A DNA stretch of 64,000 bases, taken from an uncultured Actinomycetota bacterium. Lineage in GTDB: Bacteria > Actinomycetota > Actinomycetes > Streptosporangiales > Streptosporangiaceae. Both the position numbers and the translations under genes were made by a program. The stretch spans positions 147 through 64,146 of the forward strand of contig CAWGIM010000018.1 in NCBI GenBank assembly GCA_963822615.1. The letters are read 5' to 3'. The stretch's first letter is position 1, and each line of letters starts with the position of its first letter. Of this stretch, positions 1 to 64,000 are shown one piece after another. Under the pieces are notes generated by a model. It did not search any database and was not told where the DNA came from. It saw nothing but the letters and a program-made list of their open reading frames with translations.

Positions 1-12
1 CCTCAACCGGCG

Positions 13-1572
13 TCAGGGGCGCGCCGCAGACCGGCCGCGGAGCAGGTTGACCGGCCAGACCACCACGGTGTAGCCGTCCACTCGGTAGCTGCGGGCGGAC
101 GGCCCGAACCGCTCGTCCAGCCGGGCAAGTTCAGCGCGCGTCGGCTGCTGCAGGATCAGGAAACTGGCCGAGTGGCGCCGCGAGTTGTACCACGCCGTGT
201 CGGTCATCCACTGGTACGGCTCGAGCGAGCCGGTGACCGCCCGTACCGTTACCCGGCCGCCAGTCTCGACCGTGACGCTGCTGCTCTGCCAGTAGCCGCC
301 CAGACCCGAGCGCAGGTGGTGGCGGAGGAGCCAGGAAGCCAGAGCTGAGTTCTGCGGCGGCTCGCTCGGCAGGGTCAGCTCACAGCCCAGGCCGGCCAGG
401 TAACCGCACAGCACCAGCAGCCCCGCCAGCGCTCCGGGCCTGACCCGGTACCTGGTCAGCCCCGGCCCGAGCAGCCGGGCGACCAGCGCCGCCGAGTAGG
501 GCAGGACGACGGCGATCTCGTGCGCCCCCTCGGTGGAGGCCAGGGTGCCGAGGTACAGCACCAGGTTGGCCGCGATGCCGACCGCCAGGACCCGGTCGAT
601 CAGGGAAACGCCTGGCCGCCGGCGGCAGGCGTGGCCCAGGGCCGCCAGCACCAGCGCCACGCTGGCCAGGTGGGCCACCGCCACCAGCAGCGGGAAGCCG
701 AGAGGAAGGCCGCGGAAGTCGGCCCCGTACAGGTCGAGTACCCGCCAGAGGGCGGACGCCGCACCGGGCAGTTCGGCCAGGGTGCGCGGCCGCACCGGCA
801 CCGGGCTGGCGACGTAACCGCCCAGGGCGCGGAGCAGCGCCTCGACGGCGAGGGCAAGCCCGAAGCCCGCCAGCGACGCCCCGGCCAGGGCAGCATCGAA
901 CCAGTCGGGCCGGCGGCGGGCCAGCCGGACGGCGAAGCTCAGCCCCGCCACCAGGGCCAGCGGGGCGATGCCGACGATCTCCACCACCGGGTCGGCGACC
1001 AGCACCCAGGCCAGCAGCAGGGCCGCCAGCGGCGGCACCCACCAGCAGCGTCCGCCGCGGTCGATCACCAGCCAGCACAGCAGCAGCGGGACCGCGGTGC
1101 CGATGTGGCCGACCGCCACGTCGACCGCGTAAATGCCGGTGCCGACCTGCGGCGCGATCATCAGGCCGGCCGCCAGCAGGGTCCGGACGACCGCTTCCGG
1201 GCCGCGGCTCGTCCCCCGGGCCAGCAGCACCGTGAGCAGCACCGTGATCGTGTAGGTCATCGCCGCCGCCACGTGGGCGGTCGTCATGCTCAGGCCGAAG
1301 ACCGACTCGAGCAGCGCGTACTGCACCAGCTCGGTCGGGTAGAAGGAGACATCCGACATGTGCCAGCCGTGCAGCACCAGGTTTCCGTGCAGCAGGTCGG
1401 ACCCCATCAGCAGGATATTCGCCATGTCCGAGTTTTCCGCGTAAGTGCTCGAAAGCCGCAGAAAGCAGAAGAAGAGCGCAATTCCAGCGAGCGCGTACCA
1501 TGCTGCGACGCGGATGCGGCGACCCGGCCGGCCCGGCGCGGTTCGCTCACGGTAAAGAACCTGGGCGGTCAT
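13..1572 (-). CDS. Polytopic membrane protein, possibly a GT-C-type glycosyltransferase
   Basis: 523-aa ORF; start moved to the second Met. Many hydrophobic segments followed by a soluble C-terminal region (GYWQSSSVT...). GC-rich third positions. Function is inferred from architecture only. Confidence 0.55.
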   Translation of the reverse strand: MTAQVLYRERTAPGRPGRRIRVAAWYALAGIALFFCFLRLSSTYAENSDMANILLMGSDLLHGNLVLHGWHMSDVSFYPTELVQYALLESVFGLSMTTAHVAAAMTYTITVLLTVLLARGTSRGPEAVVRTLLAAGLMIAPQVGTGIYAVDVAVGHIGTAVPLLLCWLVIDRGGRCWWVPPLAALLLAWVLVADPVVEIVGIAPLALVAGLSFAVRLARRRPDWFDAALAGASLAGFGLALAVEALLRALGGYVASPVPVRPRTLAELPGAASALWRVLDLYGADFRGLPLGFPLLVAVAHLASVALVLAALGHACRRRPGVSLIDRVLAVGIAANLVLYLGTLASTEGAHEIAVVLPYSAALVARLLGPGLTRYRVRPGALAGLLVLCGYLAGLGCELTLPSEPPQNSALASWLLRHHLRSGLGGYWQSSSVTVETGGRVTVRAVTGSLEPYQWMTDTAWYNSRRHSASFLILQQPTRAELARLDERFGPSARSYRVDGYTVVVWPVNLLRGRSAARP

Positions 1573-1645
1573 CGCATCGCCCATTCTAAAGGCGGCAACG
1601 ACTGGCGGCCTGATTTTCGATAAGCATCAGTGGCGGGAATTAGCT

Positions 1646-1668
1646 GGTGAAAACTATTAATTTTCACC
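1646..1668. promoter_or_regulatory. AT-rich inverted repeat, candidate operator
   Basis: GGTGAAAA-ctattaa-TTTTCACC: perfect 8-bp arms in the divergent intergenic region between 13..1572(-) and 1883..2518(+). Confidence 0.35.
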
Positions 1669-1882
1669 GTGAAAGGGATTATCTAGGCAACCCCGATGTC
1701 CTCTGCTTTCCCGCCGCCCCGCGGGCCGCCTCGACAAGGCTGACGCCAGGCGACGCGGTGGTCATGAGTGCAGGCCAGTATCCAGGATATGGTGCGCACT
1801 GACAGCTACCGGGAGCTACCCGTTGTCTTCCGGCCTCACTCGACCGCCTTACCGCGTACCTCGAGAAGCTAGGAAGCTCACG

Positions 1883-2518
1883 ATGACCGCATCACCCCCG
1901 GAAAACGACGCCCACTTGCAGCCGGCCGTGGCCGCTGAGTTCGCCAGCCTGGCCGGCCTGCTCGCGGGCGCCACCGATGCCCAGTGTGACACCCCGTCGA
2001 TGTGCGAGGGCTGGCGGGTCCGCGAAGTGGTCGCGCACATGACGGTGCCCGCGCGCTACCCGGAAGAGGAACTCATGACCCGGCTCCGGCGCTGCGGGTT
2101 CGACTTCACCAGGCTATCGAACGAGATGGCCGCCCAGGACGCGGGCCTGCCGACGGACCAGCTCGTCGGCGACCTGCGCTCCGACATCATGCAGCGCTGG
2201 ACGCCGCCCAGCGGCGGTTACCACCGCGCGCTCAACCACGTGGTGATCCACGGGCTGGACGTCACCGTCCCGCTGGGCGCACCCCGGTGCTCCCCAGACG
2301 AGACCATCCGGGTCGTCCTCGACGACCTCACGGTGGGTGGCCGCCACGCCCGCTTCGGGATCGTTATCAATAGCCGACGACTCCAGGCCAGCGACCTCGA
2401 CTGGTCGCACGGCTCGGGCCCGGTCCTGCGCGGCGCGGCCGAAGACCTGGCCCTCGTGCTGTGCGGCCGCGCGGTCCCCGCGGGACGACTCGAGGGCGAC
2501 CTGCTACCGCGCGACTGA
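1883..2518 (+). CDS. Maleylpyruvate isomerase family mycothiol-dependent enzyme (MDMPI-like)
   Basis: Motifs 'TPSMCEGWRVREVVAHM', 'HVVIHGLDV' and 'GAAEDLALVLCGR'. ATG at 1883 follows AGGAAG. Confidence 0.8.
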   Translation: MTASPPENDAHLQPAVAAEFASLAGLLAGATDAQCDTPSMCEGWRVREVVAHMTVPARYPEEELMTRLRRCGFDFTRLSNEMAAQDAGLPTDQLVGDLRSDIMQRWTPPSGGYHRALNHVVIHGLDVTVPLGAPRCSPDETIRVVLDDLTVGGRHARFGIVINSRRLQASDLDWSHGSGPVLRGAAEDLALVLCGRAVPAGRLEGDLLPRD

Positions 2519-2650
2519 AAAGGCGGCACCACCCCGCCTCCGGGCAACGCAGAGTCGATCTGGCCGCCAGCCAAAGCCGCAGCCGATGACTGCGTGCAAC
2601 GATCGCGGCGCGGCTTGACAGCTCGCGCCTGCAGGCCGCCTTGATTTCCT

Positions 2651-2695
2651 GAGCCCCTTTACGGAATCGAACCGTAGACCTTCTCCTTACCATGG
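2651..2695 (-). repeat. att-type direct repeat: duplicated 3' part of tRNA-Thr
   Basis: GAGCCCCTTTACGGAATCGAACCGTAGACCTTCTCCTTACCATGG is identical at 2651-2695 and 7984-8028. Confidence 0.95.
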
Positions 2696-2817
2696 GAGAG
2701 CGCAACCGGCCCGCGACCTGCACAGACTTCCGGCAGGCGTTCGATCTCAGCGCGCATTCGGCAAGAGTCCGCATGCGGAGCCCGAGATCCGGCGCCGCTG
2801 GCATGTCTCTCCACTCG

Positions 2818-3222
2818 CTACGCGGCTTGCTCGGCAGGTTCGTGCTCCCACACTTGTATGACTTGCCATCGCGCCTCTGCGAGGCGCCGGTCGGTGTCAG
2901 CGACTCGCTACGCTGGACGTTGCGCGGCGAGTTTCGTGCTGCCCACCATATGACTGCCGTTGCTCTTCGGCTGTGTCCCGTGCTCCGGGCAGCCGTGCCA
3001 GAAACATCCCGTCAATGAACACCGCGACCCTGGCACCCCTGAAGAGGGGATCCGCCCGGCGCCGCATCCCTGGAATGACCGGCGCATCGACCCGGCACCG
3101 CAGTCCTGACTTGAAGAGGATTCGGCGGATAGCCATCTCGGCTTAGTGTCACGCCGCCGCTGCCTGGTCATCCGGGCAAGCGCCTCGGGACTAGAAGCTG
3201 AGGGCCGCTGACCGCTGGTCAT
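2818..3222 (-). pseudogene. vsr: Very short patch repair endonuclease (Vsr), multiply frameshifted
   Basis: Collinear Vsr segments spread over different frames: 'ARMTRQRRRDTKP', 'MAIRRILFKSGLRCRV...RRRAD..F..ARVAVFIDG', 'CFWHGCPEHGTQPKSN', 'DTDRRLAEARWQVIQVWEHE'. Confidence 0.85.
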
Positions 3223-3347
3223 GACACCAACGTATCTCGGCCCCTCCATCGGTCAGGCTACTGGTCGAAACTGCCATCTACCAGGACATTTCTATACTTC
3301 TCACGTACCGCGCATTTGCCTGGTATAGGGGCTTTCCCGCTGGTAGC

Positions 3348-4658
3348 TTGACGTTTGTGACGGACCCACCAGAGATAAGCGAGATATTCGAGCAGCATCT
3401 GCGCAACGTCCCGCATAGAGCATCGATAAATAACAAATACCGGATCTTCAATCGCGCACTGGCCGAGCTATTGAATATAGCTCCAGAGGATATTTACACA
3501 TCACATATAGCCAAGGCCGGTAACTTCGATGTCCGAATGACCCAATCTCCAGGAGCCCGCGAAGCAAAGCTCCGCGTCGCCCTCATCCCTGCTGTCCTTT
3601 TTGCAGATCGAGATCTAGCCTCTCTAAAAAATGCAGCCTGGAGGTTTGCGCGGGATAAGTTCCCGGGCAGCTCCGTGCTGCTAGTTTTTGATCAGCCCAA
3701 TGGATGGCGCCCCGCGTGGGCGGCAGAACCTGCAGACCGGCCAGATTCCGGGGCAGGGCTTTCTTACTTTTTCCGATACATCGAAGACTTCGAACTCTAC
3801 GAATACTCACCTCTTGCACAAGCGTCGGACGCCGGGATAAGCGTTACCCTCACCAAACAGGAGGCGCGACTGCTGAAGGTCATGTTGTCCCGTCCAGAGA
3901 CAACTAGGGCATTGTATGAGATCGAGCCGAATCTATTTGCCAGATTGATTGAAACCGATGTCTCGGCGCGAGATGTAGTAGCTATCGCACATCGCAAGTC
4001 AGTAGTTGACCGCTTTCGGCGCCTGCTTCAGGATCACGATTTCTTCGAAGATGCCGCCGAGGCCCTCGGCGGCAAAGAGGCAGTCTGGCAAAACCTCCTA
4101 GAGGAGAATCCCTGGATTCTCGGCGTCAGTCTCGCCGGGCAGCTCCTGACCAGCTGGGATGAGGAGAAACTGGAGAAGATCGTTGCCGGTTTCTCTGTCT
4201 CTGGGCCAGGAAAGCGAGTTGATGCGCTCATGCGCACCAACGGCAGCATCAGGGCTATGGTTTTCGCTGAGATCAAACACCATGAGACAGCCTTGCTGGG
4301 CGCAGAATATCGCCCGAGCTGCTGGGCGCCGTCACCCGAACTCGCGGGCGGCGTGGTTCAGGCTCAGCGAACGGTTCAGCTAGCTATTCGCCAGATCGGC
4401 GACCGGCTTGCCGATGAAGATGAGCACGGGATCGAAACCGGCGATTACACGTACCTAGTCCGCCCCCGCCAGTTTCTCATTCTCGGGAACCTTGCCGACT
4501 TCAGAGGCGAGCACGGAATCCACAGGCAGAAATACGAGTCTTTCGAGCTTTTCAGGCGCAATATACTTGAGCCCGAGATACTCACCTTTGACGAGCTGCT
4601 AGCCCGCGCCGAATGGCACATAGCGTCAGCAGACCGAGAAGAAAATTTATTCAAGTAG
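3348..4658 (+). CDS. sduA: Shedu anti-phage nuclease (DUF4263 C-terminal domain) with an unassigned N-terminal domain
   Basis: C-terminal 'WQNLLEENPWILG...KRVDALM...FAEIKHHET...ELAGGVVQAQ...FELFRRNILEPEILTFDELLARA' fits the DUF4263/SduA PD-(D/E)xK pattern. TTG start. Confidence 0.85.
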   Translation: MTFVTDPPEISEIFEQHLRNVPHRASINNKYRIFNRALAELLNIAPEDIYTSHIAKAGNFDVRMTQSPGAREAKLRVALIPAVLFADRDLASLKNAAWRFARDKFPGSSVLLVFDQPNGWRPAWAAEPADRPDSGAGLSYFFRYIEDFELYEYSPLAQASDAGISVTLTKQEARLLKVMLSRPETTRALYEIEPNLFARLIETDVSARDVVAIAHRKSVVDRFRRLLQDHDFFEDAAEALGGKEAVWQNLLEENPWILGVSLAGQLLTSWDEEKLEKIVAGFSVSGPGKRVDALMRTNGSIRAMVFAEIKHHETALLGAEYRPSCWAPSPELAGGVVQAQRTVQLAIRQIGDRLADEDEHGIETGDYTYLVRPRQFLILGNLADFRGEHGIHRQKYESFELFRRNILEPEILTFDELLARAEWHIASADREENLFK

Positions 4659-4685
4659 AGGCACCGTAACGAGGCAGTCGTGATG

Positions 4686-4700
4686 TACAATGAAATTGTA
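4686..4700. promoter_or_regulatory. Palindrome TACAAT-gaa-ATTGTA (possible back-to-back -10 elements or operator)
   Basis: Perfect 6-bp arms, each a TAnnnT hexamer, in the AT-rich gap between sduA and the methyltransferase. Confidence 0.35.
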
Positions 4701-4848
4701 TGTGTGACTGACATTACGTTGACTCCGCAGAGCAAATATGCGCTTACCTTTAGGCGCGCACCTCTGCATAAGGCCGTAGATGCTAATCTCGGCCGGGCCT
4801 TCGGAGTGTCGGGTAGCGCGTCGCATCGTTGTGCGAGAGGATTCCGTT

Positions 4849-5997
4849 ATGGCTAGCCCTATGACCGCTGTCGGCCTCTTTGCCGGGATCGGTGGTGTCG
4901 AGGAAGGACTGGCCCGAGCCCACGCAGCAGAAGCCGAACTGCTAGTAGAAAACTGGGTTCCGGCGCAAGAGGTACTCCGAGCCCACTTCCCTGACGCCAA
5001 GCTCAAGGGCGATGTCACCGGCGTGAGGTCACTGCCCAAGGTGGACCTCCTGGCAGCTGGCTTTCCCTGCACGGACCTGTCGCAGGCTGGCCGTACCGCC
5101 GGTATCACCGGCAAGGCCAGCGGACTCGTCAGGTGCGTGTTCGACCTGCTCGAGTCCGCCAATCCCACATGGCTGGTCTTCGAAAATGTCCGGAACATGC
5201 TGGTGCTCGACAAGGGTGACGCCATGCGCTACCTAGTCGGAGAACTGGAGGAGCGCGGCTACAGGTGGGCGTACCGGCTGGTGGACAGCCGTTTCACTGG
5301 CGTCCCCCAACGGCGACAGCGAGTCATCATGCTTGCCAGTCGCACCGAGAACCCCGCTGACGTGCTTCTCGCTGACGACGCCGGAGAGCCCGCCGCAGAG
5401 CACTACCAGGATGCCGCCTTCGGCTTCTACTGGACCGAGGGGCTGACGGGCCTCGGATGGGCGCAGGACGCCATACCGACGCTCAAGCCCGGCAGCACGG
5501 TGGGCATCCCTAGTCCTCCCGGAATCTGGGTCAAGTCAGCCGAGCCCGGCCGCAAGCTCATCGTCCCGTCCATCGAGGAAGCCGAGGAACTCCAGGGCTT
5601 CGATCGGGGCTGGACAAGCGCTGCCGAATCCTCGAAGTCCAATGGTCCGCGGTGGAAACTCGTTGGAAACGCGGTGACGGTCGGCGTCAGCCAGTGGCTC
5701 GGCGGCAAGCTACTCGACCCCGGCCAGCATGACCAGCACAATGGCGCCCTCGTTTCGAACGGCCGATGGCCGCTCGCCGCATGGGGCGGCATCGGCAAGG
5801 TCTACCGTGCCGATGTATCGATGTGGCCGACCCGACTCCCCTACCGACACCTGCTGGACACCGTGGCGTCAGACACTGCGCGGCCCGTCAGCCACCGTGC
5901 TGCCGCAGGGTTCTACAGCCGCATGCTCAGGTCTGGTCTCAGATTCAACGAGGCGTTCAAGTCGGATGTCTGCGAGCATGTCCGGGTCACCAACTAG
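4849..5997 (+). CDS. DNA (cytosine-5) methyltransferase
   Basis: C5-MTase motifs in order: FAGIGG (I), GFPCTDLSQAG (IV, catalytic PC), ENV (VI), QRRQRV (VIII), GNAV (X). GAGAGG precedes the ATG at 4849. Confidence 0.95.
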   Translation: MASPMTAVGLFAGIGGVEEGLARAHAAEAELLVENWVPAQEVLRAHFPDAKLKGDVTGVRSLPKVDLLAAGFPCTDLSQAGRTAGITGKASGLVRCVFDLLESANPTWLVFENVRNMLVLDKGDAMRYLVGELEERGYRWAYRLVDSRFTGVPQRRQRVIMLASRTENPADVLLADDAGEPAAEHYQDAAFGFYWTEGLTGLGWAQDAIPTLKPGSTVGIPSPPGIWVKSAEPGRKLIVPSIEEAEELQGFDRGWTSAAESSKSNGPRWKLVGNAVTVGVSQWLGGKLLDPGQHDQHNGALVSNGRWPLAAWGGIGKVYRADVSMWPTRLPYRHLLDTVASDTARPVSHRAAAGFYSRMLRSGLRFNEAFKSDVCEHVRVTN

Positions 5998-6896
5998 GTG
6001 TCCAGGTCTTGGGTATCGTCTGCGCTCTCAATTACTTGGTCAAGGGTAAGTTCTTGCTCGGCTTCGAGGCCAGTCGGTAGGGAACCCTCTGGAGGCGCCC
6101 ATCCAGGGTCATCCTCGGCATAACGCTCATGCCTGTTAACGCCCGTATTCCTAAGAATCACGGCATCGTCGATGGTCTCGATTAGCTCGGCGAGGCTAAT
6201 CGTCTGCGTGTCCGGTGGCGGCTGATTTCTTCGAGGAGCCTGCGTCACATCGAAGAAACGAACGTGTCCGGCTTCGTCAAACAGGCCGATATAAACCTGC
6301 TCGAAGAGGTCGAAGCGGGAATCAGGCGACCCTCGCCCGGTGCGCTTACGGAGCGTGAATACAACATGGGCGAAACTACTCTGCCCCGCAACGCCATCCC
6401 AAGCCGCATCTTCATTCATGAAGAAGATTCCGGTTAGCACCGCGTAAGGCTGCCGCCGATGGAGCGTGTCAGCCTCGTCACGGAGCTCCATGTCATTGCG
6501 CTTTACGTTCTTGACGTAGCGCCCCACCCTGGCAGGCTGAGTCTTCGTAGTGGGCTGAGTATCGCGAAACGTATACGTCTTGATCGATATGCCTGCGACC
6601 AGGCCCGCCGCGTCATCCCAGACGCCAACGTCAGTGCGCTTCCGGTCAACCTTGGCACCCACGCTGAACTCCTGGCCGGACCCGTCCGGCCGCGGCGTCA
6701 CCCTGGCCCTGGGGTACCTCGGCCGTAGGTGATCGGCGAACGTCATCGCCAGAGCATTGCTGAACCGCTGCGCCCAGTTCTTCTTGGCCGCTCGGTTATC
6801 GCCACCGGCCACGGTCAAGGTGTCGGGCTTGGGCAGGCCTGCGGCCTCAAGTGCGGCCAACAGCGGCGCCTCGCCAGGGTCGCTGTCCATCGCCAC
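5994..6896 (-). CDS. Putative type II restriction endonuclease (PD-(D/E)xK-like)
   Basis: 300-aa ORF convergent with the MTase; the two stops share one CTAG. Candidate catalytic residues 'KRTDV...GISIK'. The call rests on context plus this motif. Confidence 0.55.
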   Translation of the reverse strand: MAMDSDPGEAPLLAALEAAGLPKPDTLTVAGGDNRAAKKNWAQRFSNALAMTFADHLRPRYPRARVTPRPDGSGQEFSVGAKVDRKRTDVGVWDDAAGLVAGISIKTYTFRDTQPTTKTQPARVGRYVKNVKRNDMELRDEADTLHRRQPYAVLTGIFFMNEDAAWDGVAGQSSFAHVVFTLRKRTGRGSPDSRFDLFEQVYIGLFDEAGHVRFFDVTQAPRRNQPPPDTQTISLAELIETIDDAVILRNTGVNRHERYAEDDPGWAPPEGSLPTGLEAEQELTLDQVIESADDTQDLDT

Positions 6897-7126
6897 GCGG
6901 AGAACGCTACGCGCTTACCCGCAACACCGGCAGTCGTTGCAGCAAACTGGTGATCATTGGCCTTCGCCGGACAAGACCTCGTTCCCCAGCCCGGGGGGCG
7001 CGGGACGAGCTGTGCGGGTCGGACAGCTCGGCCGAGCACCCGCAACCGAGAGTGCGCGGTCCGGTGCCGTGTCAGGGCGCCGAAGCGCCGCATCGAGGAA
7101 GCCCTCGGTGACCCCGGCGAGGATAG

Positions 7127-7744
7127 GGGGTCTTCGAGCAGTCGCCCCACCTCGGCCTGGACAACGTGGAGACCGTTCAGAACAGCATCAGCAAGTCCTC
7201 GTCCAAGCTGGTCGCGTACAACACGCTGCACACCGCGTTCGACACCGGCTGGAGGATTGACCTGAACGACCAGGCGAGCCTCGACAAGGAGATCAAGTGG
7301 GTCGTGGACGCCTTCGACGACCTGGCGCGGGCCCTTCCGATTGGCAAGGTTGGGGAGGCCGCGGCTCAGAAGCTACGTGACAGCAGTGTGGTCCGCAGCG
7401 CGGTCCTGGTGCAGGGCTACATCGCCCTGATGTGCGAGATCCGCGAGCTTGACGGCTCGCCCGAGGAGTACTTCCAGAAGCTGCCGGGGAGCATCACGCT
7501 GGAGGCCGACTCGGCCGAGACCGTGCGCGACAAGGACGGCGAGATCGTGCCTCGCTTCTGCGCGGGTGAGGTAGTCGACTTCTTCTCCTACGCCAACCCG
7601 ATCTGGAGGGAGACCGGGTTCCTGCGGCCCAACGTGGACAAGAAGACCGGGCTCACCAAGATGGGCATGTTCAACGCCCGCCAGCAGCGCAACAACGTCA
7701 TCGCGGTGCTGCGGGAGCGGGTCGGCCTGCCCGACGCGAGCTGA
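7127..7744 (+). pseudogene. 5'-truncated DndB/DGQHR-like protein remnant
   Basis: 'VETVQNSISKSSSKLVAYNTL', 'LRDSSVVRSAVLVQG' and 'FSYANPIWR' resemble the C-terminal half of DndB-like proteins as I recall them. In-frame TAG at 7124; a frameshift near 7125-7131 joins an upstream fragment. No N-terminal half is present. Confidence 0.4.
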
Positions 7745-7778
7745 CGAGCTCCAACCGGGGAACCCACCGCGGCTGATT

Positions 7779-7820
7779 CCAAGCGGCCCCGACCGGCGTG
7801 CGCCGGTCGGGGCCGCTTGG
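7779..7820. terminator. Long perfect inverted repeat, likely bidirectional terminator
   Basis: CCAAGCGGCCCCGACCGGCG-tg-CGCCGGTCGGGGCCGCTTGG: 20-bp arms between the convergent DndB-like remnant and tRNA-Thr. Confidence 0.7.
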
Positions 7821-7984
7821 CATGCTGCCGGTAAGGCCACCATCCGAGCCAGTTGGATTTCAACGCGTCTTCAACGCAGACACCCGTAGAGGACCGGCTA
7901 AGACCGCAGATAGCCGGAAACCGAAAACGCCACCCGATCGGCTTTCTTCCTAATGGAGTGGCATTTTTCGTGCTTACGTTCGGG

Positions 7985-8057
7985 AGCCCCTTTACGGAAT
8001 CGAACCGTAGACCTTCTCCTTACCATGGAGACGCTCTGCCGACTGAGCTAAAGGGGC
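7985..8057 (-). tRNA. tRNA-Thr (GGT)
   Basis: Reverse complement folds as a cloverleaf: acceptor GCCCCTT/AAGGGGC, D arm GCTC/GAGC, anticodon stem TCTCC/GGAGA with loop ATGGTAA, T arm TACGG-TTCGATT-CCGTA. CCA is not encoded. Confidence 0.97.
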
Positions 8058-8175
8058 CTGCCGCAACTGCCGACGGCGATGAGCTTACCGTACTTTCAAC
8101 GTGTTGGTGACTTGGGCTGGAGGCCGCGCCCGTGCCCGGCGCACAGGGCACGCAGACGGCCTGCCAGCCTCCGGG

Positions 8176-8688
8176 CTATGCGCCAGTGACGCCGTCGATC
8201 CGCTCGCGCAGCAGGTCGGCGTGACCGTTGTGCCGGGCGTACTCCTCGATCAGGTGGACGTAGATCCAGCGCAGGCTGACATCCTGCTGCGCGAAGCGGC
8301 CGGTGTCGGTCAAGGCGCGGTCGGCGCAGTTCTTGCGGGCGCAGTCGACCTCTGCCCGCCAGGTGGCGAGGGCGTCCCCCAGGGTGGCGTCCTGCGCTAG
8401 TTCGAAGCCGCCGTCGGGCCCGTCGGGGTCCGCTTGCGGGTCGTAGATGGGCGGAGCCTGTTCCCCTGCCAGCACCCGCCGGAACCAGTTCCGTTCCACC
8501 TCCGCCATGTGCTGGACAAGGCCAGTCAGCGTGAACGGAGACGGCCGCGCCGACGGGGAGGCGGCCTGCTCGTCGTCCAGCCCAGTGCACTTCATGGCAA
8601 GGGTGGTGCGGTGAAACTCAAGCCAGCCTTCGAGCGTGGTGCGCTCGTCCGCGTTCAGCGGGGGTATCTGGCGGTCGATGTCGCTCAC
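8176..8688 (-). CDS. DinB family protein (DUF664-like)
   Basis: '[18 protein letters not shown]', '[13 protein letters not shown]' and '[22 protein letters not shown]'. Confidence 0.85.
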
Positions 8689-8695
8689 CAGTTGA

Positions 8696-9187
8696 TTATC
8701 GCGTGAGCAGCCTGCGGGTCCGCTCCGGCAGCCCAGCAGGCAGCGACTGGACGATGTCGGCGACGGTCACGGTGGACAGCGACTGCCGCCAGGCGGCCTC
8801 GGCTTCCGCCATCCGGACGGCGATGCCGCAGGCCGGCACGCACACGTTGGGCGGCACCGGGACCGCACCGCGGCCGCGCTGGCGGATCTCGTTGCAGGTG
8901 TAGAACGGCGCCGCGCCGTCTACTGCCTCGACGATCTCCAGCATGGTGACCTGCTCGGCCGGGCGGGCCAGCCGGAAACCGCCGCGCGGCCCGGTGGCCG
9001 CGCTGAGAATCCCGGCCCGGACGAGCGACTGAAGCTGCTTGACCAGGTACCCGGCCGGGATGTCGTAGTGCTCGGCCAGTTGCGCGGCCGACACCGCTTG
9101 CGCGGGCCGTCCTGCTTCGCCGGGTCCGAGCTGGGCCAGCGCGGTAACAGCGTGCAAGACCCACTCGGTGCTCTCCGGCAACTTCAT
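8696..9187 (-). CDS. Rrf2 family transcriptional regulator
   Basis: '[26 protein letters not shown]' and a Cys pattern 'CNEIRQRG...C.PAC.IA..M'. Confidence 0.9.
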
Positions 9188-9248
9188 GCGCCAAGGCTAG
9201 CAGATATGTCTATTGAGGATATTAAAGCTCCATGATAGCTTCGCAGTC

Positions 9249-10007
9249 ATGAAGATCGCAGTCGCGGGATCCACGGGCCGCATCGGACGGCTCACCATCA
9301 AGGCACTCCAGGGCGCCGGGCACGAGGCCGTGCGCATCAGCCGCAGCGACGGCACCGACCTGCTCACGGGCGATGGGCTCGACGCGGCGCTGGCCGGGGC
9401 GGACGCCGTCATCGATTGCCTCAACAACTCGTCACAGGACGAGGCGGAAGTAGTGCACTTCTTCGGCACGACGACGCGGAACCTGCTGGCGGCCGAGGCG
9501 CGGGCCGGCGTGGGCCACCACGTGCTGCTGTCCATCGTGGGGCTGGACCGCGGGACCCGTTCGCCGCACTACGCGGGCAAGCGGGAACAGGAACGCCTGG
9601 TCACCGAGGGGCCCACACCGTGGTCGATCGTCCGGGTGACCCAGTTCCACGACTTCGCGGCCATGGTGACCGGGTGGCTGGAGCAGGACGGCGTGGCCAG
9701 TATCGCGCCGCTGCTGGTGCAGCCGATCGACCAGCTTGACGTGGCGGCCGTGCTCGCCGAGGTGGCGGCCGGGGCGCCGCTGCGGGACAAGATCGACGTG
9801 GCCGGGCCGCAGCCGCAGGACCTGGTGGACATGGCCCGCCGCTCCTATGCCGCCCGGGGACGGCCGATCACGCTGATCCCCACCTGGCACGCGGGGTTCG
9901 ACCAGTCGATGGCGGGCGACGTGCTGCTTCCCGGCCAGGACGCGCGCCTTGCGCCCATCTCCTTCGAGGACTGGCTGGCGGCCGGGGCACCGGACAGCCG
10001 CGGCTAG
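9249..10007 (+). CDS. NAD(P)H-binding NmrA/SDR-like oxidoreductase
   Basis: 'MKIAVAGSTGRIG' Rossmann motif, 'HHVLLSIVG' and 'RVTQFHDF'. Divergent from the Rrf2 gene. Confidence 0.85.
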   Translation: MKIAVAGSTGRIGRLTIKALQGAGHEAVRISRSDGTDLLTGDGLDAALAGADAVIDCLNNSSQDEAEVVHFFGTTTRNLLAAEARAGVGHHVLLSIVGLDRGTRSPHYAGKREQERLVTEGPTPWSIVRVTQFHDFAAMVTGWLEQDGVASIAPLLVQPIDQLDVAAVLAEVAAGAPLRDKIDVAGPQPQDLVDMARRSYAARGRPITLIPTWHAGFDQSMAGDVLLPGQDARLAPISFEDWLAAGAPDSRG

Positions 10008-10010
10008 CTC

Positions 10011-10199
10011 TCAGGCGCCCTCGGCCGGCAACTCGGTCCCCAGCAGCGCGCCGTATGCCTCGATGGCGAGGTCGATGTCCTTGGAGGCCATGTGGCCGAC
10101 CAGGAAGGCCAGGCCTTCCCGGCTGAGGTCGCCCATCATGCACAGCAGCGCCACCAGGCGCTCGGCGTACTCGGGGGCGATCCCCTCTGGGTGATTCAT
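10011..10199 (-). CDS. Small hypothetical protein (62 aa)
   Basis: ATG start, host-like codon use, non-repetitive composition. Confidence 0.5.
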   Translation of the reverse strand: MNHPEGIAPEYAERLVALLCMMGDLSREGLAFLVGHMASKDIDLAIEAYGALLGTELPAEGA

Positions 10200-10336
10200 G
10201 CGGTTACGTTACCTTTGTGCGCTTTGTCGCCGCAGGTCATCCGGAAATCCGCCGGTCATCGGGAAGTGGAGCCTGCGCGGGGCCGCCGCAAGGGGGGACG
10301 GCGGCCCCGCGCAGGAGCTTGCTGACCGCTGCCCGG

Positions 10337-11374
10337 TTACTGCTGGAAGTCCGGGTTGGCGGTGGTGATGTCGTAGCTGCTCCCCCAGTACCACTGGGTG
10401 GCGCTGGAGCCGGGCACGACGTGGTTGACGCCGGTGGGGTCGGCGATCCAGTACCTGACCTTGGACTGCATCCACCCCGGGAGGGTCGCCACGTTGTCCT
10501 TGACCTGCTGCCACTCGGCCCGCATGGTGTAGACGACCGCGATCGAGTGGGGCTGCGAGGTCAGCCGCTGCTTCACCCACTGGGCCGCGGCCTGCGGGGT
10601 GGCGTCGCCCGGCTCGACGTCGAGGACGTTGGCGCCCGGGTCGGTGGCCTGGGTGTCGATCCACAGCACGGTGTGGTGGCCGGCGACCGTGTTCGGCTGG
10701 GTCGCGTAGGCGCCGGTGGCGTAGACGGCGGCCGCCTCGCCGGCCGGCAGCGAGCCCGGCTGCACCGAGTCGTAGATCAGGTAAGGCTTCGCCGCAGCGG
10801 CCTTCGCCGCGGCGGCCTTGGCCGCCGCCTCTTTCGCGGCGGATACCCGGGCGGCCGCTGACTTGGCCGCCGCCGCCTTAACCGCCGCCGCCTTGGCCGC
10901 GGCGGCCTGGGTGGTGGTCGCCGCGGCGGCGTGCTTGCCCACGTAGGGCTGCGCGGCGGGCGCCTTGGGGGCCGTCACCGTGGCGGCGTGCTTGCCCAGC
11001 GCCACCGCGGTGCTGTGCGAGGAGGTCGCGGCCGAGTGCAGCGCGTCCAGCTCGGTGGTGCCGCCTGCCGTCTTGCTGCCGGTGATCGGGGCGAACGCGA
11101 AGGCGCCGGACTGGCCGACGGCCACCTTCCCGTCGCCCTGCGCGACGTGGCCGACGTTGTCGAGCGCCTGCGCCCAGGGGGCCGCGCCAACGGCGAAGCC
11201 CGCCGCGCCGAGCACGCCCGCGGTGGCGGCGGAGGCGGCCAGCGCGGTGACCCGGGTGTGGGCGCGGGCCTGGGCACGGGCCTGGGTGAGGGCCGCGGTT
11301 CCGGTGGAGCGGGCGAAAGAGTTCGCGGCCGTGTACGTGTTTGCTGCTACACGAGTGAGGGAAGTGGTGGACAT
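10337..11374 (-). CDS. Secreted or membrane-anchored protein with Ala-rich linker and C-terminal GH25-like muramidase domain
   Basis: Hydrophobic segment 'VLGAAGFAVGAAPW', then an AAAK-rich linker. C-terminal domain has 'IYDS', 'LDVEPGD' (DxE), 'VYT', 'YWIAD' and 'ATQW...YD'. Confidence 0.6.
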   Translation of the reverse strand: MSTTSLTRVAANTYTAANSFARSTGTAALTQARAQARAHTRVTALAASAATAGVLGAAGFAVGAAPWAQALDNVGHVAQGDGKVAVGQSGAFAFAPITGSKTAGGTTELDALHSAATSSHSTAVALGKHAATVTAPKAPAAQPYVGKHAAAATTTQAAAAKAAAVKAAAAKSAAARVSAAKEAAAKAAAAKAAAAKPYLIYDSVQPGSLPAGEAAAVYATGAYATQPNTVAGHHTVLWIDTQATDPGANVLDVEPGDATPQAAAQWVKQRLTSQPHSIAVVYTMRAEWQQVKDNVATLPGWMQSKVRYWIADPTGVNHVVPGSSATQWYWGSSYDITTANPDFQQ

Positions 11375-12067
11375 GCGTGAACGAGCACGATGTGAATGGT
11401 GTTGCAAAACATTGCCCTTGGGGTGGCGCCTGTTACGTCGGGAGGCGCGCTGATTTCACCCTCCACGCTGCCGGCCGGTGCGACGCACCGTAGCGACGGC
11501 AGGGGCATGGACGTTGCCGCGGGTCAAGGCGACGTGTTGCGGGGGAGCAACCATCACACACCTGGGGTGCTTAACTACCGACGAGTAAACACCAGGCGAT
11601 GGCAGCTCATACCAAGATTTGCCGAAAACACTCCGTGAGCAATGTCACGCAGAGTAAGCAAGGTTCGCCACCGCGAGCGGCATCCCCGTGCCCGCAAAGG
11701 TTCCGGGACCCGACCCCTCGGGAACGGTGCGCGAATCTTTTTCCGCCCGCTGGCCAGGGATGACCCAGGGAACAATACGCTCCGCACATAGAGCGTTACT
11801 GGTTGAAGATTACCGAGCACAGGCCGTGTTGGCAAGCTCACGCCTTAGGCAATGCGTTACCGACCGTGACAACGATGGCAAGCCGGCCGCGCGGGCACCG
11901 AGCCAAGCCGGGTCGGAAGGCGGCCCGGAGGTGGTAGCGCTCCGGCGGTGTTTGCGGTGCAATGGTAGGCGAAGCGCGACAAGCGGGCCGGGCCCGCTTC
12001 ATGAAGCCACTCCATACCGAGCAAATCGTTCCGCAGCAGTAACGAGCAGCACTGGTAGGGCGTTCTC

Positions 12068-13516
12068 ATGCGTCTGGCGCACGCACGACCCGCGACCGCG
12101 GCCCTGGTGGCGGGGGGTGTCCTGGTAACCGCCGCATCCGGCGCGGGCCTCGCGGCAGCGGCTGGCCCCGCGGCGGCGGCGGGCTTCCGCCCGCTCGCCG
12201 ACGAGTCTTGCCAGCCGGAACCGGCCGCCGTCCAGGCCGACCCGCCGGCATCGGCATCGGCATCGGCATCGGCATCGGCATCGGCATCGGCCAGCATCGC
12301 CAACAGCGACAGCGCCAGTCCTGCCGCCAGCGGTAGCGCCGCACCGTCAGACAGCGCCGCCCCTACAGACAGCGCCACGCCCTCCGGGAGCGCCACACAG
12401 GCCGCTATCCCCGCACCCGCCAGCAGCGCGGCCCCCGCCAGCAGCGCCGCCCCCGACGCCAGCGCCACTCCCGCCCCTACGGGTACCGGGCAGCCCGGTC
12501 TCTGCCTGGAGGTGGTCCGCGCGCGGCCTGCGAGCGCACCCGGCCAGCCAGCGCAGTGGAAGGTCACGGTGTGGGCCACCGGCGGCGTCGTTCCCGACGC
12601 CGCACTGACCTTGCGGGTAACTCCCGCCGGCGGCGGCACGGCGACGTTCCGCTACGGCTGCGGCACCGGCGACGGCACCGCTTCCTGCGACCTCGGCGCG
12701 GTGGACCCGGCGGCCGCCCGGCAGCAGCTCCGGGTCACGCTCGCGCAGCCTGCGGGCACCGCGGGGGCCGGGACGGCCACGCTGACGGTCTCCGGCTGCG
12801 CGGGCCAGCGGGCGACGGCACCCGCGGCGCCGGGCGCCGTATCCGTGACGGTGCCGGCCAGCGCCCCGGCACCCGCGGTACCCGGCCAGGCGGCGGCCAG
12901 CCCGCCAACCTCCCCCGCACCGTCAGGAACGGCGCCGCCGAGCGAGCCGGCCGCCGCCCCGGCCGGGCTGGCCTCCCCGACCGGATCACCCGCTCCCACC
13001 CGATCGGCGGCCGGCCAGCAGTCTCCCGCCAGCCAGCAGCTCCCCGCCAGCCAGCAGCCTCCCCCGCCAGAGCCCCCGAGCAAGCGTCCCGCCAGCCAGC
13101 AGCCGCCCGCTAGCCGGAAGCCGCTACCGCCGTCGGCTGGCACCCTGCCCGGGCTCCCTGCCAGCGCCGCGGCCCTGCCAGCGTTGCCTGGACTCACGCC
13201 GACCAGTCCTGACCTCGCACCCGGCGGCAACGCGGCCAGCCTGTTCCCCACCCTGGACCCGCCGCCGCCCTCGGCCGGGTCAACCACCCCGACCGGGCCA
13301 GCCACGCCGCGCGGGAAGGCGGAACCGGCCGGGCCGACCGGGAAGGCGGGCACCCGGCAGGTCGCCAACTCCTCGGCGCTGCCCTCGGGTACCCAGGCCA
13401 TCGGGACGCGGGTAGCCGGCCTGGCGGTGCTCGCCCTGGCGGTCGCGGCGGCGGTGACCCGCCTGCCGGCGCGCCGCCGGGCTAAGAAAGAGACCGACGG
13501 GGAGAGCGGCCGATAA
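12068..13516 (+). CDS. Pro/Ala/Ser-rich exported protein with C-terminal membrane anchor
   Basis: N-terminal signal-like peptide, a central beta-rich Cys-containing segment, low-complexity linkers, and a C-terminal TM followed by RRRAKK. Confidence 0.6.
   Translation: MRLAHARPATAALVAGGVLVTAASGAGLAAAAGPAAAAGFRPLADESCQPEPAAVQADPPASASASASASASASASIANSDSASPAASGSAAPSDSAAPTDSATPSGSATQAAIPAPASSAAPASSAAPDASATPAPTGTGQPGLCLEVVRARPASAPGQPAQWKVTVWATGGVVPDAALTLRVTPAGGGTATFRYGCGTGDGTASCDLGAVDPAAARQQLRVTLAQPAGTAGAGTATLTVSGCAGQRATAPAAPGAVSVTVPASAPAPAVPGQAAASPPTSPAPSGTAPPSEPAAAPAGLASPTGSPAPTRSAAGQQSPASQQLPASQQPPPPEPPSKRPASQQPPASRKPLPPSAGTLPGLPASAAALPALPGLTPTSPDLAPGGNAASLFPTLDPPPPSAGSTTPTGPATPRGKAEPAGPTGKAGTRQVANSSALPSGTQAIGTRVAGLAVLALAVAAAVTRLPARRRAKKETDGESGR
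12247..12288 (+). repeat. (GGCATC)7 in-frame microsatellite encoding (Ala-Ser)n
   Basis: Seven perfect hexamer copies within the 12068..13516 CDS. Confidence 0.9.
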
Positions 13517-13601
13517 CCGCTCCGGCACCCGGGGGGTACCCGGATGCCAACGTGAGCGTCAGCCGGCCGGGCGGCTGCCCGGGCCGGCTTACGCCGGGCG
13601 C

Positions 13602-15515
13602 CTACTTGGCGAGGAGCTCCAGGTTGGGCCGCACGGTGTCCATCGTGGCGGCCAGCTTCGCGGTGGTCATCGTCGGTGATACCACGGTGCCGAAGGTGTC
13701 GTTGTCGAACCACACGCACATCGACGAGCTCTGATCGTTCTGGGTGATCGTGGTGCAGGCGGCCTGGCCGCCGAGCGACCCCGGCGATACGGCCTGGGCG
13801 CCCTTGTACGAGTGCTCGAAGTTGGCCACCGACGCGCTCGGGTCGGCGCCGGCCAGCTTTCCGCCGACGAACATGAAGATCTGGGCGCTGCTGCCGGCCG
13901 TGCCGCTGAGGCTGCCCTGCTGGTAGACGGCGGACACCACGTCGCTGGCCTGGCCGGAGCTGGCCTGGGCGATCTGCTGCGCCTGGTTGTCGACCTTCAT
14001 CTGCTTTTCCAGGTTGGCCGACCTGGTGTAGCTGTCGACCGTCTGCGGCGCCACGACCTGGTGGGCCGGGCCGCTCGGCCCGGAGAACGCGTACTTCATC
14101 AGCACGCCGCCGATCGCGCCGGCCGCGACGATCGCGATCGCGCCGAGCGCCATCCACTGCCGGCGGTCACCGCTGCGGCCGCGGCGGCGACCGCCCGCGC
14201 GCCTGGCGGTGGTGTCCTCGTCCTGCTCTGGCCGGTCGATGGTGCGGGTGAACGCGGCCGGCACCGGCTCGTCGGTCAGGTCAAGGTCGGCGAAGTGGTC
14301 CAGCGAGGTGTCCTCGGCCCAGCTGCGCGGCGAGCGGGCAGGCGGGGCGAGCACCGCGGTGGCGTTCCCGGCCGCCCGGAGGCCGCCGCCCGGCGTGAGG
14401 GCGCGCAGGTTGTCCAGCCTGGTCTCGTCGAACACCGGCACGTCGAACCGGGTGTGGTCGGCCGGCTCGGTCAGGGCCTGCAGGTCGTAGCGGGTTTCCC
14501 GGTTCCGGGCGCTGCGGCTGGAAGAGTCGGCCGAGGGGAACTCGGAACGGGGGCGGCTGCCTCCGTCGAACGCGTCATTGCCGCCGTACCCGGCCGGGCC
14601 GCCATCGCGCTGTCCGTCGGCGCCGGGCTGCCAGCGGTTGTCCAGCCGGGTCTCGTCGAAGGCACCGCCGGGATACCCGCCCTGGTCGGTGTACCGCCGG
14701 TCGTCGTAGCGGGGGTCGTCGTAGGAGAGCCGGCCGTAGCTCGGCTCGTCGTAGCCGACTGCCTCGAAGTCGCTGGTGCCGATGATGCCCGACAGGTCGT
14801 AGCCGGGGCCGTTGATGCCCGGCATGGAGTAGTCGTTGTACGCGCCCGGGTCGTAGGCGGCCGGCTGGTACCGGGCCGGGCCGGGGTCGGCCGGGCCGGC
14901 GTTGCCGTGACCGGCGGCCGGGTAGCCGCCGGACGGCTGGTAGGCGTCGTCTTCGCCGTCGTAGCGCAGCGGCTGGTCATAGTCCCACGGCTGGCTGTAG
15001 AGGTCAGCCCCGCGGCCGGCGTCCGCGGGGGACGGCGGGTAGGCCATCTCGATCTCGCCGGGCCCGGCGTAGCTTGACCCGGAATAGCCTGCCTGCCCGT
15101 ATCCGGGCTGCTCCCAGCCGGCCTGGGGATAGCCGGCCTGGGGGTAACCGGGCTGGCCGTAGTCCGCCGCGGTCGGGCTGGAGAGCGGGTAGCCGGGCTG
15201 ACCCGGCTCGACGAAGCCGCGCACCGTCCTGGTGCCGGCGATGCCCGCGTCCTGCGCGGCTGGCCCCTGGTAACCCGGGTCGCTGTAACCGTCGTCGCCG
15301 TAGCCTGCCCCGTTAAACGCGGCGTAGGGGTGCGCGCCCTGGCTGGCGGCCGGGAGCTGCGGCGGCCGCTGGTCCGGGTAGCGGTGGTCTCCATTCCGGT
15401 AGTCCATTTCGGGAAAACCATTCGGCCACGAGATCTCCGGCCCGAACGGCACATGACCCTGGTCGGAAGGGTGCATGCCCTGTCCGTCCCCGGAATGCGG
15501 CCATCCGCTCCTCAT
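13602..15515 (-). CDS. Hypothetical membrane protein with long Tyr/Pro/Gly/Asp-rich cytoplasmic region, single TM and extracellular C-terminal domain
   Basis: 637-aa ORF with TM 'WMALGAIAIVAAGAIGGVLM' and a C-terminal domain containing 'C...CVWFDNDTFG'. The start is uncertain. Confidence 0.65.
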   Translation of the reverse strand: MRSGWPHSGDGQGMHPSDQGHVPFGPEISWPNGFPEMDYRNGDHRYPDQRPPQLPAASQGAHPYAAFNGAGYGDDGYSDPGYQGPAAQDAGIAGTRTVRGFVEPGQPGYPLSSPTAADYGQPGYPQAGYPQAGWEQPGYGQAGYSGSSYAGPGEIEMAYPPSPADAGRGADLYSQPWDYDQPLRYDGEDDAYQPSGGYPAAGHGNAGPADPGPARYQPAAYDPGAYNDYSMPGINGPGYDLSGIIGTSDFEAVGYDEPSYGRLSYDDPRYDDRRYTDQGGYPGGAFDETRLDNRWQPGADGQRDGGPAGYGGNDAFDGGSRPRSEFPSADSSSRSARNRETRYDLQALTEPADHTRFDVPVFDETRLDNLRALTPGGGLRAAGNATAVLAPPARSPRSWAEDTSLDHFADLDLTDEPVPAAFTRTIDRPEQDEDTTARRAGGRRRGRSGDRRQWMALGAIAIVAAGAIGGVLMKYAFSGPSGPAHQVVAPQTVDSYTRSANLEKQMKVDNQAQQIAQASSGQASDVVSAVYQQGSLSGTAGSSAQIFMFVGGKLAGADPSASVANFEHSYKGAQAVSPGSLGGQAACTTITQNDQSSSMCVWFDNDTFGTVVSPTMTTAKLAATMDTVRPNLELLAK

Positions 15516-15834
15516 ATGGCGGTCACCTCGTGTTGTCTGTGGTACCTGCGGTTCGGCAAGGTCACAACATCATCTCGGCACAAACGCATCTTCGCTACCT
15601 GAACGGGCATTTCGGCTGGCCAAATGGGTAAACATCTCGGCAAAACAACTCACTACCGGACATTTCTCCGGCCAGGGCGACCCATCTGGCACCCAACGTA
15701 GCGCGTCAGGCAGCCCCGCGAGGGGAACTCTGCGGCGACCCGCCGTGCACAATTAACCGCAAAAGGCGCGTAACTGCCCTTCCAGCCGCCCGCCGGCAAC
15801 GTAATCCGCCATCCCCGAACAGCCTTCGGCCGCA

Positions 15835-15880
15835 TGGTTGCGGCAACCAGGCGGCCCTGGGCGGCTGGTTGCGGCAACCA
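15835..15880. promoter_or_regulatory. Two identical 15-bp palindromes TGGTTGC-G-GCAACCA
   Basis: Copies at 15835-15849 and 15866-15880, 31 bp apart, between the proS stop and the next gene's upstream region. Confidence 0.55.
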
Positions 15881-15899
15881 CGCGGGCTGGCTCCCGGGG

Positions 15900-17348
<1,449 letters not shown>

Positions 17349-17389
17349 CTACGGCACCCGCCCGGCTGGCCGGCAAGCCATTTACGCGC

Positions 17390-18475
17390 TCAGAAGGTGA
17401 CCACGCTGCGCAGCACCCCGCCCTGCTCCATCTTGGTGAACGCCGCCTCGACGTCGCCCAGGCCGATCGTCTCCGAGACGAACTTCTCCAGCGGCAGCCG
17501 CCCGTCCAGGTGCAGGTCGACCAGCATCGGGAAGTCGCGCGAGGGCAGGCAGTCGCCGTACCAGGACGACTTGAGCGCGCCGCCCCGGCCGAACACCTCG
17601 AGCAGCGGCAGGTCGAGCTGCATCTCCGGGGTCGGCACGCCGACCAGCACCACCACCCCCGCCAGGTCGCGGGCGAAGAACGCCTGCTTGTAGGTCTCCG
17701 GGCGGCCGATCGCCTCCACCACCACGTCCGCCCCGTTGCCCTCGGTCAGCGCGCGGATGCCCTCCACCGGGTCGGTGTCGCGCGAGTTGATCGTGTGGGT
17801 GGCGCCGAAGCCGCGGGCCCACTCCAGCTTCCTGTCGTCGATGTCCACCGCGATGATCGTGCGCGCGCCCGCCAGCTGCGCGCCGAGCACCGCCGCGTCA
17901 CCCACCCCGCCGCAGCCGATCACCGCGACCGTGTCGCCCCGGGTCACCCCGCCGGTGTTGATCGCCGCGCCCAGGCCCGCCATCACCCCGCAGCCGAGCA
18001 GCCCGGCCGTGGCCGGGGCGATGGCCGGGTTGACCTTGGTGCACTGGCCCGCCGCGACCAGCGTCTTCTCCGCGAACGCGCCGATGCCGAGGGCAGGGGC
18101 GAGCGGCGTGCCGTCGGCCAGCGTCATCTTCTGGGTGGCGTTGCGGGTCGCGAAGCAGTACCACGGGCGGCCCCGCAGGCACGCACGGCACTGGCCGCAG
18201 ACCGCGCGCCAGTTGAGGATGACGAAGTCCCCCGGCGCCACGTCGGAGACGCCGGGGCCGACCGCCTCGACCACCCCGGCCGCCTCGTGCCCGAGCAGGT
18301 AGGGGAACTGGTCGCCGATGCCGCCCATCTTGTAGTGCAGGTCGGTGTGGCAGACGCCGCACGCCTGGACGGCGACCAGTGCCTCGCCGGGGCCGGGCTC
18401 CGGCACCAGTACCTCGGTCACCTGAACCGGCTCGCCCTTGCCCCGCGCCACCACGCCGTGCACGCTGATCGCCAT
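17390..18475 (-). CDS. S-(hydroxymethyl)mycothiol dehydrogenase (Zn-dependent ADH family)
   Basis: '[10 protein letters not shown]', 'GHEAAG', '[21 protein letters not shown]', '[10 protein letters not shown]' and '[13 protein letters not shown]'. Confidence 0.9.
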
Positions 18476-18500
18476 CCCGCGGCTCCTCTCCCCAGTTAGC

Positions 18501-18989
18501 TCAGCTGTCATATTGGCGGAAGAACAGCGGCCTGGCCAGCCGCCCCAGCCGGTGCATCAGCCGCGGCCCGGGCGGCACCCCGGGCAGCCGCGGGTCCCAG
18601 TGCAGGAAGGTGAACCCGAGCCGGCGGGCGAGCAGGCCATCGGTCGGCACCTGGTCGCCGATCACCGCCCCGGGCCGGGGCAGCCCCCGGTACGGCGCCG
18701 TCCGCAGCGGCTTGCCGGCCGAGGCGAGGTAGCTCACCCGGACGCCGGGGGCGCGCGGGGCGGCCGACGGGCGGCGGGCCGAGTTGGTCGCGAACATCAC
18801 CACCCGCACCTCGGGGACCTGGTCGAGCTGGGCGAGCAGGCCGGCGATGCCCTCGTCCAGCGCCTGCTGGCCGCTGCCCCACCAGGCGACCAGCGGCTCC
18901 ACGTCGAAGATGAGGGTCTGCAGCGACAGCTCGCGGGCCCGCGCCAGCACGCCGCGCAGCTCGGTGAGCCGCTGGTAACCGGCCGGCAC
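18501..18989 (-). CDS. HAD-superfamily (YqeG-like) hypothetical protein
   Basis: 'LIFDVEPLV', 'ATNS', 'AGKP' and 'GDQVPTDG' match HAD motifs I-IV. Confidence 0.6.
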
Positions 18990-20367
18990 CGGGCCCGCCT
19001 CCCCGCCACCAGGCCAGGTTGCCCGGCCGGGACAGGCCGGGCAGCCGGGACAGCCGAAGCAGCCGGGACAGGCTGATCGCGGCGGCGGGCGGCGGCACCC
19101 CCGGGCGGTCGCGCGGCACCCGCACCCGCAGCGCGCCAGGGCGGATGGTGCACCGCACCGGGGACGGCAGCCAGACCGACTCGCCGTCGACGCCGACCGG
19201 GATCCGGCCGGCGTCGCTGCTGACTACCACCGTCCGCGCGGTCAGCACCCGCAGGCCGGGCGAGGCGCGGCCGCGCAGCAGGCCGACCGCCTGGCGGGCG
19301 CTGCCCACGTTGAGCGCCACCACCCCGAGCACCCCGCGGTCAAGCCGGGCCCGGCGGCCGAGGCCGGCCACGTCGCCGGTCTCGTAAGGGTTGCTCGCCA
19401 CCAGCAATGCCTGCGGCGCGCTGATCGGCTCCTCGTCCGCGACCGCGCTGAGCCGGCTCCCGCGCTGTCCCTGCAGCAGGTCGGGCAGGGTGTCGAGGGT
19501 GGTACGGAGCTTGTCCTCGCGGTAGGCCGGCGTCCGCACCACCTCGGCGTAGGCGCCGAAGGAGGCGTTGTTGACGAACGCCTGGCCGCCGATCAGGCCG
19601 AGGTCGACCCGCAGCTCGACCCCGTCGGTGAGCGCGTCCAGGCACGCCGCCGGGTCGGCCCGGTCGAGCCCGAGGTCAAGCGCGAAGTGGTTCCGGGTAC
19701 CGGCGGTGATCACCAGGAACGGCAGGCCGTGCTCGGCCGCGACCGCGGCCACCAGCGCCTGGGTGCCGTCACCGCCGGCTACCCCGAGCAGGTCGGCCCC
19801 GTCCGCCACCGCCTTGCGGGCGACCGCGGCCACGTCGATCACGCCGGGACCGTCGATCAGGAACACCTCCGCCCCCAGGTCTTCCGCCTTGCGCCGCAGG
19901 CCGAGCCGGCCGACCTTGCCGCCGCCGGACCGCGGGTTCATGATCAGGAACGGGTGCCGCACCGGGGCGGCCGGGAACTCCGGCATCCGCCAGTACTCCT
20001 TGTCCCCGGCCAGCGCCGCCCGGGCGGTGAGGCCCGCCAGCAGCCAGGCGCCCGCCGACACCGCCGCCACCCACAGCAGGCCGGCGAAGGCGTACACCGC
20101 CATCACCGCGGCCGGGGTGAGGACGAACGCCGCCAGCGCGAGCCAGCGCAGCGGGCCGCGGCGGGACAGCACCAGGAAGGCCGTCGTCAGGCTGACCGCG
20201 GCCGCCACCAGGCCGATCACGAACATGGCGACGCTCTTCCACTCGGCCACGGCGAGCACCAGCGCCACCGCCACGAAGGCGAGGGCGAAGCTGAGCCGGG
20301 CCAGCCAGCGCCGCCCGGGCGTGTCCGGCAGGGGCGCGTCGCCGGTTACCGCGGGCAAGACGGGCAT
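18508..20367 (-). CDS. Diacylglycerol kinase family protein with N-terminal TMs; ORF runs on through the downstream HAD gene
   Basis: '[11 protein letters not shown]', 'AGGDGT', '[11 protein letters not shown]', 'FVNNASFG' and 'GVDGE'. The recognisable domain ends near 19070; the remainder overlaps the HAD CDS in another frame. Confidence 0.8.
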
Positions 20368-20431
20368 ACCGCTATCGTCACCCGCCCGGCACCGCGGCAG
20401 CTCACCCGTTGCGGGTGAGCGGCCCCGGGCC

Positions 20432-21715
20432 CTACCGGGCCGGCGGCTCGACCCGGTCGGCGGCCCGGCCGCGCCAGGAGACGGAGCGGCCCGAGTAATG
20501 GCGGCGAGCGGAATCGGCCGTCATCGCGGCGTAGAGCAGCGCGACCAGCGGGAGCAGCGGCGCCCGGAGCACCGACAGCCGGTACAGCCGCAGCACCGGG
20601 ACGAAGCTGGCGGTCATCAGCGCCCAGCCGGCCAGCCCGGCGGCCGCCGCGGCCACGCTGGCAGCGCTGATCCGGCCGTCCCAGGTGACCGTGAGCTGGC
20701 CCGTCGTGCTGGCCACGGTGGCCGAGTGGGGGGCCGCGTCCTCCAGTGCCCGGGCCAGCCCGGCGATGAAGGCGGCGGGCGGCACCGCGTAGATCAGCAG
20801 CAGCCCGGCCAGGGTGCCCGCGAGCAGCAGCGGGTTGTAGCGCAGCTGCACGTAGGCGGACCGGGCGACCATGCGCCAGAGGCTGGCCAGGTCCGGGTAG
20901 GGCCGGACGCTGCCCACGCTGGTACTGAGCCCGAGCCAGGTGCGGTTACCCGCCCGCTTGAGCAGCGTGCCCAGGGCCACGTCGTCGATGAGCGCGCCGC
21001 TGATCTGCTCAAGGCCGCCGGCCTGCCGCAGCGCGGCCGCCCGGATCAGCATGCAGCCGCCCGCCGCGGCCGCGGTGCGCCGCCGCGGGTCGTTGACCGT
21101 GCGGAACGGGTAGAGCTGGGCGAAGAAGTAGACGAAGGCGGGCACGATCAGCCGCTCCCACCAGCTCTCCGCCCGCAGCAGCGCCATCTGCGAGACCAGC
21201 GCCCGGTCGTCCGCCTCGGCGCTGCGCACCAGGTCACGCAGCGCGTGCGGCGCCCAGGCAATATCGGCGTCGGTGAACAGCAGGTACTCGGGCCCCTCGC
21301 CCGCGTCCGGCTCCGCGGCGGCCATGCCCTGCGCCATCGCCCACACCTTGCCTGCCCAGCCGCCGGGCCGCGGAGCGCCGGTGACGACGGTCAGCGGTGC
21401 GCCCCCGTTCCTCATCTCCTTCTCGCCCAGCTCGGCCGCGACCGCGCCGGTGCCGTCGTCGCTGTTGTCATCGACCAGGAAGACCTGGAACTGGCCCGGG
21501 TAGTCCTGGCCGAGCAGCGCGGGCAGCGTGCCGGGGAGGGTGCCGGCCTCGTTGCGGGCGGGCACCACGGCGGCGACGGCCGGCCAGTTCCCCTGCTCCG
21601 GGCCGCGGCCGGCCGGCGGCAGCCGCTGCCCGGTCAGCCAGAAGCCTCCGTGCGCGGCCACCAGGTAGATCCAGGCGGCGGCGCTGACGATCGCGACGAC
21701 GGCAACTGCGAGCAC
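20432..21715 (-). CDS. hpnB: Glycosyltransferase family 2, hopanoid-associated HpnB-like
   Basis: 'HGGFW...RLP', 'VPARNEA', 'LVDDNSDDGT', 'WAGKVWAM', 'DADI', 'AAAGGCML', 'IDDVAL' and 'RSAYVQLRY'. Confidence 0.7.
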   Translation of the reverse strand: MLAVAVVAIVSAAAWIYLVAAHGGFWLTGQRLPPAGRGPEQGNWPAVAAVVPARNEAGTLPGTLPALLGQDYPGQFQVFLVDDNSDDGTGAVAAELGEKEMRNGGAPLTVVTGAPRPGGWAGKVWAMAQGMAAAEPDAGEGPEYLLFTDADIAWAPHALRDLVRSAEADDRALVSQMALLRAESWWERLIVPAFVYFFAQLYPFRTVNDPRRRTAAAAGGCMLIRAAALRQAGGLEQISGALIDDVALGTLLKRAGNRTWLGLSTSVGSVRPYPDLASLWRMVARSAYVQLRYNPLLLAGTLAGLLLIYAVPPAAFIAGLARALEDAAPHSATVASTTGQLTVTWDGRISAASVAAAAAGLAGWALMTASFVPVLRLYRLSVLRAPLLPLVALLYAAMTADSARRHYSGRSVSWRGRAADRVEPPAR

Positions 21716-22948
21716 CTAAGAAAGGTAGCCCGCCAGGTGGGCGATTACCTCGCGGGCGTCGTCCTCGATGCCGTAAAGAAAGGTGGACTTGCGACGGAGC
21801 AGCACCGGCAGGCCCAGCGCGTACAGACCGGGGCAGTCGGTGACGCCGCCCTCGTGCCGCAGCCGGCCCTTCTGGTCGGTCACCGGGATGTCGAGCCAGC
21901 CGTAGTCGGGCCGGAACCCGGTCGCCCACAGCACGGTACGGATCTCCCCGTCCGCCAGGTCGAGCGACAGCCGCCCGGCGGCGGGCACCCGGGTCGGCTC
22001 GAACCGCTCGGGGGCGGCCAAATCGCCGTCGCGCCCGCTGGTCAGCGCCCACTCGTCGAACGAGTCGAGCAGCCGGTTGAGCTTGAGGTCAGCCAGCGAG
22101 AAGACGTTGCGCAGCCCGCCCGAGAACAGCGCCCGGCCGTCCCGGACGGCCGCCAGCCGTCCGACCAGCTCCACCCCCAGGCCGGTCAGCGCGTTGAGGT
22201 CGAGGGTGGACCGCTCGGGAGTGCCGACGAGCTGGGGCGACGGCAGCCGCCGGGCCCGGTCGAGGTCGTCGACCTCGTCGTAGCGCTGGTCCCAGATGCC
22301 GGCCGCGTCCATCCACCACAGCACGTCCTGCCCGCGGTACAGCCGCGGCAGCCGGACATGCTCCCCCACCGACAGCGTCACCGGCCGGCCCGACCGGCTG
22401 ATCTCGGCCGCTAGCTGCACGCCGGTCGCCGAAGCGCCCACCACCAGTACCCCGCCGTCCGGGAGCTGGCCGGGGCCGCGGTAGTCGAACGGGGTGAGCT
22501 GCAGCAGCGACGACGGCACGGCCGCGCTCAGCGGCGGCACGGCCGGCCGGTTGCAGGCGCCGCTGGCGATGACCACCGACCGGCTGCTGATCTCGCCGTC
22601 ACTGGTCGTCACCTGGAACTGGTCGCCCGCCGTGCGCACCGACGTGACGTTCACGCCGGTGCGGACGGGGGCGCCGGCCGCCTTGGCGAAGCGGTCGATG
22701 AACTCGGTCACCTCGGGCATCGACATGTAGCCGTCCGGGTCCGGCCCGTCGTACCGCAGCCCCGGCAGGCGGCTCTGCCAGTTGGGCGTGAGCAGCCGCA
22801 GCGACTCCCAGCGCTCGCGGCGCCAGGAGTTCGCCACCTCACCGCGCTCGAGCACGAGGTGGTCGACCGACCGGGCGCTGAGGAAGTGGCTGGCCGACAG
22901 GCCAGCGTGCCCCGCGCCGATGACGACCGTGGTGGTGCGTTCGATGAC
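21716..22948 (-). CDS. FAD-dependent oxidoreductase (flavoprotein monooxygenase family)
   Basis: 'VVIGAGHAG', 'RW.SL.LLTP.W', 'VLVVGASATGVQ.A.E' and 'WATGFRPD'. No canonical start codon near the expected N-terminus (GTC/ATC at 22948/22945). Confidence 0.85.
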   Translation of the reverse strand, partial: VIERTTTVVIGAGHAGLSASHFLSARSVDHLVLERGEVANSWRRERWESLRLLTPNWQSRLPGLRYDGPDPDGYMSMPEVTEFIDRFAKAAGAPVRTGVNVTSVRTAGDQFQVTTSDGEISSRSVVIASGACNRPAVPPLSAAVPSSLLQLTPFDYRGPGQLPDGGVLVVGASATGVQLAAEISRSGRPVTLSVGEHVRLPRLYRGQDVLWWMDAAGIWDQRYDEVDDLDRARRLPSPQLVGTPERSTLDLNALTGLGVELVGRLAAVRDGRALFSGGLRNVFSLADLKLNRLLDSFDEWALTSGRDGDLAAPERFEPTRVPAAGRLSLDLADGEIRTVLWATGFRPDYGWLDIPVTDQKGRLRHEGGVTDCPGLYALGLPVLLRRKSTFLYGIEDDAREVIAHLAGYLS

Positions 22949-22971
22949 AGTGCTCCCAGGAACCGTTCTGG

Positions 22972-23523
22972 TCAGGCCACTTCGACGGTCACGTTGGTCG
23001 GGTTGGTGAGCGCGTCGAACACCGCCGACCGCTTCTGCGACTGGGCCACCAGCGCCTCGATGTCCTCCCGGGACGCGTCGGCGTCGATGTGGAACGTCAC
23101 CTTGACGTCGTTGAAGCCGTTGCGCACGTCGCTGTCGGCACCGAGGATGCCGCGGATGTCGTGCTCGCCCTCGACGGTCGCCTCGACCGAGCGGAGCTGG
23201 ATGCCGCGGTTCTGGGCGACCGACGCGACCCCGGCCGACAGGCAGCTGGCCAGGCCGACGATGAGGTACTCGATCGGCGTGATGCCCTTGTCGGTAGCCG
23301 CGAAGACCTCCGGGTGGTCGGCCTCGAAGACCGACTCCTGCAGGTGGCTCTGCTCCTGGCCGAGACCGAAGAAGCTCTGCACCTTGATCGTGCTGTGCAC
23401 GCCGTTGTTCCACCGGGCGGACGCCCGCCAGGTGAACTGGGCCGCCTCGGGCGCCCCCTTCAGTACCTCGCGCGCGTCCAGCAGCGCCTTGACGTTAACA
23501 CCGTTGTCAGCAACAGCGGTCAT
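22972..23523 (-). CDS. OsmC family protein
   Basis: 'NGVNV.ALL.AR', 'DHPEVF...D.G.TP.EY..VGLASC' and 'SQKRSAVFD'. Confidence 0.85.
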   Translation of the reverse strand: MTAVADNGVNVKALLDAREVLKGAPEAAQFTWRASARWNNGVHSTIKVQSFFGLGQEQSHLQESVFEADHPEVFAATDKGITPIEYLIVGLASCLSAGVASVAQNRGIQLRSVEATVEGEHDIRGILGADSDVRNGFNDVKVTFHIDADASREDIEALVAQSQKRSAVFDALTNPTNVTVEVA

Positions 23524-23612
23524 GGCTGTCGTGTCCCCTCTCACTTGCTTCCCCGAATTTCCTATGGAGTCGCTTGACAATACACCGGAAAAGCGGAGTT
23601 AACATAGCCCGT

Positions 23613-24811
23613 ATGCCCCAGCCTGCGTCGACGCTCCCGGCCGGCTCGGCCGGGGTGGTCGAAACCAAGTACCTCGACCTGCCAGAGCCGGTGCGACTCG
23701 ACTGCGGCCGGGAGCTGGGCCCCGTCCGCGTAGCGTACGAGACCTACGGCACCCTGTCACCTGCGCGAGACAACGTCATCCTGGTCTGCCATGCGCTCAG
23801 CGGCGACGCCCACGCGGCGGGCATCGCGAAGACGCCGCCCGCCGAGAGCACCAGGGACGGGTTCGGCGCGGCCGACCGCGACGGCGCCACCGCCCGGGGG
23901 CTCGGCTGGTGGGACGGCATGATCGGCCCGGGCAAGGCGTTCGACACCGACCGCTACTTCGTCGTCTCCACCAACCTGCTCGGCGGGTGCCGCGGCACCA
24001 CCGGGCCGTCGGCCGACAACCCGGCCACCGGGCGCCCCTACGGCACCGACTTCCCGGTGATCACCGTGGCCGACATGGTGCGGACCGAGCGGGCCTTCCT
24101 CGACCAGCTCGGCATCGGGCGGCTGGCCGCGGTGGCGGGCGGCTCGCTCGGCGGGATGCAGGCGCTGGAGTGGGCGGTCCGCTACCCCGACCAGGTTGAC
24201 GCCATCGCGGTGATCGCCAGCACGCACGCACTGCAGCCGCAGGGCGTCGCCTGGAACGCGATCGCCCGCGAGTCGATCCTGCGCGACCCGGCCTGGCAGG
24301 GCGGCCACTACTACGGCACCGGCCACGCCCCGGAGGCGGGCATGGGGGTGGCCCGGATGGTAGGCCACGTCACCTACCTGTCGGCGCAGGCCCTCGACCA
24401 GAAGTTCGGTCGCCGCCTCCAGTCAGGCGACGACATCCGCTACACCGTCACCGAGCCCGAGTTCCAGGTGGAGAGCTACCTGCGGCACCAGGCGGACTCG
24501 TTCGTGCGGCGGTTCGACGCCAACACCTACCTCTATACCTCGCGCGCGCTGACCTACTTCGACCTCGCCCGGGAGCACGGCGGCGGGTCGCTCCGGGCCG
24601 CGCTGGAGCCGGTCCGCGCCCGGGTGCTGCTGATAGCGTTCAGCTCCGACTGGCTTTACCCGCCGTCAGCGTCGCAGGACATCGCCGACGCGCTCGGCGG
24701 GCCGCCGCAGGCCGAGTTCCACGTGATCGACGCACCCTACGGCCACGACTGCTTCCTGCTGGAAGAAGCGCGGCAGACGCCCATCATCCGCCGCTTCCTG
24801 GAAGGTCCCGC

Positions 24812-24815
<4 letters not shown>
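23613..24815 (+). CDS. metX: Homoserine O-acetyltransferase
   Basis: 'AYETYG', 'CHALSGD', 'GWWD..IGPG', 'GGSLGGMQ' (nucleophile), 'RFDANTY' and 'GHDCFL'. Confidence 0.92.
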
Positions 24816-26184
<1,369 letters not shown>

Positions 26185-26188
<4 letters not shown>

Positions 26189-26673
26189 CCGAGTTCGACC
26201 TCACCCGGTACCAGGACCCGCTCGTCATCCAGCGGGTGCTGCACAACATGCGCACCGTCGCGATCGTCGGGCTGTCCGGCAACCAGCTCCGGGCCAGCAA
26301 CTTCGTCGGCTACTACCTCCAGCGGCACGGCTACCAGGTCATCCCGGTGAACCCGCGGGAGACCGAGATCCTGGGCGAGAAGTGCTACCCGAGCCTGGCC
26401 GAGGTGCCGGTGCCGGTCGACGTGGTGAACGTGTTCCGCGCCCCGGACGCGCTGCCGGGCATCGCCCGCGAGGCGGTCGCGGCCGGCGCGGGCGCCCTGT
26501 GGTGCCAGTTCGGCGTGATCCAGGCCGAGGGCGCGCAGATCGCCTCCGACGGCGGGCTGACCGTCATCATGGACCGCTGCATCAAGGTGGAGCACGCCCG
26601 CTACCTCGGCCGGATGCACTGGCTCGGCTTCAACACCCAGCGCGTCACCTCGGTCCGCGGCGGCCTGCAGTAA
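26185..26673 (+). CDS. CoA-binding protein
   Basis: 'VAIVGLS....RASN.V..YLQ.HGY.VIPVNP', 'VNVFR' and 'WCQFG...MDRCIK.EH'. ATGA overlap with metY. Confidence 0.88.
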
Positions 26674-26733
26674 CGACTACGACACGCAACGCCAGGACTA
26701 GCTGCGGCGTCCATATAGCACGATGATTCAGCT

Positions 26734-27537
26734 ATGAGGACGGGACCTGACACGTTGAAAGCCACCAGGACACGATGGGCAATGATCGGTGCCGGCGCGC
26801 TGGCGGCGACCGCGATCACGGTGACCGCCGGGACCGCGACCGCCGCCCCCGGGACCGCCGCGGTGACCGCTGCTCACACCGTGACGGCCGCGCACGCAGC
26901 GGCCGCCGCCTACGCACCGCCCGCCCGGACGCTGGGCCCGGGCATGAAGGGCGCCGACGTCAAGGCGCTGCAGCAGCGGCTGGCCGCGCTCAAGTACTAC
27001 CCGGGCACGGCTGACGGCGAGTTCGGCCCCAACACGCAGGCCGCGCTGTGGGCGTTCCAGGAGATCAACGGGGTGAAGGTGACCGGCGTGGTGGACGCGG
27101 CCACCAAGGCGCGGCTGGTACGCCCCAAGGCGTACAAGTCGCCGTCGTACCCGGGCAAGCGCGCCACCCGGATCGAGGTCAACCAGCACCTGGAGGTGCT
27201 GGTGCTGTTCGAGAACAACAAGGTCATGCTGATCAGCCACGTATCAAGCGGCGGCGGCTACTACTACAACGGCGGCTCGCGGGCGGTCACCCCCAACGGC
27301 ACCTACAACACCACCGTCTACCTGCCCGGCTGGGTGCAGGTGCCGCTCGGCGAGATGTACAACCCGGTGTTCTTCATCGGCACCGTCTTCGCCATCCACG
27401 GCGACACCTACGTCCCGGTCGGGCCGGCCTCGCACGGCTGCATCCGGGTGCCGATGGACATCGCCGCCTTCTTCCACCAGATGGTCAGGACCCCGGGCAC
27501 CCAGGTCCACGTCTACGGCACCCCGCAGTGGGAGTAG
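26734..27537 (+). CDS. L,D-transpeptidase with peptidoglycan-binding domain
   Basis: Signal peptide; PG-binding 'G.DVKALQQRL..L.Y.....DG.FG..T..A..AFQ'; catalytic 'AIHG...ASHGCIR'. Confidence 0.88.
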   Translation: MRTGPDTLKATRTRWAMIGAGALAATAITVTAGTATAAPGTAAVTAAHTVTAAHAAAAAYAPPARTLGPGMKGADVKALQQRLAALKYYPGTADGEFGPNTQAALWAFQEINGVKVTGVVDAATKARLVRPKAYKSPSYPGKRATRIEVNQHLEVLVLFENNKVMLISHVSSGGGYYYNGGSRAVTPNGTYNTTVYLPGWVQVPLGEMYNPVFFIGTVFAIHGDTYVPVGPASHGCIRVPMDIAAFFHQMVRTPGTQVHVYGTPQWE

Positions 27538-27661
27538 CAGGCCGCGGCCCCGGCCGCGGGTAGACGCCCCGTCGCCGGCCGGGTGATAGTGGGATACGGG
27601 GCCACCACGCCCGGTGGCCCGCACCCGGCCAGCGACAGCAGCAGCGCCGGCGACAGCAGCA

Positions 27662-28216
27662 ATGGGGATCGTCATGCTCCAGGCATTCGCGTTCGAGAAG
27701 GTCGGCGTCGTCGTCGGCGACCTCTACTTCCTTGACCCCAGCCCGCGTCCCGGGCAGGAGGGTCCCGAGCACGGCGTCCGGCTCGAGCTGCGCGCCTTCG
27801 ACCGGGGCGAGCCGAAGAGCTCCATCTACTCGGCCGTGCCGATCTCGGTCGGCCAGCCGGTCTGGCGGGTGGACCTGCTCGAGTCGGTCGACGGCAAGCC
27901 CGGCAGCTACAACCGCACCCACCACCACCCGGCGTTCACCGGGCAGTGGGACCCGAGCGAGCGCGTCTTCGTCCGCGAGCTGTCCCAGGACCCGCTCGGC
28001 TGGCTGGCCGGCCAGCTCGCCGACCTGCCCGCCATCCTCGACCGGGCCGGCCTGCCGCCGGACACCGCCGACCCGGCCGACGCGGGCAGCCTCAAGGAGA
28101 TGGCGCCCGCCATCGTCGCGGTCACCAGCATGATGCTGGACAAGGTGCGGGCCGGGGAACTGGGCACCGCCCCGGCCGGCGACGCGGCCGACAGCATCAG
28201 GAACGGCTGGCTGTAG
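27662..28216 (+). CDS. Conserved-looking hypothetical protein
   Basis: Host-like codon use and globular composition ('MLQAFAFEKVGVVVGDLYF...THHHP'). Start is 27662 or 27674. Confidence 0.7.
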   Translation: MGIVMLQAFAFEKVGVVVGDLYFLDPSPRPGQEGPEHGVRLELRAFDRGEPKSSIYSAVPISVGQPVWRVDLLESVDGKPGSYNRTHHHPAFTGQWDPSERVFVRELSQDPLGWLAGQLADLPAILDRAGLPPDTADPADAGSLKEMAPAIVAVTSMMLDKVRAGELGTAPAGDAADSIRNGWL

Positions 28217-28289
28217 GGGGTCCGCTAGCTTTTCCGGCCGTCGTGACTAGGCTGTGTTTCGGCACTCCCATGTGAGGGGCGGCGAGGCT

Positions 28290-28544
28290 GTGGCCCGCGA
28301 CGAATCCGTCATCGGAACGGTTGGCATGATCGTTGTCGCCACCCGCGGGGAAGCGGGGCCGGGCGAGGTCGGGGTGCGCGTCCGCGGCGGTTCCGAGAAG
28401 TTCCTCGCCTGGTCGGAAAGTCCCCTGGACCGCGGGACGACCGTCCTTATCACCAACAGCAGGGGCCCGCGTACCGTCGACGTCGTCGAGTGGGACGATG
28501 CACTGGGCGAGGCTCCCCGAATTCCCGGGTATCGGCCGAATTAA
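28290..28544 (+). CDS. Small NfeD-like (OB-fold) partner of flotillin
   Basis: 'GEV.V.VRGG.E.FLAWS..PL..G..VL' directly upstream of the SPFH gene; GTG start after GAGG. Confidence 0.65.
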   Translation: MARDESVIGTVGMIVVATRGEAGPGEVGVRVRGGSEKFLAWSESPLDRGTTVLITNSRGPRTVDVVEWDDALGEAPRIPGYRPN

Positions 28545-28564
28545 TCGCTCTGGAGAGTGAAGCA

Positions 28565-29698
28565 ATGCTGGGCTACCGCGTTCCCGCCCCCGACGAGGCC
28601 ATGCTGGTTTCCGGCGGTCGTTACGGGCTCAAGGAAGCGCCCTTCCGGGTGGTCACCGGACACGGCGCGTTCGTCATGCCAGGTTTCCGCAAGGCCCGTT
28701 ACCTGACCCTGTCCATGCAGGAGGCCGAGGTAGCGGAGACCTGCGTGACCAAGCAGGGCATCTCGCTGAACGTCCGCGCGGTCATCGCGTTCAAGGTCGG
28801 CAACGACGCCGAGTCGATCGTCAACGCCGGGCAGCGGTTCCTGTCCGACCAGGACCAGATGGCGATCCTCACCGGCCGCATCTTCGCCGGCCACCTGCGC
28901 TCGATCATCGGCTCGATGACGGTCGAGGAGATCGTCACCGAGCGGCAGAAGCTGGCGACCGAGGTCCTCGACGGGTCGAAGCAGGAGATGGCCACCATCG
29001 GCCTGACCGTCGACTCGCTGCAGATCCAGTCGATCGACGACATGGGGGCCGGCTACATCGCGGCGATGGCCGCGCCGAACAACGCCGCCATCCAGCGGCA
29101 GGCGAAGATCGCGCAGGCAGCGGCCGACCAGGCCGCGGCCGAGGCGCAGCAGGCCTCGATCCGCAAGCAGGCCGAGTTCGCCCGGCAGACCTCGGTCGTC
29201 CAGGCGCAGTACAAGGCGGAGATCGACAAGGCCCAGGCGGAGGCGGCCCAGTCCGGCCCGCTCGCCCAGGCCGGGGCGCAGCGCGCGGTGATCGCCGCCC
29301 AGGCCGAGCTGGCACAGCACCAGGCCGAGCTACGCCAGCAGCAGCTCGTGTCCGAGGTGATCAGGCCGGCCGAGGCGGAGGCCGAGAAGGTCAAGATCCT
29401 GGCGAAGGCCGACGCGGAGCGCACCAGGATCGCGGCCGAGGCGGCCGCGTCCAACAACCGGGTGGCGCTCGACCAGCTGCTGATCGCCCAGCTGCCGCAG
29501 ATCGTCAAGGAGGCGGCCGGGGGCCTGCAGGGCGCCAACGTCTCGATCCTCAACGGCGCCGACGGCCTCGGTGAGATCGCGGCCGGCCTGGTCAGCCAGG
29601 GGCTCGCCATCCTCGAGTCGGTCCGCCGGGGGGTTGGGGTACCCGGGGTCGACGGCGACCCCGCCAACAGCAACGGCAAGGGCCCGGCCGCCCTGTAG
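28565..29698 (+). CDS. Flotillin / SPFH (band 7) domain protein
   Basis: 'VTKQGI.LNV.AV..FKV', 'GHLRSIIGSMTVEEI' and 'SLQIQSIDD', followed by an AEA-rich coiled coil. Confidence 0.9.
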   Translation: MLGYRVPAPDEAMLVSGGRYGLKEAPFRVVTGHGAFVMPGFRKARYLTLSMQEAEVAETCVTKQGISLNVRAVIAFKVGNDAESIVNAGQRFLSDQDQMAILTGRIFAGHLRSIIGSMTVEEIVTERQKLATEVLDGSKQEMATIGLTVDSLQIQSIDDMGAGYIAAMAAPNNAAIQRQAKIAQAAADQAAAEAQQASIRKQAEFARQTSVVQAQYKAEIDKAQAEAAQSGPLAQAGAQRAVIAAQAELAQHQAELRQQQLVSEVIRPAEAEAEKVKILAKADAERTRIAAEAAASNNRVALDQLLIAQLPQIVKEAAGGLQGANVSILNGADGLGEIAAGLVSQGLAILESVRRGVGVPGVDGDPANSNGKGPAAL

Positions 29699-30610
29699 CC
29701 CCGGGGGCGCGCGTACGCCCGGGGCGGCCGGTAAGCCCCGGGCGAGGACGGCCGCCAGCACGGCGGCCGGCGAGTCCTCCGGCAGGGCCGCGTGCACCAG
29801 CTCCACCCGGTGCCCCAGGCGCGGCGTCAGCACCGGGACGGCGCTCACCTCCGGCGGCAGCGCCCGGCGCGGCAGCAGGGTAAGCCCGTGCCCGCCGGCT
29901 GCCAGCCGCAGCAGCGTGCTCGTGTCCTGCCCGGTGTAGCGGAAGGCCGACCGGAACCCGGCCGTGCCTGCCTGCCGGCCGATTTCGGCCAGCGGCGGGG
30001 CGATGTCGTCGGCCGCGATCCAGCGGGCGTCCGCCAGGTCGGGCAGCCGCAGCCCGCGGCGCCCGGCCAGCGGATGCCCGGCCGGCAGCACGACCAGGGC
30101 GGGCTCCTCGGCCAGGCCGACGGCGGTGACCGGGGCCAGCTCCGGGAGCGGGTCGCCGGGAGCGGTCAGGCCGTCGGTCAGCGCCAGGTCCAGGTCGCCG
30201 CGGGCAACCCCGGCCGCCGCCTCCTGGCGGGTCACCGTCCGGACGGTGACCGCCAGCCGGGGCATCCGGCCGCGCAGCGCCGCCAGCGCGGCCGCAGGGG
30301 GGCAGACGGCAGCCGCCAGCGGGGTGACGCCGATGGCCAGCGCGGCCGCGGGCACCCCGGTCAGCCGGGTCACGTCCGCCCGGGCGGCGTCCAGGCGGAG
30401 CAGGATGGGCTCGGCGTGCTCCAGCAGCCGGGCGCCGGCCTCGGTGGGGGCGACCGGCCGACGGGTGAGCAGCCGGGTCTTCAGGTCTCCCTCGAGGGCG
30501 GCGATCTGCTGGGAAACGGCGGCCTGGGTATAGCCGAGCTCGGCCGCCGCGGCGGAGAACGAGCCGAGCCGGGCCACGGTGACGAAGGTCCTGAGCAGTT
30601 GCAGCTCCAC
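29330..30610 (-). CDS. LysR family transcriptional regulator; ORF extends antisense into flotillin
   Basis: 'LRTFVTVARLGSFSAAAAELGYTQAAVSQQIAALE' HTH. The LysR domain ends near 29740, but the first in-frame stop is at 29330. Confidence 0.85.
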   Translation of the reverse strand: MELQLLRTFVTVARLGSFSAAAAELGYTQAAVSQQIAALEGDLKTRLLTRRPVAPTEAGARLLEHAEPILLRLDAARADVTRLTGVPAAALAIGVTPLAAAVCPPAAALAALRGRMPRLAVTVRTVTRQEAAAGVARGDLDLALTDGLTAPGDPLPELAPVTAVGLAEEPALVVLPAGHPLAGRRGLRLPDLADARWIAADDIAPPLAEIGRQAGTAGFRSAFRYTGQDTSTLLRLAAGGHGLTLLPRRALPPEVSAVPVLTPRLGHRVELVHAALPEDSPAAVLAAVLARGLPAAPGVRAPPGLQGGRALAVAVGGVAVDPGYPNPPADRLEDGEPLADQAGRDLTEAVGAVEDRDVGALQAPGRLLDDLRQLGDQQLVERHPVVGRGRLGRDPGALRVGLRQDLDLLGLRLGRPDHLGHELLLA

Positions 30611-30685
30611 CTGATAAGTGTTGCTTATGGACCGACAACAAATCATCGTTGGCGCTTAACCAAGCGCACCCGCGACCATGAAGGC

Positions 30686-31408
30686 ATGACACAGCACACT
30701 CCCCGGGTCGCGCTCATCGGCGACCGGTCAGCCAACGTCAGCGCGCACGCCCGGATCCCGGCCATCATCGAAGCCCTCGCCAGCCGCGAGTCCATCGCCC
30801 TCGACCCCTACTGGATCGCGACCCCGGACGCGGCCGGGTGCGAGCTGGACCGGTTCGACGCCATCTGGCTGGCCCCCGGCAGCCCCTACGAGAGCGCGGC
30901 CGGGGCCATCGCCGCGGTCCGCGCCGCCCGCGAGGGCGGCATACCCTTCCTCGGCACCTGCGGCGGGTTCCAGTACGCGCTGCTGGAGTACGCACGGAAC
31001 GTCTGCGGGCTCGCCGGGGTGGAGAACGCCGAGGTCACCCCGGGCGCCGCCGAGTACCTGATCGTTCCGCTCGAGTGCTCGCTCAAGGGCCACGAGGAAG
31101 CCGTGATGGTAGTCCCGGGCACCCTGGCGGCGAAGATCTCCGGCCCGGGCCGGCGGACCGAGCGGTACCACTGCAGTTACGGGCTGAACCCGCGCTACCT
31201 GGAGCTGCTGACCGCGCGTGGCCTGCGGTTCAGCGGCTTCGACGACACCGGCGACGTCAGGATCGCCGAGCTGCCCGGGCACCCGTTCTTCATGGGCACC
31301 CTCTTCCAGCCGGAACTGCAGGGCGACGGCACCCAGCCGCACCCGGTGATCCGCGCGTTCGCCACCGCCGCCTCGGAGCGGGCCGCGCGGCTAGCCTCCT
31401 CATTGTGA
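30686..31408 (+). CDS. Stand-alone CTP-synthase-type glutamine amidotransferase domain protein
   Basis: 'PGSPY', 'PFLGTCGGFQ...LEYARNV', 'Y.CSYGLN' and 'HPFF.GTLFQPE'. Divergent from LysR. Confidence 0.85.
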   Translation: MTQHTPRVALIGDRSANVSAHARIPAIIEALASRESIALDPYWIATPDAAGCELDRFDAIWLAPGSPYESAAGAIAAVRAAREGGIPFLGTCGGFQYALLEYARNVCGLAGVENAEVTPGAAEYLIVPLECSLKGHEEAVMVVPGTLAAKISGPGRRTERYHCSYGLNPRYLELLTARGLRFSGFDDTGDVRIAELPGHPFFMGTLFQPELQGDGTQPHPVIRAFATAASERAARLASSL

Positions 31409-31442
31409 TCCCGGCCGGCCCGGTCCAGCCGGCTGAAGCCGG

Positions 31443-31952
31443 CTAGCGACCAGGGTCGCGCAGCAGGATGAAGTTGTTCGCGGTCACCTTCATCACCAGC
31501 TCGCCATCGGCGTTGAGCAGCTCGGCCAGCGTGGTCACGATGCCGCGGTCCGGCTTGCTGGCCGAGCGGCGGGCCTGCTTGACGGTCGCCCGGACGCGCA
31601 GCGTGTCGCCCGGGCGGACCGGCCGCGGCCAGCGGATCTCGTCGACCCCCGGGGAGCCGATGCTGCTCTCCGGGCTGACGTAGTAGTCGACCAGGTGGCG
31701 CATCATCATGCTGGTGGTGTGCCAGCCGCTGGCGATCAGGCCCCCGAACGGTCCGTCCTTAGCCGCCGCCGGGTCGACGTGGAAGGGCTGCGGGTCGAAC
31801 TCCCGCGCGAAGGCGATGATCCCCGGCTCGGTCATCGTGAACGCGCCGCAGTCGATTACCGTCCCCGGCACGTAGTCCTCGAAGTACCGGATCACCCGCT
31901 CAGGTTGCTCAGTCACGTCCGCCAGTATCCCAATGGCCAGTTCAGACGTCAC
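31443..31952 (-). CDS. MaoC family dehydratase
   Basis: 'YFEDY..G', 'FAREFDPQPFHVD', 'GLIASGWHT' and 'RW..PVRPGDTL'. Confidence 0.9.
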   Translation of the reverse strand: MTSELAIGILADVTEQPERVIRYFEDYVPGTVIDCGAFTMTEPGIIAFAREFDPQPFHVDPAAAKDGPFGGLIASGWHTTSMMMRHLVDYYVSPESSIGSPGVDEIRWPRPVRPGDTLRVRATVKQARRSASKPDRGIVTTLAELLNADGELVMKVTANNFILLRDPGR

Positions 31953-32127
31953 CAGGCGGCCAATTTCTGTCCCCCTGGCTACCCATCTGTCCGTATTCGA
32001 TCACGGCCCGGTCACGGAAAAAACTCGGTTTGCCTGCGGCGCGCAATCGGCCCCTGCCATAGTTCCACTCAGCGGTTCGACAGGGATGAATGACCAGAAA
32101 AGGCATCAGACCCCCGCAAACCGCCAT

Positions 32128-32220
32128 CCTACGGGCGAGCCAATCTGGCTCGCCCGCGCGTAGGCCCGCCGAGAGGCAAGACAGCCGCGTAGGCCGGGCG
32201 AGGCACCAATCTCGGGGAGA
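32128..32220 (+). promoter_or_regulatory. Candidate structured 5' leader RNA upstream of the LysM/lytic transglycosylase gene
   Basis: 10-bp hairpin at 32132-32156, a GCC-GAGA-GGC hairpin at 32168-32177, and duplicated segments that allow alternative pairings. RBS GGGGAGA at 32214-32220. Confidence 0.45.
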
Positions 32221-32222
32221 TA

Positions 32223-33227
32223 ATGACTGCTCGGCGCACCGCCCGCGGGCCGGTGGGGATTCGGCGCAGGGGACGGCACAGCACCCCCTCGCAGGTGGAG
32301 AAGGTGGCACTGCAGGCGGGCAAGGCCGCCCCGGCGGTCGCCATCGCGGGCGCGGTGGTGATGTCACCGCAGGCGCTGCCCGCGCTCGCGGCACAGCCGG
32401 CCGCCGCCACGGCGACCGCCCACCAGGCGACCGCGGGCCGTCAGGCGGCCGGCCCCGGCGCGACCGCGGCCACGCTCGACTCGTTCCAGACGCGCACCGT
32501 CGCCGTCACCGCGGCCAGCACCGCCCGGCACGCCGCGGCGGCCAGGAGCACCGTCTACCGGGTCCGCAGCGGCGACTCGCTGTCCCAGATCGCCAGCCGC
32601 CACTACCACAACGCGGCCGCGTGGCAGTACCTGTACCACGAGAACGCGAAGGAGATCTCCGACCCGGACCTGATCTACCCGGGCGAGACCCTCATGCTCC
32701 CCGCCAGCGTGCCCGCTCACTTCACGCTGACCAACTACGTGCCGCGGCACGCCAAGCCGGTCACCGCCGCCCCGGTCGCCGCCCAGCCGGCCAGCCACCG
32801 CAGCAGCGGGCACAGCCGAGGCGGGTCAGCCGCCATCGCCGGCCCCGCCAGGGGTTCCACCATCGGCGGCGGGCGCTCTTCCAGCGGCGGCGGCTCTTCC
32901 GCCGGCAGCGGCTCGGTCGTCGTGCAGGCGGCCGCGCAGGGCCAGTACAGCTGCTCGGGCCTCGAGCAGATCTGGGAGCAGGCGGGCGGCAGCCCGTCCC
33001 ACGCGTTCATGGCGGCCGAGATCGCGATGGCCGAGTCCGGCGGCAACCCGAACGCGATCAGCCCGACCGACGACTTCGGCCTGTGGCAGATCAACGCCTC
33101 CAACGGCGCCCTCGCCACCCTTAACCCGTTCCAGAACGCGCGCTCGGCGGTCGTCATGTCGGACGACGGCACCAACTGGGGCCCGTGGACCACCTACACC
33201 AGCGGCGCCTACTCCGGCCGCTGCTGA
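32223..33227 (+). CDS. Secreted LysM + lysozyme-like (lytic transglycosylase) cell-wall hydrolase
   Basis: LysM 'YRVRSGDSLSQIA...W..LY..N...I.DPDLIYPG..L'. C-terminal 'AMAESGGNPNA.....FGLWQIN...W.PW' carries the catalytic Glu. Confidence 0.88.
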   Translation: MTARRTARGPVGIRRRGRHSTPSQVEKVALQAGKAAPAVAIAGAVVMSPQALPALAAQPAAATATAHQATAGRQAAGPGATAATLDSFQTRTVAVTAASTARHAAAARSTVYRVRSGDSLSQIASRHYHNAAAWQYLYHENAKEISDPDLIYPGETLMLPASVPAHFTLTNYVPRHAKPVTAAPVAAQPASHRSSGHSRGGSAAIAGPARGSTIGGGRSSSGGGSSAGSGSVVVQAAAQGQYSCSGLEQIWEQAGGSPSHAFMAAEIAMAESGGNPNAISPTDDFGLWQINASNGALATLNPFQNARSAVVMSDDGTNWGPWTTYTSGAYSGRC

Positions 33228-33284
33228 CCCGCTCGGCCAGCCGGGCGCGGCTGCACTCCCCCGCGCCCGGCTACCCCCCTCCAG

Positions 33285-33755
33285 CTAAGCCGCCAGCGTC
33301 TCCTCGATGCCGAGCCGGGCCAGCTCGTCGGCCCGCTCATTGCCCGGGTCGCCGTTGTGCCCCTTGACCCAGTGCCAGCTCACCTGGTGCGGCTTCATCG
33401 CCGCCACCAGCCGCTGCCACAGGTCGACGTTCTTCACCGGCTTCTTCGCCGCGGTCTGCCAGCCCTTGCGCTCCCAGCCGGGCAGCCACTTGGTGATCCC
33501 GTCGAGCACGTACCGGCTGTCGGTGTACAGCTGGACCGGCGTCGGCCTGGTCAGCGCCTCGAGGGCGGAGATGGCAGCGAGCAGTTCCATCCGGTTGTTG
33601 GTCGTTGACCGCTCACCGCCGTGCAGCTCCCGGACCGTGCCGCCGTACTCGAGCACCGCGCCCCAGCCCCCCGGTCCCGGGTTTCCGCTGCATGCACCGT
33701 CGGTGTGGATGGTCACCGGGGGGTCGCTCGCCCGGGAGACCGCTGCCTCAGTCAT
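33285..33755 (-). CDS. rnhA: Ribonuclease HI
   Basis: '[15 protein letters not shown]', 'TTNNRMEL', 'TDSRYV', 'KN.DLW' and 'WVKGH.G.PGNERAD.LA'. Confidence 0.97.
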
Positions 33756-33804
33756 GAGCGAAGGCTACCGCCGCGCCGCCGGCCTGCCAGTAACATCCGG
33801 TTTC

Positions 33805-35475
33805 ATGAGCATCGCGGAGCTTGTCCTCGTTAACGGCAAGATCCGGACGCCTGCCCACCCGTCCGGTTTCACCCAGGCCGCCGCCGTCAGCGGCGGGCAG
33901 CTCGCCCGGCTCGGCCCCGACGACGAGATCCGCGATCACATCGGCCCGTTCACCCGCGTCATCGACCTGCGCGGCCGGCTGGCCATCCCCGCCTTCGGCG
34001 ACGCCCACGTGCACCCGGTCCAGGGCGGCCTCGAGTCGCTGCGCTGCGACCTGACCGGCTACCGGACCCGGGCCGGGTACCTCGCCGCGGTCGCCGCCTA
34101 CAGCGAGCAGCTCCCGCCGGCCGCCTGGGTACTCGGCGGCGGCTGGTCGATGCCCGCCTTCCCCGGCGGCACCCCGTCCGCGGCCGACCTGGACGCGGTC
34201 ACCGGCGGGCGGCCCGCCTTCCTGCCCAACCGCGACCACCACACCGCCTGGGTGAACAGCGCGGCGCTGGAGCTGGCGGGCATCACCGGGCGCAGCCCCG
34301 ACCCGGTCGACGGGCGGATCGAGCGCGACCACGCGGGCAACCCGTCCGGCGCGCTGCACGACGGCGCCATGCGGCTGGTCGCCAACCTCGTGCCGCCCCC
34401 CAGCGAGCAGGAGCTCATCGCCGGGCTGCTGGCCGCGCAGCGGCACCTGCACTCGCTCGGGATCACCAGCATCCAGGACGCCTGCGTCGGCAGCGCGAGC
34501 GAGATCGGCATCCCCGACACGCACGCGACCTACCTCAGGGCCGCCGCCGACCGGCTGCTCACCTGCCGGGTCACCGGCGCCCTGTGGTGGGACCGCCACC
34601 GGGGCCTGAGCCAGCTCAGCACGCTGCAAGAACGCCGGGAGCAGGCCGACGGCAGCGGTTACTTCCGCGCCACCTCGGTCAAGCTGATGCTGGACGGGGT
34701 GTGCGAGACGTTCACCGCCGCGATGGGCTCCCCCTACCTGGACGGCCACGGTCACGACACCGACCAGGCCGGCTCGCTGTTCATCGAGCCGGACGCGCTC
34801 ACCGAGATCGCGGCCCAGCTCGCCGACCTCGGCTTCCAGATGCACTTCCACGCGATCGGCGACCGCGCGGTGATGACCGCGCTCGACGCCCTGGCCGCGC
34901 TGCCCGCGGCGCAACGGGTCAGCGGGCGGCATCACATCGCCCACCTGCAGTTCATCCACCCGGCCGACCTCGAGCGGTTCGCCCAGCTCGGCGTGACCGG
35001 CAACTTCCAGCCGCTGTGGGCCTGCCGGGACGAGCAGAACGACCGGCTCACGGTGCCGTTCGTCGGGCTCAAGCGGGCCAACTGGCAGTACCGGATCGGC
35101 ACGCTGCTGCGGATGGGCACCCGCCTGGCGTTCGGCAGCGACTGGCCGGTATCGAGCGCCGACCCGGTCCAGGAACTGCACGTGGCCGTCAACCGGATGC
35201 TGTCGGCGCGGCTCGGCGAACCAGGCACCAGCGAGACCAGCTCGCCGCTGCTGCCGGGCGAGAAGATCGACCTGGACGCCGCGATCAGCGCCTTCACCCA
35301 GGGTGTCGCCTACGTGAACCACGAGGAGCAGGTCGCGGGCACGCTGGAGCCCGGCAAGGTCGCCGACTTCGCGGTCCTCGACCAGGACCTCTACACCGTC
35401 GGGGCGGGCGAGATCGGCGATACCTCGGTCGCGCTGACGATCGCGGCCGGCCAGGTCGTGCACGGAGACGAGTGA
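33805..35475 (+). CDS. Amidohydrolase 3 family (YtcJ-like) metal-dependent hydrolase
   Basis: 'IDL.GRL..P.F.DAHVH', 'RDHH.AWVNS.AL', 'KL..DG', 'HAIGDRA', 'IAHLQ', 'GSDWPV' and 'G..ADF.VLD'. Confidence 0.9.
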   Translation: MSIAELVLVNGKIRTPAHPSGFTQAAAVSGGQLARLGPDDEIRDHIGPFTRVIDLRGRLAIPAFGDAHVHPVQGGLESLRCDLTGYRTRAGYLAAVAAYSEQLPPAAWVLGGGWSMPAFPGGTPSAADLDAVTGGRPAFLPNRDHHTAWVNSAALELAGITGRSPDPVDGRIERDHAGNPSGALHDGAMRLVANLVPPPSEQELIAGLLAAQRHLHSLGITSIQDACVGSASEIGIPDTHATYLRAAADRLLTCRVTGALWWDRHRGLSQLSTLQERREQADGSGYFRATSVKLMLDGVCETFTAAMGSPYLDGHGHDTDQAGSLFIEPDALTEIAAQLADLGFQMHFHAIGDRAVMTALDALAALPAAQRVSGRHHIAHLQFIHPADLERFAQLGVTGNFQPLWACRDEQNDRLTVPFVGLKRANWQYRIGTLLRMGTRLAFGSDWPVSSADPVQELHVAVNRMLSARLGEPGTSETSSPLLPGEKIDLDAAISAFTQGVAYVNHEEQVAGTLEPGKVADFAVLDQDLYTVGAGEIGDTSVALTIAAGQVVHGDE

Positions 35476-35598
35476 GGCGGGCGGGCCGGAGAACCCGCAC
35501 CCGTTCGGGATGACCGGTCGGCAGCCGGGCGGCGACGCGCGGGTGAACACCCGTGCCCCGCCCGTGACCACCGCTGTTCCATGTGCTGTATTTAGAGG

Positions 35599-36531
35599 GT
35601 GTTCAACGTGCTGCCATCGCCTGGGTCGCAAGACCCCGCAGATCTCGATCTCCTCGCCGGGCTCCGGGTAGTAGACAACGATGACGACGATCCGGTCCTG
35701 CTGTGGCCGGACGGGACACCGGTAGACACCTGGCGGGAGGACTACCCGTACGACGAGCGGATGACCCGCGAATACTACGACCGGCACAAGCGCCTGCTCC
35801 AGATCGAGCTGGTCAAGCTGCAGAACTGGGTGAAGGACACCGGGCAGCGGATCGTCATCGTCTTCGAGGGGCGGGACGCGGCCGGCAAGGGCGGCACCAT
35901 CAAGCGGTTCACCGAGCACCTGAACCCGCGCGGCTGCCGGGTGGTGGCGCTGGAGAAGCCCACCGAGCGCGAGCGCACCCAGTGGTACTTCCAGCGGTAC
36001 GTGACGCACCTGCCGTCGGCCGGGGAGATCGTCCTGTTCGACCGCTCCTGGTACAACCGGGCCGGGGTCGAGCGGGTGATGGGCTTCTGCTCCCCCGAGG
36101 AGTACCTGGAGTTCATGCGGGAGGCGCCGGAGTTCGAGCGGATGCTGGTGCACTCCGGGCTGGACATGACCAAGTTCTGGTTCTCGGTGACCCAGTCCGA
36201 GCAGCGCACCCGGTTCGTCATCCGGCAGGTCGACCCGGTGCGCCAGTGGAAGCTGTCGCCGATGGACATCCAGTCACTGGACAAATGGGACGACTACACC
36301 GACGCTAAAGATGCGATGTTCTTCTACACCGACACGGCCGACGCGCCGTGGACGGTGGTGAAGTCCAACGACAAGAAGCGTGCCCGGCTCGAGGCCATCA
36401 GGCACATCCTTGAGCGGTTCGACTACGACGGCAAGGACGAGGAGATCGTCGGCAAGCCGGACCGGAAGATCATCGGGCCGGCCGCGGCGCTGGCGGAGAA
36501 GGCGACGGACCAGGCATTCACGAGATTGTGA
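35599..36531 (+). CDS. ppk2: Polyphosphate kinase 2
   Basis: 'FEGRDAAGKGGTIKR', 'WYFQRY', 'FDRSWYNRAGVERVMGFC' and 'SNDKKRARL'. Confidence 0.95.
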   Translation: MFNVLPSPGSQDPADLDLLAGLRVVDNDDDDPVLLWPDGTPVDTWREDYPYDERMTREYYDRHKRLLQIELVKLQNWVKDTGQRIVIVFEGRDAAGKGGTIKRFTEHLNPRGCRVVALEKPTERERTQWYFQRYVTHLPSAGEIVLFDRSWYNRAGVERVMGFCSPEEYLEFMREAPEFERMLVHSGLDMTKFWFSVTQSEQRTRFVIRQVDPVRQWKLSPMDIQSLDKWDDYTDAKDAMFFYTDTADAPWTVVKSNDKKRARLEAIRHILERFDYDGKDEEIVGKPDRKIIGPAAALAEKATDQAFTRL

Positions 36532-37181
36532 GGCGCATGTCAGCCACCGACACCCCGGTCACCGAGATCACCAGCGAAGCGGAACTGCGCGAGGCGCTCG
36601 GCGGCCACGCCTCCGGGCGGGCGGTTACCAAGGAGCGGACCGCACTGCACCCGCTGCAGGCGCAGTGGCTGCAGTCGTCGCCGTTCTGCGTCCTCGCGAC
36701 CGCCGACGCGGACGGCCGCTGCGACGCCTCGCCCAAGGGCGACCCGGCCGGGCACCTCATCCACGTGCTCGACCCGACCACGATCGTGATCGCCGAGCGG
36801 CCGGGCAACAAGCGGGCCGACGGCTACCTGAACGTGCTGTCCAACCCGCAGGTCGGGCTCATCGCGCTCATCCCCGGGCGCAACGACACGCTGCGGGTTA
36901 ACGGGCGGGCGCGGCTGGTGCGGGACGCGCCCTGGTTCGACCAGCTGCTGGTGCAGGGCAAGCGGCCGGTGCTGGCGCTGCTCATCGAGATCGAGCAGGT
37001 CTTCTCGCACTGCCCCAAGGCGTTCCTGCGGTCCGGCCTGTGGCAGCCCGCGTCCTGGCCGCCGGCCGAGGCGATGCCGTCGGTGGCGGAGCTGTGCAAG
37101 GTGGTGCAGAACCCGCCGGAGAGCCTGCGGGAACTCGAGGAGCACTACGCCGAGGCGCACTACACCGGCCTGCTCTACTGA
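36528..37181 (+). CDS. Pyridoxamine 5'-phosphate oxidase family FMN-binding protein
   Basis: 'SPF..LAT....G.CD.SPKGD', 'ERPGN.RADG..N...NP.VGL....PG..DTLRVNGRA' and 'HC.KAFLRS.LW'. Confidence 0.85.
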   Translation: MRRMSATDTPVTEITSEAELREALGGHASGRAVTKERTALHPLQAQWLQSSPFCVLATADADGRCDASPKGDPAGHLIHVLDPTTIVIAERPGNKRADGYLNVLSNPQVGLIALIPGRNDTLRVNGRARLVRDAPWFDQLLVQGKRPVLALLIEIEQVFSHCPKAFLRSGLWQPASWPPAEAMPSVAELCKVVQNPPESLRELEEHYAEAHYTGLLY

Positions 37182-37189
37182 GCCCGGTG

Positions 37190-37783
37190 CTAGCGGGACT
37201 GCGACCACAGGCCGGGGACGGTAAACCCGAGGTCGAGGAAAAGGCGGCGCAGCAGCGGCACGGAGATGCCGATCACGTTGTTGTGGTCGCCGTCGATCGA
37301 GTCGACCCACCAGCCGCCGAGACCCTCGATGGTGAACGCGCCCGCCATGCCGAGCGGCTCGCCGGTGCCGACGTAGGCCAGGATCTCCTCCTCGGCCGGC
37401 GTGCCGAAGCGCACCGTGGTCGCGCCCACCGCCGTCACCTGGCGGCCGGCCGCCACGTCGATCACGCAGTGCCCGGTGAACAGCGTGCCGGACTGGCCGG
37501 ACATCTGCCGCCAGCGGTCGGCCGCCTCGGCCGCCGTCGCGGGCTTGCCGTACGCCTGGCCGTGCAGGTCGAGCATGGAGTCGCAGCCGATCACCAGGCC
37601 GTCGGCGAGGCCCGCGGCCACCGCCGACGCCTTGGCCGTCGCCAGCAGCTGGGTCAGCTCCCCGGTGCTGGGCGCCGAGTAAGCCTCCTCGTCCACCCCG
37701 CTGACGATGACCTCGGGGCTGAGGCCCGCCCCGCGGAGCACGGCCAGCCGGGCGGGGGAAGCGGAAGCGAGAACAAGGCGCAC
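37190..37783 (-). CDS. maf: Maf family nucleoside triphosphate pyrophosphatase
   Basis: '[10 protein letters not shown]', 'GCDS', 'GKP' and '[10 protein letters not shown].....I.GD..NV.G'. Confidence 0.9.
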
Positions 37784-37801
37784 GGCGCATAACCTTAGGG
37801 C

Positions 37802-38707
37802 ATGCGATTCGGCCTTGTCGGTACCGGATACTGGGCAAAGATCACCCACGCACCCGCCCTCGCCAGCACGCCCGGCGCGGAGCTAGCCGCCGTGTGGGGC
37901 CGCGACCCCGCCGCCACGGCCGCCCTGGCGGCCGAGTACGGCGCCACTGCCTGCGCGGACTTCAGTTCCCTGGTGGACCAGGTGGACGCGGTCGCGTTCG
38001 CGGTGCCGCCGCACGTCCAGGCGCCGCTGGCCGTGCGCGCGGCCGAGGCCGGCAAGCACCTGCTGCTGGAAAAGCCGGTCGCGCTCAGCGTCGCCGACGC
38101 GGACAAGGTCGCCGCCGCCGCCGAGGAAACCGGGGTCAGCACGGTTGTCTTCTTCACCTGGCGGTTCAACCCCGAGATCCGCGCCTGGCTGACCGACGCC
38201 CGCGCCCGCGGCGGCTGGTCAGGCGAGGGCTGGTCGGGCGCGGCCGCGATCTGGCTCGGCACCTCACTGCAGGCAGGCAACCCGTTCAACACTCCCTGGC
38301 GCCAGCAGAAGGGCGCCCTCTGGGACCTCGGCCCGCACCTGGTCGGCATGCTCTGGGCCTGCCTCGGGCCGGTCGCCGAGGTGACCGCGGTACCCGGCAC
38401 CGGCGACATCGCGCACCTGGTGCTGCGGCACCAGGCCGGCGGCACGTCCACCGTGACCACCACCCAGAGCGCCCCCGAGGCCGCGGCCGGGGTCACCGTG
38501 TTCGTCTGGGGCGCGGCGGGCCGCTCGGTCATGCCGGTCGAGCTGGTCGACTCGGTGGCCGCCCTGCGCACCGCCGCGGCCGAGCTCATCGCCGGGGCCG
38601 GGCCAGCGGGCGAGCGGCTGGCGCAGCCGTGCGACGCCCGCTTCGGCCGGGACATCACCCGGGTACTGGCGGACGCCGAGGCACAGCTCGGCACTGCTTC
38701 CGCCTGA
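37802..38707 (+). CDS. Gfo/Idh/MocA family oxidoreductase
   Basis: 'RFGLVGTG.W', 'GKHLLLEKP' and 'GALWDLGPH'. Confidence 0.9.
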
Positions 38708-38782
38708 ATCCAGCAGAAAGTCCCGCCCGTGAGCACGCGGGCCCTGTACCTACGCGCGCGGGTACGCCTAGGCTTGACTGAT

Positions 38783-39556
38783 ATGAGTAGCGAGCCTGCC
38801 GCCCGGGAACCGCGGAACCTGCGCGCCTCCGACGCCGACCGGGAACGCGTCGCCGAGGTGCTGCGCGAGGCCGCGGGCGACGGCCGGCTGACCATGGACG
38901 AGCTCGACGAGCGGCTCGACGCCGTCTACCAGGCGAAGACCTACGCCGAGCTTGAGCCGATCACCCACGACCTGCCGGCCGCCGGGGATGCCCTGCCGCC
39001 GGCCGCCGTCCCGGTCGCGGGCAGCGGGGCGGACCCGGCCCGGTTCGGCGGCGAGCCGACCTCAAATGGTGCCTTCGCCATCATGGGCGGCTTCACCCGC
39101 AAGGGCGACTGGGTGGTGCCCAGGGAGTTCACCGCGTTCATGTTCATGGGCGGCGGCGAGATCGACCTGCGGGACGCCCGGTTCGCCGAGCGCGAGGTGA
39201 CCATCCACATCATCGCCGTCATGGGCGGCTGCGAGATCATCGTCCCCGAGGACGCCACCGTCCGGGTCACCGGCATCGGCATCATGGGCGCCTTCGACCA
39301 CACCAACGCCGGCAGCGGCACGCCCGGCGGCCCGGTGATCACCATCAACGGGGTCGCCATCATGGGCGGGGTGGACGTGAAGCGCCGGCCGACCATGCAG
39401 GACTTCCGGGACCGGCAAGAGCTGCGCGGGCAGGAGCGGCAGCTCCGGCTGGAGGACCGGCGAGCCCGGCTGGAAGCGAAGATGCAGTACAAGCGGGAGC
39501 GGTTCGACGCCCGGCGGGACCGGCACGACGGCCGCCGCTACGGCCGCCTGGACTAG
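38783..39556 (+). CDS. DUF1707 domain protein with C-terminal LiaF/DUF2154-like domain
   Basis: 'LRASDADRERVA..LR.A..DGRL...E.DERL..VY.AKT..EL' and 'FMGG.EIDLR.A'. Confidence 0.85.
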   Translation: MSSEPAAREPRNLRASDADRERVAEVLREAAGDGRLTMDELDERLDAVYQAKTYAELEPITHDLPAAGDALPPAAVPVAGSGADPARFGGEPTSNGAFAIMGGFTRKGDWVVPREFTAFMFMGGGEIDLRDARFAEREVTIHIIAVMGGCEIIVPEDATVRVTGIGIMGAFDHTNAGSGTPGGPVITINGVAIMGGVDVKRRPTMQDFRDRQELRGQERQLRLEDRRARLEAKMQYKRERFDARRDRHDGRRYGRLD

Positions 39557-39608
39557 CGGTTCAGCGGGAGCCGGCCGGGGTCAGCCGCACCCGTTCGGGC
39601 TGATCCTC

Positions 39609-40631
39609 TTAGCGCCAGCCGAGGGCGGGCGCGACGTGGGTCAGGATCGCCTCGATCACGTGCGCGTTGTACTCGACGCCGAGCTGGTTGGGCACGGTGA
39701 GCAGCAGGGTATCGGCGGCGGCGATCGCCTCGTCCTCCTTGAGCTGGTCGATCAGCTTGTCCGGCTCGGCCGCGTAACTGCGGCCGAAAATCGCCTGCAT
39801 GTTCTCGTCGATGAAGCCGACGTGGTCCGCGTCCTGGTTGCGCGCACCGAAGTACATCCAGTCGCGCCGGTCGGTCAGCGCGAAGATGGAGCGGCTGACC
39901 GAGACCCGCGGCTGCCGCTGGTGCCCGGCTTCCTTCCAGGCATCGCGGAACACCTGAATCTGCTCGGCCTGCTGGACGTGGAACGGCTTGTCCGACTCGT
40001 GGCTGATCAGGGTCGAGCTTTGCAGGTTCATCCCCTGCTCGGCGGCCCACTTCGCGGTCGCCTGCGAGGCGGCGCCCCACCAGATGCGGTCCCGCAGCCC
40101 CGGCGCGTGCGGCTCGACCCGCAGCAGCCCGGGCGGGTTGGGGAACATCGGCCGCGGGTTCGGCTGGGCGAAGCCGTCGCCCTTCAGCACCTCGAGGAAC
40201 ACCGCGGCGTGCTCCCGGGCCATGTCGGCCTCGGACTTGCCGTCAGCCGGCTGGTAGCCGAAGTACCGCCAGCCGTCGATCACCTGCTCGGGTGAGCCCC
40301 GGCTGATGCCGAGCTGCAGCCGCCCGCCCGCGAGCAGGTCGGCCGCGCCCGCGTCCTCGGCCATGTAGAGCGGGTTCTCATAGCGCATGTCGATCACGGC
40401 CGTGCCCAGCTCGATCTGGCTGGTCCGCGCACCGGCCGCCGCCAGCAGCGGGAACGGCGAGCCGAGCTGCCGCGCGAAGTGGTGCACGCGGAAGTAGGCG
40501 CCGTCAGCGCCGAGCTCTTCCGCCGCCACCGCCAGCTCGACCGACTGCAGCAGCGCGTCAGACGCCGACCGCACCTCCGAGCCCGGCGAGTCCGACCAGT
40601 GACCGAAGGAAAGGAACCCGATCTTCTTCAT
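39609..40631 (-). CDS. LLM class flavin-dependent oxidoreductase
   Basis: 'MKKIGFLSFGHW', 'FRVHHFA', 'GTAVIDMRYENP' and 'LQLGISRGSPE'. Confidence 0.9.
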   Translation of the reverse strand: MKKIGFLSFGHWSDSPGSEVRSASDALLQSVELAVAAEELGADGAYFRVHHFARQLGSPFPLLAAAGARTSQIELGTAVIDMRYENPLYMAEDAGAADLLAGGRLQLGISRGSPEQVIDGWRYFGYQPADGKSEADMAREHAAVFLEVLKGDGFAQPNPRPMFPNPPGLLRVEPHAPGLRDRIWWGAASQATAKWAAEQGMNLQSSTLISHESDKPFHVQQAEQIQVFRDAWKEAGHQRQPRVSVSRSIFALTDRRDWMYFGARNQDADHVGFIDENMQAIFGRSYAAEPDKLIDQLKEDEAIAAADTLLLTVPNQLGVEYNAHVIEAILTHVAPALGWR

Positions 40632-40686
40632 GACTAGTTGAACAGTCAACAGCTGGACGGCATTCCGCCGCCGGCCCCGCCCCGGC

Positions 40687-41379
40687 TTACCAGTCGATCG
40701 TCGGCAGCCGCTGGTCGAGAAACCGCAGGATGGCGATGATGACCAGCGCCACGACGACGACCCCGACCGTATTGCGGAGGGCGATCGCGTAGCCGTGCAA
40801 CTGCACGTCGAGGAACGGGTAGGGGTACCACTTGGTCGCGGCCCCCACGGCGAACGTGTAGCCGATCCACAGCACCGGCCACACCCACAGCCAGCCGAGC
40901 GTCGCCCAGTCCAGCCGGGGGCGCGGACCGAACAGCAGCCAGCCGAGCAGCGCCGCGGCCGGGGAGAAGTAGTGGAAGCCGGCGTTCACCCAGGCGGCGA
41001 CGCCGTGCGGGTGGACCAGCCGGGCCAGCACGGTGGCGAAGATGAGGCCGGTGATGATGATGCCGAGCAGCGCGTCCGCGTGCACCACGCGCCACAGGCG
41101 CCCGTCCCGGGACGGGTTGAGGACCAGGCTCACCGCCAGCGCGAGGACAAACAGGTTGGACTGGATGGTGAAGTAACTGAACAGCCGGACGAGGCGGACC
41201 GCCAGCCCGGCGCTTCCCTCGGTCGTCACCGTGTTGACATCCGTCCCGCCGTGGATGATCAGCACGACCTGCGTGATCATGGAGGCGCCGACGACCAGCG
41301 CCAGGACAGCGTGCCACGCGCGGCAAGCCCGCCTGCGGCCGCGCGCGGGGGTGCGGGTGAGGACGGCAGCTCCGCTCAT
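40687..41379 (-). CDS. Pr6Pr family membrane protein
   Basis: 'SYFTIQSN', 'H...P.......WLLFGPR' and 'WYPYPFLD'. Confidence 0.8.
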   Translation of the reverse strand: MSGAAVLTRTPARGRRRACRAWHAVLALVVGASMITQVVLIIHGGTDVNTVTTEGSAGLAVRLVRLFSYFTIQSNLFVLALAVSLVLNPSRDGRLWRVVHADALLGIIITGLIFATVLARLVHPHGVAAWVNAGFHYFSPAAALLGWLLFGPRPRLDWATLGWLWVWPVLWIGYTFAVGAATKWYPYPFLDVQLHGYAIALRNTVGVVVVALVIIAILRFLDQRLPTIDW

Positions 41380-41506
41380 GGCGTCATCTTGTCACCAGCG
41401 ACCTGGGACAACGCCCGGACATGCCGACGGTGGCAGCAGGAAAGCCGTTTGTCCGCAGTTGTTCCGGGCAGGAGACGGCTGATCCGGAACGAGCTGTGGA
41501 GGCGTC

Positions 41507-41689
41507 GTGGTTAAGAAGCTGGTCGAACTCCTGATCTGCATCATCCACCCGCTCGCGGTGGTGCTGATGTGGATCAACCTGGCGTCGCGCAGTGACCTGC
41601 CGACCTTCAACAAGGTCGCCTGGGCCATCTTCGGGATCATCCCGCTGGTGCCCTTCGTCTACGTGCTGACCGGCGGCGACCTCTTCTAA
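41507..41689 (+). CDS. Small membrane protein (60 aa)
   Basis: Two hydrophobic segments and 'K..WA.F..IP.V'. GTG start after GGAGG. Confidence 0.65.
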   Translation: MVKKLVELLICIIHPLAVVLMWINLASRSDLPTFNKVAWAIFGIIPLVPFVYVLTGGDLF

Positions 41690-41836
41690 CTTCGGTCACT
41701 TACAGCACGCCTGACTCTTCTGCCTCGAAAAGAGGCATAGGTCACACTCGTACGTTCTACCCCTTAACCCTCAGTACGTTGAGGGCTACTGTCCGGCGCC
41801 ACGAGCCGGGCACGGGAGTTACGGGGGGTTTACGTC

Positions 41837-42607
41837 GTGGTTCGCAAGTTGACGGCCGAAGCGCTGGGCACGGGGGTGCTGGTGTTCTTCGGTGCAGGGG
41901 TAGCGACACTCATGTTCGGCTTCCACTTCGCCGGCGCTAGTACCGCGGCCGGCGTGGTCGCCACCGCACTGGCGTTCGGGCTGGTGCTGCTCGCGCTCGT
42001 CTACGCACTCGGCCCGGTCTCCGGGTGCCATCTCAACCCAGCGGTCACCCTCGGCGCGCTGCTATCCGGCCGGATCAAGGCGGCCGACGCCGCCGCGTAC
42101 TGGATCGCCCAGTTCGCCGGCGGGATACTCGGGGCCCTGCTGCTGTGGGCGGTCGTCGCCCGCTCGCCGTTCTATCACCGGTCCACCACCGGCCTCGGCG
42201 CGAACGGCTGGGGCGCGGCCTCGCTCGTCCACCTCAGCCTGTGGGGCGCCTTCCTGGCCGAGGTCATCCTCACCGCCGTCTTCGTCTACGTCATCATCAC
42301 CGTCACCGGCAAGGACCGCAGCTCCGGCACCGCGGGCCTGGTCATCGGGCTGTCGCTGGCCTTCATCCACCTGGTCGGCATCCCGCTCACCGGCACCTCG
42401 GTCAACCCGGCCCGCAGCCTCGGCCCGGCCCTCGTCGTCGGCGGCCCGGCCCTCAGCCAGGTGTGGCTGTTCATCGTCGCCCCGCTGCTCGGCGCGGTGG
42501 CCGCGGCGGTACTCGACCGGGTGGTGAACCGGCCGTCCGCGGCCGCCGGCGGGCCGGCCACCAGCGACAGCGACGCCTCACGGCTGCTGACGCGCGAGGG
42601 CAGGTAA
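41837..42607 (+). CDS. MIP family channel (aquaporin Z-like)
   Basis: Two NPA motifs: 'SGCHLNPAVT' and 'TSVNPARS'. Confidence 0.93.
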   Translation: MVRKLTAEALGTGVLVFFGAGVATLMFGFHFAGASTAAGVVATALAFGLVLLALVYALGPVSGCHLNPAVTLGALLSGRIKAADAAAYWIAQFAGGILGALLLWAVVARSPFYHRSTTGLGANGWGAASLVHLSLWGAFLAEVILTAVFVYVIITVTGKDRSSGTAGLVIGLSLAFIHLVGIPLTGTSVNPARSLGPALVVGGPALSQVWLFIVAPLLGAVAAAVLDRVVNRPSAAAGGPATSDSDASRLLTREGR

Positions 42608-43483
42608 CAGCGCGGACGGGCGGCGCCGCCGCAGCCCGGCGGCGCCGCCCGCGAGCAGGACGGCGCCTGCCAGCACGGCCGCCAGCCACGGGGTCAGGCT
42701 CGCAGCCGCCCGCGGCGCGGTGCCGCCGAACCCGGTCCCCGCACCGCCGCTGGGCATCGCCGTGACTCCGGCCGCGTCGGTCACGTCGTCAGCCTTGAGC
42801 CCGGACGAGCCGTCGAGGACGACGATCGTGTGCACGGTGCCCGAGGTCAGCGTGAGCGGCATGGTCGCGTGCTGGCCGGCGGCGGTGATCGTCACCGGGT
42901 GGCTGCCCGGCGAGACGGCCGTGTACGGGGTGACCGAGCTGAACGCCAGCTGCTCGCTGGAGCCGGCCGAGCCGTAGCTGACCGTGACCCGATCCTGCTT
43001 CAGTGACGCCTGCAGGACCCGGACCAGGGACTTCCCCGGCGGCGTAGCCATCTGGTCCTTCAGCACCTCGACCCGCAGGCCCGGGTCAGGCCCGAGCGCG
43101 GCGACCGTGTAGGCCGTCTTGGCAGTCACCATGAAGCTGGAGACCAGCGCCGGCTTGCTCGACGCGGGCGCATCGAAGCCCCGCATCGCCACCGTGTACT
43201 GCCCGGGGCCGAGTGCCATGTAGGCCGAGACGTCCCCGTAGGCAACATCCTTGAGCACGGTCGGGTGAACCGGATCGCCGAACGGATACAGGTAGATGTC
43301 CATCGCGGGCGCTTCCGGTGACAGGTGAGCCACCCTGACCCAGCCGTCCTGCGCGCCCAGCGGCGCCGCGGACGCGGCCGCCGGGCCGATGAGGAGGCCG
43401 GCCCCGGCCAGGCCCGCCAGCAGCAGCGGGAGGGCGGCCAGCCTGACAACGAACCGCAGCAACTTGACTCTCATCCCGGACAT
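42578..43483 (-). CDS. DUF4397-type surface protein with putative class F sortase signal
   Basis: Signal peptide and 'VRVAHLSPEAPAMDIY'. C-terminal 'PSGGAGTG', then TM and RRRR. Confidence 0.75.
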   Translation of the reverse strand: MSGMRVKLLRFVVRLAALPLLLAGLAGAGLLIGPAAASAAPLGAQDGWVRVAHLSPEAPAMDIYLYPFGDPVHPTVLKDVAYGDVSAYMALGPGQYTVAMRGFDAPASSKPALVSSFMVTAKTAYTVAALGPDPGLRVEVLKDQMATPPGKSLVRVLQASLKQDRVTVSYGSAGSSEQLAFSSVTPYTAVSPGSHPVTITAAGQHATMPLTLTSGTVHTIVVLDGSSGLKADDVTDAAGVTAMPSGGAGTGFGGTAPRAAASLTPWLAAVLAGAVLLAGGAAGLRRRRPSALLPALARQQP

Positions 43484-43518
43484 CCGATCAATAGCCCCGT
43501 CAACAATGAATTCACCGG

Positions 43519-44601
43519 TCACGCCCTCGCGTTAGCTGGTTGCCAGTCGGCGCTGAGGACCGGCGTGAGCAATCCGAGCGGCCCCGGCGAGGCGAACTGA
43601 ATGACCAGCTCGTCCTGCCCGGGGCCCGACTTGACCAGGCCCGAGCGCATCGGCCGGTAGGCGCCTTGCTGCGCGCTCACCATGGCCAGCGCGGTCCCCA
43701 GGCTGCCACCCGGGTTCCCGCCGCCACTGCCCAGGGTCACCTCCCGGAAGAGCGGCGCGACCCCGGGGGAGGCGTCGCCAAATGCGACCACTCGCAGCTT
43801 GACCTGTGACGACAGGGCCGCCAGGGTCGCCAGCAGCCGGGTGTCCACAGCGCCCGCCCGCAACTGCGCGGCGTCGGCGGGGCTGAACACGAGGCGGGAG
43901 TTGCGCGAGAGCTGGGCACCCGCGCTCTCGCGGGCCGACCGGTCGGCCCGCAGGGCCGACTGGTACGCCGCCGGGCCCCCCGGCGCTGCCGCCCGGACCT
44001 CGACCCGGGCGGCGCCCGATCCGAAGCTCGCGATCAGCGCGGGGGCGTATTCCTCGACCTTGTCCGCCTGCCCCTGGCCGGCCGCCGAGTCCGTCGCGAT
44101 GACGTCCGCCCTGGACAGGCCCGCCATCCCCGGGGCCAGCGTCACCAGCCGGCTGGCGTTAAGTCCCTGCGCCTGCAGGGCGCTGCACATCACCGGGGAG
44201 CAGCCGATCACCGCGCCGTCACTGACCTGGCTAGCGATCCAGCTAGCGGCCGCCGCCTGGGCGGGCGCGGGTGGCCGCGGCGACGCCACCCCGGTCGACG
44301 AGGGCAGCGACGGGGAAGGCGCGGGCCGCTCGGCCGCCTTGGCGGGCGCGGCCGCTGAGGACGCGGCTGGCGAGAAGGTACCGGCGAAGTACAAGGCAAC
44401 TAGCGCAACCACTGCCGCGACCACGCCTGCCGCCACCAGCACGCGGGCCGGGCCGGCCCGGCGCAGCCGCCGCGAGCCCCACAGCTCCACCGTGGTGAGC
44501 AGGACGCGCCCCCAGGAAGGTTCACGGGAAACGCCTCGTGCGGAGGCCCGGCCCGGCGCCTGCTTGCGCTGGGCCGCGGGCGCGGCGTCATTCCGCTGCA
44601 C
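43519..44601 (-). CDS. Hypothetical single-TM membrane protein
   Basis: This is the coding part of the 43519..45273 ORF. Likely GTG start at 44601; TM 'VLVAAGVVAAVVALVALYF'. The start is uncertain. Confidence 0.55.
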   Translation of the reverse strand: MQRNDAAPAAQRKQAPGRASARGVSREPSWGRVLLTTVELWGSRRLRRAGPARVLVAAGVVAAVVALVALYFAGTFSPAASSAAAPAKAAERPAPSPSLPSSTGVASPRPPAPAQAAAASWIASQVSDGAVIGCSPVMCSALQAQGLNASRLVTLAPGMAGLSRADVIATDSAAGQGQADKVEEYAPALIASFGSGAARVEVRAAAPGGPAAYQSALRADRSARESAGAQLSRNSRLVFSPADAAQLRAGAVDTRLLATLAALSSQVKLRVVAFGDASPGVAPLFREVTLGSGGGNPGGSLGTALAMVSAQQGAYRPMRSGLVKSGPGQDELVIQFASPGPLGLLTPVLSADWQPANARA

Positions 44602-44730
44602 ACCCCCACCCCCTTGGCCTCTGGCACGACATTGGCCGTCAGACGCTAGCCAACCACGCAAATAGCAACGAAACAGTTTGTATCGATGAATGTCGGAGAA
44701 TGGCGGGCCGCGGACGTGGTTGGCTGTCTT

Positions 44731-45543
44731 ATGGCCCCGCCACCGCGTACGCCGCCCGAGCCTTCCTGGCCGACGGTCATCGCGACCACGCTGCGGCTCT
44801 GGCTGGAGCGTCACCCGGTACGCGCCGGCCGCTGGGCGGTCCACCTCGCACCGCTGCTCGCCCTGGCCCGGGCGGCCGAGCGCCGTGGCTTCGACCGTGA
44901 CGGCGGCGGGCATGACACGGCCCGGCCGCGGAGCCGCCTCGCGGTCGCGGCAATCGCCGCGGGCGCGCTCCTGCTGGCGGGCGGCGTCGCCGGGCTGTTG
45001 CTGGCCCGCCCCGCGGCCACTCCCCCGCCGGGCGCCGCCGACGTCATCCCGGCCCCGGTAGGGCCGGTCGCAGGCATCGTCAGGGCGAACGACGCCACCG
45101 TCCCGCCGCCGGTCACGCTCACCATCCCGGACATCGGCGTGCAGACCAGCCTGGTCCACCTGGGCCTGACCGCGGCCGGCGCGCTTGCGGTGCCGAAGTC
45201 GACCGCGGTGGCCGGCTGGTACACCGGCGGCCCGCGGCCCGGCGCGATCGGGCCGGCCGTCATCGCCGGGCACATCGACTCCCGCGTCGGCCCCGGCATC
45301 TTCTTCCGCCTGGCGTCACTGCGGCCGGGCGATCGCGTCTACGTGCGCCGGTCGGACGGGACGCTGGTGGTCTTCCTGGTCCGGTCCGTCCAGACCTACG
45401 TGAAGGACCACTTCCCCACGCTCGCCGTGTACGGGCCGACCCCCGACGCTGAGCTGCGCCTCATCACCTGCGGCGGCACCTTCGACCCGCAGCTCAAGTC
45501 CTACCTCAGCAACACCGTCGTCTACGCGACCCAGGACAGCTAG
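44731..45543 (+). CDS. Class F sortase
   Basis: 'GWY..GP.PG..G.AVIAGH.D', 'F..L..L..GD', 'LRLITCGG' and 'N.VVYA'. Confidence 0.9.
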   Translation: MAPPPRTPPEPSWPTVIATTLRLWLERHPVRAGRWAVHLAPLLALARAAERRGFDRDGGGHDTARPRSRLAVAAIAAGALLLAGGVAGLLLARPAATPPPGAADVIPAPVGPVAGIVRANDATVPPPVTLTIPDIGVQTSLVHLGLTAAGALAVPKSTAVAGWYTGGPRPGAIGPAVIAGHIDSRVGPGIFFRLASLRPGDRVYVRRSDGTLVVFLVRSVQTYVKDHFPTLAVYGPTPDAELRLITCGGTFDPQLKSYLSNTVVYATQDS

Positions 45544-45576
45544 CGGCGCCGTCATCCGGCCGGCTGCGTGCCCGGC

Positions 45577-45768
45577 CTAGTGCGCTGCCCGCCGGAAGAC
45601 GCGATAGCCCAGTACCGCGTTCGCCACCGCGCCCGCGAGCGTCAGCAAGGCCCAGCCCCAGTAGCCATAGCCCAGCAGCACGCCGGTCAGGGCGAGCAGC
45701 CAGACCGTGACCGCCAGCCGGATCAGTATGACCGTGCGCGGGTGCCTGAAGTCGAATCCCGTTGCCAT
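45577..45768 (-). CDS. Small membrane protein (63 aa)
   Basis: ATG after AAGGGAG; two TM segments. Confidence 0.65.
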   Translation of the reverse strand: MATGFDFRHPRTVILIRLAVTVWLLALTGVLLGYGYWGWALLTLAGAVANAVLGYRVFRRAAH

Positions 45769-45908
45769 GATGATCTCCCTTGATCAACGGGCGGTGAGCG
45801 TGTCCATCCCCCACCATCTCTACCCAGTCTCCGGCCAACGGGTGTGCCTGGCTAGTGAGCGTGCCTGACGACAACCCGGTGGCGGGCCGCCGTCGATCCC
45901 GCTGACCG

Positions 45909-46406
45909 CTAGAAGCGGACCAGGTTGGTGGTCGGATCGTTGACCGCGACGTGGGCGTGCGCGGTCGTGTGGTGCGCGCCGTGCCCGTACCCGGGGTAGC
46001 TGCCCGTGGTGGAGCCGTACCAGGACTGGGTGAGCGTGATGCTGATCTTGGTGTACTTGTAGTTGCTGCCGGTGAGCAAGATGTCAACGGGGCCGTTCCG
46101 GTAGCTGCCCATCCGGCCCCAGTCGTACTTGCCGATGCCGCAGACCTGGTCCTGGCCGACCTTGGTCCAGTGCACCGCGTACACCACGCCGTCCCCCAGC
46201 GGCAGGTAGCCGAACCGGCCGGTCACCGGGTCGGCGTTCTGCAGCTTGTACTCCTTGACCTGGTCGTTGACGTTTCGCTCGACCACGACCGCCTTGGACG
46301 GCGTGCCCGGCGGGACCGTCGCGGCCTGCGACACCCCGGCTCCGGTTCCCAGCAGGGCGACGCTGGCGGCGGCCGCCGCGGCGACCCTCCGCATGTGTAG
46401 GTTCAT
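45909..46406 (-). CDS. Secreted hypothetical protein
   Basis: Signal peptide 'MRRVAAAAAASVALLGTGAGVSQA'; host-like codon use. Confidence 0.65.
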   Translation of the reverse strand: MNLHMRRVAAAAAASVALLGTGAGVSQAATVPPGTPSKAVVVERNVNDQVKEYKLQNADPVTGRFGYLPLGDGVVYAVHWTKVGQDQVCGIGKYDWGRMGSYRNGPVDILLTGSNYKYTKISITLTQSWYGSTTGSYPGYGHGAHHTTAHAHVAVNDPTTNLVRF

Positions 46407-46478
46407 GAGGCATATCGAAGCGCTGAAACCCTCAGTATTCAATGCGCCACGCAGCGTATTAGTGCGGCACCCGAGCGG

Positions 46479-47033
46479 CTAGGTCCCGGCGGGCGCGTAG
46501 GCCAGCGCAAGCAGCCCGGACGAGAAGGCCTTGCTGGAGAGCAGCCGGAGCCTGGTGAAGTCGGTGAACAGGGCCACGCCCTTCCCCGCGACGGCGGGCA
46601 CCACCAGAAAGCTGTACTCATCGACCAGGCCGAGCTGAATCAGCGACCGGGCGAACGAGGTGCCGCCGTGGGCGAGGATGTCGCCGCCGGGCTCCGCCTT
46701 GAGCTTGGCGACCTCAGCTTCGGTGTCGCCCGCCGCGATCGTGGTCTTCGGCCAGGACGCCTCGCGCAGCGTCCGGGAGAACACCACCTTGGGGATGTCG
46801 TTCATGGGAGCGGCGTTGACGTGCGTGCTTGACGGCCAGTACTCGGCGAACGCGAGGTAGGTAACCCGGCCCATGATGTGCGTGCCGACCTGCCGCAGCC
46901 GGGCGAGGCCGTACTCTTCCTGCTCGCCGTCTTCGCCCTCGTCAAGCTGCATGAAGTAGTCGAAAAGCTCGGTTCCCGGGTCACAGCTATACCCGTCGAG
47001 CGAGATAAAGGCCGAAAGTACTAGCTTCCGCAT
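46479..47033 (-). CDS. Dihydrofolate reductase family (RibD C-terminal domain) protein
   Basis: 'MRKLVL..FISLDG', 'MGR.TY', 'IPKVVFSRTL' and 'GG..FA.SL...GLVDEY'. Confidence 0.88.
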   Translation of the reverse strand: MRKLVLSAFISLDGYSCDPGTELFDYFMQLDEGEDGEQEEYGLARLRQVGTHIMGRVTYLAFAEYWPSSTHVNAAPMNDIPKVVFSRTLREASWPKTTIAAGDTEAEVAKLKAEPGGDILAHGGTSFARSLIQLGLVDEYSFLVVPAVAGKGVALFTDFTRLRLLSSKAFSSGLLALAYAPAGT

Positions 47034-47186
47034 TCACTGCCTCCTGGTCGGCGCCAACTGCGAACTAGGACGGCGCGGCGGGCCGGATTTCATCGGGCCG
47101 GGCGACGGTGACCACTGTCCGGCCGCCGGGTTCGGTGCCATCCTTGAGTGAAGAGGTGACCGGGCAATGGCAGCGCTGGAGGTTCG

Positions 47187-47678
47187 TTGATTACTATCTT
47201 CCCGCTGTTTGAGTGGGTGCTGGGCGCCGACCAGCCGAACACCTCGCTTAAGAGCCGGATGGCCCAGGCGATCCCGCTGTACCGGGGGGCGCTCGCCGAC
47301 TGCGAGCGGGTGCGGGGCGCCGACCACCCGAGCACCCTCCGGGCCCGGAACAACCTGGCGATGGCCTACCGCGCCGCGGGTCGAACAGCCGAGGCGATCC
47401 CGTTGCTTGCACAGACGCTTGAGGACTCCGAACGGGTGCGTGGCGCTAACCACCCAGACACGCGCACGACGCGGAACAACCTCACGCTGGCCTACCGGGC
47501 CGCGGGTCGGACGACCGAGGCGATCCCGTTGCTTGAGCAGACGCTGGCCGACTGCGAGCGGAGGCTGGGCGCCGGCCACCCCGACACCCGCGCGGCCCGC
47601 GACGACCTGGCCGCTTTGACCGGCAAGCCGAAAGGCACCGGCGGGCACGGTCCGCACTCTGACCTGGGGAAACTCTAA
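47187..47678 (+). pseudogene. C-terminal fragment of a tetratricopeptide-repeat protein
   Basis: Three 42-aa repeats ('AIPL...L.D.ER..GA.HP.T...RNNLA.AY'). At DNA level AGGCGATCCCG recurs at 47266, 47392 and 47518 (126-bp period). No N-terminal domain. Confidence 0.7.
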
Positions 47679-47680
47679 TC

Positions 47681-47739
47681 AGTTAAGCAGACGCTTGACT
47701 ATTAGCGCGCGGATCCGCATAGTTAAGCATGTGCTTGAC
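47681..47739 (+). promoter_or_regulatory. Promoter TTGACT-N17-CATAGT overlapped by two near-palindromic operator repeats
   Basis: -35 at 47695-47700 and -10 at 47718-47723. Repeats AGTTAAGCAGACGCTTGAC (47681) and AGTTAAGCATGTGCTTGAC (47721) are 40 bp apart; the second covers the ArsR start codon. Confidence 0.65.
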
Positions 47740-48078
47740 CAAACGACCGACCTCGATCGCATGTTCCACGCGCTGGCAGATGGCAGCAGGCGCTCGATGG
47801 TCGAGCGCCTGTGCTCGGGTCCCGCCTCCGTGGGGGACCTGGCACGCCCCCTCGACATCTCGCTAGCGGCGGTGCTCCAGCACGTTCAAGTGCTCGAAGC
47901 GTGCGGCGTGGTGACGACCGAGAAGGTCGGCCGGACGCGCATGTGCCGGATTGAACGGGCGGCGATGACCGCCGTCGAGCAGTGGATCGTCGACCGGCGC
48001 CGGAGCTGGGAAACCCGGCTCGACCGACTCGGCGATCTGCTGGGCGAAGAAGCCGCTAACCAGGAGGAGAACCCGTGA
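47731..48078 (+). CDS. ArsR/SmtB family transcriptional regulator
   Basis: 'FHALAD.SRR.MVERL..GPASV..LA.P...SL.AV.QH..VLE..G.V..EKVGRTR.C'. Confidence 0.9.
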   Translation: MLDQTTDLDRMFHALADGSRRSMVERLCSGPASVGDLARPLDISLAAVLQHVQVLEACGVVTTEKVGRTRMCRIERAAMTAVEQWIVDRRRSWETRLDRLGDLLGEEAANQEENP

Positions 48079-48542
48079 CCCCGTCCACCGTCACCCACGA
48101 CACCTTCGTGATCGAGCGCACCTACGATGCCCCGGTCGCCACGGTCTTCCGTGCCTGGGCAGACCCCAAGCGCAAGGCCCGCTGGTTCGCCGGCTCGGCC
48201 GACGCACTCGCCGCGGGCTACGAGCTCGACTTCCGGGTGGGCGGACGAGAGGTAAACCGCGGCGGCCCGCCTGGCGGCCCGGTCTACACCTACGACGCCG
48301 AGTTCCGCGACATCGTCGCGGAACAGCGGATCGTCTGGACGACCGAGATGCTGGCCGACGGCACCCGCATTTCAGTGACCGTCGCGACGGTGGAGTTCCA
48401 CCGGTCGGGCGAGTCGACCCGACTCGTGCTGACCGAGCAGGGAGCGTACCTCGACGGCCACGAGACGCCGGCTCAGCGCGAGCACGGGACCCGGCTGCTG
48501 CTCGACTCCCTTGCCGCGGCCCTCGCGGCCGGCGAGATCTGA
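48075..48542 (+). CDS. SRPBCC (AHSA1-like) domain protein
   Basis: 'F.IERTYDAP...VF.AWADP..KARWF' and 'LDFRVGGRE'. GTGA overlap with ArsR. Confidence 0.88.
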   Translation: MTPSTVTHDTFVIERTYDAPVATVFRAWADPKRKARWFAGSADALAAGYELDFRVGGREVNRGGPPGGPVYTYDAEFRDIVAEQRIVWTTEMLADGTRISVTVATVEFHRSGESTRLVLTEQGAYLDGHETPAQREHGTRLLLDSLAAALAAGEI

Positions 48543-48569
48543 CCGAGGCACCCGCGAGGAGGGCCACTG

Positions 48570-49136
48570 ATGCGAACGGTAGCGTCATTCATTTTCACCA
48601 GCCTCGACGGCTTCTACGAAGGCCCGGACGGGGAGATCGACTGGCCCGTGATCGACGCGGAGTTCAGCAAGTTCGCCGCTGACCAGCTCGACGAGTTCGA
48701 CGCGATCGGCTTCGGACGCGCCACCTACGACCACATGGCCGCCTACTGGCCGACCGAGCAGGCCGAGGTGAACGACCCGGCCATCACCTCGAGAATGAAC
48801 GAGAAGACGAAGTACGTCTTCTCCCGGTCGGCCACCCGCGCGAGATGGCCAGGATCCGTCGTCGTGCACGGTGAGGCGACCGAACTCCTGCCGACGCTCG
48901 AGGCTGGATCAGGCAACGACCTGCTTATCCTCGGCAGTGCCGAGCTGACCGCTGAGCTCGCCCAGGCCGGGCTGCTCGACGAGCTGCGCATCATGATCTG
49001 CCCGGTCCTGCTGGGCCAGGGCCGCTCCCTCTTCGAGCGCCTGCGCGGCCGCGTGCCGCTAACGCTCCTTGGCGTCCGGCAGCTCGGGTCCGGCAACCTC
49101 GTGCTCACCTACCGGCCGCTGCCGCCTGGGAATTAG
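48570..49136 (+). CDS. Dihydrofolate reductase family (RibD C-terminal domain) protein
   Basis: 'SLDGFYEGP.GE.DW', 'FGR.TY..M..YWP', 'GS..L...L...GL.DE' and 'PVLLG.G'. Confidence 0.88.
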   Translation: MRTVASFIFTSLDGFYEGPDGEIDWPVIDAEFSKFAADQLDEFDAIGFGRATYDHMAAYWPTEQAEVNDPAITSRMNEKTKYVFSRSATRARWPGSVVVHGEATELLPTLEAGSGNDLLILGSAELTAELAQAGLLDELRIMICPVLLGQGRSLFERLRGRVPLTLLGVRQLGSGNLVLTYRPLPPGN

Positions 49137-49903
49137 CCTCCGCTTCCGTCTGCGCAGGCTGGGCAGCCGCCGGTCTCGTCCCGCCATTGCGCGACGAACT
49201 GCTCGGTCGCGTTATCAGCTTGCCGGCTCAGCCCGGGCACCACCGGCACGTCGGCATCGGCAAGCCCTACGCCGACGAAGTCAGCAACGCGCCGCACGCT
49301 CCGGGGAAGCCCCGTCGTGACGTCGTCGTAGTGCAACGTCAGGTAGTCCACGTTGATGCTGTTGAGCAGATGGGGCCAGCCAGTCTCGCCCGCGTGCATC
49401 CGCGCGTGCAGCAGCGTCACTCGCCAGAGGTCCAGGGCAGCCGGGGGCGGCGGCGCCTTTTCTCCCGGAGACAGGCGCCAGGTACCTGACACCTCCGCGC
49501 GCCACAGCGAAACGGCCGCGCGCAGGCAGTTGCGCCGGAGGAAGACGGCCCTGAGGTCGTTCGGAAACGTTCGCCGGAACCGTTGATGCCCGGGAAGGCG
49601 GGCCAGCTGCGGGATTTGCGCTGTCCGGCGGATGAGATCTTCCGCGTGCGCCCAGAACACCTTGGCGGCGAACACCCCATTCGGAGTAGTGCCGTGCTTG
49701 AGCGCTGCCCGGAGGTATTCGGCGTAGTTAGCCTTGTCCGGGGCTGGCAGGCCGAAGCGCGACGCCCACTCCTTTTCCTGCCACCGCCAGAAGTACTCCT
49801 CGGGACGACCCATGCATCCGGTCTGCGTGAGCGCGCGGGCAAGAACGGTGCTGCCCGTCCTCGGGTTTCCGACGATCAGGTACGCGCGCCGAGGCTCCGT
49901 CAC
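49133..49903 (-). CDS. Stf0-family sulfotransferase
   Basis: 5'-PSB motif 'GNPRTGSTVL', 'G.PEEYF', 'TPNGVFAAK..W' and 'AVS.WRA..SG.W'. Confidence 0.8.
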   Translation of the reverse strand: MTEPRRAYLIVGNPRTGSTVLARALTQTGCMGRPEEYFWRWQEKEWASRFGLPAPDKANYAEYLRAALKHGTTPNGVFAAKVFWAHAEDLIRRTAQIPQLARLPGHQRFRRTFPNDLRAVFLRRNCLRAAVSLWRAEVSGTWRLSPGEKAPPPPAALDLWRVTLLHARMHAGETGWPHLLNSINVDYLTLHYDDVTTGLPRSVRRVADFVGVGLADADVPVVPGLSRQADNATEQFVAQWRDETGGCPACADGSGG

Positions 49904-49998
49904 GCCCCAAACGCTACCTGGCCGACCGAGCACGGGCCGGGGAGCGCAGCGGGCAAAACCAGGAGACTAACCTCAGGCGGCCTTGCTACTTTTCGCTG

Positions 49999-50471
49999 GT
50001 GGACGATGACGCCTTCCCCCGCTACGTGGCCGACCGTCTGGGCGAGCTGCCCGGAGTTACCGCGGTCACCCTGGGCGGGTCACGCGCGGCGGGCACGCAG
50101 CGGCCGGACAGCGACTGGGACTTCTGCCCACGCCTGAGTACCCCCGCGCCCTGCGCGAGCGGGCCCCGAAAGTCTGGTGGGGCAAGGCCGAGCGGACCTT
50201 CGACTACGCGCGGAAATCTCACGCGCTGCACGGCCGCCATGCCCAGACGGCCGGCCTCACCGCCCAGGCCGCCTGCTACGCGGCGCACGCCGTCCTGGCC
50301 GCCCGCGGCCAGTGGGTCACCAACGAGAAAATCCTGCTCACCCGCGCCGGGCTGCGGGAGGTAGACGAACTCTTCGCGGCCGGCCGATCGGCTCCCGAGG
50401 CACTGCTCGACCTAGTGGACCGGACTCGCGACCTTTGCTCAGCAGCCCTGCGGGAGGCCATCGGGAGCTAG
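49999..50471 (+). pseudogene. Nucleotidyltransferase-domain protein, internally deleted and frameshifted
   Basis: N-terminal 'LGGSRA.GT.RPDSDWDF' joins out of frame near 50130 to a C-terminal segment 'PEYPRALRERAP..WW...AHAVLAARGQWVTNEK.LL.RAGL', which ends TAG at 50469-50471. Confidence 0.7.
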
Positions 50472-50951
50472 CTGCTTCGCGAACCAGTGCTCGGCCAGCG
50501 GATCATCGCCGTAAGGCGGAATCTTCTGGTAGCCGTGCTTACCGTAAAGGGCACGCGCCTCGACCAGATCGCTGCGCGTATTGAGGCGGATTAGCGACGC
50601 ACCGTCCTTGCGAGCGTATTGTTCGGCCGCCGCGAGGAGGAGGCCTGCGACGCCTGCCCCGCGCGCTTCCGGCCGGACGAACATGCGGGTCAGCTCCCTG
50701 GTTTGCGCATCGAGCCAGCGCAGCCCCACGCAACCGAGCGGACGTAGCGCATCACCGCCGGCCCGCTGGGCGAGCAGGAGGACACCGGACGGCTCGACAA
50801 GATCGTCGCTGCCGTGACCGGAGCCAAGGTGCTGGCTGATTTCGGCGTCGTCGGCGGGCCGGCCGTAGTAGCGGCTGATCATCTCGCCCAGGTAGTCACG
50901 CAAGATCTCCGCTGCCGCAGGAAGATCCGGGGCAGCGGCCTCAATGGTCAC
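50439..50951 (-). CDS. GNAT family N-acetyltransferase
   Basis: 'GCVGLR', 'ELTRMFVRPEARG.GVA..LL', 'IRLNTR.DL.EA..LY.KHGY' and 'HWF.K.L'. Confidence 0.85.
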   Translation of the reverse strand: MTIEAAAPDLPAAAEILRDYLGEMISRYYGRPADDAEISQHLGSGHGSDDLVEPSGVLLLAQRAGGDALRPLGCVGLRWLDAQTRELTRMFVRPEARGAGVAGLLLAAAEQYARKDGASLIRLNTRSDLVEARALYGKHGYQKIPPYGDDPLAEHWFAKQLAPDGLPQGC

Positions 50952-51361
50952 TGGTGCGAATCGCCTCGAGCCCACTCACTGGATTCTGCCAGTTGCCCAG
51001 TGATTACTTCCCCGGGCGCTCAGGCTACGGTGCCACAGAAGTATTGAGGATTATTCGGCTTTTCGAGTCACTGCAATCCAGCTCAGGCAGCCTTCTGCGG
51101 CCAGAACTTTGGCGGATCCGTTGCCGGGTTGCGGACCCCATAGCGATGATCACGTCCGGGATCGAGGCCTTTCAGGGTCACCAGCCGCTGCCCATCGGCA
51201 GTTGCCAGTTCCTGCAGCACCGATGGAAGTGCGGCACAGACTGCCGCCATCGCCAGGCCGAGCCCGGTAAGCCCGTCCTGCTTGCCGTTAGGCGAGCTGG
51301 CGGATGGTGGCGACCCAACAACACGAGAGGCCGGATCCTTATTCGGATTCGCCCTCTATGC

Positions 51362-51652
51362 TCAGGTGCGGGCCGGCTGCGAGCGGTCGATCGAGAGATA
51401 CCAGTAGCCGCCCGCCACGTCAGCCGCCGCGATCGCCAGGAAGAAGGCGGCCCACCCGTACACGCCGTACCCGAGGCAGATGAGCCCAGGGACGGCCGCG
51501 ACGGCGCCGCCGGCGACCCGGGCGATTCCGCAGCCGCGCAGGTGACGGAACTCCCACGGGTTGATCAGGCGCTGCATGCCTTGCCGGGGCGGGGTCGACC
51601 ACCACCCGCGAAGGCCCTTCGGATTTCTTTTGTTGTCGCTGGCTGCGTTCAT
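51362..51652 (-). CDS. Small membrane protein (96 aa)
   Basis: ATG after GGAGG; two TM segments; resembles 45577..45768. Confidence 0.65.
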   Translation of the reverse strand: MNAASDNKRNPKGLRGWWSTPPRQGMQRLINPWEFRHLRGCGIARVAGGAVAAVPGLICLGYGVYGWAAFFLAIAAADVAGGYWYLSIDRSQPART

Positions 51653-51918
51653 CGGGATGCCTCCTGTCGGCTGGTGTCACGCACCCCGTCCGTACTAATA
51701 AAGTGATATCACTTTGATAGTACGTCGTCAACGCTGGAGTCCTGCTCGGCCAGCGTCGGGACCTCACGGGCTGCGTTGTGCGCACCTCGTGATGTGATAA
51801 TTCGATGCTGGGGCCCGGTATCCACCGTAGGCGGCCCGTGCCTGCCTGGCTGCGCAAAGGTCCGAGTGTCAGTCCCCGCCGCTAGGGTGCCTGCGAAACG
51901 GCACGGCAGGAGGACGAA

Positions 51919-52548
51919 ATGGGCTTCTGGGGCACGTACATCGTGGCACGGGCAGCGAACCCGTTGACTGAGTTGGCCGCGCTTCGGCCGTCGATGAGCG
52001 GCATCTCATGGCATGGCCGAGGAGCCGACGGATGGCAGGCCGTCCAGGTGCACCGCGGACCCGACGGCTGGGATTCCTCGGACCTGCCCGCAGCGTGGGA
52101 GGCGACGTTGCAGGCGCTCATGGAGCAGACCGGAAGCCCTGTCCTCGCCGCCGCTGTGCTCGACAGCGACGGTGCCCAGCTCATCGGATACAGTCCCCAG
52201 AAGGGCCGCTGGGGAGGCTGGCTCATGATGGACAGCATCATCGGGCACATCGACTCCGGGGGCTGGCGATACACCTACTGGGATGACAACGACGAGCCCT
52301 ACGGCGAGGATGACGAGACCTACCTGCCCCGCCACCAGGCCGTCGTGAACCGCCTGTCCACAGCCGCCGGGCCGCCCGGTCCGGCCGCCGCGCCCGCGGC
52401 CGTCGCCTGGGCGACTGCTGCTGGCCTGAAGCCGAACGCCACTACCGTGATATCCGTCCTCGGCAACGGGGGCATCTTCTGCGAGGACCTGTTCTTCGCA
52501 CTGCTCACCGCTCTTGGCGTGCCCGACCTGGCCAGCGCCGATGCCTAG
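51919..52548 (+). CDS. Hypothetical protein (209 aa)
   Basis: ATG after AGGAGG; globular, Trp-rich composition. Confidence 0.65.
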   Translation: MGFWGTYIVARAANPLTELAALRPSMSGISWHGRGADGWQAVQVHRGPDGWDSSDLPAAWEATLQALMEQTGSPVLAAAVLDSDGAQLIGYSPQKGRWGGWLMMDSIIGHIDSGGWRYTYWDDNDEPYGEDDETYLPRHQAVVNRLSTAAGPPGPAAAPAAVAWATAAGLKPNATTVISVLGNGGIFCEDLFFALLTALGVPDLASADA

Positions 52549-52670
52549 CGCGCGGCGGCGTCCGTGACTTTCCGGTTTTTGTCGTTGATCCGGCAGATGA
52601 TCCGATAGGTACCGCGCCGTGCGCTGAACCGATCATCCATCGGCGGGAGAAGCCGCTTGCCAACCCGCTG
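52545..52670 (-). pseudogene. RelE/ParE toxin remnant (C-terminal part)
   Basis: 'RVGKRLLPPMDDRFSARRGTYRIICRINDKNRKV' matches the actinobacterial RelE pattern GK.L......SARRG.YR..Y.I. Confidence 0.65.
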
Positions 52671-52793
52671 ACAGGCCTTTACAGCGCACGGCTTGGCACG
52701 CAATGGCGTGTCGTCTACCGGATCGACGAATCCAAGCACACCGTGCTAGTGGAAGACATCCAACATCGCTCGACTGCTTATCGGCGTCGGTAA
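52671..52793 (+). pseudogene. Second RelE/ParE toxin remnant (C-terminal part)
   Basis: Frame reads 'TGLYSARLGTQWRVVYRIDESKHTVLVEDIQHRSTAYRRR*'. No in-frame start nearby. Confidence 0.65.
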
Positions 52794-52829
52794 GAACCTG
52801 GTCGAGCACGCCGCATTTACCAGGAAAGC

Positions 52830-52950
52830 CGGAAAGGCGCGCGTGCCCAGCACCACGTGGACACCCGAGAGCTAGCCGCATGGCTCGCGGTGGCCGTCGA
52901 CGACCGACGCGGGCATATGGGTGCTGGGCGCAACAACGATGCGGGGATTG
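52830..52950 (+). pseudogene. Tyrosine integrase core fragment, frameshifted
   Basis: Pieced across frames: 'PSTTWTPE / ELAAWLAVAVDDR / AGIWVLGATT / MRG', which resembles the region before the first catalytic Arg. Confidence 0.5.
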
Positions 52951-53542
52951 ACCCGAAGATCGTGACCGACCGGAGGTGACCGCCACTACATCCGTAGTCT
53001 CGTGCCGGGCGTCCGGTGAGTCCACCAGAATCCGGTCGCGCCGGTCAGGGTCTCCTGGCTGTCCGGCAGGGGTGCCCGAAATCGGGCGCTGTCCCGATGA
53101 TTTGTGAGACGACTGTGAGAGATCCGGCCCTGCCTCACGCTCTCCCGACCTTGCGTGGAGACTGCTGGCTGGTCGCGCCATCATGGTGCCATGGCTAATT
53201 CATCGGTACCGGGCCGAGATACACCGCTCGGTACCGGACATCGACGGGTTTACCGCAGCGCGCCCGGCGCCCCCTCGCCCGCCGACTGGAGCGCCGGGTT
53301 CGGCCAGCTCGCCCGCAAGGTATACACCGGCCTGCGTGATGGCGGCCTGGACCCGGAGGCGGCTGTGTGGTGGTGCAACGGCGGCGGCAGCGGGCACGTC
53401 ATCGCCCCTGTCGGGCACTGGATCGGTTGTGCGGTGGTGAAAGGCCGCGCGGCCGGTTGACAAGCCTTGTCATCACCGTTCCGGGGGAGACCGTGAGTCC
53501 CCCTGAGTAGCGGGTTCATGGACGCTAATGGCACGGCTGGCA

Positions 53543-53851
53543 TCAGTACAGCTCGACCTCCCACGGCTCCAGGTCAGGCTGTCCGGGCGGCAACCTTCTG
53601 GTGCAGTACCTGTAGAGCCAGGTGGCGGCTCGCGCTTCCGCGTGCTTCTCGTTAACCGGCTGGCCGTCATCGTCGAGCTCCAGGACGTTCACGAAGACCG
53701 CGAAGCAGATCTCCATCTGACTCGGGGAGTCCTTGAGTTCGTCCCAGTAATTGATGCTCTCTAGCATTGGGTGCCCGACAGACCCCCTTGCGACCCAGCC
53801 AGCAAACCGGCGGACCGCCCCCGACGCGCCGTGGCTGATCTTGTGCGTCAT
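53543..53851 (-). CDS. Hypothetical protein (102 aa)
   Basis: Coherent ORF from ATG 53851. The upstream part of the 53543..54232 track ORF is antisense of the integrase fragment. Confidence 0.55.
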   Translation of the reverse strand: MTHKISHGASGAVRRFAGWVARGSVGHPMLESINYWDELKDSPSQMEICFAVFVNVLELDDDGQPVNEKHAEARAATWLYRYCTRRLPPGQPDLEPWEVELY

Positions 53852-54112
53852 GAGACGACAATAGTCGCGGGCCGCCTGCCCGATCAGCCCGTCACCAGCG
53901 GCCCGCCCGCTGCCTCGATGGCAAGCCGGCCCGGAGCGCAGGACACGCAGCGTCTGAGCACTGGAAGCGGTGCCGCAGCACTGCTCTTGTCGCATTCCGG
54001 AGGGTCGCTTCAAGCGCCCGGCGCGGCCTGCTGCCCGGTTTGGACGTCGCCAGTGATTCGTCCTTCGGCGCTGGGCGGGTGCCAGAAGATGGTGGGGTGG
54101 CGGCCGTAGTAG

Positions 54113-54358
54113 AAGCTGCCCGAAACCGCGGGCCTGCCGGAAATCGGCCTGCACGACGTGCGGCACAGCTACGCGACCGCGGGCCGCGACGCCAAGATCG
54201 ACTGGAAAGGGCTGTCCAAGCGGATCGGTCACGCCGACGTGGCGTTCACCATGAGGCAGTGCGTCCAGACCGACTTGGAAGCCGACCGGCAGGTTGCCAA
54301 CACCCTGGCCGAGCTGATCATCGGCGGTGCGCTGGCTTCTACGCTGCCCGGCGGGTGA
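54113..54358 (+). pseudogene. Tyrosine integrase C-terminal fragment
   Basis: 'LPEIGLHDVRHSYAT...LSKRIGHADVAFTMRQCV' has HxxR and the second His; Cys stands where the catalytic Tyr is expected. In-frame stop immediately upstream. Confidence 0.8.
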
Positions 54359-54364
54359 ACCTGA

Positions 54365-54384
54365 CGTTTACAAATCCGTTTACA
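54365..54384. repeat. CGTTTACA direct repeat, possible integrase arm-type sites
   Basis: CGTTTACA at 54365 and 54377, between the integrase remnant and the tRNA 3' end. Confidence 0.4.
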
Positions 54385-54395
54385 GGCATAAGCAA

Positions 54396-54426
54396 AGGCC
54401 CGGCTCTCTGTTCGAGAACCGGGCCT
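54396..54426. terminator. Hairpin immediately 3' of tRNA-Met
   Basis: AGGCCCGG (54396-54403) pairs with CCGGGCCT (54419-54426); followed by TT on the tRNA strand. Confidence 0.55.
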
Positions 54427-54431
54427 GGCCT

Positions 54432-54508
54432 TGGTAGCGGGGGTAGGATTTGAACCTACGACCTCTGGGTTATGAGCCCAGCGAGCTACCGAACTGCTCC
54501 ACCCCGCG
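54432..54508 (-). tRNA. Initiator tRNA-fMet (CAT)
   Basis: Reverse complement CGCGGGGTGGAGCAGTTCGGTAGCTCGCTGGGCTCATAACCCAGAGGTCGTAGGTTCAAATCCTACCCCCGCTACCA. C1 is unpaired, the anticodon stem has three G-C pairs, and CCA is encoded. Confidence 0.97.
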
Positions 54509-54519
54509 GCGATGTCATT

Positions 54520-54548
54520 ACTCTATGAACTCCGGGCGGCAGAAGCAA
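54520..54548 (-). promoter_or_regulatory. Housekeeping-sigma promoter for tRNA-fMet
   Basis: Minus strand TTGCTT (54548-54543), N17, TAGAGT (54525-54520), 11 nt before the tRNA 5' end. Confidence 0.65.
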
Positions 54549-54570
54549 ATCGGCGGCCGGCCCGCCCGTT

Positions 54571-55179
54571 TTGGGCTTCACTAGCGGGGTGGAACTCTTC
54601 ATCAGCTGGCACACCTGGGAGCAGGCCGAGCCCGGGCTGCGCCGCCTGCTGCCCGCCCCGGCCTTCGCGGATGTGGCCCGGGCGGTCGCGTTCGCGCTGC
54701 GGTATCACGGCGACCAGCGGCGGCCGACCGGGGTGCCCTACGCCGAGCACCTGCTCGAGGCACTGGAATTCCTGGTCCTGGGGGCCGGGGTGCGCGATAC
54801 CGAGGTGCTGTGCGCGGCGGTGCTGCACGACGTGGTGGAGGACACCCCGTGCACCATCGAGGACGTGCGGGCGGCCTTCGGCGCGCGGGTGGCGGAGCTG
54901 GTGGGCTGGGTGACCAAGCCGGACCCGGTCGAGGGCGAGGACAAGCGGGCGGCCAAGGAGGCGTACCTGGAGGCGCTGGCGGGCGCGCCGGACGACGCGA
55001 TCCTGGTGAAGCTGGCCGACCGCGGCTCCAACGTGCAGACGCTGCGCAACCTGGCCCTGCCGCGGCAGCGCGCCTACTACGCGCAGACCGTCCGCTACAT
55101 CATGCCGCTGGCGGCGTCACGGGGCTGGTGGGCTCTCTGGTATGCGAGCTGGCAGGAAGCCCACCGAGATCTCGCCTAG
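54571..55179 (+). CDS. Stand-alone RelA/SpoT-type HD domain protein (small alarmone hydrolase-like)
   Basis: 'H.DQRR..G.PY..H', 'AAVLHDVVEDT', 'FG..VA.LV..VTK' and 'LVKLADR..N'. Confidence 0.8.
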   Translation: MGFTSGVELFISWHTWEQAEPGLRRLLPAPAFADVARAVAFALRYHGDQRRPTGVPYAEHLLEALEFLVLGAGVRDTEVLCAAVLHDVVEDTPCTIEDVRAAFGARVAELVGWVTKPDPVEGEDKRAAKEAYLEALAGAPDDAILVKLADRGSNVQTLRNLALPRQRAYYAQTVRYIMPLAASRGWWALWYASWQEAHRDLA

Positions 55180-56328
55180 CTCTTCCTCTTCCGCCGCCTG
55201 GCGGCCGGCCTGGACGGCGAACACCCAGATGGCCAGCGCGGCCGGGTAGATGAAGTAGCCCACCCGGGTCGACGGGGCCAGCACGAACATCAGCGTCATC
55301 GCCCCGGCCAGCAGGATCACCGCCCGCGGGACCGACCGCGGCGGCTTGAAGACGAGCGAGAGCGCCACCGCGAGGCCGGCCGCCGCCAGCAGCGCGACCA
55401 CGACCGTGTGCCCGGTGTGCGGCCAGGCGTGCGCGATGAGGTACCCGGGCAGCGGGCTCCGGGCGGCCGAGATCACGCTGGTCAGCCCGAGCGGGAACTT
55501 GATCGTGTTGATCACCAGCGCCCGCGGGTGGGTGGCCAGGAACGGGCCGACGCACACCGCCATCACGCCCAGCGCGGCCAGTGCGAACCGCAGCACCGCG
55601 CGCCTGCTCTCGGTCACCGCCAGCAGCACCACCGCGACCAGCAGGGCCGGCCAGGCGGTGGCCTTCATCGAAGCGCCGATGCCGAGCGCCAGGCCGGCCA
55701 GCACCGGCTTGCTCGCCCACAGGTAGGCGAAGCCGAGGCAGAGGAACGCCACCATCGGCACGTCGGTGCCGCCGACGGCCAGCTCGAACGCGATCACCGG
55801 GGTCGCCGCGACCAGGACCGTCCAGCGCCACGGGTCACGGGCCCCGCCGTTGCGCAGGGCCAGCCAGAACACCAGCAGGAAGACCACGCCGAACCAGACC
55901 CGGGGGTCGGTCAGCAGGCCCAGGTCGAACAGCGCCCGGGGCACCCCGAACAGCGCCATCACCGGCAGGTAGGGGTTGTAGGCGTTGGGGTCGGTCGCGC
56001 CCGCCAGCGCCGCCGGGTCGGCGTAGGGCGTGCCCTGGTGCAGCAGCGTCATGCCGGACCTGGCCACCACCCACACCTCGGGCTGCCACAGGCTCCTGGC
56101 CGCGAGCGTGCCGAGCGGTACCACCAGGCCGCCCGCGAACGCCAGCCCGAGCGCTAGGTCCGCGCTGCGCGAGTGCCTGACCAGGAGCACGACGGCGAGC
56201 GCGAGGCCGTAGCCGACCGCCGCCATCTCCCCCCAGAGCTGGTGCACGTGGTCAACGCTGATGACCGCGACCAGGATCGCCCAGATCGCGGAAACCGCAA
56301 AGATGCCGGCTAGCCAGCGGCGACGCAT
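55117..56328 (-). CDS. Glycosyltransferase family 87-like membrane protein
   Basis: Multi-TM; 'TPY......YNPYLP.M..FG.P', 'GGTDVP' and 'G...KATAWP'. Confidence 0.7.
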   Translation of the reverse strand: MRRRWLAGIFAVSAIWAILVAVISVDHVHQLWGEMAAVGYGLALAVVLLVRHSRSADLALGLAFAGGLVVPLGTLAARSLWQPEVWVVARSGMTLLHQGTPYADPAALAGATDPNAYNPYLPVMALFGVPRALFDLGLLTDPRVWFGVVFLLVFWLALRNGGARDPWRWTVLVAATPVIAFELAVGGTDVPMVAFLCLGFAYLWASKPVLAGLALGIGASMKATAWPALLVAVVLLAVTESRRAVLRFALAALGVMAVCVGPFLATHPRALVINTIKFPLGLTSVISAARSPLPGYLIAHAWPHTGHTVVVALLAAAGLAVALSLVFKPPRSVPRAVILLAGAMTLMFVLAPSTRVGYFIYPAALAIWVFAVQAGRQAAEEEELGEISVGFLPARIPESPPAP

Positions 56329-56488
56329 GGCAGCCGGTGACTCGAAACCGGCGCCAGGCCGTACGCCACCCATATAGCGGCATAGTACCGGCTGGTCCAG
56401 AGCGGCCGGCGGCCGCTCACGGTAACAAACGGGACATGAGTCCGGTAAGAGCAGGCTGTGACCAGGGTGGCGCTGGCGGTTGGCCCGG

Positions 56489-57673
56489 TTACGGGGTGGC
56501 AGTGGCCCGGCGGGCGGTCCAGCCGATCATCCAGTCCCGGCCGAGCCGCCACCACAGGTAGAGGCCGAGCGCGAGGTAGGCCAGCGGGGCGATGCCGACC
56601 GCGGTCGCGATGCCGGCCACCAGCATCCGGCCCTCCCAGCCGAAGCCGCGCCGGTCGACGCCGGCCGACAGCCCGCCGCGCACCCGGTAGGCCAGGTCCA
56701 GGTGCCTGAGCCCGGTCGACGCGACCACCGCGAACGTCAGCGGCGGCCAGACGTGCCCGGCGAACCCGAGCTCGGCCAGGAACACGTACTCGGCCGCCTG
56801 CAGCAGCGGCGGCACCAGCCAGTCGTGGCGCCCGTCGTGCGGGTGCCAGGACGCGAACGCGGCCAGCAGCATCGCCTCGGCCGGGGTGAGCAGCAGGATG
56901 CCGGGCAGGTTGCCCAGGCCGAGGATGGTCAGCACGGCGGTGACCAGCAGCCCGACGAACAGCGGCGGCAGCGGCGCGATGCGGCCGTCCACCCAGTGGC
57001 CGATCCATACCGCGATCCGGCCGTCGCCCCGGTAGCCGCGCAGCTCGCCGCGGTCCGGTACCCGCGCGCCGTCGGCTACCGCCGCCCACAGCACCGCTAC
57101 CGCGAGGACGAACACCAGCAGGAACGCGGTCCGGGCGCCGAACAGCAGCACGGCCAGGCAGGCGAGCGGCAGCCGGATGTCGCCCGGCGGCCCGAACAGG
57201 CGCAGCCGGCGGCCGGGCAGCGCGGGCCCGTGCACGCACAGGTCGACCATGGCCGCCAGCGCCGCGAAGATCACCGCGACGACCGCCAGGTGCCACACCC
57301 CGGCGCTGCCCCGGCCGCCGAAGCTGGGCAGGAAGGTGCCGTTCAGCCAGCCGGACATGACCCCGGGGGCCGGGTTGGCGTGCAGGCTGCCCGCGGTGGC
57401 GATCCCCGCGTAGACGAGGAAATCGGCCAGCAGGCCGCTGGCCGCCAGCCCCCACTCGACCGGGGCGGTGGCCCGCAGCCCGGCCAGCAGCCGGGCGACG
57501 TGACCGCAGACGAACACCGCCAGCGCCGCGATCAGCGCGATGACCTCCCCGTGGACCGATGCCACGGTCAGCCACAGCCCCGCGATCAGCGCGAAGCCGA
57601 CCGAGATGCGCGATAGCGTGAGCGGGGAAAGCCGGAACAGGACCGACTGGCGAGCGCTCAGGTGGCCGGCCAT
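56489..57673 (-). CDS. DUF5941-type membrane protein with CDP-alcohol phosphotransferase-like N-terminus
   Basis: 'DG..DWLVPPLLQAAEY', 'H.D..YR' and 'GWEGRML'. Confidence 0.6.
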   Translation of the reverse strand: MAGHLSARQSVLFRLSPLTLSRISVGFALIAGLWLTVASVHGEVIALIAALAVFVCGHVARLLAGLRATAPVEWGLAASGLLADFLVYAGIATAGSLHANPAPGVMSGWLNGTFLPSFGGRGSAGVWHLAVVAVIFAALAAMVDLCVHGPALPGRRLRLFGPPGDIRLPLACLAVLLFGARTAFLLVFVLAVAVLWAAVADGARVPDRGELRGYRGDGRIAVWIGHWVDGRIAPLPPLFVGLLVTAVLTILGLGNLPGILLLTPAEAMLLAAFASWHPHDGRHDWLVPPLLQAAEYVFLAELGFAGHVWPPLTFAVVASTGLRHLDLAYRVRGGLSAGVDRRGFGWEGRMLVAGIATAVGIAPLAYLALGLYLWWRLGRDWMIGWTARRATATP

Positions 57674-57742
57674 GATTTCAGGGTAGCCCGGGACCGGAGG
57701 TTCCTTCGAGGAACCACGCTTGTGTGGGTAAAGTCCGCAGGT

Positions 57743-58441
57743 GTGACATTGGATCGCATCGTGGCCGTTGTCCTCGGCGGGGGCACCGGCACCCGGTTCG
57801 GCGCCGACCGCCCCAAGCAGCTGCTCACCCTGCGCGGCCGGACCCTGGTGGAGCACTGCGTGGCGGCGTTCGCCGAGGTGGACGAGGTGGACGAGGTTCT
57901 GCTGGTCATGCCGCCCGGCTACCACGAGGAGGCCCGCCGCCTGGTGGGCGGCGCGGTCAGCGGGATCATCGCGGGCGGGGTAACCCGCTCGGACTCGGTC
58001 CGCGCCGCGCTGGCGCACATCGGCGCCCGGCACGCCCCGGAGTCGACCGGGGTCCTCATCCACGACGCCGCCCGGCCCCTGGTCAGCAGGCGGATCATCG
58101 CCGACTGCGTCGCCGCGCTGGCCGGGGACGACGCGATCGGGGTGGCGGTCCCGTCGTCGGACACGATCCTCGCGGTCGCGGACGGGGTGGTCGCCCACGT
58201 GCCGCCGCGGGAGACCCTGTACCGGGCGCAGACCCCGCAGGGGTTCCGGCTGTCGGTGATCGCCGAGGCGCACCGGCTGGCGGCGGCCGACCCGCGGTTC
58301 ACCCCGACCGATGACTGCAGCGTGGTACTGCGCTACCTGCCCGGGCTGCCGGTCCGCGTCGTCCCCGGCAGCGAGAGCAACATCAAGGTCACCTACCCGG
58401 GCGACCTCGCGCTGGCCGAGGTGCTGCTCAGCCAGCTTTAG
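57743..58441 (+). CDS. IspD/TarI family cytidylyltransferase
   Basis: 'LGGG.GTRFG...PKQ', 'GG.TR.DSV', 'IHDAARP', 'QTPQGF', 'TDDCS' and 'NIKVTYP.DL'. IspD versus TarI role is not resolvable. Confidence 0.85.
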   Translation: MTLDRIVAVVLGGGTGTRFGADRPKQLLTLRGRTLVEHCVAAFAEVDEVDEVLLVMPPGYHEEARRLVGGAVSGIIAGGVTRSDSVRAALAHIGARHAPESTGVLIHDAARPLVSRRIIADCVAALAGDDAIGVAVPSSDTILAVADGVVAHVPPRETLYRAQTPQGFRLSVIAEAHRLAAADPRFTPTDDCSVVLRYLPGLPVRVVPGSESNIKVTYPGDLALAEVLLSQL

Positions 58442-58447
58442 GCCGGC

Positions 58448-59821
58448 CTACGCGCGCACCGCCTGCTTGATCAGGGTGCGGCCGAAGTCCCACATCAGCC
58501 CGCTGCCCCTGGACGCGTCCTCCAGGACGTCGGCCAGGCCGTCGAGGAACAGCTTCACCTCGGTGTCGCCGATCATCAGCGGCGGGATCAGCTTGATGAC
58601 CTCCATGTGGTCACCGGAGACCTGGGTCAGGATGCGGTGCCGCTGGAACATCGACACCACCACCATCTGCGCGAACAGCCCGACCCGCGCCTTCTGCAGC
58701 ATGGCCCAGCCCGCCTTGGCCTTCAGCCCGGACGGCCGCCCGAACTCGATCCCGATGATCAGGCCCTTGCCGCGCACGTCCTTGATCAGGTCGTACTTGG
58801 CGGCCAGGCCCTCCATGCCGCGCATCAGCTCGGCCCCGCGCCGCTCGGCGTTCTCCACCAGCCCCTCGTCGTCGATGACGGCCAGCGCGGCCAGGCCGGC
58901 CGCCATCGCCAGCGAGCCGCCCTTGAAGGTGGTGGAGTGCACCATGAGCTTGTCCATCGACGAGTAGACCGAGGAGAAGATCTTGTCGGTGGTGAGCATC
59001 GCCCCGACCGGCACGTAGCCGCCGGACAGCGCCTTGGCCACGGTGACGATGTCGGGCTGCACGTCGTCGTACTGGTAGGAGAAGAAGCGGCCGGTACGTC
59101 CCAGCCCGACCTGCACCTCGTCGCAGATCAGCAGCGCCCCGTGGGAGTGCAGCAGCGCCTTGGCGGCAGGCAGGAACCCCGGCGGCGTCATCATCACCCC
59201 GTGCCCCTGGACCGGCTCCACGATCAGCGCCGCGACGCCGCCCTTGCGCAGCTCGGCCTCGAGCGCGGCCAGGTCGCCGAGCGGGATCTGGGTGTCCGGC
59301 AGCAGCGGGCCGAAGCCCTCCTTGAACTCCTCGGCCCCGTTGACCGACAGCGACCCGGTGGTCAGCCCGTGGAACCCGTGCCGGGCGTAGAGCACCCGGC
59401 CCCGGCCGGTGGCGTGCCGGGCGAACTTGAGCGCCGACTCGACCGCCTCGGCCCCGCTGTTGCAGAAGAAGACCCGCTCCATGCCCGGCGCCCGGGCCAC
59501 CAGCCGCTGCCCGAGCAGCCCCATCAGCGGCTGGCAGTCGAACTGGGTCCAGCCCGCGAGGTCGGCGTCAAGCGCGTCGGCGATCGCCTTCTTGATCACC
59601 GGGTGCGACCGCCCGGCGGCGAACACGCCGAAGCCGGACAGGAAGTCGGCGTAGGCGTTGCCCTCGGCGTCGTAGAGGTAGGCGCCCTCGCCGCGCACGT
59701 AGTCCTTGTCGAACCCGATCGTCCGCAGCGTTCGCGGGAGCTGCGGGTTCAGGTACCTGGAGTGCAGGTCGTAGCCCTGGCCGCGGACGGCCGCCAGCTC
59801 AGTGCCGAGATCGAATCCCAT
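58448..59821 (-). CDS. Class III PLP aminotransferase, HpnO-like
   Basis: 'H.RYLNPQL...LRTIGFD..Y.RG.G.YLYD....Y.DFLSGFGVF..GR.HP', 'DEVQ.GLGRTG' and 'AKALSGG'. Confidence 0.8.
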   Translation of the reverse strand: MGFDLGTELAAVRGQGYDLHSRYLNPQLPRTLRTIGFDKDYVRGEGAYLYDAEGNAYADFLSGFGVFAAGRSHPVIKKAIADALDADLAGWTQFDCQPLMGLLGQRLVARAPGMERVFFCNSGAEAVESALKFARHATGRGRVLYARHGFHGLTTGSLSVNGAEEFKEGFGPLLPDTQIPLGDLAALEAELRKGGVAALIVEPVQGHGVMMTPPGFLPAAKALLHSHGALLICDEVQVGLGRTGRFFSYQYDDVQPDIVTVAKALSGGYVPVGAMLTTDKIFSSVYSSMDKLMVHSTTFKGGSLAMAAGLAALAVIDDEGLVENAERRGAELMRGMEGLAAKYDLIKDVRGKGLIIGIEFGRPSGLKAKAGWAMLQKARVGLFAQMVVVSMFQRHRILTQVSGDHMEVIKLIPPLMIGDTEVKLFLDGLADVLEDASRGSGLMWDFGRTLIKQAVRA

Positions 59822-59893
59822 TGGCGCATACTAGCCGCGGATTCGGCACTGCTTCCGTCAGAAACCGACAGGCGCGTCAGGCTTAACAAGAGC

Positions 59894-60997
59894 TTAGCGT
59901 CGGGCGAGGCGCCGCGGGCTGGTGAGGTAGCCCGCGCCCCAGCAGGTGTGCATGGCGGCGAGCGCGCCCGGCACCCGCAGCCGGACGCCCGCGGGCACGC
60001 CGCGGGCGAACACCGCCGCCACCGCGGTCACCCCGGCCAGGTACAGCGTCGGCACCGCGAACCCGAACATCAGGTACCGAACGGGTGCGGCTGACCCAGT
60101 CAGCGCACCGATGAACCCCGCCAGCCCGATGACGACCCCGGCCGCGTTGAGCGCGGTGGCCGCCGCCGGGGCCAGGTAGCGCGGGCTGACCGTCTCCGGG
60201 TAGCGGCGGGCCACCACCCGGCGCCAGCGGCCGTACCTGAACTGCTGCACGGCGAGGGCGCGCAGGGTGGCCCGCGGCCGGTAGGTGACCTTCAGGTCGG
60301 GGGTGAACCAGATCAGGCCGCCCGCCGCGCGGATCCGGTAGTTCAGCTCCCAGTCCTCGGCGATCAGCATGGTCTCGTCGTAGCCGCCGGCCCGCTCGAT
60401 CTCCGTCCGCCGGTACACGCCGAGGTACACCGTGTCGGCCGGCCCGGCCTCGCCGCCGGTGTGGTTGGCGGCCGCGCCCATGCCGAACGGCGACGTCATC
60501 GCCCAGGCGACCGCCTGCTGGAACGGGGTGATGCCCTCGGCCGCCATCCAGCCGCCGACGTCGGCCGCGCCGGTTTCCAGCAGCGTCCGCACGGCCGTCC
60601 GGAGGTAGCCGTCGGGCAGCATGGAGTGGGCGTCGATGCGGGTGATGATGTCGTACCGGGCCGTCCGCACGGCCGCGTTCATGGCCGAGGAGATCTGGCC
60701 GGACGGGTTCGGCACCACCGTGACGCGGAGGTCGGCCGCGGCCAGCTCGCGGGCGATCGCCTCGGTCCGGTCCCTGGACGGGCCGATCGCCAGGACCAGC
60801 TCGAAACCGCCCGGGTACTCCTGGGCGAGGACGGCGGCGACCGACTCGGCCAGGTGCCTTTCCTCGTTGAGGACCGGCATGACGACGGAAACGGCGGGAA
60901 GCACGGCTGCCTCCCCGGGAGAGTAATCGTTCGCCTGGGGAGCCAGCCGCAACCGTTCGGCTGACTGGTTCTGGTCTTTATGCGCGACGCCGGTCAC
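59894..60997 (-). CDS. Glycosyltransferase family 2
   Basis: 'VSVVMPVLNEE', 'RIDAH' and 'EDWELNYRIR..G..IWF.P.L.V.YRPR', with C-terminal TMs. Confidence 0.88.
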   Translation of the reverse strand: MTGVAHKDQNQSAERLRLAPQANDYSPGEAAVLPAVSVVMPVLNEERHLAESVAAVLAQEYPGGFELVLAIGPSRDRTEAIARELAAADLRVTVVPNPSGQISSAMNAAVRTARYDIITRIDAHSMLPDGYLRTAVRTLLETGAADVGGWMAAEGITPFQQAVAWAMTSPFGMGAAANHTGGEAGPADTVYLGVYRRTEIERAGGYDETMLIAEDWELNYRIRAAGGLIWFTPDLKVTYRPRATLRALAVQQFRYGRWRRVVARRYPETVSPRYLAPAAATALNAAGVVIGLAGFIGALTGSAAPVRYLMFGFAVPTLYLAGVTAVAAVFARGVPAGVRLRVPGALAAMHTCWGAGYLTSPRRLARR

Positions 60998-61036
60998 AGG
61001 GTGCAGTTTATGACCCGGTGACCGGCGTTCGCTTGG

Positions 61037-62341
61037 TTACAGCTGGGTGTCTTCGAGCAGATCGGTTACCAGGGCGGCGATCGCGGAGCGCTCGGACCGG
61101 GTGAGGGTCACGTGGGCGAACAGCGGGTGGCCCTTGAGCTTCTCGATCACCGCGATGACGCCGTCGTGCCGGCCGACCCGCAGGTTGTCGCGCTGCGCGA
61201 TGTCGTGGGTGAGCACCACCCGGGAGCCGGTGCCGATCCGGGAGAGCACGGTGAGCAGCACGCCGCGCTCCAGCGACTGGGCCTCGTCAACGATCACGAA
61301 CGCGTCGTGCAGGCTGCGGCCGCGAATATGCGTGAGCGGCAGCACCTCGATCATGTCCCTGGCGATGATCTCGTCGATCACTTCCTGGGTGGTGACCGCG
61401 GACAGGGTGTCGTAGACGGCCTGGGCCCACGGGCCCATCTTCTCGGCCTCGGAGCCCGGCAGGTAGCCGAGGTCCTGCCCGCCCACCGGGTACAGCGGGC
61501 GGAACACCAGCACCTTGCGGTGCTGCCTGCGCTCCATCACCGCCTCGAGGCCCGCGCACAGCGCCAGGGCCGACTTCCCGGTGCCGGCCCGCCCGCCCAT
61601 GCTGACGATGCCGATCTCGTTGTCGAGCAGCAGGTCGAGCGCGATCCGCTGCTCGGCCGACCGCCCGTGCAGGCCGAACGCCTCGCGGTCGCCCCGCACC
61701 AGCTGGATCTGCTTGTCCGGCCGGACCCGGGCGAGCGCGCTGGCGCTGCCGGTATGCAGAACCAGCCCGGTATGGCAGGGCAGGTCCCGCGCCGCCTCGC
61801 AGTCCAGCACGCCGTGCTCGTACAGTTCCTCAACGTCGGCCGAGGTCACGCTCAGCTCCGCCATCCCGGTCCAGCCGGAATCGACCGGAAGCTCGGCCCG
61901 GTACTCCTGTGCCTCGAGGCCAATCGACGCCGCCTTGATCCGCAGCGGCAGGTCCTTGCTGACCAGGACCACCGAGTGGCCCTCGTTGGCGAAAGACCGC
62001 GCCACGGACAGGATCCGCGTGTCGTTGTCCCCCAGCCGGAAGCCGGCCGGGAGGACCGCCGCGTCGATGTGGTTCAGCTCTACCCGGGCCGTGCCGCCGA
62101 GGTCGTTGACGACGACCTCGGTGTCGAGCTGGCCGTGGGAGACCCGGAGGTCATCGAGGTTCCGGAGCGCCTGACGGGCGAAGTAGCCCAGCTCAGGGTG
62201 GTGACGCTTGGCTTCAAGCTCGGTGATGACGACGACCGGGATGACGACGTGGTGTTCGTCGAACCGGGCGATCGCCGCCGGGTCTGCGAGCAGGACGCTG
62301 GTGTCGAGGACGTACGTACGACGCTGCACAGAGTTGGCCAC
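61037..62341 (-). CDS. phoH: PIN-PhoH family protein
   Basis: PIN '[11 protein letters not shown]...ND.RIL'; PhoH ATPase 'GRAGTGKS', 'HIRGRSL', 'DEAQ' and 'THD..QRD'. Confidence 0.92.
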
Positions 62342-62586
62342 GCAAAACTCCCCTGGGCACCGGACGTAACCGCCGGCGCCGCGGACAGGACACGCCGCGC
62401 CCCGGGTCCTCCGGGGACAAACGTGTCAGATGGACCGGGGCTGCCCCGCAACGAGGGCCGCGCCGGCCCTCTCGTCGCACGTAGCGAGCTCAGGGGGCCT
62501 CCCGCGGGGGCACCCTGGGGAGGTGCCCGCCATCTCTGAAAGTACCCGCGGTAAGGGCATTTCTAAAGCCCTAATTTTCTGTGTAC

Positions 62587-63348
62587 TTACGCGCCGAACC
62601 TGCGGTTTCGTTCCGCGTAGGACCGCAAGGCCCGCAGAAAGTCAACTTTCCGGAACGCCGGCCAGTAGGCGTCACAGAAATGAAACTCAGAGTGTGTCGA
62701 TTGCCACAGCAGGAAACCGCCCAGCCGCTGCTCGCCGCTGGTCCTGATCACCAGGTCAGGGTCGGGCTGGCCCGCCGTGTAGAGGTGCTCGGCGATGTGC
62801 TCGACGTCGAGCACCTCGGCGAGCTGCTCGATGGTGGTGCCCCGGCTGGCGTGCTCGAACAGCAGCGACCGGACGGCGTCGGCGATCTCGCGCCGCCCGC
62901 CGTAGCCGACGGCCACGTTGACCAGCAGGCCCGGGTTGCCCGCGGTCGCCTCGCCGGCGCACTTGAGTACCCGTGCGGTCTGGTCGGGTAGCAGGTCGAG
63001 CGCGCCCACCGCGTTGACCCGCCAGCCCTCGTCGACCAGGCCGTTAACGGTGTCCTCGATGATCGCGAGCAGCGGGCCGAGCTCGGCTTCCGGGCGGCTG
63101 AGGTTGTCGGTCGACAGCAGCCACAGCGTCACCACCTCGACGCCGGCCTGCTTGCACCAGCCGAGCAGCTCGAAGATCTTGTCGGCGCCCTTGCGGTGGC
63201 CCTTGCTGACGTCGGTGTGCCCCGCGGACCTGGCCCAGCGGCGGTTGCCGTCGCACATCACCCCGACGTGCCGGGGGACGGTCTTGCCCGCCAGGTAGGA
63301 CTCCAGCCGGCGCTCGTACAGCCGGTAGCCCAGGTCGCGGTATCCCAT
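62587..63348 (-). CDS. cis-isoprenyl transferase (UppS family)
   Basis: 'HVGVMCDGNRRWA', 'WLLSTDNL.R', 'YGGR.EI' and 'DPDLVIRTSGEQRL..FLLWQ'. Confidence 0.92.
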   Translation of the reverse strand: MGYRDLGYRLYERRLESYLAGKTVPRHVGVMCDGNRRWARSAGHTDVSKGHRKGADKIFELLGWCKQAGVEVVTLWLLSTDNLSRPEAELGPLLAIIEDTVNGLVDEGWRVNAVGALDLLPDQTARVLKCAGEATAGNPGLLVNVAVGYGGRREIADAVRSLLFEHASRGTTIEQLAEVLDVEHIAEHLYTAGQPDPDLVIRTSGEQRLGGFLLWQSTHSEFHFCDAYWPAFRKVDFLRALRSYAERNRRFGA

Positions 63349-63472
63349 CAACCGACCTTCCTCGCAGCAGAGCGCCAGAAGTTCCAAGGCCACGGTATCC
63401 GACCTGGCTCTGGTGGAACGGCGCTTTACCCGAGAGGCTGGTGAGATGTGCCGATATCAGCCGGGCGGTCCG

Positions 63473-63975
63473 TTAACTGCCCTGCGGCCCCTGCGAGCGT
63501 ACTTCCTCGACCCGGCGCAGCGCGTCGCGCAGCTCGGCCAGCCACGTGTCGGCGTGCTCCCCGGTGAGCCGGACGCACCAGGCCAGCGCGTCCGACCGGG
63601 ACCGGGCGACGCCCGCGTCGACCAGCGTGTCGAGCACCCGCCGCTCGGACTGGCGGAGCCGGGTCATCACCGGCACCGACAGCGTGGTGAAGACCTCGGT
63701 CACGCTGCCGCAGCGGGCGCCCCAGGCGACCTTGCGGCCGAACTTGCGCTCGGCCTCGCCGGCGATGTCGATCCGCCGCGCGCGGGTGTCCTCGCGGAAC
63801 CGCTTGATCCGCCCCTCGGCCATCGCGTCCGGTGGCACTGCGTCCTGCGCCGACTCAGGCGGCGGCAGCGTGCCGACGATGATGATCTCTTCGCGGTCGG
63901 TGGTGACCTCGGCCGGCTCGGTGAACCAGTCGTCGGGCAGCCGCCCGTGGAACCAGGCTTTATCTCTGTACTCAT
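63473..63975 (-). pseudogene. Conserved-looking hypothetical protein with a 1-bp frameshift near the start
   Basis: ATG 63975 reads MSTEIK. The body 'AWFHGRLPDDWFTEP...VPVMTRLRQ.ER.VLDTLV.AGVARSRSDALAWCV.L' is in another frame; one extra A in GAGATAAAGCC joins them. Confidence 0.55.
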
Positions 63976-63990
63976 GTAATCATGATTACA
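63975..63990. promoter_or_regulatory. Perfect 16-bp palindrome TGTAATCATGATTACA abutting the start codon
   Basis: Seen directly at 63975-63990. Confidence 0.55.
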
Positions 63991-64000
63991 CCGTTGCAGC

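Follow-up and report, generated by a model that had tools for sequence, protein, structure and literature searches.

Gene content of the islet

The 64-kb stretch of DNA analysed here (referred to as the window) comes from a soil actinobacterium and carries a low-GC islet of 5.3 kb (2651–8028) that ends within an intact tRNA-Thr gene. The following features were located:

2651–2695: putative distal att copy and outer islet boundary, an exact duplicate of tRNA-Thr nucleotides 31–75
2812–3216, minus strand: vsr pseudogene (very-short-patch repair endonuclease; Pfam Vsr, TIGR00632, tblastn)
3348–4658, plus strand: sduA, Shedu nuclease, 436 aa (Pfam PF14082, SduA_C; PADLOC)
4849–5997, plus strand: C5 cytosine DNA methyltransferase, 382 aa (PF00145, TIGR00675, PADLOC MTase_II)
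5994–6896, minus strand: probable Type II restriction endonuclease, 300 aa, of an uncharacterised family (context and motifs)
7127–7744, plus strand: DndB-like gene fragment (PF14072, phmmer, tblastn with P0361)
7779–7820: inverted repeat with perfectly matching 20-bp arms and a 2-nt spacer, located 35 bp past the dndB-like stop codon (read from the sequence)
7984–8028: putative proximal att copy, the 3′ part of tRNA-Thr (45-bp repeat)
7982–8058, minus strand: intact tRNA-Thr(GGT) (ARAGORN; Rfam RF00005, 66 bits)

The gene content corresponds to the five genes described in the initial annotation, of which only three (sduA, the methyltransferase and the 300-aa nuclease) are intact. The Shedu gene was confirmed by matches of its product to Pfam PF14082 (6.9e-29, 101 bits with a cutoff of 27) and, in the PADLOC run that the initial annotation had called for, to the SduA model PDLC00394 (1.6e-104), the same run also recovering the methyltransferase. 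SduA further matched the B. cereus Shedu structure (PDB 8ti8) by profile (2e-16) and by Foldseek (1.3e-5). Its N-terminal domain (approximately residues 1–170) is joined by a helical linker to a C-terminal DUF4263 PD-(D/E)XK nuclease domain, in which E252, D292, E308, K310, Q338 and Q340 are invariant across 30 homologues, so that the catalytic motifs (E, D, ExK, Q) are predicted to be intact. The N-terminal domain is of the lineage-specific “4263N27” type (N27), and its model (pLDDT about 90) adopts an alpha/beta fold for which no structural relative was found in the PDB. The true start of sduA is possibly the GTG at 3357.

The methyltransferase, which probably starts with the ATG at 4849 (the ORF being open upstream to 4780), matched PF00145 (9.4e-41), TIGR00675 (2.2e-39) and, over its full length, PADLOC MTase_II PDLC03324 (1.5e-120), the latter far above DrmMII (1.3e-16). 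Its translation contains FAGIGG, FPCTDLS, ENV, QRRQR and GNAV, by which conserved motifs I, IV, VI, VIII and X are read as intact, and M.HhaI is the nearest of the solved structures, with a match limited to the catalytic half.

The 300-aa ORF is convergent with the methyltransferase gene and overlaps its 3′ end by 4 bp. Its product gave no sequence match in Pfam, NCBIfam, PADLOC or the PDB, and belongs to a family in which no fewer than 200 homologues of similar length (about 300 aa) were found. The invariant residues E75, D88 and S103-x-K105 map to successive strands of a confident alpha/beta model (pLDDT 88), for which a fold search returned weak matches only, all of them PD-(D/E)XK nucleases. 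This family neighbours the same methyltransferase family in seven loci, including the window; it converges on, overlaps or abuts the 3′ end of the methyltransferase or methyltransferase–Vsr genes in L002, L003 and L005–L007, and is divergent and about 1.5 kb away from the methyltransferase gene in L004. The restriction endonuclease assignment of the initial annotation is based on context and motifs, with no significant sequence or fold match to a known restriction enzyme, and we regard the protein as probably being a Type II restriction endonuclease.

The remaining two genes are wrecked. The vsr remnant carries two frameshifts and one in-frame stop, and was recognised by Pfam Vsr (2.4e-4), by TIGR00632 matches in two reading frames and by tblastn with the Vsr of relatives (E 2e-27, residues 4–133 of 148), no intact Vsr ORF (about 140–150 aa) being present in the islet. 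It lies on the strand opposite to sduA, in the reverse of the orientation that intact vsr genes have in relatives. The vsr–Shedu–methyltransferase arrangement originally attributed to the window does not therefore amount to a vsr-sduA-dcm operon, the intact version of which is present in relatives L005 and L006. The DndB-like fragment corresponds to residues 196–397 of homologues of about 397 aa, its 5′ half being gone, and scored 0.011 against PF14072, compared with 5e-10 for the full-length homologue P0361. Further dnd genes are absent from the locus, and PADLOC gave no match for the full-length homologue. The inverted repeat downstream looks like a terminator hairpin, albeit one lacking a T-run; an Rfam hit of this repeat to “mir-486” was sub-threshold and dismissed as a chance match.

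A tRNA-Thr duplication brackets the islet

The exact 45-bp tRNA-Thr duplication reported around the islet was confirmed: the 45-mer (GAGCCCC...CCATGG) occurs in two exact copies (45/45 bp; 2651–2695 and 7984–8028), with zero chance occurrences of such a duplication expected, and the 64-kb window contains no third copy even when up to 8 substitutions are allowed. Within tRNA-Thr, the repeat includes the last two bases of the 5′ strand of the anticodon stem, together with the anticodon and variable loops, the T arm and the acceptor strand at the 3′ side. The stretch from the anticodon loop to the 3′ end of a tRNA gene is the classic core of pSAM2- and pSE101-type tRNA-integrating elements of actinomycetes. 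Moreover, GC content is 53–66% inside the islet versus about 70–77% in its flanks.

No recombinase gene was found among the ORFs of the islet, none of which had a Pfam integrase match, and tblastn of the 64-kb window with two integrases yielded no match. Since intergenic stretches in the islet measure at most 270 bp, there is no room for a recombinase gene, and the absence of a recombinase noted in the initial annotation is borne out.

Related metagenome contigs match the window through position 2649 and diverge at 2649/2650, exactly on the outer boundary of the distal copy, and many soil contigs contain the same 45-bp core with the same end nucleotide, followed by unrelated sequence. The suggested comparison with relatives for an empty tRNA-Thr site (attB) produced none among the left-flank relatives, and contigs carrying the left flank at 90–97% identity have no tRNA-Thr beside it. 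Furthermore, synteny is broken on both sides of the left-flank gene MDMPI (1752–2649). These missing tRNA genes and synteny breaks indicate that the history of the locus is more complex than a single insertion. None of 80 GTDB loci showed synteny with the window. In soil run X1, the lineage of the window was covered on both flanks at no less than 98% identity, with positions 2671–7476 uncovered, and no junction contig was recovered. These fragmentary, low-depth contigs suggest that an islet-free variant may exist in this one soil run.

Taken together, the tRNA duplication, the reduced GC content and the defence genes are consistent with the integrase-less, tRNA-integrated island that the initial annotation had put forward, the empty site being the part that was not found. 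A local duplication or gene conversion, with the low-GC genes arriving by other routes, would also agree with the missing integrase and empty site, and with the flank of the distal copy not lying beside a tRNA gene in relatives. Nevertheless, the copy covers precisely the stretch between anticodon loop and 3′ end, homology to relatives breaks off right at its boundary, and that same boundary adjoins many unrelated sequences in soil metagenomes, which renders it highly improbable that the repeat is anything other than an integration scar.

N27-type SduA is paired with a C5 methyltransferase

The search for Shedu–restriction-modification synteny elsewhere, also proposed in the initial annotation, revealed a recurrent association that is particular to a single SduA subtype. 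A C5 methyltransferase of the same type, usually accompanied by Vsr, is adjacent in 11 of 11 distinct loci with an N27-type SduA N-terminal domain (i.e., the window, L004, L005, L006, L007, L089, L091, L092, L168, L169 and L170). In a metagenome scan, the methyltransferase was adjacent in 5/5 N27-type loci versus 0/75 loci with other SduA N-terminal domains, 29 of the latter being flanked by 1.3 kb of sequence or more on either side (Fisher, 4e-8). The identity matrices of SduA and the methyltransferase are correlated (Mantel test, r = 0.59, p = 2e-4), and both proteins diversified together. Their link is maintained in two gene orders and several genomic contexts, and at SduA identities of 50–66%.

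An sduA–methyltransferase pair converging on the endonuclease gene with the same 4-bp overlap was found in L005, L006 and L007/L088, and homology with L006/L007 at the DNA level extends from 4786 to about 6912 of the window. Across loci, the methyltransferase–Vsr–SduA trio is partnered by the 300-aa nuclease, by DISARM DrmABC or by nothing recognisable, and besides Vsr, the endonuclease, DrmABC and TrwC no further gene family is common across them. Five loci carry methyltransferase–(Vsr)–SduA without the 300-aa endonuclease; in L092, L168 and L169, the pair or trio is accompanied by neither this nuclease nor any Drm protein.

It could be argued that Shedu and the restriction-modification genes are separate, uncoupled systems brought together by the clustering of defence genes. 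Defence islands are common, Shedu suffices as a single gene in the cases tested, and L002 and L003 carry the methyltransferase, Vsr and the endonuclease without SduA. Such independence is nonetheless improbable in light of the contrast between N27 and other subtypes (11/11 vs. 0/75), and of a link that persists, with congruent divergence, over differing gene orders, contexts and SduA identities. The recurring pairing, as read from these sequences, rather points to one combined anti-phage unit than to chance neighbours.

A proposed coupled-nuclease model

The explanation that we favour, and consider fairly likely, is that of a decayed tRNA-Thr(GGT)-integrated element that lost its integrase and holds a live, mobile sduA–methyltransferase–endonuclease cassette with a coupled-nuclease mechanism. 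The element would have inserted site-specifically into the 3′ half of tRNA-Thr(GGT) and later lost its integrase, with the inverted, broken vsr and the 5′-truncated dndB-like gene as possible debris of earlier cargo, and the three-gene cassette would travel as a unit between genomic contexts in Actinobacteria. The methyltransferase would place m5C on host DNA and so carry the self-protection of the whole unit, and the 300-aa PD-(D/E)XK enzyme would cleave incoming unmethylated DNA. SduA may then act as a coupled second nuclease, triggered by the DNA ends that restriction makes on the invader, and Vsr, where intact, would mend the T:G mismatches arising from m5C deamination. In the Shedu systems studied, the N-terminal domain senses DNA ends and keeps SduA inactive until it binds free ends (Loeff et al.; PMC12904381); for N27-type SduA, we infer end-sensing by extrapolation from E. 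coli SduA.

Because five loci are devoid of the 300-aa endonuclease, restriction feeding Shedu cannot be the whole story. SduA might itself be the restriction component, with the partner's m5C shielding the host and the 300-aa nuclease or DrmABC being optional. No genes other than those of the methyltransferase and SduA occur in all 11 loci, the two proteins have co-diversified, L092, L168 and L169 lack the other nuclease and Drm proteins, and an analogous methylation reading has been proposed for Shedu fused to N6/N4 methylase domains (Gu et al., bioRxiv 10.1101/2023.08.10.552793). This assignment nevertheless appears unlikely: characterised Shedu proteins sense DNA ends rather than methylation, the alpha/beta fold of N27 is not a known m5C-reader fold (SRA, EVE, PUA), the N27 domain shows no relationship to the 300-aa endonuclease, and uncharacterised genes nearby in L168 and L169 could encode nucleases that escaped recognition. 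Slightly less doubtful, though still tentative, is the broader notion of a Shedu-based restriction-modification system, obligate and self-contained, that is made up of N27-type SduA, the C5 methyltransferase and Vsr and serves as a portable core. In that case, the partner's m5C would decide on attack by SduA, either directly or via the ends made by a co-resident nuclease, and the core would plug into a Type II endonuclease or DISARM DrmABC.

The tie between N27 SduA and its methyltransferase offers a testable handle on how Shedu nucleases spare the host genome, a question raised in a review (PMC12904381), with two options: methylation may act as a gate on SduA, or SduA may be primed by the ends that restriction generates. 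The trio's occurrence beside DISARM genes suggests that modification-based systems may exchange a common core of methyltransferase, repair enzyme and back-up nuclease. For genome annotation, N27-type SduA is better called together with its methyltransferase than as a stand-alone Shedu.

Comparison with known systems

Known tRNA-integrating elements of actinomycetes include pSAM2, SLP1 and pSE101-type AICEs. Like these, the islet shows a direct repeat of the 3′ portion of the tRNA (anticodon loop to acceptor end), atypical GC and accessory cargo; unlike them, it is only 5.3 kb long, partly pseudogenised, and without integrase, excisionase, replication or transfer genes.

The cassette also resembles the Dcm–Vsr-type m5C Type II restriction-modification modules of Actinobacteria, represented by those of Geodermatophilus (L002) and Nocardioides astragali (L003), with 69–72% identity for the methyltransferase, 62–74% for the 300-aa nuclease, and the same convergent, overlapping geometry. 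In contrast to these modules, sduA lies directly upstream of the methyltransferase gene in the window, and vsr is displaced, inverted and dead. With regard to DISARM class 2 (DrmA-DrmB-DrmC-DrmMII), the methyltransferase–Vsr–SduA trio stands directly beside DrmA, DrmB and/or DrmC in L170, L005 and L089, where the C5 methyltransferase occupies the DrmMII position, whereas the window itself has no Drm genes.

Finally, the designation of an undescribed composite system in the initial annotation proved too strong, as Gu et al. (bioRxiv 10.1101/2023.08.10.552793) report 602 of 5,499 Shedu genes inside restriction-modification systems and catalogue the “4263N27” N-terminal domain in their table, in which the homologue MCO1658903.1 (P0154) is listed as “4263N27+DUF4263” among 13 actinobacterial entries. 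That study leaves N27, Vsr, C5 methyltransferases and DISARM undiscussed, and neither the subtype-specific Dcm–Vsr linkage nor the DISARM link was found in the literature searched. With Shedu within restriction-modification systems and the N27 domain already known, we judge the islet cassette to be a variation on that kind of composite system. It shares with the reported cases a DUF4263 PD-(D/E)XK domain with all motifs, a variable, putatively regulatory N-terminal domain and a position of sduA within a probable Type II restriction-modification locus. Unlike the bulk association reported there, the association found here is obligate in every locus examined, joining one N-terminal subtype to a single type of methyltransferase, with two gene orders conserved.

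Bounds and gene content of the tRNA-Thr islet

The window consists of high-GC actinobacterial DNA whose flanks carry genes for mycothiol-dependent enzymes, ProRS and other housekeeping functions. Between these flanks we recognize a decayed, integrase-less tRNA-Thr islet that bears a live sduA(N27)-dcm-REase cassette, i.e., a gene for a Shedu nuclease (SduA) with an N-terminal domain of the N27 type (approximately residues 1–170), a C5 methyltransferase gene, and a convergent gene for a probable restriction endonuclease (REase). The features concerned are:

2812–3216, vsr remnant, minus strand, with two frameshifts and one in-frame stop
3348–4658, sduA, intact (DUF4263/SduA_C: Pfam, 6.9e-29; PADLOC SduA, 1.6e-104)
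4849–5997, C5 methyltransferase gene, intact, with its ATG at 4849 (PADLOC Type II methyltransferase model, full length, 1.5e-120)
5994–6896, 300-aa ORF, intact, minus strand, converging on the methyltransferase gene with a 4-bp overlap
7982–8058, tRNA-Thr(GGT), minus strand, single copy in the window

Nucleotides 31–75 of the tRNA (45 bp), which begin with the final two bases of the anticodon stem's 5′ strand and continue through the anticodon loop up to the 3′ acceptor strand, are duplicated exactly at 2651–2695. Even with up to 8 substitutions allowed, this core has just two copies in the 64 kb (chance expectation of 0), and a third, degenerate att copy, which would mean tandem islands, was sought and not found. 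GC content lies at 53–66% between the repeat copies versus 70–77% outside. The islet is therefore as the initial annotation had located and described it, and its claim that an integrase is missing is likewise borne out, since none of the remaining stretches of the islet could hold a recombinase gene and neither of two integrase queries had a match in the window.

A promoter and terminator scan gave output at chance level. Within the islet, the 30–35 bp immediately 3′ of the tRNA (7949–7983) contain a hairpin and T-run (GTGGCATTTTTCGTGCTTACG), and 25 of 30 positions are alike in a contig of sequencing run X4 where it adjoins a tRNA-Thr core. This likeness reflects either a shared att arm of an island family or a conserved tRNA terminator.

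The identities of the cassette genes are established and their catalytic motifs are intact. SduA matches the B. cereus Shedu structure in the PDB both by profile (2e-16) and by fold, its catalytic residues (E252, D292, E308-x-K310, and Q338/Q340) are unchanged across 30 homologues, and the methyltransferase carries motifs I, IV, VI, VIII, and X. The homologues of SduA form two groups, i.e., some 30 that match the whole protein including its N-terminal 170 residues, and hundreds that match the linker and nuclease alone. Profile searching of the PDB matched the C-terminal nuclease domain alone, Foldseek found no PDB fold match for the N-terminal domain, and hhalign revealed no relation between this domain and the 300-aa endonuclease. 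The latter gave no significant match in Pfam, NCBIfam, PADLOC, or the PDB (by sequence, or by fold via Foldseek), and its family comprises at least 200 proteins, each about 300 aa long. In its structural model (pLDDT 88), the invariant residues E75, D88, and S103-x-K105 lie on consecutive strands, and several PD-(D/E)XK nucleases are among its weak fold matches. On the basis of genomic context and motif, rather than homology, the 300-aa ORF is a probable Type II restriction endonuclease.

Compared with the intact vsr genes of relatives, the vsr remnant has the opposite orientation. A DndB-like ORF matches just residues 196–397 of its approximately 397-aa homologues, and because of this truncation it was rejected as a functional defence gene.

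Recurrence of the cassette and its link to one Shedu subtype

The closest homologues of the endonuclease (77–81% identity; loci L005, L006, and L007 of relatives) are converged upon by sduA and the methyltransferase gene with the same 4-bp overlap, and in L005 and L006 an intact vsr is situated directly upstream on the same strand. The gene combination that had been singled out as a candidate composite system thus recurs, which is our principal finding. More distant homologues, in Geodermatophilus (L002) and Nocardioides astragali (L003), face a convergent methyltransferase-Vsr pair without SduA. In a further locus (L004, 3491–4819), sduA occurs as two separate ORFs and is therefore probably disrupted; its methyltransferase and Vsr are intact, and its 300-aa nuclease gene is divergent and lies 1.5 kb away, beside IS fragments (rve, HTH_Tnp_1).

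The association is recurrent and subtype-specific, and SduA and the methyltransferase have co-diversified. A metagenome scan with the SduA family alignment returned 80 loci, comprising 5 full-length matches and 75 with another N-terminal domain. A C5 methyltransferase of the same type was adjacent in all 5 full-length loci versus none of the 75 others (Fisher, 4e-8), 29 of which are flanked on each side by 1.3 kb of sequence or more. Three more loci, including one in the isolate Pseudonocardia humida, each hold methyltransferase-Vsr-SduA, and altogether the methyltransferase gene adjoins sduA in 11/11 distinct loci with the N27-type domain. Two gene orders occur, i.e., (vsr)-sduA-methyltransferase converging on the REase gene, and methyltransferase-vsr-sduA, and these correspond to two methyltransferase clades. 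Moreover, the divergence of SduA correlates with that of the methyltransferase (Mantel r = 0.59, p = 2e-4). N27-type SduA was absent from the plasmids of PLSDB and the viral contigs of IMG/VR.

All-against-all comparison of neighbouring ORFs revealed only the endonuclease, DISARM proteins, and TrwC relaxases as other families common to these neighbourhoods. In L170 (1–8329), DrmA-DrmB-DrmC are directly followed by the methyltransferase-Vsr-SduA(N27) trio; in L005 (8019–16797), DrmA-DrmB directly precede the trio; and in L089 (2803–7088), the trio directly faces a convergent DrmC. The C5 methyltransferase sits at the DrmMII position. A DISARM system within the window itself was considered and rejected.

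Elsewhere, no tRNA is present within 8 kb of the cassette, which instead lies near integrases (L007, L169) or large TrwC-type relaxase genes (L168–L170, 1–3 kb from the trio). The cassette therefore passes from one carrier to another, and tRNA-Thr is just where it resides at present. Given the proximity of these relaxase genes, the methyltransferase-Vsr-SduA module appears to ride on conjugative elements in the actinobacteria of L168–L170.

History of the insertion site

DNA homology to L006 and L007 stops at approximately 6912 and the dndB-like fragment begins at 7127, suggesting that part of an older island gave way to the cassette.

Three observations speak for a true att junction. First, metagenome contigs track the window to 2649 and part from it exactly at the repeat start, and many soil contigs share the same core with the same end base before running into unrelated non-tRNA sequence. 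In addition, contigs of soil run X1 with 98–100% identity to the window extend over about a quarter of both flanks (574–2459 and 8422–13965) but over none of 2671–7476, where our rough count would predict about 8 contigs versus the 0 seen. This gap is suggestive, albeit not conclusive, of an X1 variant in which the islet is absent.

Neither an empty tRNA-Thr site nor an excised circle, both proposed as checks in the initial annotation, emerged from the searches. Among GTDB genomes, a scan with the MST/DinB flank protein proved uninformative, yielding 80 loci of at most 84% identity that show no synteny, none being near a tRNA-Thr or the other flank gene. Relatives with the left-flank MDMPI gene (84–92% protein and approximately 90–95% DNA identity) have only 1752–2522 in common with the window, with no tRNA and a different downstream gene in each. 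At most 8% of the words of this region were present in any one sequencing run, and the contigs of these runs, when aligned to the window, contained neither an empty-site nor a circle junction.

A contig of run X7 (depth 11) joins window position 2693 to 7983, so that two copies of the core stand directly in tandem: the tRNA-Thr 3′ end continues at once into a partial tRNA copy, and no island separates them. This join may have been left behind when another organism lost its island, or it may have arisen in the assembly as an artefact.

The 0.9-kb segment at 1752–2649 (MDMPI and its downstream spacer) is 90–95% identical to metagenome contigs that differ on both sides. Since the neighbouring housekeeping gene DAGK is just 73% identical to these MDMPI-bearing contigs, the left flank beside the distal att copy may itself have been acquired recently. 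The AT-rich spacer upstream of MDMPI contains a palindrome (GGTGAAAA-CTATTAA-TTTTCACC; 1640–1662), located in a local GC trough of approximately 60% near the synteny breakpoint at 1752.

Proposed working of the cassette and relation to known Shedu systems

In E. coli SduA, nicking is licensed once an N-terminal clamp has engaged DNA ends, according to the account of Loeff et al. in a review (PMC12904381). By analogy, SduA might act on ends made by restriction in a coupled cassette, in which the methyltransferase would mark self DNA, the 300-aa enzyme would restrict unmethylated DNA, and methylation would shield the host from both nucleases. We consider this coupled working reasonably probable. 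Loci holding the pair or trio without a recognisable nuclease partner (L092, L168, and L169) favour the main rival reading, SduA(N27) itself being a methylation-controlled nuclease, to which we assign a rather low probability, and the coupled cassette is retained as the preferred reading. The sduA(N27)-dcm-REase cassette offers a clean experimental entry into the control of one Shedu subtype.

Gu et al. (bioRxiv 10.1101/2023.08.10.552793) found 602 of 5,499 Shedu genes within Type I–IV restriction-modification systems and 87 within BREX, and suggest that Shedu may complement both. In their supplementary table, the homologue from P. humida (MCO1658903.1) is entered under ‘4263N27+DUF4263’, a class of 13 entries that are all actinobacterial, and their main text makes no mention of N27, Vsr, cytosine methylation, or DISARM. 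Full-text searching of the literature turned up no publication that connects Shedu to either Vsr/Dcm or DISARM. The interpretation in the initial annotation was largely right, while its novelty was overstated: the generic association of Shedu with restriction-modification and the N27 domain are already known from Gu et al. What appears to be new is the subtype-specific, apparently obligate Dcm-Vsr link, together with the DISARM contexts.

What the first reader, a model, noticed from the sequence alone, without database searches (positions are those of the whole stretch)
3348..3860. Shedu nuclease with an unrecognised ~170-aa N-terminal domain and foreign composition
Seen: the DUF4263 domain occupies only the C-terminal ~200 aa. 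The N-terminus (HRASINNKYRIFNRALAELL...GNFDVRMTQS...WRPAW) matches no family I recognise. This part is AT-richer (25/60 G+C on line 3421) than the neighbouring MTase (40/60 on line 5101). Established: Shedu nucleases carry swappable N-terminal sensor domains. Inference: a possibly new sensor class, acquired separately from the R-M genes. Next to an MTase it might read DNA modification state or R-M products.
Basis: partly seen in the sequence, partly recalled or inferred. Interest (0 to 1): 0.68.

Follow-up and report, generated by a model that had tools for sequence, protein, structure and literature searches.

The report
Methylase-linked Shedu nuclease, catalogued N27 domain
The gene is a real Shedu defence nuclease whose N-terminal domain is not new (it is the uncharacterised "N27" DNA-binding class of a 2023 survey), but in every relative examined that domain sits beside one family of cytosine methylases and is fused to several different effectors, which suggests it acts as the DNA reader of a modular restriction-modification system.

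Summary
ORF 3348(3357)-4658 (+) encodes a 433-436 aa Shedu nuclease. The SduA_C domain covers aa 243-418 and the D292/E308/K310/Q338 site is intact. The distinct N-terminal domain (aa 8-155) folds confidently (pLDDT 88) and has no Pfam, NCBIfam or PDB match.

The "new sensor class" reading fails. Two homologues are listed as NTD family "N27" (class 1G, "DNA binding") in Gu et al. 2023. "Acquired separately from the R-M genes" also fails. In 15 of 16 contexts checked, the domain's gene lies next to one conserved clade of C5 methylase (44-78% identical, TRD included), usually as Dcm-Vsr-effector. The lower G+C of the nuclease gene recurs in all seven homologue loci measured.

The domain is not Shedu-specific. 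Among 112 cluster representatives it is mostly fused to AAA_5/McrB-like ATPases (39) and ABC/AAA_21 ATPases (13), with only 7 full-length Shedu nuclease fusions and 1 GmrSD_N fusion. A relative with the same nuclease core but an N3 domain has no methylase nearby.

Best reading, inferred: N27 reads the unmethylated target of the linked methylase and makes the Shedu nuclease a restriction subunit.

The locus is a decaying 5.3-kb tRNA-Thr island with a dead, inverted vsr.

The parts
2646..2695 (.). Left copy of a 50-nt direct repeat (45 nt exact) that duplicates the 3' half of tRNA-Thr. It is the att-like left border of a 5.3-kb island.
   Evidence: the repeat finder family D1, spacing 5333 nt; alignment; both copies match the same tRNA in L007.
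2839..3222 (-). vsr (very-short-patch repair endonuclease) pseudogene. It has at least two frameshifts and an in-frame stop, and it is inverted relative to the vsr of homologous loci.
   Evidence: tblastn with intact Vsr proteins from L003, L005 and L008 gives HSPs in frames -2/-1/-2 with a stop; weak Pfam Vsr hit; blastn shows reversed orientation versus L001, L003, L006, L007 and L008.
3348..4658 (+). sduA, a Shedu nuclease of the N27 (Type 1G) architecture. It is 436 aa from TTG 3348, or 433 aa from GTG 3357.
3369..3812 (+). N27 N-terminal domain (aa 8-155), an alpha/beta fold. Signature: S/K30, Y50, S-K56-x-G-N59-x-x-V-R63-x-x-Q66-S67, W120, W124.
   Evidence: AF2 pLDDT 87.7, pTM 0.84, and the same fold within the full-length model; conservation; homology to listed N27 proteins.
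3813..3863 (+). Variable, low-confidence linker (aa 156-172). It is the junction at which N27 and N3 architectures diverge.
   Evidence: pLDDT 38-67; length-variable and gapped in A1; BLASTP matches of N3-type relatives begin at aa 143-183.
3864..4073 (+). Helical region (aa 173-242) that precedes the nuclease domain and is shared with N3-type Shedu relatives.
   Evidence: PADLOC PDLC00394 alignment starts at aa 173; invariant Y190, D204, D209, R216 and F223; helices 170-240.
4074..4640 (+). SduA_C / DUF4263 PD-(D/E)xK nuclease domain (aa 243-431) with D292, E308-x-K310 and Q338/Q340 intact.
   Evidence: Pfam E 6.9e-29; alignment to B. cereus Shedu 8ti8, E 9.6e-9; these columns are invariant in 33 sequences; Foldseek 8ti8 E 1.3e-5 and 8ps5 E 2.4e-3, from a low-confidence model.
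4780..5997 (+). C5 cytosine DNA methyltransferase (Dcm-type, Type II). It belongs to the clade that accompanies N27 genes everywhere. Motifs GLFAGIGG, GFPCTDLS, ENV, QRRQR and GNAV are intact, and a conserved ~100-aa C-terminal extension follows.
   Evidence: Pfam PF00145 E 9.4e-41, PADLOC MTase_II E 1.5e-120, TIGR00675; 44-78% identity over full length to the methylases of 12 other loci, with the TRD region 0.72-0.88 conserved.
5994..6896 (-). orf300, a probable Type II restriction endonuclease. It is convergent with dcm and overlaps it by 4 nt. It occurs only in the window-type arrangement (window, L006, L007).
   Evidence: No Pfam, NCBIfam, PADLOC or PDB hit; 77-78% identical orthologues in the same position in L006 and L007; remote homologues lie directly after N-6 methylase genes on two plasmids.
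7982..8058 (-). tRNA-Thr (GGT), the integration site. Its 3' half (7979-8028) is the right copy of the direct repeat.
   Evidence: ARAGORN; repeat.

Best explanation
The gene encodes an intact Shedu PD-(D/E)xK nuclease of the already catalogued N27 (Type 1G, 'DNA-binding') architecture.

Shown:
- The N27 domain is a self-contained ~150-aa alpha/beta module.
- In 15 of 16 contexts examined, its gene lies next to one conserved clade of C5 cytosine methylase, usually with vsr.
- The domain is fused interchangeably to Shedu nucleases, AAA_5/McrB-like ATPases (with a McrC or an unknown partner), ABC/AAA_21 ATPases and a GmrSD_N protein.

Inferred:
- N27 is the target-recognition module of a modular restriction-modification system.
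- It binds the recognition sequence of the linked methylase when that sequence is unmethylated. The invariant N59/R63/Q66 face of helix 57-65 is the proposed contact surface.
- Binding releases or positions the fused effector, here the Shedu nuclease tetramer, which then cuts foreign DNA.
- The methylase protects host DNA, and Vsr repairs T:G mismatches that arise from 5mC deamination.

In this window the cassette sits in a decaying 5.3-kb tRNA-Thr island. It also carries a probable classical restriction enzyme (orf300) and a dead, inverted vsr.
For: Shedu identity: Pfam, PADLOC and PDB sequence matches with intact catalytic residues.

N27 identity.

Independent fold: AF2 pLDDT 87.7 alone, and the same fold inside the full-length model.

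Methylase linkage:
- Dcm-Vsr-N27-SduA in L001/2, L003/4 and L005.
- Dcm-N27-SduA in L009, L011 and L016.
- vsr, N27-SduA, Dcm, then orf300 on the opposite strand, in the window, L006 and L007.
- Dcm-Vsr-N27-AAA_5 plus a 391-396-aa partner in L008/10 and in both P0126 places; Dcm-N27-AAA_5 in L012.
- Dcm-N27-AAA_21 in L013.
- N27-McrB-McrC with convergent Vsr and Dcm in L014/15.
- Dcm, then a vsr remnant fused to a stand-alone N27, in L020.
- Sources.

The methylases form one clade with a conserved TRD, so a single target sequence for a single conserved reader is plausible.

Control: an N3-type Shedu with a 60% identical nuclease core has no methylase within 5 kb. Gu et al. report only 602 of 5,499 Shedu genes inside R-M loci.

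Architecture census: with Pfam confirmation.

The conserved polar residues N59, R63 and Q66 (at least 94% of 86 domains) have i/i+4/i+7 spacing on a predicted helix.

Precedent: LlaJI is a C5-methylase-linked McrBC-like system that restricts unmethylated DNA (PMC1459862). Methylase-associated McrBC clades are noted in PMC11090510.
Against: - No direct evidence that N27 binds DNA. The 'DNA binding' label in Gu et al. rests on structure comparison that I could not inspect.
- Foldseek finds no significant structural relative in PDB or BFVD.
- The domain is not consistently basic (family median pI 6.9).
- The window-type loci already have a probable restriction enzyme (orf300), so a second restriction nuclease would be redundant there.
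- One distant fusion (P0226, GmrSD_N) has no methylase called nearby.
- The contexts are phylogenetically related, so 15 of 16 overstates independence.
- Characterised Shedu enzymes sense DNA ends rather than sequences (abstracts).
Confidence: 0.5

Rival explanations
1. N27 is a protein-protein adaptor that docks the effector onto the linked methylase. The methylase then supplies the DNA recognition, as Mod does for Res in Type III systems or the M2S complex does for HsdR in Type I systems.
For: Strict co-occurrence with a single methylase clade. That clade carries a conserved ~100-aa C-terminal extension after motif X whose role is unknown. N27 is not consistently basic. There is no structural match to known DNA-binding folds.
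Against: PADLOC's MTase_II profile PDLC03324 (E 1.5e-120) aligns aa 28-401 of this methylase, C-terminal extension included, so the extension is a feature of that methylase family as a whole; whether members without N27 partners also carry it was not tested. Gu et al. file N27 under DNA-binding domains. The invariant N/R/Q helix face looks more like a nucleic-acid contact. N-terminal domains of McrB-family proteins are, as far as known, DNA readers (PMC11090510).
Confidence: 0.2
2. This is an ordinary stand-alone Shedu. N27 is an auto-inhibitory sensor of a generic infection cue such as DNA ends, ssDNA or an unusual structure. The methylase is merely a co-travelling neighbour in defence islands.
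For: Characterised B. cereus and E. coli Shedu act alone and sense DNA ends. Removal of the NTD activates B. cereus Shedu. Shedu genes are often found in defence islands and R-M loci.
Against: The linkage follows the N27 domain across five unrelated effector types. It does not follow the nuclease core. The genes are tightly packed or overlapping in one orientation; for example, in L003 vsr (7541-8026) overlaps sduA (starts 8001). The methylase clade is always the same.
Confidence: 0.12
3. N27 is a modification-dependent (Type IV-like) reader. It targets foreign DNA that carries a modification different from the host's own 5mC pattern.
For: Fusions to canonical McrB GTPases with McrC, to a GmrSD_N (DUF262) protein, and to EVE-like plus McrB architectures.
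Against: A modification-dependent nuclease has no need for an obligatory, conserved methylase next door and would risk self-restriction. LlaJI shows that McrBC-type motors can be directed at unmethylated DNA (PMC1459862).
Confidence: 0.1

Closest known systems
Shedu Type 1G, NTD family N27 (Gu, Li, Deep, Enustun, Zhang & Corbett 2023, bioRxiv 10.1101/2023.08.10.552793, Table S3)
   Same: Same domain family (BLASTP E 2e-18 to MCO1658903.1; hhalign probability 98.5% to WP_143227489.1). Same N27+DUF4263 architecture. Same phylum: all 13 listed members are Actinobacteria.
   Different: The survey only lists and classes the domain as 'DNA binding'. In the text and table parts I could read, I found no mention of its strict linkage to a C5 methylase and Vsr, nor of its occurrence on McrB, AAA_5, ABC or GmrSD effectors. 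The window protein itself is a new member, 49% identical to the listed Pseudonocardia protein.
Bacillus cereus Shedu (PDB 8ti8; Type 1A, sPC4/Whirly NTD) and the N3-type Shedu of Mycolicibacterium and Corallococcus
   Same: Homologous nuclease core with the same D...ExK...Q site. N3-type proteins share 57-64% identity from aa ~175 to the end.
   Different: The N-terminal domain is unrelated (hhalign probability 0.3%; Foldseek with the NTD model does not find 8ti8). The N3-type control locus has no methylase neighbour.
Escherichia coli SduA (PDB 8ps4/8ps5), which senses DNA ends through an N-terminal clamp
   Same: Same nuclease family (Foldseek E 2.4e-3 with the full-length model).
   Different: The NTD model does not match the E. 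coli clamp domain. Nothing here indicates end sensing.
LlaJI-type R-M systems (C5 methylases plus McrB-like R1 and McrC-like R2; PMC1459862)
   Same: Same logic as proposed here: a C5 methylase protects, and a small N-terminal reader on the restriction subunit targets unmethylated DNA. N27-McrB+McrC and N27-AAA_5 relatives have this same gene layout.
   Different: LlaJI uses a different reader domain, and its effector is a GTPase motor plus nuclease.
Methylase-fused Shedu (Type 1D, N6_N4_Mtase NTD), proposed by Gu et al. to be equivalent to Type II R-M
   Same: A Shedu nuclease proposed to act as the restriction arm of an R-M system.
   Different: Here the methylase is a separate C5 enzyme encoded by an adjacent gene, and the NTD is non-enzymatic.

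Membership tests
Shedu (SduA) nuclease family | DUF4263 / SduA_C domain | tested here: met
   Pfam PF14082 E 6.9e-29, aa 243-418; PADLOC SduA PDLC00394 E 1.6e-104.
Shedu (SduA) nuclease family | PD-(D/E)xK catalytic residues (D, ExK, Q) present | tested here: met
   D292, E308, K310 and Q338/Q340 are invariant in 33 sequences and align with the VD...EIK...TQ motifs of B. cereus Shedu 8ti8.
Shedu (SduA) nuclease family | Fold similar to solved Shedu structures | tested here: inconclusive
   Foldseek top hits are 8ti8 (E 1.3e-5, probability 1.0) and 8ps5 (E 2.4e-3). However, the nuclease part of the model has pLDDT 28-57.
Shedu (SduA) nuclease family | Homotetramer; single-gene anti-phage activity | not testable with these tools
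   Needs biochemistry and plaque assays. Gene context suggests dependence on a methylase instead.
Shedu NTD family N27 (Type 1G, Gu et al. 2023) | Sequence membership in the cluster that contains the listed N27 proteins | tested here: met
   Window aa 31-127 versus MCO1658903.1: 40% identity, E 2e-18. NTD profile versus WP_143227489.1: hhalign probability 98.5%, E 1.7e-15. Both accessions are listed as 4263N27.
Shedu NTD family N27 (Type 1G, Gu et al. 2023) | DNA binding | not testable with these tools
   This is only a class label in Table S3. No significant fold match was found here.
Shedu Type 1A (sPC4/Whirly NTD: N3, B. cereus) | Whirly-like N-terminal domain | tested here: not met
   hhalign of the NTD profile against 14 N3 NTDs gives probability 0.3%. 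The predicted topology is alpha/beta (H-H-E-H-H-E-H-H-E-E) and does not hit 8ti8.
Inactive restriction-endonuclease-fold (iREase) domains | alpha-beta-beta-beta-alpha-beta core related to PD-(D/E)xK enzymes | tested here: inconclusive
   Only weak hints: Pfam NA-iREase1 E 0.016 in 1 of 32 members; BFVD MmcB-like proteins E 0.03-0.6, TM 0.31-0.35; PDB YaeQ E 0.42. The predicted strand order is not the classical one.
Type II restriction-modification system (restriction subunit) | Cognate methylase encoded next to the nuclease | tested here: met
   dcm lies 121 nt downstream in the window. A methylase of the same clade is adjacent in all N27-SduA loci.
Type II restriction-modification system (restriction subunit) | Sequence-specific cleavage blocked by the cognate methylation | not testable with these tools
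   Requires cleavage and EMSA assays with methylated and unmethylated DNA.

The most novel reading that the evidence does not exclude
N27 is a methylation-sensitive, sequence-specific DNA reader that defines a previously unrecognised modular R-M family. In this family one conserved C5 methylase (plus or minus Vsr) is paired with interchangeable N27-tagged executioners: a Shedu nuclease, McrB+McrC, AAA_5 plus partner, or an ABC ATPase. N27-type Shedu would then be a classical, methylase-dependent restriction enzyme rather than a stand-alone DNA-end sensor.
Probability: 0.4. Interest if true: 0.65.

Novelty: new member of a known kind. Interest (0 to 1): 0.45.

Why it matters
How the many Shedu N-terminal domains sense infection is known for only two types, both of which read DNA ends. 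N27 offers an unusually tractable case for three reasons. Its ligand is predicted by gene context (the unmethylated site of the neighbouring methylase). The same reader appears on four or five different effectors, so domain-swap logic can be tested directly. The prediction that the nuclease is toxic without the methylase is simple to check. If confirmed, part of the Shedu family would be reassigned to conventional restriction-modification, and a new compact DNA-reader domain would be added to the toolbox. If not confirmed, the gene is one more member of a listed but uncharacterised Shedu subtype.

Tried and rejected
- A word-indexed homology search with the NTD alone found nothing. Full-length and profile searches were needed.
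- Pfam, NCBIfam and PDB sequence searches of the NTD gave no usable hit. The single PDB hit (12fk, E 0.56) only shares the GNFDVRxTQ string.
- Foldseek of the confident NTD model against PDB and BFVD gave no hit at E <= 0.001. I therefore do not assign a fold. The REase-fold idea stays a hint.
- The full-length AF2 model was poor in the nuclease half, so I used it only for the NTD boundary and as a weak Shedu check.
- Pattern-based locus scans of genomes and metagenomes returned only 5 loci, because the pattern (NF[DAG]VR[MA]TQS) was narrow. Contexts came mainly from exact-protein look-ups.
- A search for sequencing runs found no RNA data, so expression is untested.
- The sigma-70-like site at 3271-3298 is not above chance.
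- The inverted repeat 2901-2925/3401-3425 (80% complementary) was considered as a cause of the vsr inversion. I rejected it as probably chance, because its right arm lies inside the intact NTD coding sequence.
- G+C as evidence for separate acquisition was rejected, because the gap is a family trait.
- I ran no further search on orf300. Its methylase-adjacent plasmid homologues were judged sufficient.
- Table S3 of Gu et al. is only partly held, so I could not see their N27 model or read the full Type 1G sheet.
Full report
**What is there**

The window is high-G+C actinomycete DNA (70.4% overall). Pfam finds SduA_C (PF14082) at aa 243-418 with E 6.9e-29. The best PADLOC Shedu profile (PDLC00394, E 1.6e-104) aligns aa 173-431 to profile positions 130-389, so its N-terminal 129 positions and our aa 1-172 do not match.

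Against PDB sequences, the only hits are B. cereus Shedu 8ti8/8ti9 over aa 242-422. There the VD..., EIK and ...Q catalytic motifs line up. D292, E308, K310 and Q338/Q340 are invariant among 33 homologues.

**The gene start**

The public gene call for this protein (P0001, 373 aa) starts at M64. However, aa 8-63 are conserved in more than 30 homologues, most of which begin at the position of V4. A 433-aa call (P0232) also exists. The real start is therefore TTG 3348 or, more likely, GTG 3357. The M64 call cuts the N-terminal domain in half.

**The N-terminal domain as an object**

Thirty-two full-length relatives (48-67% identical overall, 27-58% in the N-terminal part) share these motifs:
- FExLLRxVxH
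- KYRxFE
- IYTxHV
- GNFDVRMTQS
- LRVALVP
- GWxPRWG

V62, R63, Q66, S67, W120 and W124 are invariant.

AlphaFold2 on the domain alone gives pLDDT 87.7 and pTM 0.84, with the order H-H-E-H-H-E-H-H-E-E. In the full-length model the same fold recurs and extends to about aa 155, whereas the nuclease half is poorly modelled.

No Pfam, NCBIfam or PDB-sequence match exists. Foldseek finds nothing at E <= 0.001 in PDB or BFVD, and it does not find the N-terminal domains of the two solved Shedu proteins, 8ti8 and 8ps4/5. Weak, non-significant hints point to a degenerate restriction-endonuclease-like fold: NA-iREase1 in 1 of 32 members, MmcB-like phage proteins, and YaeQ. I leave the fold unassigned.

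**Is it a new sensor class? No**

Gu et al. 2023 (10.1101/2023.08.10.552793) clustered Shedu N-terminal domains into 79 families in eight classes. Exact look-up shows that our homologue P0034 is MCO1658903.1 and that P0150 is WP_143227489.1. Both are listed in their Table S3 as '4263N27+DUF4263'.

N27 has 13 rows, all Actinobacteria. It is filed under 'Type 1G, DNA binding'. The window domain matches P0034 directly (BLASTP E 2e-18), and the domain profile matches P0150 at hhalign probability 98.5%.

The domain is nevertheless uncharacterised. The main text of that paper never mentions N27.

**Domain swapping**

The proteins with the closest nuclease cores (57-64% identical from aa ~175 onward; for example M. 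neoaurum AHC24708.1 and Corallococcus WP_120529633.1) are listed as N3, which is Type 1A, sPC4/Whirly. Their N-terminal regions are unrelated to ours (hhalign probability 0.3%). The junction lies in the variable linker at aa ~143-183.

**The domain is not Shedu-specific**

A profile search of 1.84 billion cluster representatives gave 112 hits at E <= 0.001. Clustering the remainder of each protein gave the census below, which Pfam confirms on examples.

| Fusion partner | Representatives |
|---|---|
| AAA_5/McrB-like ATPases, several with the canonical FHPSYxYEDF McrB motif | 39 |
| ABC/AAA_21-type ATPases of ~690 aa | 13 |
| Shedu nuclease, two distant subfamilies (5 + 2) | 7 |
| GmrSD_N (DUF262) protein | 1 |
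| Tandem N27 | 2 |
| Short proteins or fragments | 48 |

Two hits (P0202, P0222) are repeat-protein false positives.

Across 86 domains of all architectures, the signature is S27, K30, Y50, S-K56-x-G-N59-x-x-V-R63-x-x-Q66-S67, W120. N59, R63 and Q66 are at least 94% conserved. Their i/i+4/i+7 spacing on predicted helix 57-65 would place them on one helical face. This last point is inference.

**Gene context**

Every close N27 gene I could place lies beside a C5 methylase.

| Layout | Loci or places |
|---|---|
| Dcm > Vsr > N27-SduA | L001/2, L003/4, L005 (Pseudonocardia humida) |
| Dcm > N27-SduA | L009, L011, L016 (Actinomadura mexicana) |
| vsr, N27-SduA > Dcm > < orf300 | window, L006, L007 |
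| Dcm > Vsr > N27-AAA_5 > 391-396-aa partner | L008/10, both P0126 places |
| Dcm > N27-AAA_5 | L012 |
| Dcm > N27-AAA_21 | L013 (Streptomyces sp. ISL-1) |
| N27-McrB > McrC, < Vsr < Dcm | L014/15 |
| Dcm > vsr remnant fused to a stand-alone N27 | L020 |

The only exception is a distant GmrSD_N fusion, P0226, whose domain E-value is 2.4e-4.

The methylases are 44-78% identical to the window's over their full length. The target-recognition region (column conservation 0.72-0.88) and a ~100-aa C-terminal extension are also conserved. They therefore probably share one specificity.

Two controls show that the linkage tracks the N27 domain and not the nuclease:
- An N3-type Shedu with a 60% identical nuclease core has no methylase within 5 kb.
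- Gu et al. found only 602 of 5,499 Shedu genes inside R-M loci.

**Composition**

| Feature | G+C | GC3 |
|---|---|---|
| sduA (whole gene) | 55% | 60% |
| sduA N-terminal part | 54% | – |
| dcm | 64.5% | 76% |
| orf300 | 61% | – |
| host genes | 70-72% | 86-91% |

The N-terminal part does not differ from the rest of the gene. The same 4-9-point deficit of the effector gene relative to its methylase is seen in all seven homologue loci measured. It is therefore a family trait and not a sign of separate acquisition.

**The island**

- A 50-nt direct repeat (45 nt exact) at 2646-2695 and 7979-8028 duplicates the 3' half of tRNA-Thr(GGT) (7982-8058, minus strand). It bounds a 5.3-kb island with no integrase.
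- The vsr copy (about 2839-3222, minus strand) has at least two frameshifts and an in-frame stop. It is inverted relative to all homologous loci.
- orf300 (5994-6896, minus strand) overlaps the end of dcm by 4 nt and has 77-78% identical orthologues in L006 and L007. Its remote homologues follow N-6 methylase genes on two plasmids. It is probably a classical Type II restriction enzyme.

**Mechanism**

Shown:
- The Shedu nuclease is intact.
- N27 is an autonomous, promiscuous module.
- N27 genes are tightly and specifically linked to one methylase clade.
- Effectors are interchangeable behind N27.

Inferred: N27 supplies self/non-self discrimination for whichever effector it carries. Most simply, it would do so by binding the methylase's target sequence only when that sequence is unmethylated.

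The precedent is LlaJI, where C5 methylases protect against a McrB-like/McrC-like restriction complex that attacks unmethylated DNA (PMC1459862). The Koonin-group McrBC census also notes methylase-associated and DISARM-associated McrBC clades, left for a later paper (PMC11090510).

I put this reading at about 0.5. The rivals are:
- N27 docks on the methylase, which itself reads the DNA (0.2).
- It is an ordinary stand-alone Shedu sensor with a co-travelling methylase (0.12).
- It is a modification-dependent reader (0.1).

**Verdict**

The feature is real and correctly located. It is a new member of an already listed but uncharacterised Shedu subtype (N27, Type 1G), not a new sensor class. It was co-inherited with the methylase, not acquired apart from it.

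What goes beyond the literature I could read is that N27 is shared among several defence effectors and is almost always paired with one C5-methylase clade. This yields a concrete and cheap experimental prediction.

Noticed in passing
window 2646-2695 and 7979-8028: A 50-nt direct repeat (45 nt exact) duplicates the 3' half of tRNA-Thr(GGT). It delimits a 5.3-kb genomic island that contains vsr, sduA, dcm, orf300 and orf192 but no integrase, so it looks like a decayed integrative element.
   Followed up: yes
window 2839-3222 (-): The vsr gene is a pseudogene with at least two frameshifts and an in-frame stop. It is inverted relative to the co-directional vsr of all homologous loci.
   Followed up: yes
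window 5994-6896 (-): A 300-aa ORF with no family hit overlaps the dcm stop by 4 nt. It has 77-78% identical orthologues in L006 and L007. Remote homologues sit directly after N-6 methylase genes on Mycobacterium and Cryobacterium plasmids. It is probably an unclassified Type II restriction endonuclease.
   Followed up: partly
window 3348-3536: The public gene call for this protein (373 aa) starts at M64 and omits 63 conserved residues, which truncates the N27 domain. This is an annotation error.
   Followed up: yes
window 5680-5994 (Dcm aa ~300-405); same region in L001-L016 methylases: The methylases of this clade carry a conserved ~100-aa C-terminal extension after motif X (RWPxAAWG...VSMWP...PYxHLLD...PLSxRAxxGF...LRF) of unknown role. 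It is a candidate docking surface for N27.
   Followed up: no
L003 1-5987; L013 5028-9780; L006 2640-7472; P0126 place: DISARM-like genes (large helicase, MZB/DUF1998, PLD, SNF2) flank the Dcm/N27 cassette in several relatives. The methylase might double as a DrmMII-like component there. None of these genes lies in the window's island.
   Followed up: no
L008 8528-9703; P0126 place 9512-10702: A 391-396-aa protein with no Pfam hit always follows the N27-AAA_5 gene. It is a likely McrC-like partner nuclease of unknown family.
   Followed up: no
P0159, P0167 (proteins): Some proteins carry two N27 domains in tandem. Many ~130-150-aa stand-alone N27 proteins also exist, and one (P0156, L020) is fused in frame to a vsr remnant.
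   Followed up: partly
window 7166-7744 (+): A 192-aa ORF with host-like GC3 (0.93) lies inside the island. It has only a weak partial DndB hit (E 0.011, profile positions 187-287 of 338) and may be a gene fragment.
   Followed up: no
window 7776-7823: A near-perfect palindrome (23-nt arms, 96% complementary, 2-nt spacer) lies between orf192 and tRNA-Thr. It could be a terminator hairpin or a recombination site.
   Followed up: no

Follow-up and report, generated by a model that had tools for sequence, protein, structure and literature searches.

The window, as we call the whole 64-kb stretch of DNA analysed here, belongs to a Trebonia-like soil actinomycete and carries a peptidoglycan hydrolase gene preceded by a promoter region and a structured leader on the same strand (Table 1). 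A first-pass annotation had placed a riboswitch candidate ahead of a lytic-transglycosylase-type gene with LysM domain, and both the Pfam domains and the relatives described below bear out a conserved, structured leader in front of a gene of this type. Judged by its sequence, the enzyme is Rpf-like, lysozyme-like and membrane-anchored, with an N-terminal RRRGRHxxPSQ tail ahead of a hydrophobic segment. Residues 1-36 (32223-32330) follow the pattern MTA.R....P..IRRRGRH..PSQVEKVA and then the hydrophobic segment; this tail is the best-conserved part of the protein apart from the catalytic domain, and it resembles the GRHRKP motif that opens mycobacterial RpfA. Muralytic enzymes of the Rpf and LysM kind can kill the cell that produces them, hence their tight control.

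A coding role for the leader, either as an upstream open reading frame or as an N-terminal extension of the hydrolase, was ruled out because an in-frame TAG lies at 32190 and the indels among relatives are not multiples of three. Folding of the single leader yielded a minimum free energy of -71.7 kcal/mol versus -63.1 +/- 4.3 kcal/mol for shuffled sequences (z = -1.99); among 200 shuffles, 6 gave an equally stable fold. Since one leader stands only modestly above its shuffles, the case rests on comparison with relatives.

Table 1. Features of the hydrolase locus, numbered from the first nucleotide of the window.
Feature	Position	Strand	Remarks
Direct repeats GATCACG (31999-32005) and GGTCACG (32010-32016)	31999-32016	+	11-bp period; candidate MtrA-type response-regulator box
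A/T-rich tract GAAAAAACTCGGTTT	32017-32031	+	near-invariant in groups 1 and 2; GAATTTCGTCAATTT at this place in group 3
GCCTGCG block, -35 region	32032-32038	+	conserved
Extended -10 element TG-c-CATAGT	32055-32063	+	TG and nATnnT in all groups
Structured leader RNA	32064-32225	+	ends at the ATG of the LysM + SLT_3 hydrolase gene
Predicted transcription start	32069-32072	+	from distance to the -10 element; leader of ~152-155 nt
5' domain, P1-P2-P3	32072-32124	+	RNAfold prediction and covariation
P1	32072-32079 with 32115-32124	+	RNAfold and relatives
P2	32083-32085 with 32111-32113	+	RNAfold and relatives
P3, variable hairpin	32087-32095 with 32102-32108	+	RNAfold
P4, 11-bp GC-rich hairpin, loop AUC	32132-32156	+	complementarity and relatives
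Core hairpin, 37 nt	32163-32199	+	near-invariant across relatives
P5, GCCCG with CGGGC	32164-32168 with 32195-32199	+	invariant
Core 5' loop strand CCGAGA	32169-32174	+	near-invariant; opposite GCGUAGG
P6, GGC with GCC, loop AAGACA	32175-32177 with 32184-32186	+	compensatory changes
Core 3' loop strand GCGUAGGC	32187-32194	+	near-invariant
Linker GAGGCACCAAUCUC, core to Shine-Dalgarno sequence	32200-32213	+	consensus of relatives GAGGCAnCGACCwU
Shine-Dalgarno sequence GGGGAGA	32214-32220	+	present in all relatives
Start codon ATG	32223-32225	+	present in all relatives
LysM + SLT_3/SLT peptidoglycan hydrolase gene, 334 aa	32223-33227	+	Pfam PF01476, PF18896, PF01464

Distribution of the leader and comparison with known RNA families

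The hydrolase has 1939 relatives at E<=1e-10, and the 120 listed of these 1939 combine LysM with SLT_3; the named proteins among the same 120 are called 'LysM repeat protein' or come from Trebonia sp. We gathered about 90 distinct leaders from protein-guided loci and from DNA-pattern scans of genome contigs and of metagenome contigs. These share one architecture and originate from Trebonia kvetii, from MAGs of Trebonia and Streptosporangiaceae, from one Nocardiopsaceae MAG and from soil metagenomes; Trebonia is assigned to the family Treboniaceae in the order Streptosporangiales. A covariance model built from 37 leaders identified 87 homologous leaders, exactly one per locus, and its sole match within the 64-kb window lies at 32064-32225 (127.7 bits, E = 2.6e-35). 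The motif was found before a single gene family. Matches of the model to the core only, in loci L053 and L056, were discarded as chance hits inside coding sequence.

Sequence groups differ in how much of the leader they share. P3 is missing from group 2 leaders, whose middle part also differs, and in group 3, whose proteins are 46-50% identical and begin with GTG, the plan is retained with altered helices. Three variants have lost whole modules: L065 (1861-1965, +) and L092 (1814-1965, +) keep the promoter, core and Shine-Dalgarno sequence with P1-P4 gone, and L145 (~560-700) keeps the 5' domain with P4 and core gone, the Shine-Dalgarno sequence following directly. Independent loss in these three indicates that the modules are separable, which counts against one compact aptamer comprising all of them; and because variants exist either without the 5' half or without the core, neither module is indispensable for the gene.

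Searches against Rfam 15 at the gathering threshold returned two tRNAs and nothing else in the whole 64-kb window, and no relevant match in 31900-32350 at E<=10. Across the loci of 20 relatives, the leader was unmatched both at the gathering threshold and at E<=5. As the first-pass annotation had supposed, the leader is not a plain match to an Rfam family in either search; it is neither ydaO nor lysM-Actino nor any other curated family. The reported echo of the ydaO 3' end did not withstand this comparison: its GACAGC sits in the variable P6 loop, and no ydaO match appeared in the window at E<=10 or in the 20 relatives at E<=5.

The leader nevertheless resembles ydaO-yuaA (RF00379) in its location, ydaO being found in 5' leaders of genes for peptidoglycan hydrolases in actinobacteria (PMC10117811), in its similar length and in a short CGUAGG/CGUAAG-like string. 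It differs in lacking from its consensus the purine-rich GGGGAnCC and GGGGUGAAUC blocks of the pseudo-two-fold, multi-helix ydaO fold, and in consisting of three hairpin modules in series without a terminator. The ydaO fold also includes a pseudoknot; in an alignment of 75 sequences of the present leader, no additional long-range covariation was found.

Comparable orphan RNAs are known from the same gene classes. Weinberg et al. (2017, PMC5737381) presented the lysM-Actino, lysM-TM7, lysM-Prevotella and M23 motifs as candidates related to c-di-AMP, although they did not bind this nucleotide. Like the present leader, they are lineage-restricted structured leaders before LysM or peptidase cell-wall genes, with a suspected c-di-AMP link (PMC5737381); they differ in that the present leader belongs to another clade (Treboniaceae/Streptosporangiales), has three hairpin modules and an invariant CCGAGA/GCGUAGG loop, and gave no match to them in Rfam 15 at any threshold used. 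The Streptococcus YjbJ motif, a weak riboswitch candidate of one genus located ~30 nt upstream of a lytic transglycosylase Shine-Dalgarno sequence, is an earlier example of an orphan motif on such genes (PMC11109978), although it is much smaller and unrelated in phylum and sequence.

A loose pattern for the core also matched T-box-like leaders in Clostridiales and Oscillospiraceae MAGs (L038:274-304, +; L046:4979-5011, -). These matches lie in an AGAGAG...GGTGGAAGCGGG context, and their superficial likeness is confined to CCCGCYGAACGG..AAGTAGG..GGGC.

Promoter and upstream repeat box

The CATAGT at 32058-32063, from which a leader of about 150 nt had been proposed, proved to be part of a conserved extended -10 element and is consistent with that length. 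Among relatives the hexamer alternates between CATAGT and CATGCT or GATGCT; A2 and T6 stay constant and the letters between them vary, which is the behaviour of a TG-extended -10 element. Between GCCTGCG and CTGnnATnnT lies a spacer of variable sequence whose length is exactly 15 nt in 73 of the 75 promoters. Transcription most likely begins ~7 nt past TGcCATAGT, near 32070, and the A/T-rich tract upstream is UP-element-like, a putative function suggested by its sequence.

A promoter scan detected no consensus sigma-70 -35/-10 pair. A sigma-70 promoter with TTGCCT as its -35 element was rejected on account of a 22-nt spacer to CATAGT, which is too long, and ECF, SigB/F and WhiG-type promoters were set aside when the motifs considered did not fit. 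A search for RNA data returned one run, X2, which was dismissed as RNA evidence, since it gave one contiguous contig over genes and spacer, a DNA-like behaviour.

Further upstream, the repeat box (ATCACG-N5-GTCACG in the window) is the sole RTCACR-N4-RRTCACR site in 64 kb, where 0.02 would be expected, and ~75 relatives keep the ATCAC repeats, with a constant spacing to the -10 element. MtrA motifs in the literature consist of direct repeats of 5-6 bp, (G/A)TnAC, with an 11-bp period, and MtrA targets in M. tuberculosis include rpfA-E and ripA. The present box shares with the MtrA boxes of Mycobacterium, Corynebacterium and Streptomyces the two direct repeats, the 11-bp period and the position upstream of cell-wall hydrolase genes; it differs at the first position of the repeats, which read ATCAC and not GTnAC. 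Among the published consensus forms (c-G-T/A-n-A-C/T-c; n-A/G-T-a-A-C-a; G/T-T-G/A-A-C-C), comparison by eye shows that the C. glutamicum form (A/G)T-a-AC accommodates ATCAC, and that the M. tuberculosis and S. coelicolor forms agree with it at 4 of 5 positions. Similar direct repeats are also recognised by other OmpR/PhoB-family regulators. An MtrA-type activator site is a reasonable, if tentative, reading of this candidate box. A CRP-type site (TGTGA-N6-TCACA) was rejected because the repeats are direct, not inverted.

In an operator-pattern scan, the matches listed were mostly chance occurrences in unrelated phyla; the informative ones were L177, L198, L223 and the Catellatospora ftsE sites. 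At the latter, again among the matches listed, the same kind of direct-repeat box as here, GATCACGnnnnGATCACGGAATTT, stands ~140 nt upstream of ftsE (TIGR02673, 278.5 bits) in three Catellatospora species (L155:2174-2197, -; L179:4317-4340, -; L183:2438-2461, -), which suggests a possible common actinomycete regulator of cell-division and cell-wall genes. At L177:3272-3295 (-), the 43-nt block GTCCGTATTTGATCACGACATGATCACGGAAAAAACTCGGTTT occurs a second time in the genome that holds locus L007, on a different contig; with neither -10 element nor leader, and just a 55-aa ORF after it, this copy could be what is left of a promoter or else another member of the regulon.

Helices, core and linker of the leader RNA

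Covariation was counted mainly on an alignment of related sequences fitted to the model. Over 75 distinct sequences in this model-fitted alignment, pairing is retained in 85.7% of cells, and both sides have changed in 22 of 31 pairs. The covariation score is 0.157 versus 0.096 for shuffles, none of 500 of which reach 0.157, and slid partners score no higher than 0.048. A test of strand gave a weak signal, with 134 G-U cells versus 99 A-C cells. Covariation among homologues, the check proposed in the first-pass annotation, was found in P1, P2, P4 and P6. A mutual-information scan of all column pairs in the 75-sequence alignment revealed no convincing pseudoknot or long-range pair.

Within the 5' domain, 10 of 11 P1/P2 pairs show changes on both sides in the model-fitted alignment (for example UA:14 AU:13 CG:9; CG:23 GC:15), and the exchanges recur in a plain, structure-unfitted MAFFT alignment (UA:11 AU:10; CG:17 GC:8). 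The blocks GGAyGAAwG and CAGAcC occupy the junctions of this domain. Mean column conservation is 0.64 in the 5' domain and 0.52 in P4 plus linker, so that P1-P4 are less conserved (0.52-0.64), but their pairing is retained. A K-turn was considered and rejected both in the 5' domain, where the G of the GA is not conserved in group 2 and L139-type leaders, and in the core, which has UA where GA is required.

P4, which had been read as a 10-bp hairpin, is present with 11 bp instead (32132-32142 with 32146-32156, 100% complementary, 3-nt loop). Relatives carry a hairpin in the same place with another distal sequence; 91% of its cells are paired and 6 of 6 pairs are doubly changed. The group 3 equivalent is GATCAC-AAAC-GTGATC. 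P4 is not followed by a U-tract, and no terminator was found.

The first-pass annotation had built a two-state model on repeats around this hairpin, and in the window the repeats are indeed present. The left arm, CGGGCGAG(G)CA, occurs again at 32195-32205 with 10 of 11 positions identical, and CCAATCT is found at both 32140-32146 and 32206-32212. The right arm (32146-32156) consequently has two possible partners, being 91% complementary to 32195-32205 as well. In addition, CGCGTAGGCC is duplicated at 32157 and 32186 within a 17-nt repeat (88% identical), and CCTACG (32128-32133) is complementary to CGTAGG.

A switch that pairs the right arm of P4 either with the left arm of P4 or with the SD-adjoining CGGGCGAGG would draw on an alternative duplex that amounts to -20.3 kcal/mol in the window and in the nearly identical L061, and most group 1 P4 arms open with GCGGGC and close with GCCCGC, mimicking the arms of P5. 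Native P4 is the stronger helix in the window (-24.6 kcal/mol), however, and over 50 leaders the alternative duplex has a median of -10.9 kcal/mol, with -15 kcal/mol or lower in only 7. The elements on which the model depends do not extend beyond the lineage of the window: the second CGGGCGAG..CCAATCT and the first CGCGTAGGCC occur in the window and L061, and partly in L088, the CGCGTAGGCC duplication together with the repeated CCAATCT being confined to the window and L061. P4 arms are unrelated in L005, L009 and L072, P4 is absent from L065 and L092 with the core kept, and groups 2 and 3 have other hairpins in its place. We therefore consider such a switch quite improbable.

No conserved strand complementary to the Shine-Dalgarno sequence was detected in leaders of groups 1 and 2, and the predicted accessibility of the Shine-Dalgarno sequence is average (0.39 versus 0.41 for the whole leader). 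In group 3, an invariant GCUC that immediately precedes P5 could pair with GAGC in the Shine-Dalgarno sequence GGGGAGCU.

The core hairpin is the best-conserved part of the leader, with a mean column conservation of 0.87 compared with 0.86 at the first two codon positions in the catalytic domain and 0.78 at four-fold degenerate sites. It occurs once per locus, with no second copy within the 64-kb window. P5 and the internal loop are invariant, and their pairing is therefore unproven by covariation. In P6, by comparison, the variants GGC:GCC, GGCG:CGCC, GGCU:AGCC, GACG:CGUC, GCUGC:GCAGC, CUGCUC:GAGCAG and GCUCC:GGAGC occur, around a loop of 3-10 nt among relatives and with a 25-nt insertion in L150. 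These compensatory changes, together with the variable loop, disfavour both a DNA operator and the GNRA-capped GCC-GAGA-GGC mini-hairpin of the first-pass annotation; the sequence of the latter is present at 32168-32177, but the mini-hairpin is not kept in L117, L119, L146 or group 3, and P6 covaries instead.

Across 67 distinct cores the loop is CCGA(G/A/U)(A/C) opposite N-GUA-(G/A)-G. At the sequence level, GUA opposite GA, flanked by Watson-Crick pairs, is present in 66 of the 67, and the position adjoining GUA/GA is G-C in 45, A-A in 8 and other combinations in 14. In our reading this loop fits the sequence signature of a bulged-G motif of the loop-E or sarcin-ricin type: the likeness, one of sequence pattern alone, lies in GUA facing GA between C-G pairs. 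The asymmetric loop may thus form a bulged-G (loop-E/sarcin-ricin-like) stack.

The linker conserves its length of ~14 nt and the letters CAnCgAC, group 3 included, and no pairing partner for it was found among the alignment column pairs. An anti-SD strand, and pairing by eye of the linker CGAC with the 5' strand of P1 or with the P4-P5 linker, were tried and rejected, as they show no covariation. The distance from core to Shine-Dalgarno sequence is fixed, whereas that from core to promoter ranges from ~13 to ~110 nt.

This spacing bears on control at the DNA level only, in which the blocks downstream of the promoter would be operators and the RNA structure incidental. In the intergenic region upstream of the start, conservation is highest in blocks that plainly belong to the DNA (the ATCAC repeats, the spacer of constant length and the -10 element); the two arms of P5 make up an inverted repeat that does not vary, and the P4 equivalent of group 3 reuses the ATCAC hexamer of the upstream box. 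Operators would be hard to reconcile, however, with a core that keeps its distance from the Shine-Dalgarno sequence and not from the promoter, with core halves whose spacing varies (3-10 nt, 25 nt in L150) while the bases between them remain paired by compensation, or with the covariation of P1, P2 and P4 despite sequence drift. We regard purely DNA-level control as improbable.

Candidate roles of the leader and neighbouring observations

The reading that we favour, with moderate confidence, is an uncatalogued, lineage-restricted cis-regulatory leader whose core is bound by a protein or a small ligand. The RNA comprises three serial modules: the 5' domain P1-P2-P3, the GC hairpin P4 and the 37-nt core. 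The core would be recognised by its sequence and offer a docking site to a factor acting in trans, which could be an RNA-binding protein or a small ligand, and the occupied core might alter 30S access or mRNA stability, with less synthesis of a potentially autolytic enzyme as the predicted output. The 5' domain and P4 would be accessory modules acting through their shape. What stands of the undescribed cis-regulatory RNA switch put forward in the first-pass annotation is accordingly a conserved, covarying leader outside Rfam; its two-state mechanism does not.

A new class of metabolite or second-messenger riboswitch, responding for example to c-di-AMP or a cell-wall precursor and replacing the ydaO of rpfA-type hydrolases in Streptomyces and Mycobacterium, is a tentative possibility to which we give limited credence. 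Covarying helices combined with invariant loop nucleotides are consistent with it, as is the GCUC of group 3 that could pair with the Shine-Dalgarno sequence; the gene class is often under ydaO control (PMC10117811), and roles related to c-di-AMP have already been suspected for orphan motifs associated with lysM, although the published ones did not bind c-di-AMP (PMC5737381). Several features argue against a riboswitch: the absence of ydaO or lysM-* similarity, the restriction to a single gene family with one copy per locus, the serial hairpins with no multi-helix junction or supported pseudoknot found, the independent loss of modules (L065, L092, L145), and the lack of a terminator and, in groups 1 and 2, of a conserved anti-SD.

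It appears unlikely that the 37-nt core, alone or with the 5' domain, directly senses an envelope or second-messenger signal and took over in Treboniaceae the job that ydaO performs for rpfA-type genes; a sensor of c-di-AMP specifically is less likely. Six or seven Streptomyces cell-wall hydrolase genes, rpfA included, carry ydaO (PMC10117811), so a functional replacement in Treboniaceae would be biologically sensible.

Treboniaceae are abundant and barely studied soil actinomycetes. In model actinomycetes, MtrA or Crp at the promoter is layered with a c-di-AMP riboswitch in the leader; in Treboniaceae a gene of this kind is preceded by another, uncatalogued leader RNA, one part of which equals the catalytic domain in conservation. 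Naming the binder of the core would add one more solved case among the orphan lysM-associated RNA motifs, and because Trebonia kvetii has been cultured, the docking hypothesis is open to bench testing.

That the leader has no dedicated regulatory role, and is simply a structured 5' UTR, useful for mRNA stability or persisting as evolutionary baggage, seems very improbable to us. Loss of either module in natural variants would suit it, as would the failure to find an expression platform (no terminator, no conserved anti-SD in groups 1 and 2); against it, the core is conserved like the codons of the catalytic domain across proteins that are 46-65% identical, and its spacing to the Shine-Dalgarno sequence is fixed.

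Other observations concern the surroundings of the gene. Two MAGs each contain two near-identical gene copies with the same promoter and leader on separate contigs (L117/L118 and L122/L129), which could be recent duplications or assembly redundancy. The Mycobacterium sRNA family Ms_IGR-8 gave sub-threshold matches on both strands shortly after the end of the LysM-SLT gene (L133:1706-1784, 29.2 bits; L127:1689-1745, 23.5 bits; gathering score 44), which probably reflect a terminator-like palindrome. In the group 3 loci L131, L132, L134, L147 (~325-334, minus strand) and L135 (~88), the divergent neighbour encodes a YCII-like protein (MSQYLILIYADE...). The conserved block upstream of that gene, TGTCGATCCG-N-CGTCGGTGA, looks like an ECF-sigma-type promoter, with TGTCGA as a putative -35 and CGTC as a putative -10 element.
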